From Macrostomum lignano (taxonomy: Eukaryota), in NCBI GenBank assembly GCA_002269645.1, contig NIVC01000945.1, positions 337,792 to 401,791 on the forward strand: DNA of 64,000 bases. The letters run 5' to 3'. Below, one piece after another: positions 1 to 64,000 of this stretch. Position 1 is the first letter of the stretch. Every line of letters begins with the position of its first letter. The notes under the pieces were generated by a model, which saw nothing but the letters and a program-made list of their open reading frames with translations, made no database searches and had not been told where the DNA came from. The translations under genes were made by a program, and so were the position numbers.

Positions 1-4
1 CTGA

Positions 5-311
5 TGGAGATAAGAGACTGAGGGAGATAATAGACTGAGGGAGATAAGAGACTGAGGGAGATAAGAGACTGAGGGAGATGAGAGACTGAGGGAGATAAGA
101 GACTGAGGAAGATAAGAGACTGAGGGAGATAAGAGACTGAGGAAGATAAGAGACTAAAGGAGATAAGAGACTGAGGGAGATAAGAGATTGAGGGAGATAA
201 GAGACTAAAGGAGATAAGAGACTGAGGGAGATAAGAGATTGAGGGAGATAAGAGACTAAAGGAGATAAGAGACTGAGGGAGATAAGAGATTGAGGGAGAT
301 AAGAGACTGAG
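5..311. repeat. 17-bp tandem minisatellite (GAGGGAGATAAGAGACT), truncated by the window edge
   Basis: About 18 near-identical copies read directly from the sequence. Confidence 0.95.
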
Positions 312-1059
312 TTGGATAAAGAAACGAATATGCAAACGCAAAGACCTATTCGGCATGAGGCAGAATATGAGTTGGCCCGCAATCGATGAGGTGTTGTGTT
401 CCTGCTACTGCCAGCCAGGTGACGTGGCACTGGCGGGGTCAAATAGCACATTATTAGGCCACTTAACTTCTATATATACACATAAATTGAATTTGCCAGC
501 ACCTTCGCTCTCTCTGTCCCGCCCTCGCCGATCTATCTCTTCTTTCTTACCGAATTTCTTGCGCAATTAAAAGTCTCATTCGGATATTTAAATAATTGAA
601 TTGGCTCCTAATTGGCGCGCGCCTCATAGCGGCGGGCACTGCCTGGTGTTTGGTTTCCTACCGAGAGAGGTTGAGAAAATTTTGAGCCCGAAACCAAACT
701 CAATTGGGTGCTAATTACTCTCTTTAGTCCGCCTGTCGAGTGTGCGCTGCTGGCGCAGTGACAGTTGCGCCTTGTTGCTCAGCTCAATGCAAATTATAAT
801 ACACTGATAATTGACCCCCATATGCCGAAAATTATTATACTCTGTCCCAGCCTTGACAACAAAATCATCTCTTGCTATTTATATAGTCAAAATTTGACAA
901 AAATTTAATGATGAAAAACGTTTGGGCGGCAGTGGTGACCCCACCCCCCCCCCGTTTTGCCGCTTTCAACAAAGACTTGTCAACTAATTAATCGAACAAA
1001 GATGGGATATATATATACTCATAAATGAGCGAGTAGGATAAAACAATGGGAGAAAGTAT

Positions 1060-1510
1060 CATGAGAGTCTGTGTGAGATTCTGCGTTAGAGTCTGTGAGA
1101 TCCTGTGTGAGAGTCTTTATGAGAGTCTGTGTGAGAGTCTGTGTGAGAGTCTCTGTGAGAGTCTGTGTGAGATTCTGTGTGAGATTCTTTGAGATTCTTT
1201 TTTAGAATCTAGAGAATCTTTTATGAGAGTCCGTGTGAGAGTCTGTGTGAGATTCTTTGGGATTCTTTTTTAGAATCTAGAGAATCTTTTATGAGAGTCT
1301 GTGTGAGAGTCTGTGTGAGAGTCTGTGTGAAAATCTGTGTGGGATTCTTTTAGATTCTTTGTGGAAGTCTTTATGAGAGTCTGTGTGAGAGTCTTTATGA
1401 GAGTCTGTGTGAAATTCTTTGTGTGATTCTACGGGGAGATTCTATGGAATAGTCTTCGCGAGAGTCTGTGACACAGTCCGTGGAAAAGTCTGAGACTCAT
1501 GGTGTGAGAG
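1060..1510. repeat. Degenerate 12-bp tandem repeat (GAGAGTCTGTGT)
   Basis: Repeated gagagtctgtgt / gagattcttt units. Confidence 0.85.
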
Positions 1511-3784
1511 TCCATGAGTTATTTAAAGAAGATTTTACAACCGCTGTTAAAACCAACTCTGAAAAAACCCTTCGAACCCGAAATATCCTTCGTTTTTACC
1601 CGCCCTCGCACAATTTTTTTTTAACTTCAACTTTTGCTTTTGCCTTTTTTCACCCTTAAATTTTCCTCTTTTCCATTTCCGTCTCTCTTGGGAAATTTTC
1701 GTTTCAGCCCAAGAAGAGGCAGGGAGATCTTTCCAGTTTTCATTTATTTTTCTCCAAGCCAGCACAGAATGCTTCAGCTCCCCAGGCGCAGCGGCCGGCC
1801 ATCGCCGCTGGTCCCCTCCTCCCCCTCCCCCTCTTCAATTCTTGTTGAAAGTTTCTCCCCCTGACTTCCCAATCAGCAGTCAGCGCCCCGTGACCATCGC
1901 GCGGACCGCTCTGAAGTCAAGCCTGATCCACTGCTCACCCATCCAACTCTCTCTCTCTCTCCATCTCCATCTCTTTCTTTTTCTCTTTCTGCTTTGCTTC
2001 AAAAAGCAACAAACGGGACAGATATGGGGAATGAAATCAATTATTCAGAGTCGAAGGGAGAGGGGAGATGGGAGGGAGGCTGAGAGAGAACCTGCAGATG
2101 AAGCTCTCAACCATCCGCTTTTGCAGTCGCCAGGGGAATTGGATTGGGTTTTTCGGTCTCGGTCACAGCCTCGCAGCCTCATCTGCGCTCTGCAGCGGTG
2201 AAATCCTCCTATATTATTATTATTGTTATTATTATTATTCATCATCGAACCAAAAGCTTTATGACACAGATAAACAAGAGGCACCAACCCTCGTGACTTT
2301 TCGCTGATGACGAGGCGGCCAGGATCTCCGCACGAACTTATTAAAAATGAAAATTTTAATCCCCGAACAACGGGACCGCTTCTTTATTTCGTATCTTTCT
2401 CTGTTCTATACCAGCTATCTTAGCTTTGGGAAGAAATCCCAGTTGGGTTGTATCTCTACTCAAGCTAATTTAGCTCTCGGCGCCTTCTCTTTAACTCAGC
2501 TTCACTGCAGTGTTTGAGCTCCCTCGAGGCCGCGGCAATATAAATATTAGATGGATAAATCTTCTCCTGCTTTTTCTGCTTCTTCTTCAAGTTTGTGAAA
2601 GACGAAATGAAAATGACAAAGTGGCGATACAGTTTGCGCAAGAAGCGAACTACAAGTATACAGCCAGTTTAGTTGCATGCTCAGTCCCTGGAGAATCTGG
2701 ATCACTGACTCAATTTCACCATCGTATAATCTTATAACCTTTTTACAAGCTCTCTCGCTAACCGGAAGTGACACGTCAGCGAAATCTGACATGTTTGTCT
2801 AAGCTAGCTATTGTCTAAATCTACTACCGTAAAAGACAATGGATCTCTATAGTACAGGAGCGTATAAAGAAGTTCCAATTTACCTTGAGGGCTTGGACCT
2901 TATTAATTACAAAATCAAACCATTTCTACTAGGATTCGAAATTGACAGTCTATTTATGCAACTGGACCAGATTGAAGGCCTGGACTTATTTTGGTTTGGT
3001 TTGGATTTATTATAATTTAGAACAAGTCCTTTAGAAGATTCCCAAGCTTGTGTGTGTGGGGAACCAAGACAGACCACTCTGCACATCTGGCATAGCAACA
3101 GATAGTCGGCGCCATCTTGGGTGTTGCAGAACCTTTCGAATAGATAAATAGAATTACTTTATAATCCGCAGTCCCTATGCAACATTACTCAAGACACTTG
3201 AGCTCAATTCTCCATTCTAAATAATGTCCCGAGCAACACATCATTTATGCGGGTTTAGGCGGGCCCAACTGAGTTGTCAACATGTTGCTTTTGAGTACAG
3301 GTGTATACAACTTCTGCTTTGAAACCACTCACTCTGTACAAGTGCCAACCATAACTACAGGATCAACTCGTAAATATTTGATGAATCCGGGCACAGTGCA
3401 ATGGTATTACAAGTACCCCGTGATTTATCTATACCCCTGCATATGATGAAGCAATGAATGCAAAAAAAACTCTATACAAAGATCATGCATACGGGCTCGA
3501 GAATCGCTTGAGGGCAGAGCCACCCATGTTTGGGACATTCTTTCAAGGATGAAGCGTGTTACACACGAATTGCCCAGCATCCTTACGAGTATTAATAATA
3601 ATTACAAGTACCAGCAGGAACTCCTTCACTCTCCATCATGGCTATGGAGAAAACTGATCAACATCCATGATAAATATAACTGTGAGAGCCTCTTCAAATT
3701 TGAGACAATTGGCCTGGAGTTTTTGTTTTTGTTTGCCAATCTTCTAAAGCACACAGAGCTGCTGTGGGAAAATTGCTACCTGAA

Positions 3785-4570
3785 GCTGTCTACTTCTCTA
3801 TCTCCTCTGTCTACTCTCCCCCCTGTCTATTTCTCTCTCTCCCCTCTGTCTACTTCTCACTTTGTCCCCTGTCTACCTCTCTCTCCGCTGCCTACGAGCT
3901 ACTTCTCGCTCTCCCTGTCTACTTCTCAACCCCCTGTCTACTTCTCAACCCCCTGTCTACTTCTCAACCCCCTGTCTACTTCTCTATCTCCCCCGTCTAC
4001 TCTCTCCCCTGTTTTTTCTCTCTACCCCCTCTGTCTACTTCTCCCTTTGACCCCTGTCTACCTCTCTCTCCGCTGCCTACTTCTCGCTCACCCCCGTCTA
4101 CGCTCCCCCTGTCTACTCTCTCCATGTCTACTCTCTTCCCTGTCTACTCTCTCCATGTCTACTCTCTTCCCTGTCTACTCTCTCCATGTCTACTCTCTTC
4201 CCTGTCTACTTCTCTATCTCCCCCGTCTACTCTCTCCCCTGTTTTTTCTCTCTACCCCCTCTGTCTACTTCTCCCTTTGACCCCTGTCTACCTCTCTCTC
4301 CGCTGCCTACTTCTCGCTCACCCCGTCTACGCTCCCCCTGTCTACTCTCTCCATGTCTACTCTCTTCCCTGTCTACTCTCTCCATGTCTACTCTCTTCCC
4401 TGTCTACTCTCTCCATGTCTACTCTCTTCCCTGTCTACTCTCTCCATGTCTACTCTCTTCCCTGTCTACTTCTCACTCGGTCTACTTCTCTCCCTGTATA
4501 CTCTCCCCCTGTCTACTCTCCTCCTGTCTAATCTCTCCCCTGTCTATACTCTCCCCCTGTCTACTTCTCT
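3785..4570. repeat. CT-rich minisatellite (core CTGTCTACT(T)CTCT) with higher-order duplications
   Basis: Dozens of ctgtctac cores; the overlapping L/S/P-rich ORFs are repeat artefacts. Confidence 0.9.
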
Positions 4571-5323
4571 ATCCGCTACAACTCTCAAGCCGTTAACTCT
4601 TTAATTCCACTGCTGCTAAAAACCTCAATAAATTTTTCAATTTCATCTTTCCTCCCATAATATCAATAACAGCGCCGCCAAGTTTTGAGCATCAATTTTA
4701 ATTTGATTTCGCCAACTGAAAGTGTAAAAAATCTCTGCACTAGTCATATTATATAAATGGCCATAACTGTTTGCATGCATTATGCATTAAGGCATTTACA
4801 AGCTGGCCACAGACAGAGATAGATAGAGACTGCATGAGAGATGACGACTGATGGGAAATGATGAGGATAGCGCTCTCTTTGAGGCGAAAGCTGGTCACGT
4901 GCTGACGCCGAGCTCAAATATTTGACATTGCGTGAAATAAAAGGCGAGGTGAAGGTGCTAAAGGTCTCTATATATGGACGATTGAATGCTAATTTGAGCC
5001 GTCCAGACTCCCGCTTCATCGCTGTCAATAAATACAACGCCTTTGCCGTATACGTCAGACGGCAGGCGACAGAAGGCCACGCATAGAGCGATTGTTTTTA
5101 GATGAAGTTGAGAAGCTGGATGGTATAGAAGCGCGGTAGAAATACGCCAGCAGTTGGTTTTTGACAAGTTTTAGAAGTCGCTGTCTGTAAATATCTTATC
5201 AATGATTTTGCGCATTGCGTCATCCATCCACCTGTGGTCGTTGCCTGTGCTTTTCAACTTTCGGCTTTTGTCTATGTAAACGAATTTCTTAGAAAATAAG
5301 GTCAATAAAGGTCATCAACTCAC

Positions 5324-7516
5324 CGCTAGCGTACATCAGGTAGAGCAGGTAGTGAATGCCGTTGCTGGTTCGTTCAGATTTTGGCTCCTGCGGTTTTGGG
5401 AGGAAAAAAATATACATATTTATTTGGTCACTCTGTTACTCTATGATTCTCAATCTGTCACTTATGATTCTCAATCTGTCACTTTATCGATTCTCAATCT
5501 GTCACTCTACGATTCTCACTCTGTCACTCTATGATTATCACTCTGTAACTTTATCGATTCTCAATCTGTCACTCTACGATTCTCACTCTGTCACTCTATG
5601 ATTCTCACCCTGTCACTTTATCGATTCTCACTCTGTCACTCTATGATTCTCAATCTGTCACTTTATCGATTCTCACTCTGTCACTCTATGAAATGATTAT
5701 CACTCTGTCACCCTATGATTCTTACTTTGTCACTTTATGAAATGATTCATAGAGTGAATCTAGGCCTAGATTTATGACACTTGGCCTATCATTCTATGAC
5801 TCTAAGCATGTCACTCTAAGCCTGTCACTTTATGACTCTAAACCTGTCACCTAAGCCTGTCACTCTAAGCCTTTCACTCTTAGTCTGTCACTCTGACTCT
5901 CACTCCGGCCACAGCTCACCATGTCGCCCTCCACGAAGCCGACAAACATTGCCCGCTCAATTTCCACCGGCTGTCCATGTCGGTCGTACAAGGCGATCAC
6001 AAAGTGAAAAAAGTTGCTCTTGCGCAGATTGGACGGCGGCTGCTTCTCGAAGTGGGCACGCGAAATTCCCAGAGTGCTGAACAGGAGGGGACTGCGACGG
6101 GGAATCAATTTGGGTTCAGATTCGTGTTGTCGAAGTTTTTGAAATTGGAGTCGGGAGATCTGTCGTAGATCTATAGCTGATTAGGAAGATCTATCGTACA
6201 TCTATAGCCGATTAGGAAGGTCTATCTTAGATCTATAGCTGATTAGGAAGGTCTATCTTAGATCTATAGCTGATTAGGAAGGTCTATCTTAGATCTATAG
6301 CTGATTAGGAAGGTCTATCGTAGATCTATAGTTTATTAGGAAGATCTATCGTAAATCTATATTTTATTAGAGAGATCTATCGTAGATCTATAGTTGATTG
6401 GGAGATCTATGGTAGATCTATAATCGATTGGAGAGATCTATCGTAGATCTAAAGTTGATTGGGAGATCTATGGTAGATCTATAATCGATTTAAGAGATCT
6501 ATCGTAGATCTATAGTTGATTGGGAGATCTATGGTAGATCTATAATCGATTGGAGAGATCTATCGTAGATCTATAGCTGATTAGGAGATCTATCGTAGAT
6601 CTATAATTGATTGTAGAGATCTATAGCTGATTAGGAAGATCTATCGTGAACCTATAGTTGATTAGAGACATCTATCTTAGATCTATAGTTTATTGGAGAG
6701 ATCTATAGTAGATCTATAGTTGATTAGAGAGATCTATCGTATAGATCAAAAGTTGATTGGAAAGATCTATCGTAGATCTACAGTTGACTGGATAGATCTA
6801 TCGTAGATCTATAGTTGATCGGAGAGATCTATCAAAGATCTATAACTGATTGTAGAGATCTATCGTAGATCTATAGCTGATTAGGAAGATCTATAGTAGA
6901 TCTATAGTTGATTAGGAGATCTATCGTAGATCTATAATTGATTGTAGAGATCTATAGCTGATTAGGAAGATCTATCGTGAATCTATAGTTGATTAGAGAC
7001 ATCTATCGTAGATCTATAGTTTATTGGAGAGATCTATCGTATAGATCAAAAGTTGATTGGAAAGATCTATCGTAGGTCTACAGTTGACTGGATAAATCTA
7101 TCGTATGGATCTATAGCTTTTGAATAGTTAGAATTATCCTAGGTTGATTTATGTTGAATATGAACATCTATAATATCAGACTCTATAGTGTATAGATCAG
7201 CCATAAATCAACGTGGTCGTGATTCAACTGAAATTTAAATGATTTTTCATAATCATAAAGTGACACACACAGAAACTCACTTGCTGCCAGCGGAGTCTGC
7301 CGTCTGTATCCAGTTGCGCACAATCGGGCCTCGAGATTCGTGTTTAATCCCGTTGTTACCGATTATTTCCTGGGAAATATTTTCATTGGGCTTAAAGAAG
7401 AATCGCTAGCACAGGTGTGTCAGAAAGAAGGCTAGTACAAAGATAGTTTATAATAATATGCATTCAAATCAATAAATAAACAACTCAAATGATAAATTTT
7501 ATCTGATGCTCACCAT
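5324..7516 (-). CDS. coe: COE/EBF (collier/Olf-1/EBF) transcription factor, 5' coding exons; gene continues beyond the left edge
   Basis: Exons (minus) 7369-7281, 6076-5920 (157 bp) and 5387-5324 (64 bp), plus a tentative start ATG at 7516-7514 ending an upstream exon. All have GT/AG ends and compatible phases. Translation [105 protein letters not shown] matches the COE DNA-binding-domain N-terminus. The next exon was not found in 1-5323. Confidence 0.95.
5428..5905. repeat. About 20-bp tandem repeat (TCACTCTATGATTCTCAATCTG-like) in a coe intron
   Basis: Repeated tcactctatgattctc / tcactttatcgattctc units. Confidence 0.85.
6163..7115. repeat. About 31-bp satellite rich in AGATCT palindromes (TAGATCTATAGTTGATTGGAGAGATCTATCG) in a coe intron
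   Basis: About 30 diverged copies read directly. Confidence 0.92.
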
Positions 7517-8179
7517 GCTCAAGCCTGGTTGGTTATGCAAATTGTGTTACAGACAGACGCGGCGCTAACAAAGAGACGGCCTGGCAACCACTTGTAATAA
7601 TTACTGGTATATAGTAAATACACCCTAATAGTTTAAATATGTCCCTGGTGGGAAAAAATCTCCCAATAGAGGAAGCAGTATGTTAAGATAGATGAGAGAT
7701 GCTGCGAGCTGCGAGGCTGTGATGAGGCCGCTGTGTGAGCCTAGAAAATATCTGTTCCTCCAGGGACTGCGATGACCGCTTCTGTTGCTGCTTCCGCAAT
7801 GATTGAATTTCTCGTGGGAGATCTCCTATTGCCCTGCAGTTCCGTCTCCTCAGCTTAATACCCACCCCTCACCTACACACGTCTCACTGGGCTGGGGGGA
7901 GGCTGGGGGTTGGGCCGGTGAGACCACCATCGGGTCATCGCAGCGGCCCATCGCCTCATCCTATCCAATTGCGGTTGCTCTGTCGCCGCCCCCCAAGTTG
8001 AAAGCCAATTATCGACCAGAGATGGTGGGATCTGGGAAATTCAACGGAGCCAATGAGAGGGCAGCTCGGAGTTTCAGGAGAGAAGTGAATTCAGTGGGGA
8101 TTTTCTTTAGACAAGTTGAACAGTCAATACACCAGCAGGCTACAACAGAGTCTGTGAAGGTAATTTCAGGAAGCCCAAG

Positions 8180-9105
8180 TCCCAACGAGGGGCGAATCCC
8201 GGGGATCAAGACTCAGGTGGTTGGGCGGATCCCAGGGATCAAAACTAAGGAGAGGGCGGATCCTGGGGATTAAGACTTAGGAGCGGGCGGATTCTTAAGA
8301 TAAAACTCGGGATGGATCCCAGGGATCAAGACTCAGGAGGGGGCGGATCCCGGGGATCAAGACTCGAGTGGGGGCGGATCCCGGGGATCAAGACTCAGAA
8401 GGGGGGCGGATCCCTGGATCAAGACTCAGGAGGGGGGGCGGATCCCTGGATCAAGACTCAGGAGGGGGGGCGGATCCCTGGATCAAGACTCAGAAGGGGG
8501 GCGGATCCCTGGATCAAGACTCAGGAGAGGGCGGATCCCTGGATCAAGACTCAGGAGGGGGCGGATCCCTGGATCAAGACTCAGGAGGGGGGGCGGATCC
8601 CTGGATCAAGACTCAGGAGGGGGGGCGGATCCCTGGATCAAGACTCAGAAGGGGGGCGGATCCCTGAATCAAGATTCAGGAGGGGGGCGGATCCCTAGAT
8701 CAAGACTCAGGAGGGGGGGCGGATCCCTGGATCAAGACTCAGGAGAGGGCGGATCCCTGGATCAAGACTCAGGAGGGGGGGGCGGATCCCTGGATCAAGA
8801 CTCAGGAGGGGGGGCGGATCCCTGGATCAAGACTCAGGAGGGGGGGCGGATCCCTGGATCAAGACTCAGGAGGGGGGGCGGATCCCTGGATCAAGACTCA
8901 GAAGGGGGGGCGGATCCCTGGATCAAGACTCAGGAGGGGGGGGCGGATCCCTGGATCAAGACTCAGAAGGGGGGCGGATCCCTAGATCAAGACTCAGGAG
9001 GGGGGCGGATCCCTGGATCAAGACTCAGAAGGGGGGCGGATCCCTGGATCAAGACTCAGGAGAGGGCGGATCCCTAGATCAAGACTCAGGAGGGGGAGGA
9101 TCCCG
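8180..9105. repeat. GC-rich minisatellite, about 28-32-bp unit (GGCGGATCCCTGGATCAAGACTCAGGAGG(G)n)
   Basis: About 28 copies with a variable poly-G run; ORFs 8312-8698 and 8368-8667 are its translation. Confidence 0.95.
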
Positions 9106-9436
9106 GTGTCATTACCTATTGGGGGCTAATGAGGCTATGGTCTATCAGTTTCATAACAACATTTGCTTGATCCCCTACACAAAAGTTCCTAATCGATTAT
9201 TGACGTCTGAATCGTACAATATTTATATTTATTCATCGACCGAAAATGTTATGAAATACGCTTTATTTAATATAGCACAAAATTTAAATTATCACACGAT
9301 GAAATTACCACGACTACTGATTAAAACTACTAAAAGTAGTGTATGAGTTTTAAAAATAACTACATGTTATAACAAAGTAAAACCCCCCAACTGCGTAATA
9401 ATGCACATTTTTGAATTCTAGAGACTGCAGTGCATG

Positions 9437-9889
9437 CATACCCTCTGATGCTAAAACATACCCTCTGATGCTAAAACATACCCTCTGATGCTAAAACATA
9501 CCCTCTGATGCTAAAACATACCCTCTGATGCTAAAACATACCCTCTGATGCTAAAACATACCCTCTGATGCTAAAACATACCCTCTGATGCTAAAACATA
9601 CCCTCTGATGCTAAAACATACCCTCTGATGCTAAAACATACCCTCTGATGCTAAAACATACCCTCTGATGCTAAAACATACCCTCTGATGCTAAAACATA
9701 CCCTCTGATGCTAAAACATACCCTCTGATGCTAAAACATACCCTCTGATGCTAAAACATACCCTCTGATGCTAAAACATACCCTCTGATGCTAAAACATA
9801 CCCTCTGATGCTAAAACATACCCTCTGATGCTAAAACATACCCTCTGATGCTAAAACATACCCTCTGATGCTAAAACATACCCTCTGAT
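9437..9889. repeat. Perfect 20-bp tandem array (CATACCCTCTGATGCTAAAA), about 22.6 copies
   Basis: No mismatch seen among the full copies. Confidence 0.98.
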
Positions 9890-12800
9890 CAGCAAATGCT
9901 CTGATCCTAATAAAACATCCACTAATCATCTCCAAAAACGTTTTCCTTTGATTCAAATGTGTTACCTTTTCTATTAAACGAGTCTAACCCTGAAATCTGT
10001 ATTAGAATTTGAAGCAATAAATATATTTATATGTATTAAAAGTTATGTATTTTATGTTTACACACAGATTAAGTAAAAAAAGACACTTAAACTCATTTAA
10101 ACGTAAGCTAGTCACGAGTACTCTACTCAAAAAGTAGTCATTGAAGCATTTATTTATGCGTGTTAAAATTTGAAACAAAAACCTGTTTACTCGGCGTAAA
10201 AATTTATAACTTTGCCTTTTATCGCATCAGGAAATTATGAGGAACCTGTAGCACGTTTCTGAACTGTTGCTCAAAAAAACTATAACTGAAAATCTCAACA
10301 AAACAAACAAAAATTATTCAGAATACTAGAATAACAAAATCAAAATTGATTTGAGAAAAACACTGAGAACCAGAAATGGAGTGTAATTGTCTAAGAAGGT
10401 GCTAATTTTCTAATAGAATTTGAGATTAAAGTGTGTGACGGGCATAATAAAATATCTAGGATTGCGCAAATTGATAAATATGCAGATTGCAAACGTGCGT
10501 TTCAATACTTTTTTATTAAATCGTGTTTTAAGTTGACTTGCAACTTATTTACAGAGCACAGCGAACCAGTTGAGATGATGAGCCATAGGCAAAAACAAAT
10601 TAAGCGTGCTATAATACTAAATAACTAAGTTTTAAGCGCGCTACTCATCTAAGTAGCCTGAGTAGACAAAATGATACCAAAAAACTCGAATAAAAGTTAG
10701 TTTAGAATCATTAATACACGCGCAACAACTATTCACAGAGCAAATCACAGCCTTCTTTGATGATGCCTTAGTTTAGACAAGTTTGATAGCAGAGTTACAA
10801 AAAAGAGCACAAAAAGCAACCATTACAGGGTGAGTTTGAGTAAAAATGAGGCGATTTTCGGTGAGATATTAATGACTCGCCCTAGTGAACAAATGGAAGA
10901 AATGTACAAGTTCGGAAATGCTTCACAGCATCGTCAGTGTATAGATTGGCAGGTAATAGTGCATTAGGCCAAGCTAACAGAGTCGATCGCTAAATTTCCA
11001 TGTGTGAAATTGTTTCTTTAATTGTTGCACAGACTTGTCAATCAATCATGTACTACTAATATGCGCTGGCGAAACTGTACTGTAAAACTAAGATGAAATC
11101 GATGAAACAGATGAGTAAGAATGAGGAAAGAATGGTTAAATAACCTTAACTACGGAACAACTTCTTTACAAAAGTGACATTATAAAAAAGATAGGGAAAC
11201 TAATTAAGCATAAAAAATCAGATCTGTCAAAGCAGCAAAAATATGTACAGTTTAAGGCAGCAGAAGGGTGAAATAAAAGCCAGTGTCACAAAACAGTTCT
11301 AAAACTATATAAGCATTATAGAAAGTTGCGCTGCTAATTGTGAAAAACATGTTATATACATTTTGCCTAATATACATTCGTGATAGTACATGTCAATTGC
11401 ACCTTGTTGATATGAGCATTGTTATTAATCTATAGTCATAGCATACAAAGGGTGCAAATCCATAATAAGCAGTACAAATACCAGTAGCTATACGGTAGTT
11501 ACAGTCAGTGGAAGACCTTGTGACGTTTGTTGCCGCATGTGAGAAAAACAACAAGCAAAAAAACTGTACATGGCATTCATAAAGTTACTAATTAAAACAA
11601 AGTTCTCTGTATACTATATCGACGAACTAAGCTGTCAAACACAATAGCGCTTATTGATGAATAATGATAGTAGATACCTTAAATACAATACGAAATACTG
11701 AGACAGACAACAAAATCCTGGAATGATGCTGAGTAGAAATGTCAAGTACTACGTAGAAATATTTAACCTATAATTCAATATTTTCATAGATATTCATTAG
11801 TATTATATTCTATTATTTAAATATTCACTTCTTAGCTTTGCCAAACTTCCAGTTGAAGTTTTGCGATATGGTATGGTATTATAGTTAATAAAAAACTTAG
11901 CCACTAAAACAATTACATATTCACAGTCCATACTCACTACTCCGCGGCTGAAGTCAGCTCTGCGTTCATTCTAACCTCTTTCTTTTCTTCTATCTTCTTC
12001 TAGATCAGATTCGCAGATGGGTCTGCCCATACCAGACGCTAATAGGTGTCACCAGGTTCCTGTTTAGATGCTGCATTGCCGATTGGAAGTTTGCCAGCGA
12101 ACAAAACGGAAGCTATTGGTTTCGTTGCAGCTATATTTATAGCAGTTTGCACCCAGCTGCACACTGTAAACAGATTATAAACACAATTCTATATAAAGCA
12201 ATCATAATTAAAACTGAAAATTTCAAGCATATATAGTTTGCTTCCAAAGCTTACCACTTTTGTAGAGATTAAATCTCTGATAGAAGCTGTGCAGGTAGGA
12301 AGCAGCAGCTTACCCGCGGCCTCTCCTAGCCAAGCCAAGAGCCAAGGCCGATGCAGCGCCTCGAGTTCTCCAGACCTTAACCTATTTGCTTTAAATAGCG
12401 AGACAGAATCGCCTGAAATTGGGGGGGGGGGGGGGTGGTGGGTTGAGATCGGGCTGCGAGGGGTGGAGGGGCGGGGGCGGCACCTTCCGCGGGGCCTCCG
12501 CCCAAGCCCAGCCAAACCGAACCAAAGCCTCCCCCCCAACCCACCACCCCATTGCCCCAGGCGAGTCCAGCAGCACCGCACCCCAGTGCGCAGCTGCAGG
12601 ACTGCAGGATAGGCTAGGTAAGTGATTAAAACCTAAACGCAAACAAGCACAGCACAGCAGGCGCAAAGGTGAAGAGAGAAAGATAGACAGAGAGAGAGAG
12701 ATGGAATCGATTTTCTCTGCTCGATAGCTCACCGCCCACAGCGCACGCTAAGAAGTGAGCCATGCAGCCAGTCAGCCGCCAATTTACCTTCCTTACCTGT

Positions 12801-13120
12801 CTATACCTGTCCGCCTGTCTGACCCGACCCAAACGTCTACCTTCTCTTTCACCAGCTGAGAGAAAGAGCGAGAGAGAGGCAAAACAAGTAAGCAGCGCGT
12901 CTCAGTCGCGATATGCGTGGGCAGTTGCGGCAGCAGAAGTGGACACCCTCCTCTCTCTCTCTCTCCTTACAGACCCCAAGCGCCCTCATGCCAAAAAACT
13001 TCGTAGCAATCGCTTTATAGATTTTGGGTTTTTGATTAGATATAGAGCACCTCGGCACAACCAGGGAATCCTATTTGTTTCACCAGGAACCGACACTGGT
13101 CCCGCCCCACCCCACCTCCC

Positions 13121-15335
13121 CTACAAGTTGAGGCCCAAGCCTTCGAGCCTTCGAGACGCGGGAGTTTTTGTGAGTAAACCCTTCCTTGTAGGGAGTGGGG
13201 ACGAAAAATAAGGACACCGAAGTTTATGTGCACAGTAAAAAGCAGAATGGGCAGGAGATCCTCGCTGCGCTCCTGTGTATGTACGAGTTCGTGAAACAAA
13301 GAGCCTTTCCTGGGGGACGGAAGTGCATAGGAAAACTAATGTGCGTTCTTCCCTCACACTGTACTCTACTGCATATTATTCACTGTTCTTTGCCCCTATA
13401 TACATTGCGAGTTTGTCTCGAAGGGCACTGACTCGCAGTCTTCTCAATTCCACTCTATCGCATTTTGAAACTACCTGATCGTTCCCACTATGGGCTACAA
13501 GTGCTGCGTTCCTCTGCGTCATCAACTATGCTCGCTATGAGAAGAATCCAACCGTGACTATCCACAAGTTTCCATCATCTACGCAGTTGGAGCTCCTGAA
13601 TAAGTGGATCACGGCCATTCCAAGCGTGTGGACCGATTCCGAGTTGGAGCAGCTGAGAACAAACCCGAACCACAGCTACAGGGTCTGCTCGCTTCACTTC
13701 CCTGAGAAGTACTTCGTGATCAACTCTCAGGACTCCAATCCCCACCGCAAACGGACCGAAGCAGATGGTCAGCCTGCAGGCAAGCTAAAGCTTCGGCGTC
13801 TAGCCGCTGATGCCCTGCCTTGCATCTTCCCAAATGCACCCTCCTACCTGAACAAGACCATCACTGAGGAGCGCCCCACTCAGCTGGCATCGGCCGAGAC
13901 CCGCCGGGAGAACGACACGAGGCGGTGCGAGGAAGAAGCAACAGCGACAGAATCCGACAAACCTGGAGAAGACAAACGTCCAGCACGATACCAATGTTTT
14001 CAGCGAGTCCACAGTGGAGGCTGCCAAGTTCCACAGGTTTCCCATCGGTCTGATCACCTTACAGCTCATTCTGAGTCTGTGGACGATGTGGAATGTTAGG
14101 ACCACGAAGAAGGCAAAGGAGAAGCGGCTTCCGGACGCTGCTCCGTTGGTTGTAAATGATCCAAGGCTCTCAAAGCTGCGCCAGTTTGCCACTTTTTTTC
14201 ATCGATGGGAGAAGTCAAAGCTGCCTGGCTTGACTGCTCCTACATTCTTAGCCGTGAGATCCTGCTGCCTCACAGGCTGCATTGTCAGCGATTGGATTGA
14301 GCGCCGCTTCGGTCGCTACCGCCAATTTCACGGTGGCAACTTCTTCATTTCCGTGCGTCAGATCTTTCAGGTGGAGAAGATCCGCATCTCGATCTTGCTC
14401 AAGTTTCATGGACTTAAGCTGAGGGACTTTCAAATTCTTGATCAAGGAAATCCGTCTGACTTCTCAAGCCAACTGTTGTCTTTGTCGCTGCCTGGCCTGG
14501 AGCATCTGAGTGCTGCTCTTTCATCAACTGATCTGAACCTGTGCTCCTATCTTGGTGGGTATGTCGCGAAGTCTCTGTGTGGTCAGCTGAAGTGCCAGGA
14601 TTGCAGGAACTTCCTGGTCACTGCCGACTATTTGGAGTTCCTAATCCTATCCGATGATGAGGCCCGCGCTGAGGATTTTGCCTTGATCCAGATGCGTGAT
14701 CGTTGTGGTCTGAAGTGCCCCAGTGACTTCTTGTTTCTTTTAATGAAGGTATCCTACTTCGTGTTCGGCCACCTGAAGGATAAGAGTTTGCTGACTGCTG
14801 ATCTGCTGTACTCAGGAGGAGCCGTTCAGAGTATCGTGGAGCTCTACCAAGATTGCATCAGCAGATCCGGTGAGTTCCGCGACATGCTGAAACAGAAGTG
14901 TCCTTGCGGAAGACCTGGGGTTATTTTCTCCTCCAGGATCCTCACCCCAGCAGTCAAGAATCTATCTGAAGAATTTCGTGAATGAGACCAACGACAACTT
15001 GAAGAACGAGAAAGCTTTAAAGAGAAAGAAGGTAAAGTTATCGGGTGAGTGAGTCTGTCTGTAGTCCTACTGGAGTCAATGAGTCTTGAAGAATTGCTTT
15101 TCAGTGGGAGTTCTTGCCTGTCATTTGCCAGTGCAATGGAGGATTTTTATATTGATTTATTCTCCAAAATTGAGCAATATAGAACATATATATTAAATTA
15201 ATGCAGCGAATATTTTCTTCGAAACTGTCTTAATTATTTTTGTTTACTTCTTTTCAACGATTTCTTATGCGAAAGGCATGCTAACCAGGCAAGAAATTGG
15301 GGGAATGGGGAGGGGACTTGGGCCTCAACTTGTAG
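13121..15335 (+). mobile_element. Internally deleted P-element/THAP9-family DNA transposon
   Basis: 19-bp TIRs CTACAAGTTGAGGCCCAAG (13121-13139, reverse complement 15317-15335). THAP zinc finger starts at ATG 13490 (MGYKCCVP..HKFP..KW..CSLHF..ALPCIF, frameshift near 13517) and joins directly to the P-transposase C-terminal half (EKTNV..NVFSES, SDWIERRFGRYRQFHGGN, YLGGYVAK..C..C, GLKCPS). Confidence 0.85.
13490..15050 (+). pseudogene. THAP-domain P-type transposase pseudogene (frameshifts, central deletion)
   Basis: ORFs 13554-14099 and 14014-14985 carry the THAP and C-terminal motifs in different frames; the N-terminal part of the catalytic core is not visible. Confidence 0.8.
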
Positions 15336-16597
15336 ACCCCATTTTTCAGTGTCGCTTCCTGGGGAGCGCAGCGAGCCAATAGGATTCCCTGGCACAACCT
15401 GCCACTTCTAAGTTAAAGCTAAGTCTTTCGTTGACCTGAAATTAAAAAAAAAACGTAGCTCCAACGCAGCGCAGAGTATGCAATTTAGTAGATATAAAAA
15501 AGACCTCAGGTATATCACCTATCACCTTCGTAGTTCCATAGCCAAATTCAACGTTTCAGGGTATACTAGACCTTGACTTTCTAATCTTAAAAAATGAAAT
15601 TCAATAAATCATAGATATGAAAGATATTGACGGTTCGTTGAAATCCAAAACGCAAATTTGCACCCGAAATTGCAAGCTGAAAAAGTTACGTTAAGTCATG
15701 TTTAAGTTAGGTTTGTCGTAGACGGGTTTCACTATAGAATTCTACATGTAGCTCAGTAATGTAAATACAGCATAAGCACAATAATTAGCAAGCCTGGAGG
15801 CCTGGAGAACTGCGGCAACAGCTATTCACCCATGCAGGTAGTTAGTGCCAACTAACTTTTCAGATCGAATGAGACCCGTATGCATTTAGGGCCGGAAGAA
15901 GAACCTTGAAAGAATTGGAGCAGCAGTTGCCGGTCAGGTTAGTTTAGGCTTTGCGCTTTGTTCTCAATTGCGAAACGAGTTGAGACGAGAATTTTTTGGG
16001 CTAAGGGGGGACAGGGCCACTGCGCGCGAGTTCAAATTCAAAAGGAAGGCGAGCTGCGACTTGCGCGGGCCATTCATGCGAGCCGCCGAAGACTGAAGTT
16101 CTTACAAAAGCTAATAAAGGTAATGCGGTGCGCGAATGGAGCAATCCTGCTTAATGGCATTTGAAATCTGCTCCGATTCTACCAAATGCGCCGCGCAGGA
16201 ACTGGAGCTATGCATATAATAATAGTATTATTAATATTATACAGGCATATAAGTTGGGCGCGCATGGCTGATTTTGAGTTGCTGTGCGCAGTCGCGCAGC
16301 CACCCGCCGAGCCTGCAAAGAGTTGAGAGAAGAACTGAAGAAGCAGCAAGCAAGAGAAGACCGTCCAAAACCGAAAGGAACGCGCATTGTGTGTGCATAC
16401 ATGCGTTTTGAGATGCGTTGACTATTCTGAATGAGTCAGACTGGCTGCATAGATCATATAATAGCTTTGTTAATTTGAGGGTAAATATACAAACTGGGTA
16501 GCTCTTATTTATTCGGATTTCGGAATGGGTCCACAAACACAATGTATTTATATATTGTATGCGCATACGATCGTACAGTATGCATACACTTCATTTG

Positions 16598-17660
16598 ATT
16601 TGATTTGCCATTTCATTTGAGTGGGGCGCCAGTTCATTTGAGTTAGGCGCCATTTTATTTGAGTGGGGCGCCATTTCATTTGAGTTAGGCGCCATTTCAT
16701 TTGAGTGGGGTGCCATTTCATTTGAGTTAGGCGCCATTTCATTTGAGTGGGGCGCCATTTCATTTGAGTGGGGCGCCATTTCATTTGAGTGGGGCGCCAT
16801 TTCATTTGAGTGGGGTGCCATTTCATTTGAGTGGGGCGCCATTTCATTTGAGTGGGGCGCCATTTCATTTGAGTATGGCGCCATTTCATTTGAGTGGGGC
16901 GCCATTTCATTTGAGTGGGGCGCCATTTCATTTGAGTTAGGCGCCATTTCATTTGATTGGGGCGCCATTTCATTTGAGTGGGGCGCCATTTCATTTGAGT
17001 TAGGCGCCATTTCATTTGAGTGGGGTGCCATTTCATTTGAGTTAGGCGCCATTTCATTTGAGTGGGGTGCCATTTCATTTGAGTTAGGCGCCATTTCATT
17101 TGAGTGGGGTGCCATTTCATTTGAGTTAGGCGCCATTTCATTTGAGTGGGGCGCCATTTCATTTGAGTGGGGCGCCATTTCATTTGAGTGGGGCGCCATT
17201 TCATTTGAGTGGGGCGCCATTTCATTTGAGTGGGGTGCCATTTCATTTGAGTGGGGTGCCATTTTATTTGAGTAGGGTGCCATTTCACTTGAGTGGGGCG
17301 CCATTTCATTTGAGTTAGGCGCCATTTCATTTGAGTGGGGTGCCATTTCATTTGAGTTAGGCGCATTTCATTTGATTGGGGCGCCATTTCATTTGAGTGA
17401 GGTGCCATTTCATTTGAGTTAGGCGCCATTTCATTTGAGTGGGGCGCCATTTCATTTGAGTGGGGCGCCATTTCATTTGAGTGGGGCGCCATTTCATTTG
17501 AGTGGGGCGCCATTTTATTTGAGTGGGGTGCCATTTCATTTGAGTGGGGTGCCATTTCATTTGAGTGGGGTGCCATTTCATTTGAGTGGGGCGCCATTTC
17601 ATTTGAGTGGGGTGCCATTTTACTTGAGTTTGGCACCATTTCATTTAAGGAAGCGCCATT
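16598..17660. repeat. 21-bp tandem minisatellite (GAGTGGGGCGCCATTTCATTT), about 50 copies
   Basis: Direct reading; the MAPHSNE and QMKWRPT ORFs are repeat translations. Confidence 0.97.
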
Positions 17661-18229
17661 CCACTTGAGTGAAGTGGCAAAACTCAGCCATATACTCGTA
17701 ATTCTCAGTGTAAGCCATGAGGCATAGCCCCTGCCTCTACCCTCCCCCGGCACCCTTTGGGTACGCCGACATATGCTACATGCATGCACAGTACAAGACT
17801 GAGAAGAAGGGCCAAAAACAATATCCACCCAACCAAGAATAATTTTCACGTACGAATATACATTCTGATTGTATACACCAACATGTTGCAAGGAGCCAGT
17901 TGGGTTATAAAATATAACGATAAATTTTTCCATAAATTTTCACCCACGTGGCCGCGTGCACAAACACTGCATACACATTCTGTACCAAGCATTTGCTATA
18001 ATCAGAAGGTAAAGAAAAACATGAAATGTAATTTTAGTCGATTCGGTCAGCACTAAAAAAACACGAGGGCATGAGAAAATAAAATAATGACTGCCTACAC
18101 AACAAGCGCAGAGTCAATAAACTAAAATAGCACAGTCATTCAATAGCTGGCCTTTTCTAAAGCTTGTACACGTGATTTAACGGTAACCCCATTTAATCAA
18201 TGAATTGTGAACATAGAAATGTTACATAC

Positions 18230-21200
18230 TTGCCCGCCAAGCTTTTCCCGCAGGAGATTTGCCGGCAAGAGATTTTCCCGCCGAGATTTGCCCGCCGAGA
18301 TTTGCCCGCCGAGATTTTCCCGCCGAGATTTTCCCGCCGAGATTTTCCCGCCGAGATTTTCCCGCCGAGATTTTCCCGCCGAGATTTTCCCGCCGAGATT
18401 TTCCCGCCGAGATTTTCCCGCCGAGATTTTCCCGCCGAGATTTGCCCGCCGAGATTTGCCCGCCGAGATTTTCCCGCCGAGATTTTCCCGCCGAGATTTT
18501 CCCGCCGAGATTTGCCCGCCGAGATTTGCCCGCCAAGCTTTTCCCGCCAAGCTTTTCCCGCAGGAGATTTGCAAGCCGGGCTTTTCCCGCCAAGCTTTTC
18601 CCGCCAAGCTTTTCCCGCAGGAGATTTGCAAGCCGGGCTTTTCCCGCCGAGCTTTTCCCGCCGAGATTTTCCCGCCAAGCTTTTCCCGCAGGAGATTTGC
18701 AAGCCGGGCTTTTCCCGCCAAGCTTTTCCCGCCAAGCTTTTCCCGCAGGAGATTTGGAAGCCGGGTTTTTCCCGCCGAGCTTTTCCCGCCGAGATTTTCC
18801 CGCCAAGCTTTTCCCGCAGGAGATTTTCCCGCCAAGATTTGCCCGCCGAGATTTGCCCACCGAGATTTGCCCGCCGATATTTGCGCGCCGAGATTTTCCC
18901 GCCGAGATTTTCCCGCCAAGCTTTTCCCGCAGGAGATTTTCCCGCTAAGCTTTTCCCGCAGGAGATTTTCCCGCTAAGCTTTTCCCGCAGGAGATTTTCC
19001 CGCTAAGCTTTTCCCGCAGGAGATTTTCCCACCAAGCTTTTCCCGCAGGAGATTTGCGCGCCGAGATTTTCCCGCCAAGCTTTTCCCGCAGGAGATTTGC
19101 GCGCCGAGATTTTCTCGCCAAGCTTTTCCCGCAGGAGATTTGCGCGCCGAGATTTTCCCGCTAAGCTTTTCCTGCAGGAGATTTTCCCGCTAAGCTTTTC
19201 CCGCAAGAGATTTTCCCGCCAAGCTTTTCCCGCAGGAGATTTTCCCGCTAAGCTTTTCCCGCAGGAGATTTTCCCACCAAGCTTTTCCCGCAGGAGATTT
19301 TCCCGCCAAGCTTTTCCCGCAGGAGATTTTCCCACCAAGCTTTTCCCGCAGGAGATTTGCGCGCCGAGATTTTCCCGCCAAGCTTTTCCCGCAGGAGATT
19401 TGCGCGCCGAGATTTTCCCGCCAAGCTTTTCCCGCAGGAGATTTGCGCGCCGAGATTTTCCCGCCAAGCTTTTCCCGCAGGAGATTTGCGCGCCGAGATT
19501 TTCCCGCCAAGCTTTTCCCGCAGGAGATTTGCGCGCCGAGATTTTCCCGCCAAGCTTTTCCCGCAGGAGATTTGCAAGCCGGGCTTTTCCCGCCAAGCTT
19601 TTCCCGCCAAGATTTTCCCGCCGAGATTTGTCCGCCGATATTTGCCCGCCGAGATTTGCCCGCAGGAGATTTGCCCGCAATGCTTTCTGTCAGCAGTGCA
19701 TTGGGGGGGGGGGGCAATGCAGACGAAATCTGCCGCGTGGCTACGCTCGTAAATTTGCTGCAGGAAACACAGCATTGCGAGCAAATCTGGGCGGGAAAAG
19801 CTCAGCGGGAAAACCTTGGCGGGAAAATCTCCTGCGGTAAAAGCTTGGCGGGAAAATCTCCTGCGGGCAAAGCTTGGCGGGAAAATCTCCTGCGGGAAAA
19901 GCTTGGCGGGAAAATCTCGGCGGGAAAATCTCGGCGCGCAAATCTCCTGCGGGAAAAGCTTGGCGGGAAAATCTCGGCGGGAAAATCTCGGCGGGCAAAT
20001 CTCGGTGGGAAAATCTCGGCGGGCAAATCTCGGCGGGAAAATCTCGGCGGGCAAATCTCCTGCGGGTAGGGGGCGACCGGGACGACCAAAGTCGGGCCCG
20101 GGTCGGGCCCGGGAATGAGGACTCGGGCCTGGGTCGGGCCTCGGGAATTCGGGACAAGATCTTTAGGACAGCTCAATAATTGGAAAAAATCATAATAAAT
20201 CTTAATACTTTTAGCATATGCGGATTACTATTAAATATACAATAAATATATGAATTTTTAAATTTAATATAATATATTAAATGTATAATAAATATATGAT
20301 AAACATCAAATATATTATAATATATAAATACATTAAATATATAATAATATATAAATATAATAAATATTATTATTATTTAATACATTAGTTACGACTTCAG
20401 AATAGATAAGAGTTACATTAAAAGACTTAATACTCAAATATCAATATACTCAATAGTTCAAATTCAATGTCCCTGTGTGGCACAAGTACTGTGTGTGTGC
20501 CAATGACAATGACACTAACAGGCAGTGAGGTAGGCAAGCAGGCACTGCGGCAGTGCGGCTGGCACTGGCAGTGGCAGTAATCAAAAAGAAGAAAAGCTGA
20601 AGCATTAAGTGTAAGGCACTTGGCATTGGAAGCAGTAAGGAAGTAAGAACCAAATCAATTGATTGATTCTTTTATTTGAATTTTTAGTTCCTTTACATAG
20701 CTTCAATGTAAAGAGCCATGTACACAGTCAGTATTCAGTAAGACAACAAGACAAGACAACAGAGCAGAACACAAATGAAGTGACAACACAACACAACACT
20801 CAACTGTCTCAACAGAACAGGCAAACAGACAATGGAAATACAAGTAATTAGCTGATACCTGCCTACCTGCTCACCTACCTACTTAAACGAATATGATTAC
20901 GAATACGATACTACAAGTCTACGACTACGACTACCTACGATACAAATATGAACACGATTACAAACTCTAATAGATAGCAAACTTCTTGGAAAAATGGTTG
21001 CCTTGGCCCTTAATAGGTACTTCTTGGAATGTAAATAGGAAATGTTATTTACAAAAGCTTAAAAATGACAAATCAACTTTTTAAAGAATCATATTTTTGC
21101 TTTTAGGCTGCAGCCTGCAGCGTGTAAAGTGGAATCAATATTGCAAAAAAGTATTGCAAAACTGTTTTAATTTTATCTTCCTGGAAAAAATCCGATCTTC

Positions 21201-21617
21201 CTGGAAAGTGGAAACTGCTGTGGCTGACACTCACGGTCACAGACAGTTGCAGTTGCAGTTGCATTTTCCTGGGGCTGGAATTAAACGTAAATTAGTGTGA
21301 ATATGTTGAAAAATAATTTTATTCTTATTCGCACGCGGTTAGTGCCTTTAGGGAAAAAAGACTTGTCCCGATTTCCCGACTTTTTTAGGGTCGGGCCCGG
21401 GCCCGGGTCGGGCCACGATTTTGGTCGGGATTCCCGACTTTTCGGGCCCGGGCCCGGGACTGGGTCGCCCCCTACCTGCGGGCAAATCTCGGCGGGAAAA
21501 GCTTGGCGGGAAAATATCGGCGGGCAAATCTCGGTGGAAAAATCTCGGCGGGCAAATCTCGGTGGGAAAATCTCGGCGGGCAAATCTCCTGCGGGCAAAG
21601 CTCGGCGGGAAAATCTC
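18230..21617. repeat. Large inverted satellite (foldback-like) built from 14-bp TTTTCCCGCCGAGA units and higher-order variants
   Basis: Forward arm 18230-19680, unique spacer about 19681-19789, reverse-complement arm 19790-20066 and 21475-21617, the latter interrupted by a hAT-type MITE. Confidence 0.9.
20067..21474. mobile_element. Non-autonomous hAT-type element, 1.4 kb
   Basis: TIR TAGGGGGCGACC ... GGTCGCCCCCTA. 8-bp TSD CCTGCGGG at 20059-20066 and 21475-21482. Subterminal GTCGGGCCCGG repeats and an AT-rich non-coding interior. Confidence 0.88.
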
Positions 21618-22571
21618 ATTGACCCGATTTTTCATTGTAGAATAGGTAATTTATGAAATCCTGATTACAATGTAGAACATTTTTATTGGAGGTCAGCGTC
21701 TCTAGGGGCCAGTACTAACAGGGGCTCACATCGGGACCGGTACAATATCGCGGTGCCATCGTGGGGGCGTAAAAATCAGCTGGCAACTGCATGGGCACGC
21801 GCCACCCTTGCTGTGAATTAGAAACGCCCAACCAGCTGGGCAAGGGCAAGAATTATGCATATTATACAGGTGCAGCTATCGGTAACTTAGACAATACTGC
21901 ACGCGAACGAGCAATACAGAGTCCAATTGTCACGTGCAGTTTCAGCACCTAATCTGCATATCGTCACGTGAACTGGTGCGTCTGCTGTATAGCCTGCAGT
22001 GTGTTCATCGGGTCGAATTATAAACAGGCAGACAAAGTCTATACTATTTGTATAAGCTCTAATCTACATTATATAGCTTGAGAACTTCCGGTATTTACAA
22101 ATCAAGTCAGCCGTCGCACCGTGCGCGAGGAAACATGATCATGGCGAATCGAGGACTGCGTATTATGCAATTAATTAGCGCAGAAATAAATGCGGGGATA
22201 GGCAACAAACAAACTAATTAAACTAGTTGACAGAGATTATACAATTGCACGCAGTCAATGGAAGGGCGTCGCCGTGTGGGGAGGGGGGGCACAAAGGATT
22301 TTTGATTGAAAATTAATGTTCTCATGTTCTCAAAGGCAGTTTGCAAAATGATACAAGTCCAACCAATGATTTGAATTTACGGTGAATTGGCTTGAATTGG
22401 ATGAAGACATCGAGTTCCCCTCTGTTCCCGATGCTCCTTGACTGCATTGGCGACACCTAACGAGCTAACAGTAAAACTACGAAGGGGGGAATCCCCCTTG
22501 ACAATTTTTTGCTGCGCCTTAACGGAGCAACGCAGGCACACGAAGTTCAAGAACACGGTGAATTTTTATGT

Positions 22572-23466
22572 TGCGCACCTTCTCAATTAAGAATCAAGTC
22601 GCCAGCCCTCCGGACCGTCGAGATATTCGACGATTCTGCTCGCCAGAATTTGGCTATATAGGCGCTAGTGTGTTCAGTACACCCCTGTGCGCCAATCAGC
22701 ACTGCGCCTCAGTGCAGCCTTGCCAAGCCTCCAAATTTCATCAGCGCGTCGATCACATGTGTCTGCAACAGCTCTGACTTCGTTGATCACTGACCTTTAC
22801 CGAAGCGGAACTTCTGGGCCTTCAACAGGTGACACCGGGTGACTATATGGACACCCTGATGCGAATTTCTCAAGTTTCGCTGATCAAGCCTCGGCAGTGG
22901 GCAAACCTCGACTGCCGGACATCTTCAGCTAGTCTCTCAAGCATTAAGTCATCACCCCGACGCCGTCGGCACCTTGAAGGAGACAAAAACATGACTATGC
23001 CCACTGTCGAGGTTTGATCAACGAAACTCGGGAAATTCGCATCATAGTGCTCAAAGTCACCTGGTGTAATCGGTTGAAGTCGCCGACGGCGTCCGGGTGA
23101 TGACTGAATGTTTGAAAGACTAGCTGAGGATGTCCGCCAGTTGAGGTTTGCTCATTATTGAAGCTTGATAAAAAAATCTGACATAGTTCCAACAGGATGC
23201 CCATAGTCACCTGGTGCCTGAAGGTGCCGACGGCGTCGGGGTGATGACTTAATGCTTGAGAGACAGACACATGTGATCGACGCGCTGATGAAATTTGGAG
23301 ACTTGGCAAGGCTGCACTGAGGCGCAGTGCTGATTGGCGCACAGGGGTGTACTGAATACACTAGCGCTTATATAGCCAAACTCTGGCGAGCAGAATCATC
23401 GAATATCCCGACGGTCTGGAGGGCTGGCGACTTGATTCTTGTTCGAGACTAATTGAGAGTGTGCAA
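22572..23466. mobile_element. Long-TIR foldback/MITE (about 190-bp arms) with internal secondary inverted repeats
   Basis: 22581-22770 is the reverse complement of about 23265-23458; internal segments 22830-22980 and 22995-23260 are also inverted copies. No clear TSD. Confidence 0.75.
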
Positions 23467-24449
23467 AAAAGTTCGCCGTGTTCTTAACTTGATCGTGTGC
23501 CTGTGTTGCTCCGTTCTGGCGCAGCAAGAAATTAACATGAGGGGTGGAGACATTCTTCCTCTTGGTAGTTCTACGGGCGGAAAATGGCCGTTGGTATTCA
23601 TGTTAATCAGCGCATATACGTACATGTACCTGCACTGCGCCTGCAAGAAAGTTAAAATAATAATTTTAGCATATAAATATAGAAAAATAAGTATATTCTA
23701 CCTAATTTTACCGAAATAAAGGTCGAGCACTACTTATAGCCTAATTTTGAATAAGAAAGGAGTTTTTCTGTAAGTGCCGCAGCAGCGATCTCCACTCTAT
23801 TCTGTTAAGTAGTGCACGTACATATACGGGCGTACGAAACGAAAGAAAAGCACATATAATAAAACTAAGAAACTGATCGATGTATGTAAACTCAGCTCGT
23901 AATCGACATGTACATATGTATGCGTAGAAATAATTAATATGTACGCGTACACGTGGACGCATTTTACAATTAAGTTGTGCACAGCTAATAAAGTAAGCTT
24001 TAGACAAGCATTTTAGCTAATTCCGAGCGTGTACATGCAACATTATATTGTAATACTGTTGACAAGCATTTTAACTGTATGCAGCATGCCTGTATGCACG
24101 ATTGTCATATCTTATCTAAATCGCCAATTATAGACTTCTCTATATACACTACTACACTTCGTGCAACATGTAAGTTAATTTATAGCCTTGTACATGTACG
24201 GCTCGTTTGTGTTACATGTATCACATGTGTTACATGTGTTACATGCAGCTGCAGTATATAATGAATACATTTAGATCTAGAATGAAGCTATCTAGGTGAA
24301 CTCAAGGTTATCAAACAAGCAAGCGGTGAAATGCATTAAGTAGGCTGTTAAATGTAGCAACTGACGAAATTTATGTATATGCAGCATACGCGCACTCGTG
24401 ACCTTGACCATCAAATAAAGCTCTCGCTTATATTAGCTGCATTGGCATT

Positions 24450-24870
24450 TCAAATGTAGCAACTGGTGTAATGCAGCATTTCAAATGTAGCAACTGGTGT
24501 AATGCAGCCTTTCAGATGTAGCAACTGGTGTAATGCAGCCTTTCAGATGTAGCAACTGGTGTAATGCAGCCTTTCAGATGTAGCAACTGGTGTAATGCAG
24601 CAGCCGTTCAAATGTAGCAACTGGTGTAATGCAGCCTTTCAGATGTAGCAACTGGTGTAATGCAGCCTTTCAAGTGTAGCAACTGGTGTAATGCAGCCTT
24701 TTAAATGTAGCAACTGGTGTAATGCAGCAGCCTTTCAAATGTAGCAACTGGTGTAATGCAGCAGCCTTTCAAATGTACATGTAGCAAATGGTATAATGTA
24801 GTCCAGTAGCCTTTAAAATGTAGCGACTGGTAAAATCAGCAGCCTATCAAATGTAGTAGGTGGTGTAATG
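24450..24870. repeat. 31-bp tandem repeat (AATGTAGCAACTGGTGTAATGCAGCCTTTCA)
   Basis: About 13 copies, some with an extra CAG. Confidence 0.92.
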
Positions 24871-25791
24871 CAGAGCTTCAGGTAGTGCTGTCCAAAAGTT
24901 TCATAAGACTCCTAATTCACTGCACTCTTAAATGGGAAGACCAAGCGATAATTAAATGTTTTAATGCATACTGCAAAGGAAAACTAGTATAAACACATGC
25001 TCAAGGTCAAGGCAACGCAATCAGTTAGTGCCTACGCTCTATTTCAAATCGATTTCAAAAATCGATAACAATTGATCACACAAGAAAATATAAATAACAA
25101 CGGAATAAACGAAACTCTTGAATATTGAGGGGAAAAAGCACAGCTTAATAACACGGCAAAAATAAGGTAGTTAAAGGCAGAAAAAAATGAAAAACTTGAA
25201 TATAGCACACAAGGATGAATAGCAAAAAGCAAACGTCGAATGTAACAATAAGGTCACTAAGTGTGTACCATCAATAACTTTTGGGTTTAGTACTAAGATT
25301 TCAGAAATACTTCCTTTAAAAGGAAACACAAATAAGACGTCTTATAGTCTACTTTGAGTAGCACACATTAGTAATGCACCATAATAGAGTAATTTCAGCA
25401 GTCTTGAAGTCAGAATGTTTGTATAATTGAATATTGGCAAACAGGTTACTAAAAGCCTTACTGAGCGAAATTAAAATGCAAACGCTGAAATTCTATTTTA
25501 ATTTCTATATAATAATTAGTATGCACTGATTTCCATTAAGCACACAGAAGGCAAGTAGATCGGAAACATTTAAATAAGCCAGCACACCGAGAGCCGACAC
25601 ACCTGGATATAATATGTCAATAGTACCTTAATGAATTACTCTGTAACTGACAAAATATCAATAAAAATTTGGCGAAATACAAAGCATCGAGTGGGAAAAA
25701 CCATAAAATGATAGCTTGGATAATGTCTGGTATTGTCCATTTGGCAGAAAATATCAAACGAATAACAATTCAGAAACTTCTATTAAGAATC

Positions 25792-28700
25792 CTAACGAGA
25801 CTCCAGTCTCGACGGTGAATTAGATCGCGACCGTTCGATCGAGCGCAAATCTCGTTCGAATTTGCGTCCAAACCTTGATCTAGACCTAGACCTAGACATC
25901 GACCTGGACACCGATCGCTTATAAGACTGAGAACCGTCCACAGATGGCGAAGTGGACGGACTCACACGAATAATTGGCTCAATGTGTCGTCTCCTCATGG
26001 GTACGAACTCGCGTCTACGAGAACGCGACCGCTCAATTTGCGGTCGGCGATGCGCCTGCTCAGATGATCTGTATTGGTCTCGGGGATGCCTGCCGGCATT
26101 GCCAAACGAAGACCGATGCTGATGATAGCTTCTATACGAACGGCCGCGATAGTCTCGACTACTTTGAAATCGGCGTCGAACATCTCTTCGGTGCTGCATT
26201 TCAGCTGGCGCTGTTTTAGATTTGTTTTGGATGTTGCAGTTTAATTGCAGGCATTTGGACACGACCTTGGAGTATGCTTTCTATATTAAAAAGTCACCTG
26301 TTTTTATTAGCATGTAAAGCTTGTAGATAGGTTTTGCCGTGGGCGCAACTACGAATACATTCAATGAAGAGTCTGTAAATACCTTTGTTCAAGGGCCCCG
26401 GTGCGTGAGAAACTACGACATAACACCTTTAAAGGGTACTACAATGGGAGCACTAGTAATGTATATACATTCCTTCCTGCAGGCAGCTGAATACTCTCCC
26501 TTGAGGGGAACAGCAGTATACAACTGTACGTAAGATGGGAATGGGAGTAAGTATGGGAAACACAGGCTTCAAGTTTACACGAAACTGTTACAGTGTCAGT
26601 TTAGAATAATCCAATTAGCTTTAAAACTAAATCTAGAGCAGTATAGTTGATCTAAATCCCGTTTTGCTATTCCAAAAATATTGGGACTCTTCCCAAGTGG
26701 GTCGCCATCATAAGCTCGAAAAATCACATTGTCAAAAAGTTTAGCAACCACCATCACAAACTCGAAAAGTCATATCGTCGAAAACTGATTTAGCATCTCT
26801 AGCTCTAACCCTAACCCCAAGGCACCAACTCTAACTCTAACCTAACCATGAACCCTAAGGCACTAACTTAGCTTGTGATGGAGGATGCTAAATCAGTTCT
26901 CGACGATGTGAGTTTTCGAGCTTGTGATTTTTTCTAGCTTGTGATGGTGGTTGCTAAACTTTTCGACGATGTGATTTTTTGAGCTTGTGGATGGCCCCCT
27001 TCTAAGCCATAGCAAATCTATCAAAAACAAAAAGACCCTTTATATAAATACTAAAAGCGTAATGTTTTAAAAAATATGAAAGTAAAAAATTCAGATATAA
27101 TCGAATCGCTTACATTGTTTAGCATTCAAGAAGAACCCTTCATGATTACGAATGCACATGGCAAACTGCACGACTGAATACGACTGCAAATTTCTGTATA
27201 GCACGCACTATGCACTGCATTTTAAACTCTGCATGTCACCTTCGGAAACTGATGAGAAAATTGCTGAACTGTAACCATGAAGTTTCTCATTTTCTGAGTC
27301 AAGCATTATAAAAATGCACCAGTTCCCTTATCAGAAAGAGAAAGCATGCAGTATCAACTCATAATTCATAAGACAATCCAATGCTTTCTGTGACTGCGAA
27401 ATCCATGCGCTTAAGAAGGATGCAATTCATGGAGCTGATTTACCGCTGATCAAACTGACTGCGCTGTAATTTTATTCAGTGATAAAACACTGCGGCACTG
27501 AACGACATGTTTGGATTGCTGGAAAATAAGTTGAAACAGCTTAAACCTTTTTGCTTGTGTGCAGTCAACAGTGATGTTAACAGTAAAATATTACATACAA
27601 CTTCGCGTGATGAATCCAAAATTCAAAAAGACGGAATCAGTAAGTCATAAAACTTGACAGACTCACTTTTTCTGGGTCCTTCGGCGATCTCCACTGTGAC
27701 ATTGTGGCCTAACAGGATCGATCCGTTGGTGTGATCTCTAGCAGTTGCGGCATCGTCGGGGTGAAGAAATGTGCAGACAGACAGCCAAAAAGCACAAATA
27801 AGATGACAGCAGATTGATTGAGTGGCCATAATTGATGCGTTTTAAGGCTCAATGGTTAAGGAAACTAAATTCAATAGAAAACAAGGCAAGAAAAATTTCA
27901 ATCATATAGCAGTCTGGCTATTCCTATAGTGGTCCGATGTGTCAAGAAATTTGAAATGATGACAGACAGATGATTTGAAATTAAAAATGCTTAACCTTGT
28001 AATAGGGGAAATAATGGTTCAAGTCAGGCGCGTCGCCACCGGGGAGGGGACATGTCCACCAGTAAAAGCTATGGGGAGGACATGCCAATGCTTCGTCCCC
28101 CCCCCACCCAACCTTTATGAGTCGTGGTAATCAATAGTTTTTCTTCAGGGCGCCAAAATATAGTGCCTGCGGCGCCAAAATGAGTGCCTGCGGCGCCAAA
28201 ATGAGTGCCTGCGGCGCCAAAATGAGTGCCTGCGGCGCCAAAATGAGTGCCTGCGGCTCTAAAATGAGTGCCTGCGGCGTCAAAATGAGTGCCTGCGGCT
28301 CTAAAATGAGTGCCTGCGGCGCCAAAATGAGTGCCTGCGGCTCTAAAATGAGTGCCTGCGGCGCCAAAATGAGTGCCTGTGGCGCCAAAATGAGTGCCTG
28401 CGGCTCTAAAATGAGTGCCTGCGGCGCCAAAATGAGTGCCTGCGGCTCTAAAATGAGTGCCTGCGGCTCTAAAATGAGTGCCTGCGGCGCCAAAATGAGT
28501 GGCTGCGGCGCTAAAAGGAATGGCTGCGGCGCTAAGATGAGTACCCGCGGCGTTAAGATGAATTCTAACAACACGATTCTTAAAATAATGGAAATGTAGG
28601 AATTTAGCCATGTACATGTACATGTTGAATTCTTGGCTTTGTCCCCCCATAAAATCCATGGCGACGCCCCTGGTTCAAGTTAAATACAAGAACCTGGAAG

Positions 28701-30479
28701 CATGACTGACACTGCCAGACTAAAAGAATCAGGGGGATGAATGCCAACTCATTCAGTAATAAAAATGTGGTTTTGCATTATTTGTAACAATTATCAAATG
28801 GTGTATCAAATAAAATTTTAACAAAAGGATATTCAATGAATGCATAGCCCTTGAATTGCTGAGTCAGTCGATCTGCTGGTATATTTACTGAAAGAATGTC
28901 TCCAAATTGTTCATAGTAGAGTTGTAGCTCTTCCACACTAAAATGCAAGTAAAGTTGTTATGAGGTAACTTTAGTAAAAAGGTACAAAAAGATTAGATTG
29001 AATAGCTTCTATGTTAAATTTTTTACTTTAGAATAATAAATAAAATTAAATATTCAAGTATTTTAAATATAAAAAAGTTGAGTTATAGCATTTTCAAATA
29101 AAAATACAAGCTTAAATATTTTGGTTTAGAGGTGCAGAATTAACAAATTTTATTTTCATATTCATGGCATAGCAACATATCTTGCATCACACAAATAGAG
29201 ATATAATTTGATTGGCTGTAACTTTTATATACTAGCAGACAATGGGGTGAAACTTTAGATATAGCTAGTGTGAGGTACATATTATGACTAGGCAAGTTTT
29301 ATCATTGTTGAATGGAGAACAAGGGCAGATCTAAAGGAGGGGCCAAGGGGGCCATGGCCCCTTTAGCTGTGGCCAAAAAATGGGCTATACTATTTTGGTT
29401 TGCGACTATGCCAGTCCTATTTTCCAATAGTGCTTAGTAAAGCTTGCTTACTCTCAAAATTTTTTTCAATCCATGCCTAGTGGAAAACTGCTTAAATATA
29501 CTAGATTTGATGCAAATAAAATTTTTATAATAGCAATAGAAAGTATCATTTCATAAAAAAACATTGTATCTAGATATGCTTTCACCTATCAATGATAAAA
29601 ACTAGCCAAATCACAATAGGCAGCTCATATTAGCCATATATTTGAAAGTTTAATAAGTTTAAGCTTTTATTATCTAGAATCTTTGGCTCTTATCCCAAAA
29701 TATGAGTTAAAAGAGAATGGTTTTTAGGAACTAAAATATCTTTCTTTAACTGTTAATAAATATAATACTTTGAGTTTAAACATTTTATACATTAATGCAA
29801 TATCATATTCTATCAACTTTTACTTAATCAGTGTATATTATTTAATAAAAATATTTTAAAGAAAAAATGGTATGCAATATTAATAGGGGCAAAAATATTA
29901 TTTCATTATTTTATATTAAAAGACAAAGCTTTGATAATTTATAAATAATAGGCCTAGCTTTTATTGAAATAATCAATAATAATATAAGAAATAATAGATT
30001 AGCAACCAAAGCAAAATCAAAAGTAAAAACATACTAGGATTTATATTTTGATAGGCCTAATAATATGGAACACATCAGTGATATAACTAGGATTTTCCAT
30101 TGTGGGATGACACATGTTTAGTCTAGGTCAAGGGCCAATAAAAGATAGAACAAAAGTGGTACTCAGCCTAGTAGCTACTGTATCATAGACCTTTATTATC
30201 CTTCTAAGCAATTAGGAAGAACAACCTCCCTATCCATATCATTGCATAGCCTAATATCTAGGTTTAAACTATAAAATAACCTATATAAATAAGTAACTAA
30301 AATTGCATTAAGAAAAAAAAATATTAAGCTTGCTAAGTGACCAAAAGAATCAATATTTATAAGTTAATTAGGTTAAAAAAGTATAATATATCAGATATGA
30401 CTTTGAAAACTTACGTGGCATCATGAGCAATTGGCTTTATAAAGATAGTAGCTTTGTCATATCCTTGGGGGCAAGACAT
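25792..30479 (-). CDS. SRSF10: SRSF10/SRSF12-like SR splicing factor (RRM + RS domain), 230 aa, 4 coding exons
   Basis: Exons (minus) 30479-30415 (65 bp, MSCPQGYDKATIFIKPIAHDAT), 28937-28833 (105 bp, VEELQLYYEQFGDILSVNIPADRLTQQFKGYAFIE), 27770-27667 (104 bp, FLHPDDAATARDHTNGSILLGHNVTVEIAEGPRK) and 26210-25792 (TPAEM..RSRSRS..stop). Total 693 nt, in frame. RNP1-like KGYAFIEF and the SRSF10-type RKTP motif are present. Confidence 0.9.
26698..27000. mobile_element. Palindromic MITE-like element with a central (CTAACC)-like tract, in SRSF10 intron 3
   Basis: Arms gccatc..aagctcgaaaaatcacat..tttagcaaccaccatcac and their reverse complement flank ctaaccctaacc..ctaacctaacc. Confidence 0.7.
27771..28832 (-). 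other. U12-type (minor) AT-AC intron, intron 2 of the SRSF10-like gene
   Basis: 5' end ATATCCTTTT at 28832-28823 (U12 donor consensus). 3' end ...CTGCAC at 27771. Perfect U12 branch site TTTCCTTAAC at 27864-27855. Phase-2 junction GA|A TTT inside the RNP1 motif. Confidence 0.92.
28025..28672. mobile_element. hAT-type MITE carrying a 21-bp minisatellite, inside the U12 intron
   Basis: TIRs CAGGCGCGTCGCCA / TGGCGACGCCCCTG. 8-bp TSD GTTCAAGT at 28017-28024 and 28673-28680. Interior array GAGTGCCTGCGGCGCCAAAAT, about 19 copies (about 28160-28560). Confidence 0.92.
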
Positions 30480-31539
30480 GATAAACTAATTAGGGCAATG
30501 TAGGCCTAAACCTTCTTGCTATTCTAATCTAAGTATATTCTATCTTAGTGAAAAAGCAAAATATATCAATGTGGTAGACCTATGTAAACAACTCAACTAA
30601 GTCACTTAGTCATAGGCAAAGGCAGGCCTATTTTATTAATTTATAGAATGCTGATAATAAGAAAAAATATTTGATATCTGAGACTTAGAAAATCAGATAC
30701 TGCGAATATTAAAGAAGTATCAAAATTAAAAAGCACAGACGAGAGGGTAAAATTTACGACGGAATCCAACTTGTTTTCTGGAAAGGTTTTCTGCTTTCTG
30801 TTTTCTGCTCTTTGCTCTGCTTGTGTGGTTTGTTTACTGACTACTACGTCTAGTCTAGGACCAGCCGACCAGGTAGCTAAAATTAAATACAACTACAGCC
30901 AGTTCATGCACGTGCGATTAATACACAAGGATATTGTGCCTGGACTCTGATTGTGCGAAAGTTAATTTATGTTTTTCAAAGTGAAAGTTTACCCTGTACT
31001 TGTAATTGTAAAATGAGCTATCTGCTATCTGGAAATCTGACTTCAAAGATTACTAGAATTCGGTGCAGCGAATTCAAATTTTAATCGGTGCTACGAAATT
31101 TAAATCGGTGCTCCAGACAAAAACAAAGTGTTGACAACTACAAGTTGAATGTAAAAATACTGGCTTGTTTTGTGTATTTATTACTGTAAATAAACACTGA
31201 GATATTTTATTAATGATTCACTATATCATATCAATATTAATCAATATTAATGATAATGATTAATGGCATCTAATATCTGTTTTTTATTTCTCTGTTTGTT
31301 ATTTGATATTTTCTTTTAATTACTAATAATAACTATGATGTTGCGCTCTGAGTTCCTGTATGAACAAGCTCAGCGCTAGCAGTCAGTGTCTCCACAGTCA
31401 GCTGTCGCCGCAGGCAGTTGTCTCTGCAGGCAGTTGTCGTCTAGCCAGCTGCCTCCAACGCTTTTGAGAAGATGGTCGAACTCTAAATCTATAGCAGTGC
31501 AAATACGCTGTTCAGGGGGTCAAATTCTTGGCGAAAGGT

Positions 31540-33280
31540 TGTCCGCAAAAAGGGATCCAGTCAGTTGAGCCGTTTCTCGGCCTGATCGAATTCTTCAGTC
31601 GTTTTATTCCGGGACTCGTGGAAAGGAGCGAGCAACAAGCCTTTCCAACAGTCCGAGACCGCATTGCATGCATGCAACACTACGCTGATATTCTTTGATT
31701 TGCGCTGCCAAACCGAACTCATCGTTGACGCCAGCCCTACAACGCTACAAGACTCGGTGCCAATTCTCTGCCAGGTGGTCCAACCGACCGCGGAGCGTCC
31801 TGGCCGGTTGCATCGCAAGTAGATCTTTGTCTGCACTCCAGTCTAATACTCGCAGACAGTGAGAGGCTTTTAGCAATCAAGTACGGACGTCAGAAGTTTC
31901 GGCACTACCTCAGCGGTGTAGCAAACTTCACAATCGTGACCGATCAAGCCTCTGACCTTCATGTTTTAGCCCAGCTCGCGCCCATTTCCACGCATCTAAC
32001 GCATTGCACTCAGCACCCAGGACTTGCAGTTCAACGTCGTCGATCGACCAGGCCCATTCAACCTAAGGGCATTCTCAGTCGGCAGCCCGAACCCATTCCA
32101 AAAATGGTCAACCTCGGCTAGATGTAAAACACCAACTACAGCATCGTCCAACGACACTAAGAGGACTGTACAGTATCTGCTGCAAGTAGAAGCAAGCAAG
32201 CAAGGAGGCAACGGCCTCCTTTCATCGGCAATGTCCTCATTGCGTACCGGCAGTTCGGATCTGCGGAACGGAAACATCGGCAAAAGGACGCGGCTCAACA
32301 GAAGCTTCAGGAGTTCTTTTAACAAGACTAGCGACGTGTGATCTCCGAAGCTCCACAGTCGACCGTTCTTTAGTTGCATGTAGCTCACAAGAAGTCATCA
32401 AGGCGAGACAAAAACTTTTCTGCGACTCAACTTAAACTCTAGTGGCCAGGAATATCAGCTGAGGCTAAACGAATGATGGCGAAGAGTCTATGTAGAGTGC
32501 GCCGCCGCGAATCATCAAGCTGAAGCCCCAGCGGCCTCACTACAACAAACCGAACTGCCGGAGTTATCGTGGTCCATCATAGTAGAATAATTGAATTTCT
32601 CGGTCACATCAACGGACGACAACTTTTAGTGATTGTGGACCACCATTTGCACTATCCGATCGGAGTCCACCATCGCAGAGTGCATCAATCGGCAATGGAA
32701 GCAAATGTTTGGAATTTCCAAGCAGATCGTGACTAACAACGGCCCACCATTCTCGTCGGAAGCATTCACCGGTTTTATTAAGAGTCTTAATTGTGAGACC
32801 AGCCACCGTCGAATCCCGCCGTACCATTTTGAGGCCAATGGCACCATATGGAGCGCATCAACAGGCCCCTGAATTAACAAGTTTCTACGCATCTCCAGCA
32901 CCCAAGGCACCGACTGGTGGATTTCACTATAGAAAGTGGCTCGCCGCGTATCGCAACGGGAGCCACGGAAGCGTTGCCGGCCGACCTGATGTTTGAGAGG
33001 CCAGTTCAGGACTGCATTCTGAGCACAACCAAGGGGATCCCAGTGTTGGCGGCCAAGAGGCGAGACAACGACTACAAGGCCGCGATGAAAATTCACGGTG
33101 CGAAAAAATGGTAAGAAAGCATCGCATCCAAACCGGGGACAAGGTTTTGAGGAGGCGAGTCAAGCTCTCTAAGACGGACACCCCCTTCGAAATCGATCCC
33201 TGGACGGTCTACGAGATCAAAGGGGATTCTGTCGTCTAAAAGTTCGATTGGGGGAGGGAAGAAGTTATACACGGCCATCC
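31540..33280 (+). mobile_element. Degenerate Ty3/Gypsy LTR-retrotransposon pol remnant (RT end, RNase H, integrase)
   Basis: Frameshifted motifs FLGLIEFFSRFIPG (RT end), LIVDAS and LAIKYGRQKFRHYL..FTIVTD (RNase H), IVTNNGPPFSSEAF..PYHFEANG (integrase). LTRs were not identified. Confidence 0.8.
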
Positions 33281-36200
33281 GCATTCTCTGTGCGGCTTTT
33301 TTAGTCCAGTTGCACATTGAGGTGACGTACGTACAATACGTGAAAGGTTGGTTTACGCGCAAATTGATGTAAGTTTCTCTCGTATCGAACGTACCGTTAG
33401 GTTGGGTCTTAAATGTTCAAAACCAAAAATCAATCGCTACATGACATTGACTTAGAAGAGGAATCAGCTTAATTCGTCTAGAAATTTTAAACTGGAGAGG
33501 GCCGCAACCCTTCGGGGCGCCAACATTTGATGTCTTGGTTGGCGCCCCTATCTCCTACGTGAGCGTACCACGATACCACGATACCACGTCCAAGTAGTGA
33601 TAACAGTCGAGCTGTCAGCAGTTTCTGGAGGAGACCACCTATTTTTAGGGGGGCAATTTTGTCGACACTGTGCATTGTCTTACGATACTACTTCATTTCT
33701 ATTTATTGCATCGTAATCTTTATAGCGTCAAGCGAAAGCAACTTTTTGCAAGTAAATTTAGGCTGCATAATTTGTACACAACGCACATTGATCTATCATT
33801 TTCATTTATATTGGCGTAGACTGCTAAACTTTTCATGGGGGGGGGGGGTAACAGAAACGGCGTGTCTTTGTGGACATTGAGCTGAGCGCCATAATTTCAG
33901 CTGCGGGCCCTGTGGACGGGGTCATGGGAAAGGTTTTTAATCATGAAGGTGCCTTGAGGCCTGAGATCGCTACCTATTGTGGCTATAGCCGCTATATAGT
34001 ATTTTTCGTGCTCTATTACCATTATTTACCTGCGCAATATTTCGTTGTTACGTTGTACAAGCCATGTACTTTACAGTACCCGGCCTTATGTCAAACTTAT
34101 GAAAGTTTAAATATTAACGAAAATATCCGAGTCCTGCGATTTTTATCTCTACTGGATGGCTCTCCATCTCGGTTAAGTTACATTGATCTCTCGCGAGTCT
34201 AAAGGACTCAAATGGAAAACTGTTAAAATAAAAACGTGCGGATGATGCAGTGGTGCAATATATTCGAATATTGAATACCCGCACATTAATACACAATTAG
34301 CTAAGCCTAGTTTAGACTTATCGAGTACTTCATCGAGCTATCAAATCATATTCGAAAATCGATGCGCATTAAACAATATACGCAATTTGGTATAAGTTTT
34401 ATTCTTTCTCAACTGCGCTTGCCTACTGGCTATAGATTCCTATGCAGCAAGGCAAAACGTCGAACTGAACTTTGTGCGTTTTATTTGATAATTTCGATTA
34501 ATAGCATACTTTAACCCGAACATGCACATTGCACACCTACAGAGCTTCAATGCTGGAAGAAAGGCTTTTCGATAAGAAAAACTTCCGAGGCTATATATAT
34601 TTACATATAGCTGAAAACTTCAATTGAAAACTGAATTCTCTCTCTGGCCTGCGTCTTGTTGGCTAAAATTAATCAACTGTTGACGCAAACAGTGATATAT
34701 AAGTTTGATGCATTGCATATTTTCTGTCTTTCATCACAATACCGCGCGTTCAGTTCAGGCAATTCAATACAGAGGCCTGTAGTGTATGCATGCATATACA
34801 GTATATTCGACAAGCAAAATAGAATGCTATCGCGTTCGTTTTATAATTCGAAGACCCATCTATACGCAGTTTATAGCTATTGTACACAAACTAGTGGAGA
34901 AAAGCGATTTTGTTTGAGCAGAATAGAGTTGAGGCAAGAATTCAACAATTCAATAAGGGTAGTGGGGGGCTGAATTGAATCGAATACAAGTGAGTCAGTC
35001 CATGCTGAAGCATGCCTAAAATTATACACTATAAACTCTGTCCCCGCCTCATCTGCTATGCGAACAAAACAAAGCCGAGTTTATAGTTGCCTAGGTGTAC
35101 GAGCGTATTATAGGCAGGCTGGAAGACTGCAAAACCATTTTATCGATTCAATTGAGAGTCACGCTGCGGCAACCCCCTCTCTCTCCTCTCAAACTGGAAA
35201 AAACCCTCTCGAGGTATAAACGGCTGCTTTTCTGTCCGCGTGCTCTGAAATTGGAGGGCGGGTGGGTGACGATCGGAACGGCAAGACAAGGAGACTTTTT
35301 AGAACGAAAATCTGGAGATTTTCTAGGCACAGCAATCTGTGTATCTGCACTGCACAAGCACAGAACACTTTTTTTGATAAAGCTATGATAAATAATTCTA
35401 TTTGATTTAACCGATATTCCTCATCACCTCGTCATCAAAATTACAAATTTTGATATTCTTAATTATTCCACAATTTTGTAAGTATGATACGATGATTAAG
35501 TATGACAGAAGGGGATTAGCGATAAAGAAACAGTCTGTGAGTGTGTGAGTTGACCTAAGATAAGAAGGCTTCGAAGGAAAACTGTTCATGGGAACAAGTA
35601 GAGTCCCTAGATAGGCTTCATTGCAATTGAGCAGGATTTGAGAGGGAGGCAGTGCCTGCCTATATGTACGCTCGTACAAGTTGCTTATTCTCAGTACAGA
35701 ACCATTTTGAACCAATCAACTTCAAATGTCAAATGTCACTATAATTAAATTTCAAATCGGTCCAGAGAAATTAAAAACTGCAAAAATTCTGCAATCACAA
35801 CTTTTGAGAACGTGTCAAGTTCAAAATGTAGAACTTTTTTGTGCTCAAAACTTCTGCAGAAACCAGTTTACAATATTACTCTGGATAATGCCATGAATTT
35901 TAAGTAGGATACGGGCTATACGGAGACTTATGATACCCATGTAATGTAAAATGATCGAGGGTTTGGGGAAGAGTTGACACTCTCCAGTTTCTCATCTGAG
36001 GTCTCCTTGGCTGAGAGCAACCCACGTCATTTTCTTTCTCTGTTCGAGCCGAGACTCGGTCGGGCAGGGCGCGCAAATCAAATCCAATATTAGTTTGCTT
36101 CGGTTCGGTTCGACGTCCTGCCTAACAACTAACCCATCCCTTCCTCCCCTTATTCTGAATTGTGCAGAGGCGGCTGCCTCAGGAAAAGGCAGGAAAAGAA

Positions 36201-37137
36201 TTGAATAAGAGAGAAGTTCGCCAACCTCACTCTCCTCAGTCTTTCGGATTCCGATTCAATCCAATGCGGCAGAAAGGGGTGACCCCACTGCCCGATGGCA
36301 TTGTGCGCGAGCTATTGCCAGCGTAAGCCCTCTCCTCTCCACTTCAGATCAATGCACACGATCTGTATTTACCAATACGCCGTGTTCATTGTTCATTGGC
36401 AAGGAGCCCACCCCCAGGAGAAGAAGAGCATTCTATTATTAATTAGACCAGAGAGCGCTTCACCTATTGAGGGTATTGAGGGTATTGACGCACTCACAGC
36501 CGGCCCTATACCCAATTGGAAAATGCAAGCCCCCTCATGTCAGGAGTAAAAAACAGTGGAGCGAGCGACTCTTGAACGCTTAGTGCAATAGGAATGCAAT
36601 ACCACGCGAGAGGGCAATTGGCCGGGGGTATTTTTCGATTTATTTAACTGCTCGGGTCGGCGCCCGCTCGGGCGTTTGAATCGCCGAGCAGCAGAAAGAG
36701 TTTTTCTGCACAAACTTATACAAACTAAATGAGCGTATTTATTTGAAATAAACACTGCTCATATATTATCAGAAGTTTGTACTGCTTTTCATTTTCGCAT
36801 AAATACGCTCGTGCAATCGTTGGTATTGTATCCACTGCGTTAGCATAATCGATCTGTAAGTAAGAGGGTAAGGTGAAGGCTGTACCTGTATTAAATTGCT
36901 TTAATTGCTATTGAATTATCAGTTTTATATAAACAGTAGTCTGAAAAAGTTTTTTTTATTCCATTTGATGTGCTCCTTCGCGGTGCTCTTTAGCCTTTGA
37001 GTCGACTCTATCAAGGTTTCCATGTAGTGGTTTTCGGCGGGGTCACACTAAAACAGAAGGGAACATCAGGGCTATGTTTATTTCAGTGGAATTCTGCGTC
37101 TCTTGGAATTGATATTCGCGTACAGCAATCCGACGTC

Positions 37138-37320
37138 CAGGGGACGATCCGGGGATGGTGGGGGGGGGGGCAAGGGGGCCATGGCCCCCCTCAGTCGAGG
37201 CAAAAAAAATTTGGACTTTTTTGGCCTGTAACTTTGTAAGGTCTATTTTCCAAAATTGGGTTGTAGTGCTTGGTGTAGCTTTCCCCCCCCCCCCTCAAAA
37301 ATTTTCTGGATCCGCCCCTG
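37138..37320. mobile_element. 183-bp hAT-type MITE
   Basis: TIRs CAGGGGACGATCC / GGATCCGCCCCTG. 8-bp TSD CCGACGTC at 37130-37137 and 37321-37328. A truncated relative sharing GGGGGCCATGGCCCC lies near 29322-29375. Confidence 0.88.
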
Positions 37321-37449
37321 CCGACGTCGGGCCGACGTTTCCGATGTCAATCGACGCCGCTGACAAATATGTACTTTTACATTTTAAATCGACGGATAAC
37401 GACGTTTGGGCTGGGAACTACTGCTTTGGTTTGCACATATTTGTACAAA

Positions 37450-38163
37450 TACTCAGCAACATTAAAAAGTCGCCATGCACTCTATGCGCCAGTGAGCAAT
37501 TTCTCTTGGACTATTCTGAAGTACGAGAAAACTAAGGGGTAGCTTTAATCCGTCCAACCCTCGCACACACACCGCTCCCCCACTTCATTCCTCAACTCAA
37601 GTCTGCCGCGTGGCGTAGCTGAAGTTGCATCACTCGCCAAGATTGAGAGACTTTACCTGCAGTCTCAAAAGTGGCGACCACAGACTGAATCTTCTGTGAT
37701 GGCGACTTTTCGATGTTGCTGAGTATATTTGTCATCGACTTCGTTCATGGATTTCGTGGTATGATCCGAAACTTTAAAATTAAATCACTAGCGTTGATTG
37801 ATCCAAAACATAATAGTCACCGACGCACCGTTAATCCTGTTTTAATCTATTCTGATTGATGCTGGCTCTACATTAACGACAATGTACATAGCTCGTATAC
37901 TCAGCAACATCAAAAAGTCGCCATCACAGAAGATTCCGTCTGTGGTCGCTACTTTTGAGAGTGCAGGTAAAGTCTCTCAATCTTTGCGAGTGATGCAACT
38001 CATCTACGCCGCGGCAGATTTGAGTTGAGGAATGAAGTGGGGGAGCGGTGTGCGAGGGTTGGACGGATTAAAGCTACCCCTCAGTTTTCTCGTATTTCCG
38101 AATAGTTCCAAAAGAAATTGCTGTCTGGCGCAAAGAGTGGCGACTTTTCAATGTTGCTGAGTA
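37450..38163. mobile_element. Two copies of a roughly 270-bp TA-flanked MITE in inverted orientation
   Basis: Copy 1 is 37450-37725 and copy 2 is 37898-38163. Each has TIR CTCAGCAACAT..AAAAGTCGCCA flanked by TA, and the copies are reverse complements of each other. Confidence 0.85.
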
Positions 38164-38985
38164 CATGTGGGCCAACAAAAGGTGCTGTAAACAATTTGGC
38201 TGAAAATTGTTATCTGCAGTTATTGACTATTTTTATGTTGACGAAGCGAAAATAATTGTAGTTAAAAAAGAGAATATGAAAGTTGATGTTTGAGTTTTTT
38301 AATTTACCAAACTGTGGTTATGGAAAGGCATGAATGGTGGAATGCGGATGTGAGATCCTTGTGTGCAACTTAAATATGCCGAATCAAAAAACCAAAATAA
38401 CCGAGTCGCTAGTCCACTAACCCTCTTAAAACTGTCTCCACTCTATCGGTGTATGTCTGTTTTTCACATTGCATAGTCTTTTTTGGATCGACAGCAGAGA
38501 AAAATAAGCAACGAAATAAACCTCTTCTTTTAATCAGAACTGCAACACCTCAAAGTAAAGCGTCATTTTTTCAGTACTCTTATTGGATTAAAGATACAGT
38601 TAGTTGGGTTGGGAGCGCGTGCGCACAGCACAATTCAGCGTTCTAGCGCTAATGTACACATATCGGCAAGAGATTGTGGGACCGGGGCTTATAAATTTGA
38701 AAAACCTTGCCTTGAGTGTTGCAGGCTGCAGCCCCCATTTAATACTGTCTATTCTCGATTTTCCTTGTAACGCAATCTACACCCAGCCAAAATCAAATGC
38801 CACCCTCATCCCTTCAGTCAGCCATTTTAAAAACTAGCATTTGCCATTGCGTGTGTTTGCACTTGGTCCTTGTGCAAGTGAGAGCGCGCGCGCGCGGAGC
38901 CGGAGTTGGGGTTGTGGGCCTTTTGGTAAGGAAAGGTGGAGCTGGCGAAACTGACTGACTGAACCAATACCCAATTTTATTGAGT

Positions 38986-38989
38986 CACA

Positions 38990-39047
<58 letters not shown>
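38986..39047. repeat. (CA)n microsatellite upstream of cut
   Basis: About 30 CA units with one interruption. Confidence 0.98.
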
Positions 39048-39049
<2 letters not shown>

Positions 39050-39674
39050 CGCAACTGTATGCGACACTGAAAATCAGGCGGGCCCGTACACCCAGCCAAA
39101 CCCCCCTTTGCCTTGACTATCATTTTACGATTTTTCAGTTCAACCCCTCCCCACGCCTCCGACCCCCAAGTCAGTCAGTTCCAACCCCCCCCTCCTCAGT
39201 CAGTCCAAAGTTTTTCGTCTGCAGAGAGTCCACCCCTCCTCCATTTAATCAATAGCTCGCGATCGGCTGTTAATGGAGTAAATGGGGTGGGCTGCCCAGA
39301 GAGAAAGAGAGGTCTTCCAGCCACATAAGCAAAGTCAGTCAGTGGATTGGAGAGGTGGACTGAAGGAGTGAGGAGGCCGGCTAGGGCATGAATCGGGGAC
39401 AGAACTAGTCAGCTCCAGGAAGGCAAAATTATTGCTTGTCTTCTGTTGCGGCGTATTTTTGTGTACATATATATGGCGCCGAACTGAATACAAAATCGAA
39501 AATACACCCACCTCCCCCAAGCGAGCCCAGACTGACTGACACGGAACGAAAGGCTGTTTTTAATAATCTCACTATAATAAGGCTAAAGCTTCTGTTGTCT
39601 GATTTTCAGTTCGACAACCGCTGGTCTGGCCGCTAGCATAATAATCCACAACGTTTGGAATTGAATCGCAGATC

Positions 39675-41566
39675 ATGACTGGAGTTCTATCCGACAACTC
39701 ACTTTTGACTCTGCACGATAAAAAGATGGATTCGGAAAAATGTGAGTAAAGTGTTGGAAGATCTTTTAAAACACTTGGATTAATCCTCGACCTCCTCCGG
39801 CTAACCTTTGTTCCTTACGCCTATTCCAGAAATTTTAGACTTCAAAGATCAATTATTAGCTTTTATTTTAGTATAACTGATTGCGCTAAAACGTCACGAA
39901 CTTTTGCCCTGCCTTGACTTATTAGCACCAAAGGCACCAGTCCCAGAGGCGTTGTTATCACTATACAACATTCCGGCCTAAAATTTAATCCTATACCTTG
40001 GTAAACTATATTTATTTTCTATCAATCTGTTATTGCATCATCCTTGCAGGTAAATCCAAACAAGGTACATCCAGAGATTCTTTGAATGGTCGAGGACTGT
40101 TCTCGTAAGTTGCCTTGAAAAAATTTGTGTTAAGTCTAAGCCTGACTTTAAGCCTGTAATTAATTTATTAATTTTTTCCATACAGTGCCAATAATCATCA
40201 CATGCCTCTGCTGCTGTCTCCTGAAGATTTAATAAAGTGCATCGAAAGGGTGAGTAAAATACAGTCCAGTTGGCTTTGAATGAGTTTTCCCATATTTCTT
40301 CGAAATAAATGCATTTTTTTACAATCCTTACCACACAGGACGCTTCTCAAATCGAATCTCATCTCGCTAAGATTCAAGAAGAAAGCTTGAAAAGCGCTGA
40401 TGGATACTGCATTCAAGCATCTGAGGTAAGGGATCGATTTTAGCTCGATGCTTTGTGTTTTGCATTGCTACTTTTAGTAATATTTTAAAAACTTTAAAAA
40501 GAAGACGAAACTCTGAAAAAGATTAATAAGTGACAGACCTAAGAAAATGGTTACCATAGTTTTATTTCTTTATTGATTTGTAAAATATTAACTCTTATTC
40601 CAATTAAAATACAATATATAATTCTGTACTTTGAATGCAGCCCAATCGTTAAATTGCTTTATTAACAAACCTATTCCCTGTCTATCACTTCGATTGCTGA
40701 CAGGTTAACCAACTTCTCGAAGGTCTGATTGGTATACGTCAGAAGGTAAGTACGCTCGTAATTTGTTGATTATTATAATTTAATCATTGTGCCATTGTGC
40801 CATCTGTACCTTGTAACTGAGACTATCCTATCAAATCTACATGCGCGACTTTAACAGGCGTCAGACTTGAAAGTTCAACTAGAACCAGACAGTAGTCACC
40901 AGGCTGGCAGCTTCAGACAGCCACAGACCCGAGTTAGCGCCAGTTCAGGTGCGTACAAGTAATTATTGTTAACTTAATTACGTGGTTGCTAACCTGTCCA
41001 TGTACATCGAATATGGTTGAAATCTCATTTAAAATTTTGACATAATTTTGAGGCCACGAAGCTGAGCGCACTACTTATTTAGTAGTTTTAAATCTTTTAC
41101 CGTAGAGAATTTTGTTTCAATCCTAGATAGTTGCTTGATATGGTATGAACTATATACAGTTAATACAGTTAGATCATAGTAAAAATTGAAAAATTGCAAC
41201 GAAGAGAAAATACTTTTTTTCTCGTCGAGCTTAAGGTGTTATTTATACTGAGTTTAATCTGTCTAATTAAGTTAATTAGATCTAATTAGGTAGTGAATTC
41301 GGTTGTCTTTAACAGCCATTCCGTCAACGTCAGCAAGCAGTCAGTATCAGCAACAGCAGCAGCAGCAGCAGCAGCCCTCGGCGACATCCTTGATCGATCA
41401 GATGCAGATCGGGCATCTGCTGAGTTTGCAGGCGCCTTTCTTATTAGCTACACCGGGCACCTCTGGGATTGGTGGTGCAGCATTTGACTTGACGTCTGCA
41501 TTCACTTCGGCTGCAACCGCCGGCGGAGCCTATGGTATTGATATGCTCAAGATGTTACAGCAGCAA

Positions 41567-41598
<32 letters not shown>

Positions 41599-41697
41599 GA
41601 ATAAGGACTCAACTTTAAAGCCGTCTTCTTCAACTACAGCCAGTTCGCGAGGGAAAAAATCGGTGGATAAGGACAAACAATTAGAACTACTGAACAT

Positions 41698-41751
<54 letters not shown>

Positions 41752-44700
41752 GTCAATGCTTTGGCCGCCACTCGATACGAACCAGATCGCTGCTGATGTA
41801 CGAGTTCTACTCAGTCGGCACAACATCGGCCAGAGACTGTTTGCTAAACAGGTGCTTGGCCTATCTCAGGGCACCGTGTCCGAATTGTTGAGCAAGCCAA
41901 AACAATGGGATAAACTGACGGAGAAGGGTAGAGAAAGCTACAGAAAGATGAGCATTTGGGCTGCCGACGAGAGCAGCGTATTAGCTCTGAAAGCCATGGC
42001 GCCTATTAAGAGAGGAAATCAAGGTGAGGGTAATGATGTTTTTAGGAATTTCTATTGCCCTTTAATAGTATGTTGTTTTCATCCTTTGTTGAAAACATGG
42101 AAAGTAATGAGAACTACTAAAAAAACGTACTGCAGCTTCCGAGCAAGCCTCATCAATGGATCAAGAGCCCTTGTCTTTACTGAGTCTGGACTCTCGCCGT
42201 CAGCAGCAGCAGCAGCAGCCGAAGAAGTCCACGCAACATCAGGTGCAACTCTCTCTGACTCTGCAACCAACTGCAACAGCTGGGGCCGCCGATGACTCGA
42301 ACGCCGTTGCTGCAGCAACACTTGAAAGCGACGCCAGCCCGTCATCCAGCCAGTCGGGCGAGTTCTCTGGTAATCTGGTGATGGACGCGCCTCAGCCGCA
42401 GCAGCAGCCGTTGCTGCTTCCGCCAATGTCTGCATCAGCAAGCGCACAGAAGGATGACTCGGCTGGCATTACCGGGCAGCAGGGCACCACGCGGGACATT
42501 GTGCGAGGCATCTACCAGGTAAATAATACTTTATACAATATTTACTACAGTAGGAATATAAATACGCAAGGTGAAATTCCCTTGACCGAAGAAAAGAAGA
42601 GCGCAAGTACACAAAGTTTTCGAATACGAAGGTACGAAATACGAAAGCTTCTTGTTGCACACCTCTTAAAAACAAGAATATAGCTGCCAGCCGTCGATAA
42701 TGCTGAGGTATATAACTTAGAAAGAAGTTTTGATGTTTGTCCTGAGACTGTGGCATATTTCATAACTCATACGAAGTCCTCGTAAATAGTGTTTTTAATG
42801 ACAAAAGGTGCAGCAGAAAGATACGCTATTTTAAAACTACATAATCAGTTTGAGAAGTGAAACAGGTATTCATTAGCGAGCACGTCACTACCTTATTCGA
42901 TAGGAACAACTTAGAAGCGCTCTTGCGCAGGCCAACGCAGACGGTGACAAAGAGACGGCTGAGCGTCTAGCGTTGGAAATGCGCGCCCTGGAATCTGACT
43001 CTCTCATTATGGAGAGCGTCAAAGTTGACGACGGCGCCGATCAGCGGAGCCAGGTGGGCGGCGCATCGCGGAAGAGGAAGCGGCACTCCAGTCAGTCGCT
43101 GCAGTTCCTGTCACCTGGTGAATTTCAGCAGCAGCAGCAACAGCAGCAGCTGGATGATTCGCATCAGCTTCCCACATTGAGTCTAGGGGCTTCACCAAGC
43201 AGTTCCATGTCTACACTGAAGCAGAGTAAAATGCTTCTATCGCCAATCACTAAGGAGCAAGTGGAGAAGTACTGGGATCTCAACACTGAGGACCTTGTCA
43301 AGGAGGTCAAGGAGTTGCTTAATCAATACTCCATTAGTCAGAGACTGTTTGGAGAGCAGGTAAAGTTGAATTCTGACTGTATTGTAGGCTGTAGCCACCA
43401 AGGGCGAATTAAGTAGGATGGGAAACTTCTATTCCTAAAAAATGATGGATGGTTTTACGCGAAAGAATACAACTACGAAGATACGAACTTTTAATAAGAT
43501 GCTTTTTGTTCAATATGATACTTAATAATTGAAGCCCCGCTTTTTGAATATCTAATGATTCTAATCCCAATCAAGTTAGTGTATGTTTCTTAGAATTACT
43601 CTATATTGTTAGGTACATCTTGACTAGAAATTTTCTAAAGCTAACCTCATATAAGTCTAAATCTTCGAGTTAAACACGTTTTAAATAAAGATGCAATCAA
43701 TTTTTATTCCATCTGTAGACAGGAGATACAATTCTTCAAGTAATATAGTTCCTTAGGTTCCGCATCCTTCTAGTTAAGTCGTCCTTGGTAGCTTCACGAT
43801 GACTTTTTATGATTTGTTCCAACATAGCAACTGAACCACGCATTTCAGGTCCTCGGGCTCAGCCAGGGTTCAGTTAGCGACCTGCTTGCCAGGCCAAAGC
43901 AATGGTCGATGCTGACGCAGAAAGGTCGCGAACCGTTCATCCGAATGCGCCTATTCGTTGACGATCCCGAGGCTTTGAATCGCCTCATTGTCAACAATCC
44001 GCCGATGCCGTCGAGGCAGTCGGCATCATCGTTGGCAGCTTTGGCTCAACTTCAGCAGCAGCAGCAGAAGGTCTTATCGGGCGCCGATCCCATTGGCACG
44101 ACGCTAATGTCGTCAATCTGCGCCAATGCGGCCAGTTACCTCCCAGATAGCGCCATTGCCCAGCTAGCTAGCAGCATTACGCTTGACATTGACACGAAGC
44201 AGGTGTGCGACGCTGTGCTGGAGGTAAGCAATTCATAATTTATTAATTAAATTGACACCTGAATAGCTGATCCTGGGGTCAATTGACCCAATTGACACTA
44301 TAATTCAATTACTGAAATTTAAACTTCACGAATTCATTCGCATATCCCCAATAAACATTTTGCTTTCCTTTTCAACAGGCAATGAATCGGAGTCAGTTGA
44401 ATTACGCGCAGCTTGGCGAGTCAGTGCTCGGAATGTCAGCCGAGGCCACCGCTGAACTGATTGAGTCGCCAGTGCCCTGGAACCAGCTCAGCGCTAAGGG
44501 TCGGGAGCCCTACCTGCGGCTTAACCTGTGGCTAGCTAGTCCGGATCAGACTACTCTGTCATCTTTGGAAGGTTTGTTGCTTCTTTAACAATGATCCGTT
44601 AATGCTACGTACTGCCCACCAGTCAATGTTAGATTCAGGTGCAGGATTTCTATGCTGAGACGAACAAGTCAGGGTCGCTTTAACAGAGCAATTAGGATTA

Positions 44701-47700
44701 AAGTTCAAACCAGAACCCTCGAAAGGTTTTACACGTCCGAAGAGGGTTGTCAGCGTTTTTTAAAGAGCGTTAAGTTTCTTTAATAGTCTACAAAAAAGTG
44801 CATTATTGGATTCTGAATAGTGTTTGATGTCTCGCCATGGGTCTGTCCTAAGATGTCATTGTTCAAAATGTCTATGGTAATTTACGTTAAGGCAATGACA
44901 TTCAAGCAATGACCAGTCATTGTTTGAAATTGACCATAAAACAATTTACCGGGATATCATTTTAGAAAACGAACGAGTCTATGTCATGGATGAATAATAT
45001 AACTGGATCGCCAGAAGCTCGATTTTTTTGGTCCTAGCCATAGACAAGCACCAGCATCACAAGAAGCTCAGAATGCCGTACTTTCACACAGACAAATAGC
45101 CGCTGCAGAAGCTGCAAACCTTTATTTATAAGTATACTTAGTAGGATAAGTGAAAATATTGCAAATGTGAAGGCAAGCAAAGAAGAAAACGAATATGTAA
45201 AGGAATTAATGTAACGATATATACCGATTTTTTTCGGCAGCAATTGCGTAAGCTGAAGCCGCGTAGCGGCTGAAGCTTAGTAGAGCAATTGCTGCCGAAA
45301 AAATCGGTACATGTCATTATTGTACCCTTTTGACTTCCCTTGTCTATGGCCCAGACATAGTGCGGATGCTGAGTATGAAATGCGATTGTTGCCGGAATGC
45401 GCTTTGAAAGGGTTGTAGAGATAATCAATCGTCTATGGCAAATTTAAAGGACAGTGAAGACAGCTAGCCGGAAACCATGAAACATGAAACACTAAAACAA
45501 TAAAGTAAAACAAGTAAAACAATTGATTCGATCGGTTTGTTCTTAAGAACTTTTTGTGACTATGAAACACTTTCGCCGTGTTGCTATTGTTGTTCCTTGT
45601 TTTGATAGCCAAATACATTCGTCTGAAATCCGGCAACAATCGAAAAAAGCCGACAAACAATTAAATTGTTACCGCAAGTATGAATGCCGGAAACCATAGA
45701 CAAAAGGGAACAATACAAAATAGACACGAAAGTAGGCAAGTAAGCAAACAAGCACGTAGACAGACAGCAAACAAACAAACAATAAAAGGCGAAAACAAAC
45801 AGCCAAATGAGTTGCAAGCAAACCGCGCAAGACAAATGAGAGTCAAGTAAAGACAATATTGATGGAAATATTGATGCCTGCACTAGAAAATATTGATGGT
45901 TTTCTTCGGGTGCTCCATTGCTGCAAACGCTCCATTGCTGCTTTTGGAGAGCAGAAGTTGATCCTCTCAGCGAAGTCTTTGACGTGGTTATTGAAACCAC
46001 CTGTGGTATTTCGTGGTCGTAAAGAAAACAGCTTGAGACCTTCAGAAGTCAACATTTGCTTTACATGTTTTAAGGTCGCTTCGGTACTTTTCCATTTTGC
46101 AACGCGTGGACCAAAAGTCTTAATCGTGCGCTTCTTGTGCTTCAGCCGCATCAACAGGCGCTGTCGGGTGTTTGGTGGTGGGTCAACTGATGTGCGTGTG
46201 GTTGCCGCGCTGCAACTGACAGGCATTGGCATCTCAAACTCACAGTCTCCAGTAGCTTCGTTTGCATAAGAGTTTGGATCGTGGAAGTCAATGAGCTCTT
46301 GCGGTTCAAGCTTAGTCCACTCAATCTTCGTAACTGCGCCAGTCATCAGTCGCTTGCTCCTCCCATGAGCCTGCATGTCTCGCTGTTCGAAGTGCAGCTC
46401 ACAAAGGAACTTACGAGCTCCGAATTTGAAATGTGGCTTTGCTTTCACATTGCTGTTCCACTGCGCTAGTCGATACGGATCACCGATTGGATAAGAAAAA
46501 AGGGTGACAGGTTTCATGCCTTGTCCACTTTTGGATAGGCATCCGATTGCAGCACAAATTCTGACGTCCTTATTCATCTCGCGAAGCCATCTTTTGCCGC
46601 CCTGCATATATTGCGAGCATGTGCTTGGACATAAAATAGAATACTTATAAATAAAGGTTTGCAGCTTCTGCAGCGGCTATTTGTCTATGTGTGAAAGTAC
46701 GGCATTCTGAGCTTCTTGTGATGCTGGTGCTTGTCTATGGCTAGGATAAAAAAGATCGAGCTTCTGGCGATCCAGTTATATTATTCATCCATGGTCTATG
46801 TGCGTAAAATAAAATAGTCTATGGTTGTAAGTGGGGGCTTCGCCCCCACACACCATTCCCCCTTCCCACACGTATCCTGATGTACAAATTGACCAATGAA
46901 GTTAGCTGGAAGTGAGAATTCATGGTAATGGCCATAGACATGAGCGGCGATAGCCGCGAGTATCAATTTGGCCATTACCATGTTTTCTCACTTCCAGACA
47001 GCCCCAGACAATTTAGAATCGGGTTTGTTCTTGAGATGTTTTTAAATTCGGTCTTATACTGCCAAGCACCGTCTATGACGCGGACCCACAGAAGTCTCCG
47101 TTTTTTATTAGAAAGCTTCAGTCAAGAAAGGGGGTTATAAAATTTTATAAAATCTTAAATTTGTTTGTGGCAAGAAATGGGTACCTCTCATTTTGCCGAT
47201 TCTCGTTTCGCCGATTCTCGTTTCACCGAATTTCATAACCATTTGGACATTAGACCATAGACAACTACACTAATGCAAATGTGATTTTATTCCTCACCCT
47301 ATTAGGAATATTCCAAGTTGAAAATGACAAGCATTAAATTAGTGTATTACTGTGCAGATAACTTAGAAGTCAGATAAATTGGCCTTAGCATTCATTCTAC
47401 TCTTTTAATTCAATAGAAGACCTCCATTTTGAATCTCTTGAACGTTTATCGTGAATTGAAAAACTGTTCAAACTATATTTGAGCTTTAAAAGGTGAATTC
47501 AAAGTAGCATTAAGTAGTCCCAAGGTCTAGGTACACACAGATACAAACAGTGTCATAGAGAATTCGACAATATCTATTTGTTGAATTATTCCAGCCGGAT
47601 CATCTGTCCGAAACTTAACGTCGGCGGCTTCACTGACTCTCACTTCTGCACTGCCCTATAGCAACAATAACAACAACAGTAGCGAGATTTTCTCCGACGC

Positions 47701-48163
47701 TGCCAGCTCCGTTGATTCGCCTCAGGGCGAAGCGACTCCGAGCAAGAAGTCGCGTTACATGTTCACCGAGACGCAGAAGGCGATACTGCTGGAGGCCTTC
47801 AGCAGGGAGCCTTATCCAGCCGTTGGCACAGTTGAACAATTGGCTAACGAATTCCGATTGCCAGTGAAAACCGTTACGAACTGGTTTCATAATCATCGGA
47901 TGAGGAATAAAATTGCATCTGGTTCTGCGGCAACTCTCGGAGTCAATCGATCCTCTGAGCAGGCTGCTGCAGAGGAGGGCGATGGGCTAGATTTGCGGAA
48001 GAGTACAGCTGCACAGCAAGAGCCGAAGCAGACAGACCAACCTCAGCAGCAGCAGCAGCAGCAGCAGCATTCGAGGCGAAAAGCTAGCAAACCAGTTCGA
48101 CTGGTGTCTCCAGCTGCTGCAGGTGCCAGCAGTGCTGCTAATGATGTGTCACCAACAGACTAA
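39675..48163 (+). CDS. cut: cut/CUX-class homeobox transcription factor (3 CUT repeats + homeodomain), about 1029 aa
   Basis: Exons 39675-39741, 40050-40104, 40186-40249, 40339-40425, 40704-40745, 40858-40948, 41316-42023, 42136-42518, 42904-43359, 43849-44223, 44379-44571, 47595-48163. All GT/AG, phases compatible, 3090 nt. CUT1 [38 protein letters not shown]; CUT2 [19 protein letters not shown]|[19 protein letters not shown]; degenerate CUT3; homeodomain [21 protein letters not shown]. The first six small exons are less certain. Confidence 0.93.
44985..46793 (-). mobile_element. P/Galileo-like THAP transposon derivative with about 150-bp TIRs, in the last intron of cut
   Basis: TIRs 44985-45135 and 46641-46793 begin CATGG. 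8-bp TSD GTCTATGT at 44977-44984 and 46794-46801. Internal minus-strand ORF 45843-46607 has a THAP domain (CAAIGC..FSYP..W..LCELHF). Confidence 0.9.
45843..46607 (-). CDS. THAP-domain ORF (254 aa) of the P-like element; no catalytic domain
   Basis: C2CH THAP signature followed by a basic/coiled-coil segment ([16 protein letters not shown]). The ORF ends before any DDE core. Confidence 0.7.
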   Translation of the reverse strand: MQGGKRWLREMNKDVRICAAIGCLSKSGQGMKPVTLFSYPIGDPYRLAQWNSNVKAKPHFKFGARKFLCELHFEQRDMQAHGRSKRLMTGAVTKIEWTKLEPQELIDFHDPNSYANEATGDCEFEMPMPVSCSAATTRTSVDPPPNTRQRLLMRLKHKKRTIKTFGPRVAKWKSTEATLKHVKQMLTSEGLKLFSLRPRNTTGGFNNHVKDFAERINFCSPKAAMERLQQWSTRRKPSIFSSAGINISINIVFT

Positions 48164-49544
48164 AGCTGAATTGATAACTTATTTGCTATATCGTTCTCTT
48201 TCCCTCTTTCAAGTTTATTTTATAATCTGTTTCTTCAGTCCGCCTTCAAGACGTGTTAAGGACTATTTTAGCGGCATCAGCATTTTTCTACCTATCATTT
48301 TTATTAATTAATAATGTTTTTTGTTTAAAACGTCAACAAATTTCTTAACAACTTTTTGAATCATTCGTTGAATACTCAAAACTATATTTTGTTTTTTTTT
48401 AACTTAGTTCGATTTTAACTGCTTTGGACTTTTTATAATTTATGATAATTACCTTTCGAGGTATTGTCTTCTTACTGTGAACTACATGGCTTTGCTTATA
48501 AACGATAATTAAGTTTTATTTCTAAGCATAAAAACTTTCACTTTCTATAATGCCTTAAAGAATGACTTGCACTCACGCCGCACTAACATTGTTTTTATCT
48601 GCACTTAGTACATGCGAACAACGATACAATAGAGAAGCCAAATAGCTGTTGACAAGTTTTAATGCGTGGATCACGGTCACTTGTTTTTTTTGTACATATT
48701 ATATGGTGCTACAATAATCATTTTTTATTATACTGACCCACTACGCAACCAATTTTCTGTGCACAACTTGTACATACATTTACATAAAATTATTCTATAA
48801 ACTGTTTGCATTCGTGTGTCCAATTCGTGTAGTTCTCATTACAACAAATGCGTTGCGTTGCAAAAAATCTACAAGAACAATTGAGAATTTTTATTTCTAC
48901 TCTGTAGTAAGAAAGTAGTAGAAAATTTGTTTCTGTTTACAGAGAAATTTTATTAATGGCTTGCATTGTTAAATTACCTAATTCTATCAATAATTCGTCA
49001 AATTCTTTAAAAATTCTACTCTTACCTCCATGTGTTTGAATGTTAAGACTTATTAAGGATTGGAGGGCAATTCAAACAAAGTCTACCACGTGGCCAAATG
49101 CGCTGCTGGAAAAAAACATTTGCGGGCAAACCACGGCGGGCAATTCACTCGTGGGCAAATCTCGACGGGCAATTCACTTGCGGGCAAAATGCACTGCGCC
49201 AGTCAGGCAAAACTGCAGGCTCTTCAGTGGATGTTCCTTTTTTCTTTGGAACCTTTGGCAGGACAGATCGAGCGCTGAACTCCGTCTGTCTCTTTCGCCG
49301 AGCCGTTTCGTCGGCAGCTTTCTTCAGTGCTCGCTCGACCGCAGCATGCTCAATCTCCTTTCGCCGAGCTTCAAAACCGGAGGCTTGCACAGCCTCACGC
49401 TATATTGATGACGTTCATGGCACTTAAATTGAGCACAAAATGAAACACAGCTCAGTACTTGATAAAAAGTTGAAAGGACTGGTGTCCACAAAAAATCGCA
49501 GGAAACGAGAAAAATGGACAAAATTATCGCTGAGCGATAAAAAA

Positions 49545-50125
49545 TCGCAGTGGTGGCAACACTGCAGCGTGGACTTGCCTGGGCTGCCTTCCGTTCCGTG
49601 AGGGCTGTCCTGCAGTCCGAGGTCCTGCCTGACCGCCAAAGGACGGCGTTGTTCCAGGCGGTGATCGAGACTGTCCTGTTGTACAACGCCCAGACCTGGA
49701 CGCTGACGGAATCGCTCGACCAGCTGGTCGATGCGGCGCACGCTGGTCTGCTGGCGCCGCCTTCAAAATCAGCTACGAGCGAGTCACCAATGCGGCACAG
49801 CTATCGCCGCACCAGCCTGTCCCGTCCCAGCGATATGTTGCGCCGTCGGCGACTCCAGCTGGTAGGCCATATCATCCGATCCGAGACGTACTGCCCACAG
49901 CCGGTGCCGGAGGTGCTGCTGCTGACGCTGCAGGCACCCTACCGGCGGGGGCAGGCGCGTTCTCGGCGTTTTGTTGACTGCCTGCTGGCTGACGCCGGCG
50001 CCCCGGACACTGCCGGCGGTGCGGCCTACGTTTGCGCCCCGGCCTTTAAAATGCGCCCGGTGATATTGCCCCACGCTTGACTGGCTGACAATGTATGTTG
50101 CTGTTGTTGTTTGTGTCAACAGAGA
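49545..50125 (+). mobile_element. 5'-truncated RTE-like non-LTR retrotransposon fragment
   Basis: C-terminal ORF2 motifs LFQAVIETVLLYNAQTWTL and RRRRLQLVGHIIR, one frameshift, followed by a TGT-rich tail. Confidence 0.75.
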
Positions 50126-52084
50126 CAGCTGACTGACTGCAAACACATAAGGACACCACCTTACCATCCGTAACGTTCTTGTGGAGTATTTTGTCCTCAT
50201 TGTGGAGTCAATTGTGGCCGTATGCCTCGGATGAACTACTGGGAGACACTTCGTTAGAAGAAGAAAGGTGCTGTGGGTTGATTACAACAGAACCCTCTTT
50301 GGTCGAGTTCCGCCATAGCTACAGATACGGCTATGGGAAGTTACAGATACGGAGGTTTTTAGGTAGAACATGTGGATACGGATATGGTCACAAGAACACA
50401 TTTTTCATATCAAAAGTTCCCGTATCTAGTAATATAGGCCACTCAAAACCCGAGACTTAAAAAGACAATTGGAGACCTTGATCTCATGGGTGGAGGGGCT
50501 AGACCAATAGAAATGAATCAACTATGGCCAGTTTTAAAGCTGTGTTCAGTTCCAGTTCGGTTCGAGACAGTGTTTGGTGAGCTTATGCTAAAGTAGACAA
50601 ATCGAGGCTTACTTGAAAATAAAGAGATTTGCAAGAAATTATGAAAATAAAGACCTTTGAACCCAATCCGTACCAATTTTTTCCTTATAGTTAATTTATC
50701 CGATGAAGGCTACAATTATCGGCACTAGAAACCGAACAAAAGACTCCGGCGATGATGACTCGAAAAATAAACAAAGAAAAAACTAATAAACAAAGCTGTT
50801 CATTTGAATGAATTGCATATTGCAATGACGCAATGAAACGAACAGATGACGATGACCAATGACATATACTTAAAGCTTTTCAGAAGCTAATATCAATTTG
50901 GGCGAGTGTTATTATTAGACAAACTACCTAGTGTATAATAGTAGTAATTCACTGGGTGCGCGCACCTGTTGTTAGCACAGTAAAATACACAAAAGTTAAA
51001 TTCGTCAAGCCCCGGGCTTAAGTAGGCAGAAATTTTTCAAGTCCTAACTTGTCAAAATAATATTTTTTCTTTCAGAATAAACATAGTTTTGAATGGTGCA
51101 CAATAGAATCAGTTGTGTAACTTGCAGCCATAAAAACAAAACTGTTATAAATGACAAGCCATACGAAGAGTTTTTAATTAGCATATAGAACAATAATTAT
51201 GATTAAGAAAATAAATCTGCAAAATTATAACAAAAAACTATAAACTACGTGTATATTATACTGCGCTAAACGCTAGTTTTATCATTTCTGAGGATCAACT
51301 ACTAGAAGTAGTAGGACTGGACAGACACTTTAGTTCCTTGGAAAATTATGAGGGCTATTCACTTCTTATTGACTTAGGAACTTCTAGAGGATTCTGTTAT
51401 AAAAAACAGATTATAACATCAATAGCAGTGCAGTTGTATCTCTGATCTTTTTGCTACAGAATAAAATTACTAAAAAATAATTTTCTATTAAAACGACCAG
51501 AAAATAGCGACAAACTACTACAAGTAATACTAACTGAAGGAATATTAATCAATAAGAATATATGAATGATAGACAAATCTTTGAAACATATTTTAATATA
51601 GTTAGAAATAGGATTATTAAGAGGGGTGCAGAAACGACTATAAAAGCAAGAGTGCAAAAACAGGAAACACCAATGAAACACCTCATTAACAAAATAAAAT
51701 TAACGATCTTTTTAAAAAAATCTGCGACACTAAGTAGACATACTTTACGTAACTTACAGTGTAGCGTTTATTCAGTTAATTCAACGGAAGATTTTTATGT
51801 TTCATAGACTTCTGAATTCAATAACAACTGACTCGTTTTGTTAAGCCAAGCACCTTTAAAGGAAAGTGCAGTAAGCAAGTGAAGCAACTTAAGAACGACA
51901 ATAGTAATCAGTTCAGTATGCTTAGGCATGATAAATTATGAGATGATGTAAAATAAACTGGGTCAGAGAGAAATTATGAAAGATATAATATTAAAACGTC
52001 TGGGTCAACAGTGCGGTTTAACAGTCGTTGAAAACTGGTACTAATAAGATTACGTTTTTCACGTGATTTGTTTCAAACCGTTAG

Positions 52085-52205
52085 CTAATCAACCACGTCA
52101 TTTAGTTGAAAATCGCTAGCCAATCAGAATCAACCACGTTATTTAGTTGAAAATCGCTAGCCAATCAAAATTAACCACGTCATTTTAATTAAAAATTGCT
52201 AGTCA
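52085..52205. repeat. About 45-bp tandem triplication (AATCAACCACGTCATTTAGTTGAAAATCGCTAGCC...)
   Basis: Three diverged copies in the probable USF 3' UTR. Confidence 0.75.
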
Positions 52206-52434
52206 ATTACAAGAATAGAATCTAGAGCCAATTAGCGCAGTCTTACACTATTAATACGAAGTATATAAGACAACTAATTTTCTTTAAACAACTGGACCTT
52301 TTTATTAAGCAGCAGACCCCACAGCATCCCTCAGAAAGAAGATAATTTCACGCACAAAAACCAGGCACAATATTGTTACTGACTTAGCAACCAAAGAAGG
52401 CAACCAGCAAAAAGTAGTTAAGCTTGGCTATAGC

Positions 52435-53391
52435 CTAAGCATCATCATCATCGTTACAGCACTTGAAATTTTTGCAAATAACGCTTTCAGACTTGGACGG
52501 GTCTTCGTCGAACTGGGCGGCTGTCCTAGTCCCAGCCTCCGACTCTTCATCTTCGAAGTCGACTTTAAAATTCGCCGACAACAAACAAGCGGCAGGAGCA
52601 GCATCATCAACAGTTGCTAAGCCTAACTGTTGGCGAAGTTGGGCATTCTCTTTTCGCAAATTGCTCGACTTGGACTCCAACTGGTCTAATCGAGCTCTCA
52701 AACAGTCTCGCTCGCTAGTCAACCTATCGCCCTCGCGTCTGACTTTATCGAAATAGACAACAGCTCGATCTAGTACAGCGCTTTTAGGCGCGCAACAGTT
52801 AGTTGAGGCCCCATTGGAGGTGCCACTGCCAGCCATTTGGCCATTGCTGATTGGCGGCATCAGCTCGGCTAGTTGGCCAATCAGAGCATTGATTTTATCT
52901 CGACGTCGACGTTCAACTTCGTTGTGACTTAGTCGACGATCTACTGCCGCCGCGACTGCGGCTGAAGTAGTCGAGGATGGCGCCAGGAAGGAACGACTAA
53001 CAGTGGTGGCGGCGGTGCTGGCCGTGGCGGCAGCCATTGTTGCTAAGCTGACCGGCGTGGCTAGAGTTTTGCGAGCTCGTTTAACACTAGACTTGGGCGT
53101 GGGTGCAGCCTCTAATGGAGGCGGAGGCGGCGCAGGAAGTTGAGCAAATGACGATGCTTGCTGCTGCTGCTGCTGCTGCTGAGGCAAAATCACAACATAG
53201 ATATCGCCATCAGCTCCTTGCACTAATTGGCCAGTGGTAAGCAAGCTGGTATGACGCCGCTGACCAACAGGATTGAATGGCAATGCTGGCATTGCTGTTG
53301 CCGATCCTGATGGCAAACTGAGGTTGCTGCCGCCACTGCTGCCACCAATAAAAGCCTGCTCTTGCTGCATTAGATTTTTTATCGAAATCAT
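52435..53391 (-). CDS. USF: USF-like bHLH-leucine-zipper transcription factor, 318 aa, single coding exon
   Basis: Basic region RRLSHNEVERRRRDKINALIGQLAELMP, helix 2 KSAVLDRAVVY, leucine zipper (LRARLDQLESKSSNLRKENAQLRQQL), and a possible USR-like GDIYVVILP segment. Uninterrupted ORF. Confidence 0.85.
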   Translation of the reverse strand: MISIKNLMQQEQAFIGGSSGGSNLSLPSGSATAMPALPFNPVGQRRHTSLLTTGQLVQGADGDIYVVILPQQQQQQQQASSFAQLPAPPPPPLEAAPTPKSSVKRARKTLATPVSLATMAAATASTAATTVSRSFLAPSSTTSAAVAAAVDRRLSHNEVERRRRDKINALIGQLAELMPPISNGQMAGSGTSNGASTNCCAPKSAVLDRAVVYFDKVRREGDRLTSERDCLRARLDQLESKSSNLRKENAQLRQQLGLATVDDAAPAACLLSANFKVDFEDEESEAGTRTAAQFDEDPSKSESVICKNFKCCNDDDDA

Positions 53392-55218
53392 TGTTGATTT
53401 ATGGTAAATTGATCGACTTGAAACATATAGACCTTATCATTTTTAGTATATAGAATGAGTATTTTTAGTATCTAGATATTTAGATATCTTTAGAGTCTAT
53501 TTAGATATCTCTATCTATCTGTCATCTGTCATCTCGAGATCAATCAGTTGATTGTGAGGTCATGCAGTCAATCTTGAATATTAAAAAATATTAAGCATCT
53601 GTTATAAAAAAATTAAAACTATTTATATATAGTTTATATAATATATAATATACTTTTAGAAACTTTTAGACCTTATCATTTTTAGGAGATGACATATAAT
53701 CATAGTCTTTGTAATCATATATATATATATATCTAGATATCTATCTATCTATCTGTCATCTATCTATCTATTAACTGATTGATCTCGAGTAATTAATTGA
53801 TTTCATGATCAATTAACTGACTTCATGAGCAATTAAATTCTTTTGTAAACAATATAATATTTATTTATTGGCTATTTAAGTGTAATTTTTATGCTATTTA
53901 ATAACTATATAAAAGCTTAAAAAATTAATATTAAATAAATAATAATTGATTATACATATCCCAATGGCCAGATGGGCAATCAATGGCTTAGCTATTATGC
54001 AGTGTATCTAAAGGCTATATATGGCTTTTCAGTCCAAAGACTAGCTGGTTGGCACTCAGCCTCAATTATACTAGCTAATGCTAATACCAATTTTATAGTT
54101 GGATGAACTAAACTTAAAGCAATGCAAAGTTAAGTGCTTGCTCAAGGATACAAATTATTCTAATATTGATTAGGAATTCAATCTCCAACCTTCAATTGTA
54201 AGTCCAATGCTCTAATCATTAGGCTATAACCCTTGCTTGTTAGGCTTGGAAATTAACAAATAAGAATAGTATTATATATACATATTAATTGATCTTATAT
54301 AATAAAATATTGGCTAATAATAATACAAATAATAATAATATTATTAGGCCTAACTTAAAACCTTGGATTATTGTCTAGGCCCCTAAATATTGAAAAATTA
54401 TAATTAAGCAAGTCAATTTAATTATATTTTATAATTTGATATAAATAAAATCTCTTTATTTAATTTAAAATGGGCTAAAGCTTTGACTAAACATCTAATT
54501 TTGATGGTTTTACTTTGAAGTTTAGGCTTTGATAAGATATTTGATTGATAAATATGGGTGCCAATTGTTTTGGTTGTTTACAATATAGCTAGGCCTATAT
54601 TAAAATGTGTATATATAGCTCCAACTCTATAAGTAAGATAGATTAATTTAATACTAAATAAATAATAATCATGTAATATAATATAGTCTATAGGGTCCAA
54701 GGGCAAGGCTCACCCTAAAGCAAAACATAAGATAATAATAATAAGGAAAGGGTTTTATAGGTTTAGATTATATTATATATTTCACTTTAGTCATTAATCA
54801 GAATTTTATTAGATATACCTGGCTAACATAGTATTATAGCTTAGGCCTATGCAACTATGGCTGTGGCTCTGGAAATTAGTCTATAAAAAAGCTAGGCCTA
54901 GCTAACAACAAAGAATTTTTAACAAGCCCTTAGGCCTTACAGCCTTCTTAAGTTTAGTGGTTGCCTAACTAAAGTTGTCGAAATAATTATCCCAGGCATA
55001 GTGGTAAAAATAAATAAAATTAGACCAAAAAGCTAAATAGGTCTAGCAATCAGTAAACATAATGTGGAGCCAAATTTAGCGAATAGACTTCTTTTCATAA
55101 ATGCTTTTGTGAAAAATTCACGACAATATCTGATACTTAGCTAAATTGAAAAATTTGAAAATTCAGTTCATGTGTACTTTAATTAGGAACGTATATTTTA
55201 GATTATTATTACTTCCAG

Positions 55219-55352
55219 GCACAGACCAATAAGTGTAACTTTATACTTATCTTAGTATAACTTATATCTTATATCTTAGTACCAATAAGTATAAATTTAT
55301 ACTTATTATACTTATACTTATCTTAGTATAAGTTATACTTAATTGGTCTGTG
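55219..55352. mobile_element. Short palindromic MITE-like element
   Basis: GCACAGACCAATAAGTGTAACT ... AGTTATACTTAATTGGTCTGTGC with a TATACTT-repeat interior. Confidence 0.65.
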
Positions 55353-55913
55353 CTTCCCAGGCTAGTTCGGAAACAAAAAACAGAAATCTTCTAAAAAAGC
55401 AATACATTTGTATAACGCTATCTTATAACAAAGCTGCTCTTCGGTAAGGGATTTACACTTAGTTATTTATTTTAGGAAGGCTTGATGCAAGTTTAAAACT
55501 TTACAAACTTTGTTTAACTATGAGAAGGCGATAATCGAAATGTTTAGTGGTCGAATTTCTAAAAGTCTTCGTGTTTCACGTAACAAACATTCGCCGACAC
55601 TTATACAGAATATTGTTGTTCACCATACCACTTCAACTGACCCAACACGTGGATAGTATCATAGTATAGTGAATACTCGTACCTATACCGATTAAATTAA
55701 AGATATTTGATCTATAGTATTTAAAAGAAGAATAAACAGTTATGCCTTTCCAACTTCCAAGTTCTAATCGATTCCAATCGGAATGATTTTCATTTCCAAG
55801 TTCTACGAGATTGATGCCAACAGTTTAAAAATGATAAGTGATATGTACAGTTTTAAATGATTCAACACTGCTGGTCGATCCAGTAATGGGATCCGATAAA
55901 GAAAATCGGCCAC

Positions 55914-61807
<5,894 letters not shown>

Positions 61808-62007
61808 AAAATCGGCCACGCTTCCATTTTGAGACCCTTAGGCTTTATAGATAGACCAAGAAATTACACGACGTCTAACTCCAGTTGTTTTCTAATAATA
61901 CGAGAACTTGTTGGCAAAGCAATTAGATTCTAGTTCACAACGATTCATCCCACTTGAGTCGTATTTCTCACGAAAAATCAAACTCTGCTTGTTGCTTGTA
62001 AGCAACT

Positions 62008-62251
62008 ACACACCTTTTCACGTTCAATTTTGATCAAAGTCCAGTTCTAAAAAAACTAGCGGAAATTCAATTCAGACAATTCAGGCAACGCTTACGGAAA
62101 ATCAATAAAACAAACCCCAGCTCAAAACATTCTGTCCATTTTGCCACTGAAGCAAGGTTTAGCCACAGACAAAATGTCCCCAGTCTGAATTGACTTTCCG
62201 CTAGTTTTTTTAGAACTGTGGACTCTGATCAAAATTGAACGTGAAAATGTG
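62008..62251. mobile_element. TA-flanked MITE with about 65-bp TIRs
   Basis: TTTTCACGTTCAATTTTGATC..AGTTCTAAAAAAACTAGCGGAAA..ATTCAGAC and its reverse complement at 62183-62250. Confidence 0.78.
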
Positions 62252-63034
62252 TACTTTAAGTAGTCTATAACCCAGTTTTAAGTGAAATTTCAAGCAGAAT
62301 TGCTCGGGAAATTGACGTCTGTGTTTTTCACAAGCTGGACTCACTTATTTATCCAGTTAGCGTTAAAATAGTACATTTCAATGGAAACTATTTGACACTA
62401 TTGGAATTTACTTAATTATTATTTATTAGTGAAAGCGGAATTTTATCTACAATTAAGATATTTGTTGAAATTATACTACCGCTCGTAAATAAAACCACTT
62501 GAACCGCGACAATCAAAGAAATACTTAGTCAATTGTAGTCAATTACAAATAACTCCTGTAGAAAATAGCGTGCTCGAAAGGACTATTTTTAATTTAAACT
62601 TTTATTAGAGTAGTCCCTGGCCGGGCGTGCCAGCGAGTTTGCAAAAAGAGTAATCATGTGTAATTACCAAGGGCAAATCTATCATCAATTTGAGTCGATA
62701 AAAACTATCTGATTCATGGTCAGTTCATAATTCTTCATTCGTTCTATCAGCTTCTTTATTGTTTTGAGCTTAGAATCGAAATTATTGATGCCCATAGCAG
62801 GTAGCAGCGCATGTACTCGTAGCTAGACAATTTTAGAAGCAATAACTTAGAGCTCTGTGTTGTTTATCACTTTTTGTCCGGCTCTGCTCAGTCTGGAAAT
62901 TGATTTTTGAAGATTGATTTAAAAAGGGGAAATGGAAAGCCGCGGAAGACACAATATCAGAAAAAATTTCTTTAGTAGTCTGGAGTCAAACAGTACACAA
63001 TATCCCAACACGCTTACATCCCTTACTTTTACAG

Positions 63035-63905
63035 CTGACAACCCCTTCAGCTGACAACCATCACAACCAAAACCCAACAGCTGAACTCATAGCAACCATC
63101 TCAATCGACAACTCATTAGCCCGACAATCTCAACCGACAAACTCATTAGCCGACAACCATCTCAACCGACAACTCATTCCGAACACCATCTCAACCGACA
63201 ACTCATTAGCCGACAACATCTCAACGACAACTCATCAGCGGACAACACATCTCATCGACAACAACTCATCAGCCGACAACCATCTCAACCGACAACTCAT
63301 CAGCGGACACATCTCAATCGACAACTCATCAGCCGAAAACCATCTCAACCGACAACTCATTAGCCGACAACCATCTCAACCGACAACTTATTAGCCGACA
63401 AATCTCAACCGACAACTTATTAGCCGACAACCATCTCAACCGACAACTCATCAGCCGACAACATCTCAACCGACAACTCATCAGCCGACAACCATCTCAA
63501 CCGACAACTTATTAGCCGACAACCATCTCAACCGACAAACTTATTAGCCGACAACCATCTCAATCGACAACTCATCAGCCGACAACACATCTCAACCGAC
63601 AACTCATCAGCCGACAACCATCTCAACGACAACTCATTAGCCGACAACCATCTCAACCGACAACTCATCAGCCGACAACCATCTCAAAACCGACAACTCA
63701 TTAGCCGACAACCATCAACCGACAACTTATTAGCCGACAACCATCTCAATCGACAACTCATCAGCCGACAACCCCATTCAGCTGACTGGCAACCATCTTA
63801 ACCGACAACCATCTCAACCGACAACCCATCCGCTGACTGCAACATCTTAACCGAACAACCCTTCACGCCGACAACATCTCAACCGACAAGCCCCATCAGC
63901 TGGCA
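63035..63905. repeat. About 31-bp minisatellite (AACCATCTCAACCGACAACTCATCAGCCGAC)
   Basis: About 27 copies with an internal CCGACAAC dimer structure and many 1-nt indels. Confidence 0.92.
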
Positions 63906-64000
63906 AACCTTTGAGCCATAAACCATGAAAAAGTATCAAAGACCTAAAGTGTTAAATATGCATGGATAAATATTCAAAAATAATTTATTACTCCGATGCA

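What the first reader, a model, noticed from the sequence alone, without database searches (positions are those of the whole stretch)
27709..27870. Two competing AC acceptors: candidate minor-spliceosome-controlled unproductive-splicing switch
The sense strand reads ..TTTCCTTAAC-CATTGAGCCTTAAAAC|GCATC..(68 nt)..CATCTTATTTGTGC..CTGCAC|ATTTCTT. The perfect U12 branch point lies 16 nt from an upstream AC (27840-27839), the canonical spacing. Using it adds 68 nt, shifts the frame and stops at TAG 27711-27709, removing half the RRM and the entire RS domain. The AC that restores the RRM (27772-27771) has only a weak CATCTTAT branch-like motif about 28 nt upstream. The strong site therefore appears unproductive and the weak site productive. 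Vertebrate SRSF10 is known to autoregulate through its minor intron via a separate poison exon; this would be a differently built invertebrate version using a tandem alternative U12 3' splice site. The stop is only 42 nt from the next junction, so a truncated protein rather than NMD is possible.
Basis: partly seen in the sequence, partly recalled or inferred. Interest (0 to 1): 0.88.

Follow-up and report, generated by a model that had tools for sequence, protein, structure and literature searches.

The report
Flatworm SRSF10-like U12 intron, distant branch site
The two AC acceptors are really there, at the end of a conserved minor-spliceosome intron in a Macrostomum lignano SRSF10-like gene, but a branch site far from the used acceptor was seen in every other minor intron checked in this genome, so it is weak evidence for a splicing switch.

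Summary
The window is Macrostomum lignano (G000:C945). The minus strand carries an SRSF10-like gene whose RRM is split by an AT-AC U12 intron (28832-27771). This intron sits at the same position and phase as the minor intron of a fish SRSF10.

- donor ATATCCTTT
- branch site TTTCCTTAAC
- proximal AC 17 nt after the branch A
- distal AC 85 nt after it
- 68-nt frameshift and TAG at 27711-27709

All three annotated homeologous proteins use the distal AC. No protein on record carries the proximal junction.

The premise that canonical spacing makes the proximal AC the strong site fails here. In 10 other M. lignano U12 introns (two SRSF10-like paralogue groups, Cav channel, PLC-beta, NAA20, four zDHHC, a helicase-like gene), a consensus or near-consensus branch site lies 23-64 nt from the protein-preserving acceptor. 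Purine-preceded ACs in between are bypassed, including one at exactly 17 nt in the Cav channel gene. The proximal AC and the 68-nt spacing are not conserved in the paralogues.

The switch is unsupported but not excluded without RNA-seq.

Unexplained: a 223-nt nearly invariant intronic block ends at a second, in-frame AC (27823-27822), and substitutions in the 68 nt look codon-like.

The parts
30415..30479 (-). Exon 1 coding part (MSCPQGYDKATIFIKPIAHDAT), donor GTAAGT
   Evidence: Matches the N-terminus of the annotated M. lignano proteins P0001 and P0002.
28833..28937 (-). Exon 2 (VEELQLYYEQFGDILSVNIPADRLTQQFKGYAFIE), the first part of the RRM up to RNP1
27771..28832 (-). AT-AC U12-type intron (1062 nt) as used in the annotated proteins. 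Same position and phase (codon split after nt 2) as the fish SRSF10 minor intron.
28824..28832 (-). U12 5' splice site ATATCCTTT
   Evidence: Only match in the window.
28149..28552 (.). 21-bp tandem array (19 copies) inside the intron, flanked by a 14-nt inverted repeat (28025-28038 / 28659-28672). Probably an inserted repeat element; present in all three homeologs with variable copy number.
27822..28044 (-). 223-nt intronic block with one variable column among the three homeologs (about 5% divergence elsewhere). Contains the branch site and both bypassed ACs, and ends exactly at CCAC|.
27865..27895 (-). Pyrimidine tract plus AG (TTTTTCTTGCCTTGTTTTCTATTGAATTTAG|) directly abutting the U12 branch site. 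Looks like a U2-type or trans-splice acceptor; untested.
   Evidence: Lies within the invariant block.
27855..27864 (-). Consensus U12 branch site TTTCCTTAAC (branch A 27856)
   Evidence: Complementary to the GUAAGGAAA stretch of the M. lignano U12 snRNA.
27839..27840 (-). Proximal AC (AAAAC|G), 17 nt after the branch A. Its use gives +68 nt, a frameshift and a stop.
27822..27823 (-). Second bypassed AC (GCCAC|T), 34 nt after the branch A. In frame (+51 nt, 17 aa); the first YAC after the branch site.
27771..27838 (-). The 68-nt segment between the two ACs. It has 5 substitutions among the homeologs: 4 synonymous third-position changes and 1 non-synonymous change in the exon-3 frame. The frame is open, with an ATG at 27829-27827.
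27771..27772 (-). Distal, productive AC (CTGCAC|A), 85 nt after the branch A. TGCAC| is the commonest AT-AC 3' splice site among the M. lignano U12 introns examined.
27667..27770 (-). Exon 3 (FLHPDDAATARDHTNGSILLGHNVTVEIAEGPRK), the rest of the RRM; donor GTGAGT
27709..27711 (-). TAG reached if the proximal AC is used
25792..26210 (-). RS-rich last coding exon (TPAEMQHRRD...SNSPSRLESR*), 97% identical to P0001
12140..12422 (-). Alternative 3' exons used by the window's own annotated model P0002 (PAA74483). Exon 3 is joined here and the RS exon is skipped.

Best explanation
Positions 27709-27870 cover the 3' end of the ancestral SRSF10-type AT-AC minor (U12) intron in a divergent SRSF10-like gene of Macrostomum lignano. 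This gene is one of three homeologs and one of at least three paralogue groups. The U11/U12 signals are textbook. The acceptor that gives the functional RRM, and that all annotated models use, lies 85 nt downstream of the branch site. This is the extreme of a genome-wide habit, not a gene-specific device. In M. lignano the minor spliceosome appears to pick a YAC (typically TGCAC|) or AG tens of nucleotides after the branch site, passing over purine-preceded ACs on the way. The proximal AAAAC| is therefore most likely a bypassed dinucleotide, or at most a low-level cryptic site, rather than the dominant acceptor of an unproductive-splicing switch.

Shown: the sequence anatomy, the annotated junction, the intron homology, and the long distances in 10 other introns.
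Inferred: that the consensus motif is the branch actually used, and that the bypassed ACs are rarely used.
For: - Organism and annotated proteins.
- In-silico splicing.
- A fish SRSF10 has the intron at the same codon and phase, with its branch site 11 nt from the 3' end.
- M. lignano has a standard U12 snRNA (88.7 bits, 3 copies, GAGTAAGGAAAA present).
- Paralogue group B: KGYAFVE|ATATCCTTTTT...TTCCTTAAC...64 nt...TTTAC|GTTCGAC. Group C: 52 nt from the near-consensus TCTTTAAC.
- Unbiased pattern searches for donor plus perfect branch site gave the NAA20, helicase-like, four zDHHC, Cav and PLC-beta introns. Their distances are 42, 23, 25/31/31/59, 30 and 37 nt.
- The Cav, PLC-beta and NAA20 junctions align without gaps to solved structures.
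- The Cav intron bypasses an AC (CGAAC) at 17 nt. 16 of 17 bypassed sites have R at -3. The used AT-AC sites are TGCAC x6, TTTAC, TTCAC and CTCAC.
- No protein with the proximal junction is on record.
Against: - No RNA-seq or lariat data could be consulted, so use of the proximal AC is untested.
- In other animals an AC 10-17 nt after such a branch site is normally the acceptor. Human GMFB even uses AAAAC| 11 nt after TTCTTTAAC (PMC7244321, methods).
- The branch site to proximal AC stretch is perfectly conserved among the three homeologs.
- The 'first YAC' rule inferred from the other introns predicts CCAC| at 27822 here, not the annotated distal AC, so the rule is incomplete.
- The 3' splice sites of the zDHHC and helicase-like introns rest on frame and length only.
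- The sample is 11 introns, four of them paralogous zDHHC genes.
Confidence: 0.6

Rival explanations
1. The consensus branch site drives splicing mainly to the proximal AC (27839), giving a frameshifted 99-aa product or a decay target. A weak, distant or cryptic branch supports the productive distal AC. The ratio is set by minor-spliceosome activity and/or by the SRSF10-like protein itself.
For: - Anatomy and frameshift are confirmed.
- 17 nt is near the canonical window used in other species (PMC1557818: 10-20 nt assumed; 8-30 nt accepted).
- The region is invariant among the homeologs.
- Vertebrate Srsf10 is autoregulated through this very intron (PMC7244321).
Against: - Long branch-to-acceptor distances are universal in the 11 M. 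lignano U12 introns examined, and a 17-nt AC is bypassed in a Cav channel gene.
- AAAAC has a purine at -3, like 16 of 17 bypassed sites.
- The layout is not conserved in paralogue groups B and C.
- The CATCTTAT motif is not conserved.
- All annotated proteins use the distal AC, and no protein has the alternative junction.
- An AC at this distance is expected by chance about half the time.
Confidence: 0.12
2. The relevant alternative is the in-frame CCAC| acceptor at 27822 (+51 nt, 17 aa after RNP1), or an internal start at ATG 27829. Either would make part of the '68-nt segment' coding in the exon-3 frame in some transcripts.
For: - CCAC| is the first YAC after the branch site, at 34 nt, inside the 23-64 nt range seen elsewhere.
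- The frame is open from 27841.
- 4 of the 5 substitutions in the segment are synonymous third-position changes in that frame, the same pattern as exon 3.
- The 223-nt invariant block ends exactly at this AC.
Against: - There are only 5 substitutions (P about 0.02-0.05).
- The inserted peptide (QSICCHLICAFWLSVCT) is hydrophobic and Cys-rich, and would remove the last aromatic residue of RNP1.
- Annotated proteins lack it.
- Groups B and C show no comparable open extension in common.
Confidence: 0.15
3. The invariant block marks a major/minor competition, as in vertebrates. The pyrimidine tract plus AG at 27865 would be a U2-type (or spliced-leader) acceptor overlapping the U12 branch site. Its use (for example from the GT at 28822, 10 nt downstream of the minor donor) would give a transcript that stops at TAA 27858-27856.
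For: - A strong-looking polyY-AG directly abuts the branch site, which is unusual for U12 introns.
- It lies in the most conserved stretch of the locus.
- Vertebrate Srsf10 uses competing major and minor sites in the same intron (PMC7244321).
Against: - There is no transcript evidence.
- The candidate GT donors are weak (GTTAAA).
- Groups B and C have no equivalent polyY-AG.
- One gene-conversion tract could also explain the block, because the window copy is the single outlier among the three homeologs.
- No structure signal (z = -0.04) and no Rfam match.
Confidence: 0.1

Closest known systems
Vertebrate Srsf10 autoregulated minor intron (Meinke et al. 2020, eLife 9:e56075; PMC7244321)
   Same: - Same gene family.
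- An AT-AC U12 intron splits the RRM at the same codon and phase (fish locus L018).
- Productive mRNA requires the minor spliceosome.
- A truncated, non-NMD short product is conceivable in both.
   Different: - In vertebrates the competition is between an upstream minor and a downstream major 5' splice site in exon 2, coupled to a poison exon 3 with its own poly(A) site and a GA-rich enhancer. None of these was found here.
- The fish branch site is 11 nt from the 3' end; here it is 85 nt.
- No autoregulation is shown for the flatworm gene.
Canonical U12-type (AT-AC) introns with a constrained branch-site to 3' splice-site distance (10-20 nt assumed; PMC1557818; distance-dependent 3'ss choice, from my own knowledge of Dietrich et al. 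2001)
   Same: Consensus /ATATCCTTT donor, TTCCTTAAC branch site, terminal AC, no requirement for AG, and a standard U12 snRNA in the genome.
   Different: The acceptor used is 85 nt from the branch site, and 23-64 nt in 10 other M. lignano U12 introns. That is outside the windows (8-30/38 nt) that classifiers use. Intervening ACs are skipped.
Unproductive splicing of SR-protein genes with highly conserved intronic elements (Lareau et al. 2007, cited in PMC7244321)
   Same: An SR-type gene, an in-silico PTC isoform, and an unusually conserved intronic block next to the alternative sites.
   Different: Conservation here is only among 5%-diverged homeologs of one genome and could be gene conversion. 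No poison exon or alternative junction is documented.
3' splice-site choice after a distant branch point in U2-type introns (AG scanning; structure-mediated shortening in yeast; own knowledge)
   Same: An acceptor far from the branch, with nearer candidate dinucleotides skipped.
   Different: A different spliceosome. Folding of the spacer is no better than shuffles (z = 0.16), and the homeolog substitutions give no compensatory support.

Membership tests
U12-type (minor-spliceosome) AT-AC intron | 5' splice site /ATATCCTT | tested here: met
   ATATCCTTT at 28832-28824. It directly follows the RNP1 codons and is the only match in the window.
U12-type (minor-spliceosome) AT-AC intron | Branch site TCCTTRAY complementary to U12 snRNA | tested here: met
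   TTTCCTTAAC at 27864-27855. The M. lignano U12 snRNA carries GAGTAAGGAAAA.
U12-type (minor-spliceosome) AT-AC intron | Branch site about 10-20 nt (at most about 30) from the 3' splice site that is used | tested here: not met
   85 nt to the annotated acceptor. The feature is met only for the unannotated proximal AC (17 nt). It also fails in all 10 other M. lignano U12 introns examined (23-64 nt), so in this genome it does not discriminate.
U12-type (minor-spliceosome) AT-AC intron | Terminal YAC / AC | tested here: met
   TGCAC| at 27771.
U12-type (minor-spliceosome) AT-AC intron | Removal depends on U11/U12/U4atac/U6atac | not testable with these tools
   Needs RNPC3/SNRNP48 or snRNA knockdown with RT-PCR.
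SRSF10/SRSF12 orthology group | Single N-terminal RRM followed by an RS-rich domain | tested here: met
   Pfam RRM_1, E = 1.2e-11. The C-terminal exon is rich in R/S.
SRSF10/SRSF12 orthology group | Minor intron splitting RNP1 (..AY(V/I)Q|FE..) in phase 2, and the G(D)RKTPxQM linker after the RRM | tested here: met
   Same position and phase as fish SRSF10. The alignment to an SRSF10-type protein runs through AEGPRKTPAEM / AEGDRKTPGQM.
SRSF10/SRSF12 orthology group | Closer to SRSF10 than to other SR families by sequence | tested here: inconclusive
   BLASTP E = 1e-12 to both an SRSF10-type and an SRSF2 protein. The best outside hits are plant SCL30/33. The protein is divergent (RNP2 IFIKPI).
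Regulated unproductive splicing (autoregulatory alternative splice-site switch) | Both junctions are actually produced | tested here: inconclusive
   Only the distal junction appears in annotated proteins. No protein with the proximal junction exists among 5.8 billion clusters. Short or unproductive ORFs are seldom annotated, and no RNA-seq is available here.
Regulated unproductive splicing (autoregulatory alternative splice-site switch) | The alternative site introduces a premature stop | tested here: met
   In silico: +68 nt, TAG 27711-27709.
Regulated unproductive splicing (autoregulatory alternative splice-site switch) | The alternative site and its spacing are conserved in paralogues or related species | tested here: not met
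   Kept in the three 95-98% identical homeologs, which is uninformative. Group B has no AC/AG 8-29 nt after the branch A. Group C has a different set of sites. Other species could not be reached.
Regulated unproductive splicing (autoregulatory alternative splice-site switch) | The ratio responds to the protein itself or to minor-spliceosome activity | not testable with these tools
   Needs RNAi or overexpression experiments.

The most novel reading that the evidence does not exclude
Macrostomum lignano's minor spliceosome has lost the tight branch-site to 3' splice-site distance rule and chooses acceptors by motif (TGCAC-like YAC) 23-85 nt downstream. In the SRSF10-like genes, which have the longest spacers (52-85 nt), this freedom would be exploited. 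The nearly invariant 223-nt block and the three candidate acceptors of the window gene (17 nt frameshifting, 34 nt in-frame, 85 nt productive) would then form a regulated choice that couples SRSF10-like output to minor-spliceosome activity. That would be a differently built counterpart of the vertebrate Srsf10 circuit.
Probability: 0.1. Interest if true: 0.75.

Novelty: new variant of a known kind. Interest (0 to 1): 0.35.

Why it matters
The gene and its minor intron are ordinary: they are the flatworm counterpart of the known SRSF10 minor intron. The new point is the geometry. In every M. lignano U12 intron I could reconstruct, a consensus or near-consensus branch site sits 23-85 nt from the acceptor, well outside the roughly 10-20 nt taken as a hallmark of U12 introns.

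If this holds genome-wide, three things follow:
- Intron classifiers that search only the last 30-55 nt for a branch site will undercount or misclassify flatworm minor introns.
- This transgenic, RNAi-amenable flatworm would be a natural system for asking how the minor spliceosome finds its 3' splice site.
- Distance-based arguments for alternative U12 acceptors, like the one in this finding, cannot be transferred from vertebrates to this lineage.

A genuine SRSF10-like switch would show that coupling SR-protein dosage to the minor spliceosome is ancient, but the present evidence does not support it.

Tried and rejected
- RNA structure bringing the distal AC close to the branch site or hiding the proximal AC. 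The minimum-energy fold does pair the proximal AC region, but it is no better than shuffles (z = 0.16). The homeolog substitutions are in loops or break a pair.
- A structured RNA or snoRNA in the invariant block. No Rfam match at 27600-28900; fold z = -0.04.
- Deep conservation of the block. No similarity to the introns of paralogue groups B or C beyond the donor and branch site.
- A micro-exon or second intron removing the 68 nt. Its borders would be GC...AC with no alternative register, so I rejected this on sequence.
- Transcript evidence through the assemblies index. P0001 and P0002 are not on record; records of this genome appear to be withheld. P0021 gave only spliced transcripts of another organism.
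- Orthologues in other flatworms. A search with the group B protein returned only one M. lignano model, P0025. That model skips YAFVEFDRTS and is probably a GT-AG-forced prediction. No second species could be compared apart from a fish.
- Homeolog divergence profiles for groups B and C. The copies are too similar (about 1%) to be informative.
- Finding exon 1 by similarity to human SRSF10 failed. The annotated protein solved this.
- Literature searches found no description of flatworm U12 intron geometry.
Full report
**What is in the sequence**

The window is Macrostomum lignano, contig C945 of a 764-Mb, 5269-contig assembly. The minus strand carries a four-exon coding gene:
- Exon 1, 30479-30415 (MSCPQGYDKATIFIKPIAHDAT).
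- Exon 2, 28937-28833 (...KGYAFIE).
- Exon 3, 27770-27667 (FLHPDD...EGPRK).
- An RS-rich last exon, 26210-25792.

The product has one RRM (Pfam RRM_1, E = 1.2e-11). It is 97% identical to the annotated proteins PAA64597 and PAA60986 of the two other homeologs (C1737, C2081). The window's own model, PAA74483, shares exons 1-3.

The intron between exons 2 and 3 starts ATATCCTTTT and contains TTTCCTTAAC at 27864-27855. An AC lies at 27840-27839, 17 nt after the branch A. The intron ends CTGCAC| at 27771, 85 nt after the branch A.

Joining exon 2 to 27838 adds 68 nt, shifts the frame and stops at TAG 27711-27709. The spacing is 17 rather than 16 nt.

**What the gene and intron are**

A fish SRSF10 gene (L018) has its AT-type U12 intron at the same codon and phase...FAYIQ|FEDV, codon split after nt 2. 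Its branch site CCCTTAAC lies 11 nt from the intron end.

The flatworm protein aligns to an SRSF10-type protein through AEGPRKTPAEM / AEGDRKTPGQM. Overall similarity does not separate SRSF10 from SRSF2. I call the gene SRSF10-like. The intron is the counterpart of the SRSF10 minor intron, whose autoregulation in vertebrates is described in PMC7244321.

M. lignano has three copies of a standard U12 snRNA with the usual branch-site-binding sequence.

The three homeologs keep the branch site, both ACs and the 68-nt spacing. They are only about 5% diverged, so this says little. The weak CATCTTAT motif proposed as the branch for the distal AC reads CATCTCAT in the other two copies.

The genome holds at least two more SRSF10-like paralogue groups with the same AT-AC intron:
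- Group B (C268, C3688, C362): ...KGYAFVE|ATATCCTTTTT, a perfect TTCCTTAAC, and the RRM-restoring TTTAC|GTTCGAC 64 nt after the branch A.
- Group C (C1380, C1679): TCTTTAAC lies 52 nt before TTCAC|T.

Group B has no AC or AG 8-29 nt after the branch A. Group C has an AC at 9 nt and an AG at 13 nt.

A distant branch site is therefore a family trait. The tandem-AC/68-nt design is not.

**Is the distant branch site special to this family?**

I searched the whole genome for a U12 donor followed within 25-177 nt by a perfect TTCCTTAAC. This pattern is blind to where the 3' splice site lies (4, 19 and 6 matches against 5, 3 and 5 for the reversed-pattern control). The matches fall into families of 3-4 homeologous copies.

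In eight introns the downstream exon could be placed by frame and homology. The distances below run from the branch A to the protein-preserving 3' splice site:

| Intron | Type | Distance (nt) |
|---|---|---|
| NAA20 | GT-AG | 42 |
| PLC-beta | GT-AG | 37 |
| Cav2-type calcium channel | AT-AC | 30 |
| Helicase-like gene | AT-AC | 23 |
| zDHHC paralogue | AT-AC | 25 |
| zDHHC paralogue | AT-AC | 31 |
| zDHHC paralogue | AT-AC | 31 (16 or 22 also in frame) |
| zDHHC paralogue | AT-AC | 59 |

The Cav, PLC-beta and NAA20 junction peptides align without gaps to solved structures.

With the three SRSF10-like groups, that makes 11 of 11 introns with spacing of 23 nt or more. The one possible exception is the zDHHC intron that also has in-frame ACs at 16 and 22 nt. 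The literature assumes 10-20 nt (PMC1557818), and the fish comparator has 11 nt.

The Cav intron bypasses an out-of-frame AC (CGAAC) exactly 17 nt after the branch A. Across all 11 introns:
- 16 of the 17 bypassed AC/AG sites have a purine at -3, as does the window's AAAAC.
- The nine used AT-AC sites are all YAC: TGCAC six times, plus TTTAC, TTCAC and CTCAC.

The argument 'canonical spacing, therefore strong site' does not carry over to this genome.

**Direct evidence on usage**

All three annotated proteins use the distal AC. Because the junction is AT-AC, these models most likely rest on transcripts rather than ab initio prediction. That is my inference. By contrast, the WormBase-type model of group B (P0025) dodges the AT-AC intron by deleting ten residues.

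A search of the 5.8-billion-cluster protein collection with the 99-aa proximal-junction product found only P0002, matching through the shared N-terminus. This is weak negative evidence.

**What remains unexplained**

- Among the homeologs, the most conserved stretch of the 3.3-kb locus is intronic. Positions 28044-27822 have one variable column in 223, against about 5% elsewhere in the introns.
- This block holds a pyrimidine tract plus AG that abuts the branch site (27895-27865), the branch site itself, the proximal AC, and a second AC (GCCAC|, 27823-27822). It ends exactly at that second AC.
- That second AC is the first YAC after the branch site (34 nt) and is in frame (+51 nt).
- Downstream of it, four of the five substitutions in the '68-nt segment' are synonymous third-position changes in the exon-3 frame. 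Exon 3 itself shows the same pattern. The frame is open back to 27841 and has an ATG at 27829.
- The numbers are small (P about 0.02-0.05). A single gene-conversion tract could explain the block, because the window copy is the lone outlier.
- The block has no fold signal, no Rfam match and no counterpart in groups B or C.

These points keep alive the idea that something alternative happens at this 3' end.

**Verdict**

- The element is the 3' end of the SRSF10-type minor intron, with an unusually distant branch site.
- That geometry is a property of M. lignano U12 introns generally. As far as my literature searches show, it has not been described for flatworms.
- The proposed unproductive-splicing switch is not supported by paralogue comparison, annotation or genome context. 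It is not excluded; I give it about 0.12.
- Counting three junctions in existing RNA-seq would settle it.

Noticed in passing
G000 loci L008/L016 (SRSF10-like groups B and C), L025-L028 (NAA20), L029, L035-L037 (zDHHC), L031 (helicase-like), L048 (Cav), L050 (PLC-beta): In all 11 M. lignano U12 introns examined, a consensus or near-consensus branch site lies 23-85 nt from the protein-preserving 3' splice site. The recurrent AT-AC acceptor is TGCAC|, and purine-preceded ACs in between are bypassed. The usual 10-20 nt rule does not seem to hold in this genome.
   Followed up: partly
window 27822-28044 (minus strand): A 223-nt intronic block has one variable column among the three homeologs, against about 5% elsewhere. 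It is the most conserved stretch of the locus, more so than the exons, and it ends exactly at the CCAC| dinucleotide. Either selection or one gene-conversion tract could explain it. No structure, Rfam or paralogue signal was found.
   Followed up: partly
window 27771-27841 (minus strand): The exon-3 reading frame stays open through the 68-nt segment, with an in-frame ATG at 27829-27827. 4 of its 5 homeolog substitutions are synonymous third-position changes. The in-frame acceptor CCAC| at 27822 would add 17 aa.
   Followed up: partly
window 27865-27895 (minus strand): A strong-looking pyrimidine tract plus AG (TTTTTCTTGCCTTGTTTTCTATTGAATTTAG|) directly abuts the U12 branch site. It could be a U2-type or spliced-leader acceptor competing with U12 binding.
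   Followed up: no
window 12140-12422 (minus strand): The window's own annotated protein (PAA74483, Mlig015740g2) joins exon 3 to exons about 15 kb downstream and skips the intact RS exon at 26210-25792. This is either an alternative 3' end or a chimeric model.
   Followed up: partly
window 28025-28672: The U12 intron contains a 21-bp tandem array (19 copies, 28149-28552) flanked by a 14-nt inverted repeat. It looks like an inserted repeat element shared by all three homeologs, with variable copy number. Group C's intron also carries long short-period repeats.
   Followed up: partly
window 31729-32872 (plus strand): Fragments of a retroelement pol gene lie upstream of the gene (RT_RNaseH E = 8.7e-5; integrase core E = 4e-4). 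Both are below the Pfam cut-offs and the frames are broken. Observation only.
   Followed up: partly
P0025 (UniRef A0A1I8JAK0) versus L008 2340-2420: The public model of the group B paralogue lacks YAFVEFDRTS (half of RNP1). The gene predictor apparently forced GT-AG borders around the AT-AC intron. Minor introns are probably mis-annotated in that gene set.
   Followed up: partly
L018 3063-3755 (fish SRSF10, GCA_014905685.2): With the donor placed at |ATATCCTTT, the annotated protein junction makes this fish SRSF10 minor intron end in AT (..CTCAGCAT|G) rather than AC. Its branch site is 11 nt upstream.
   Followed up: no
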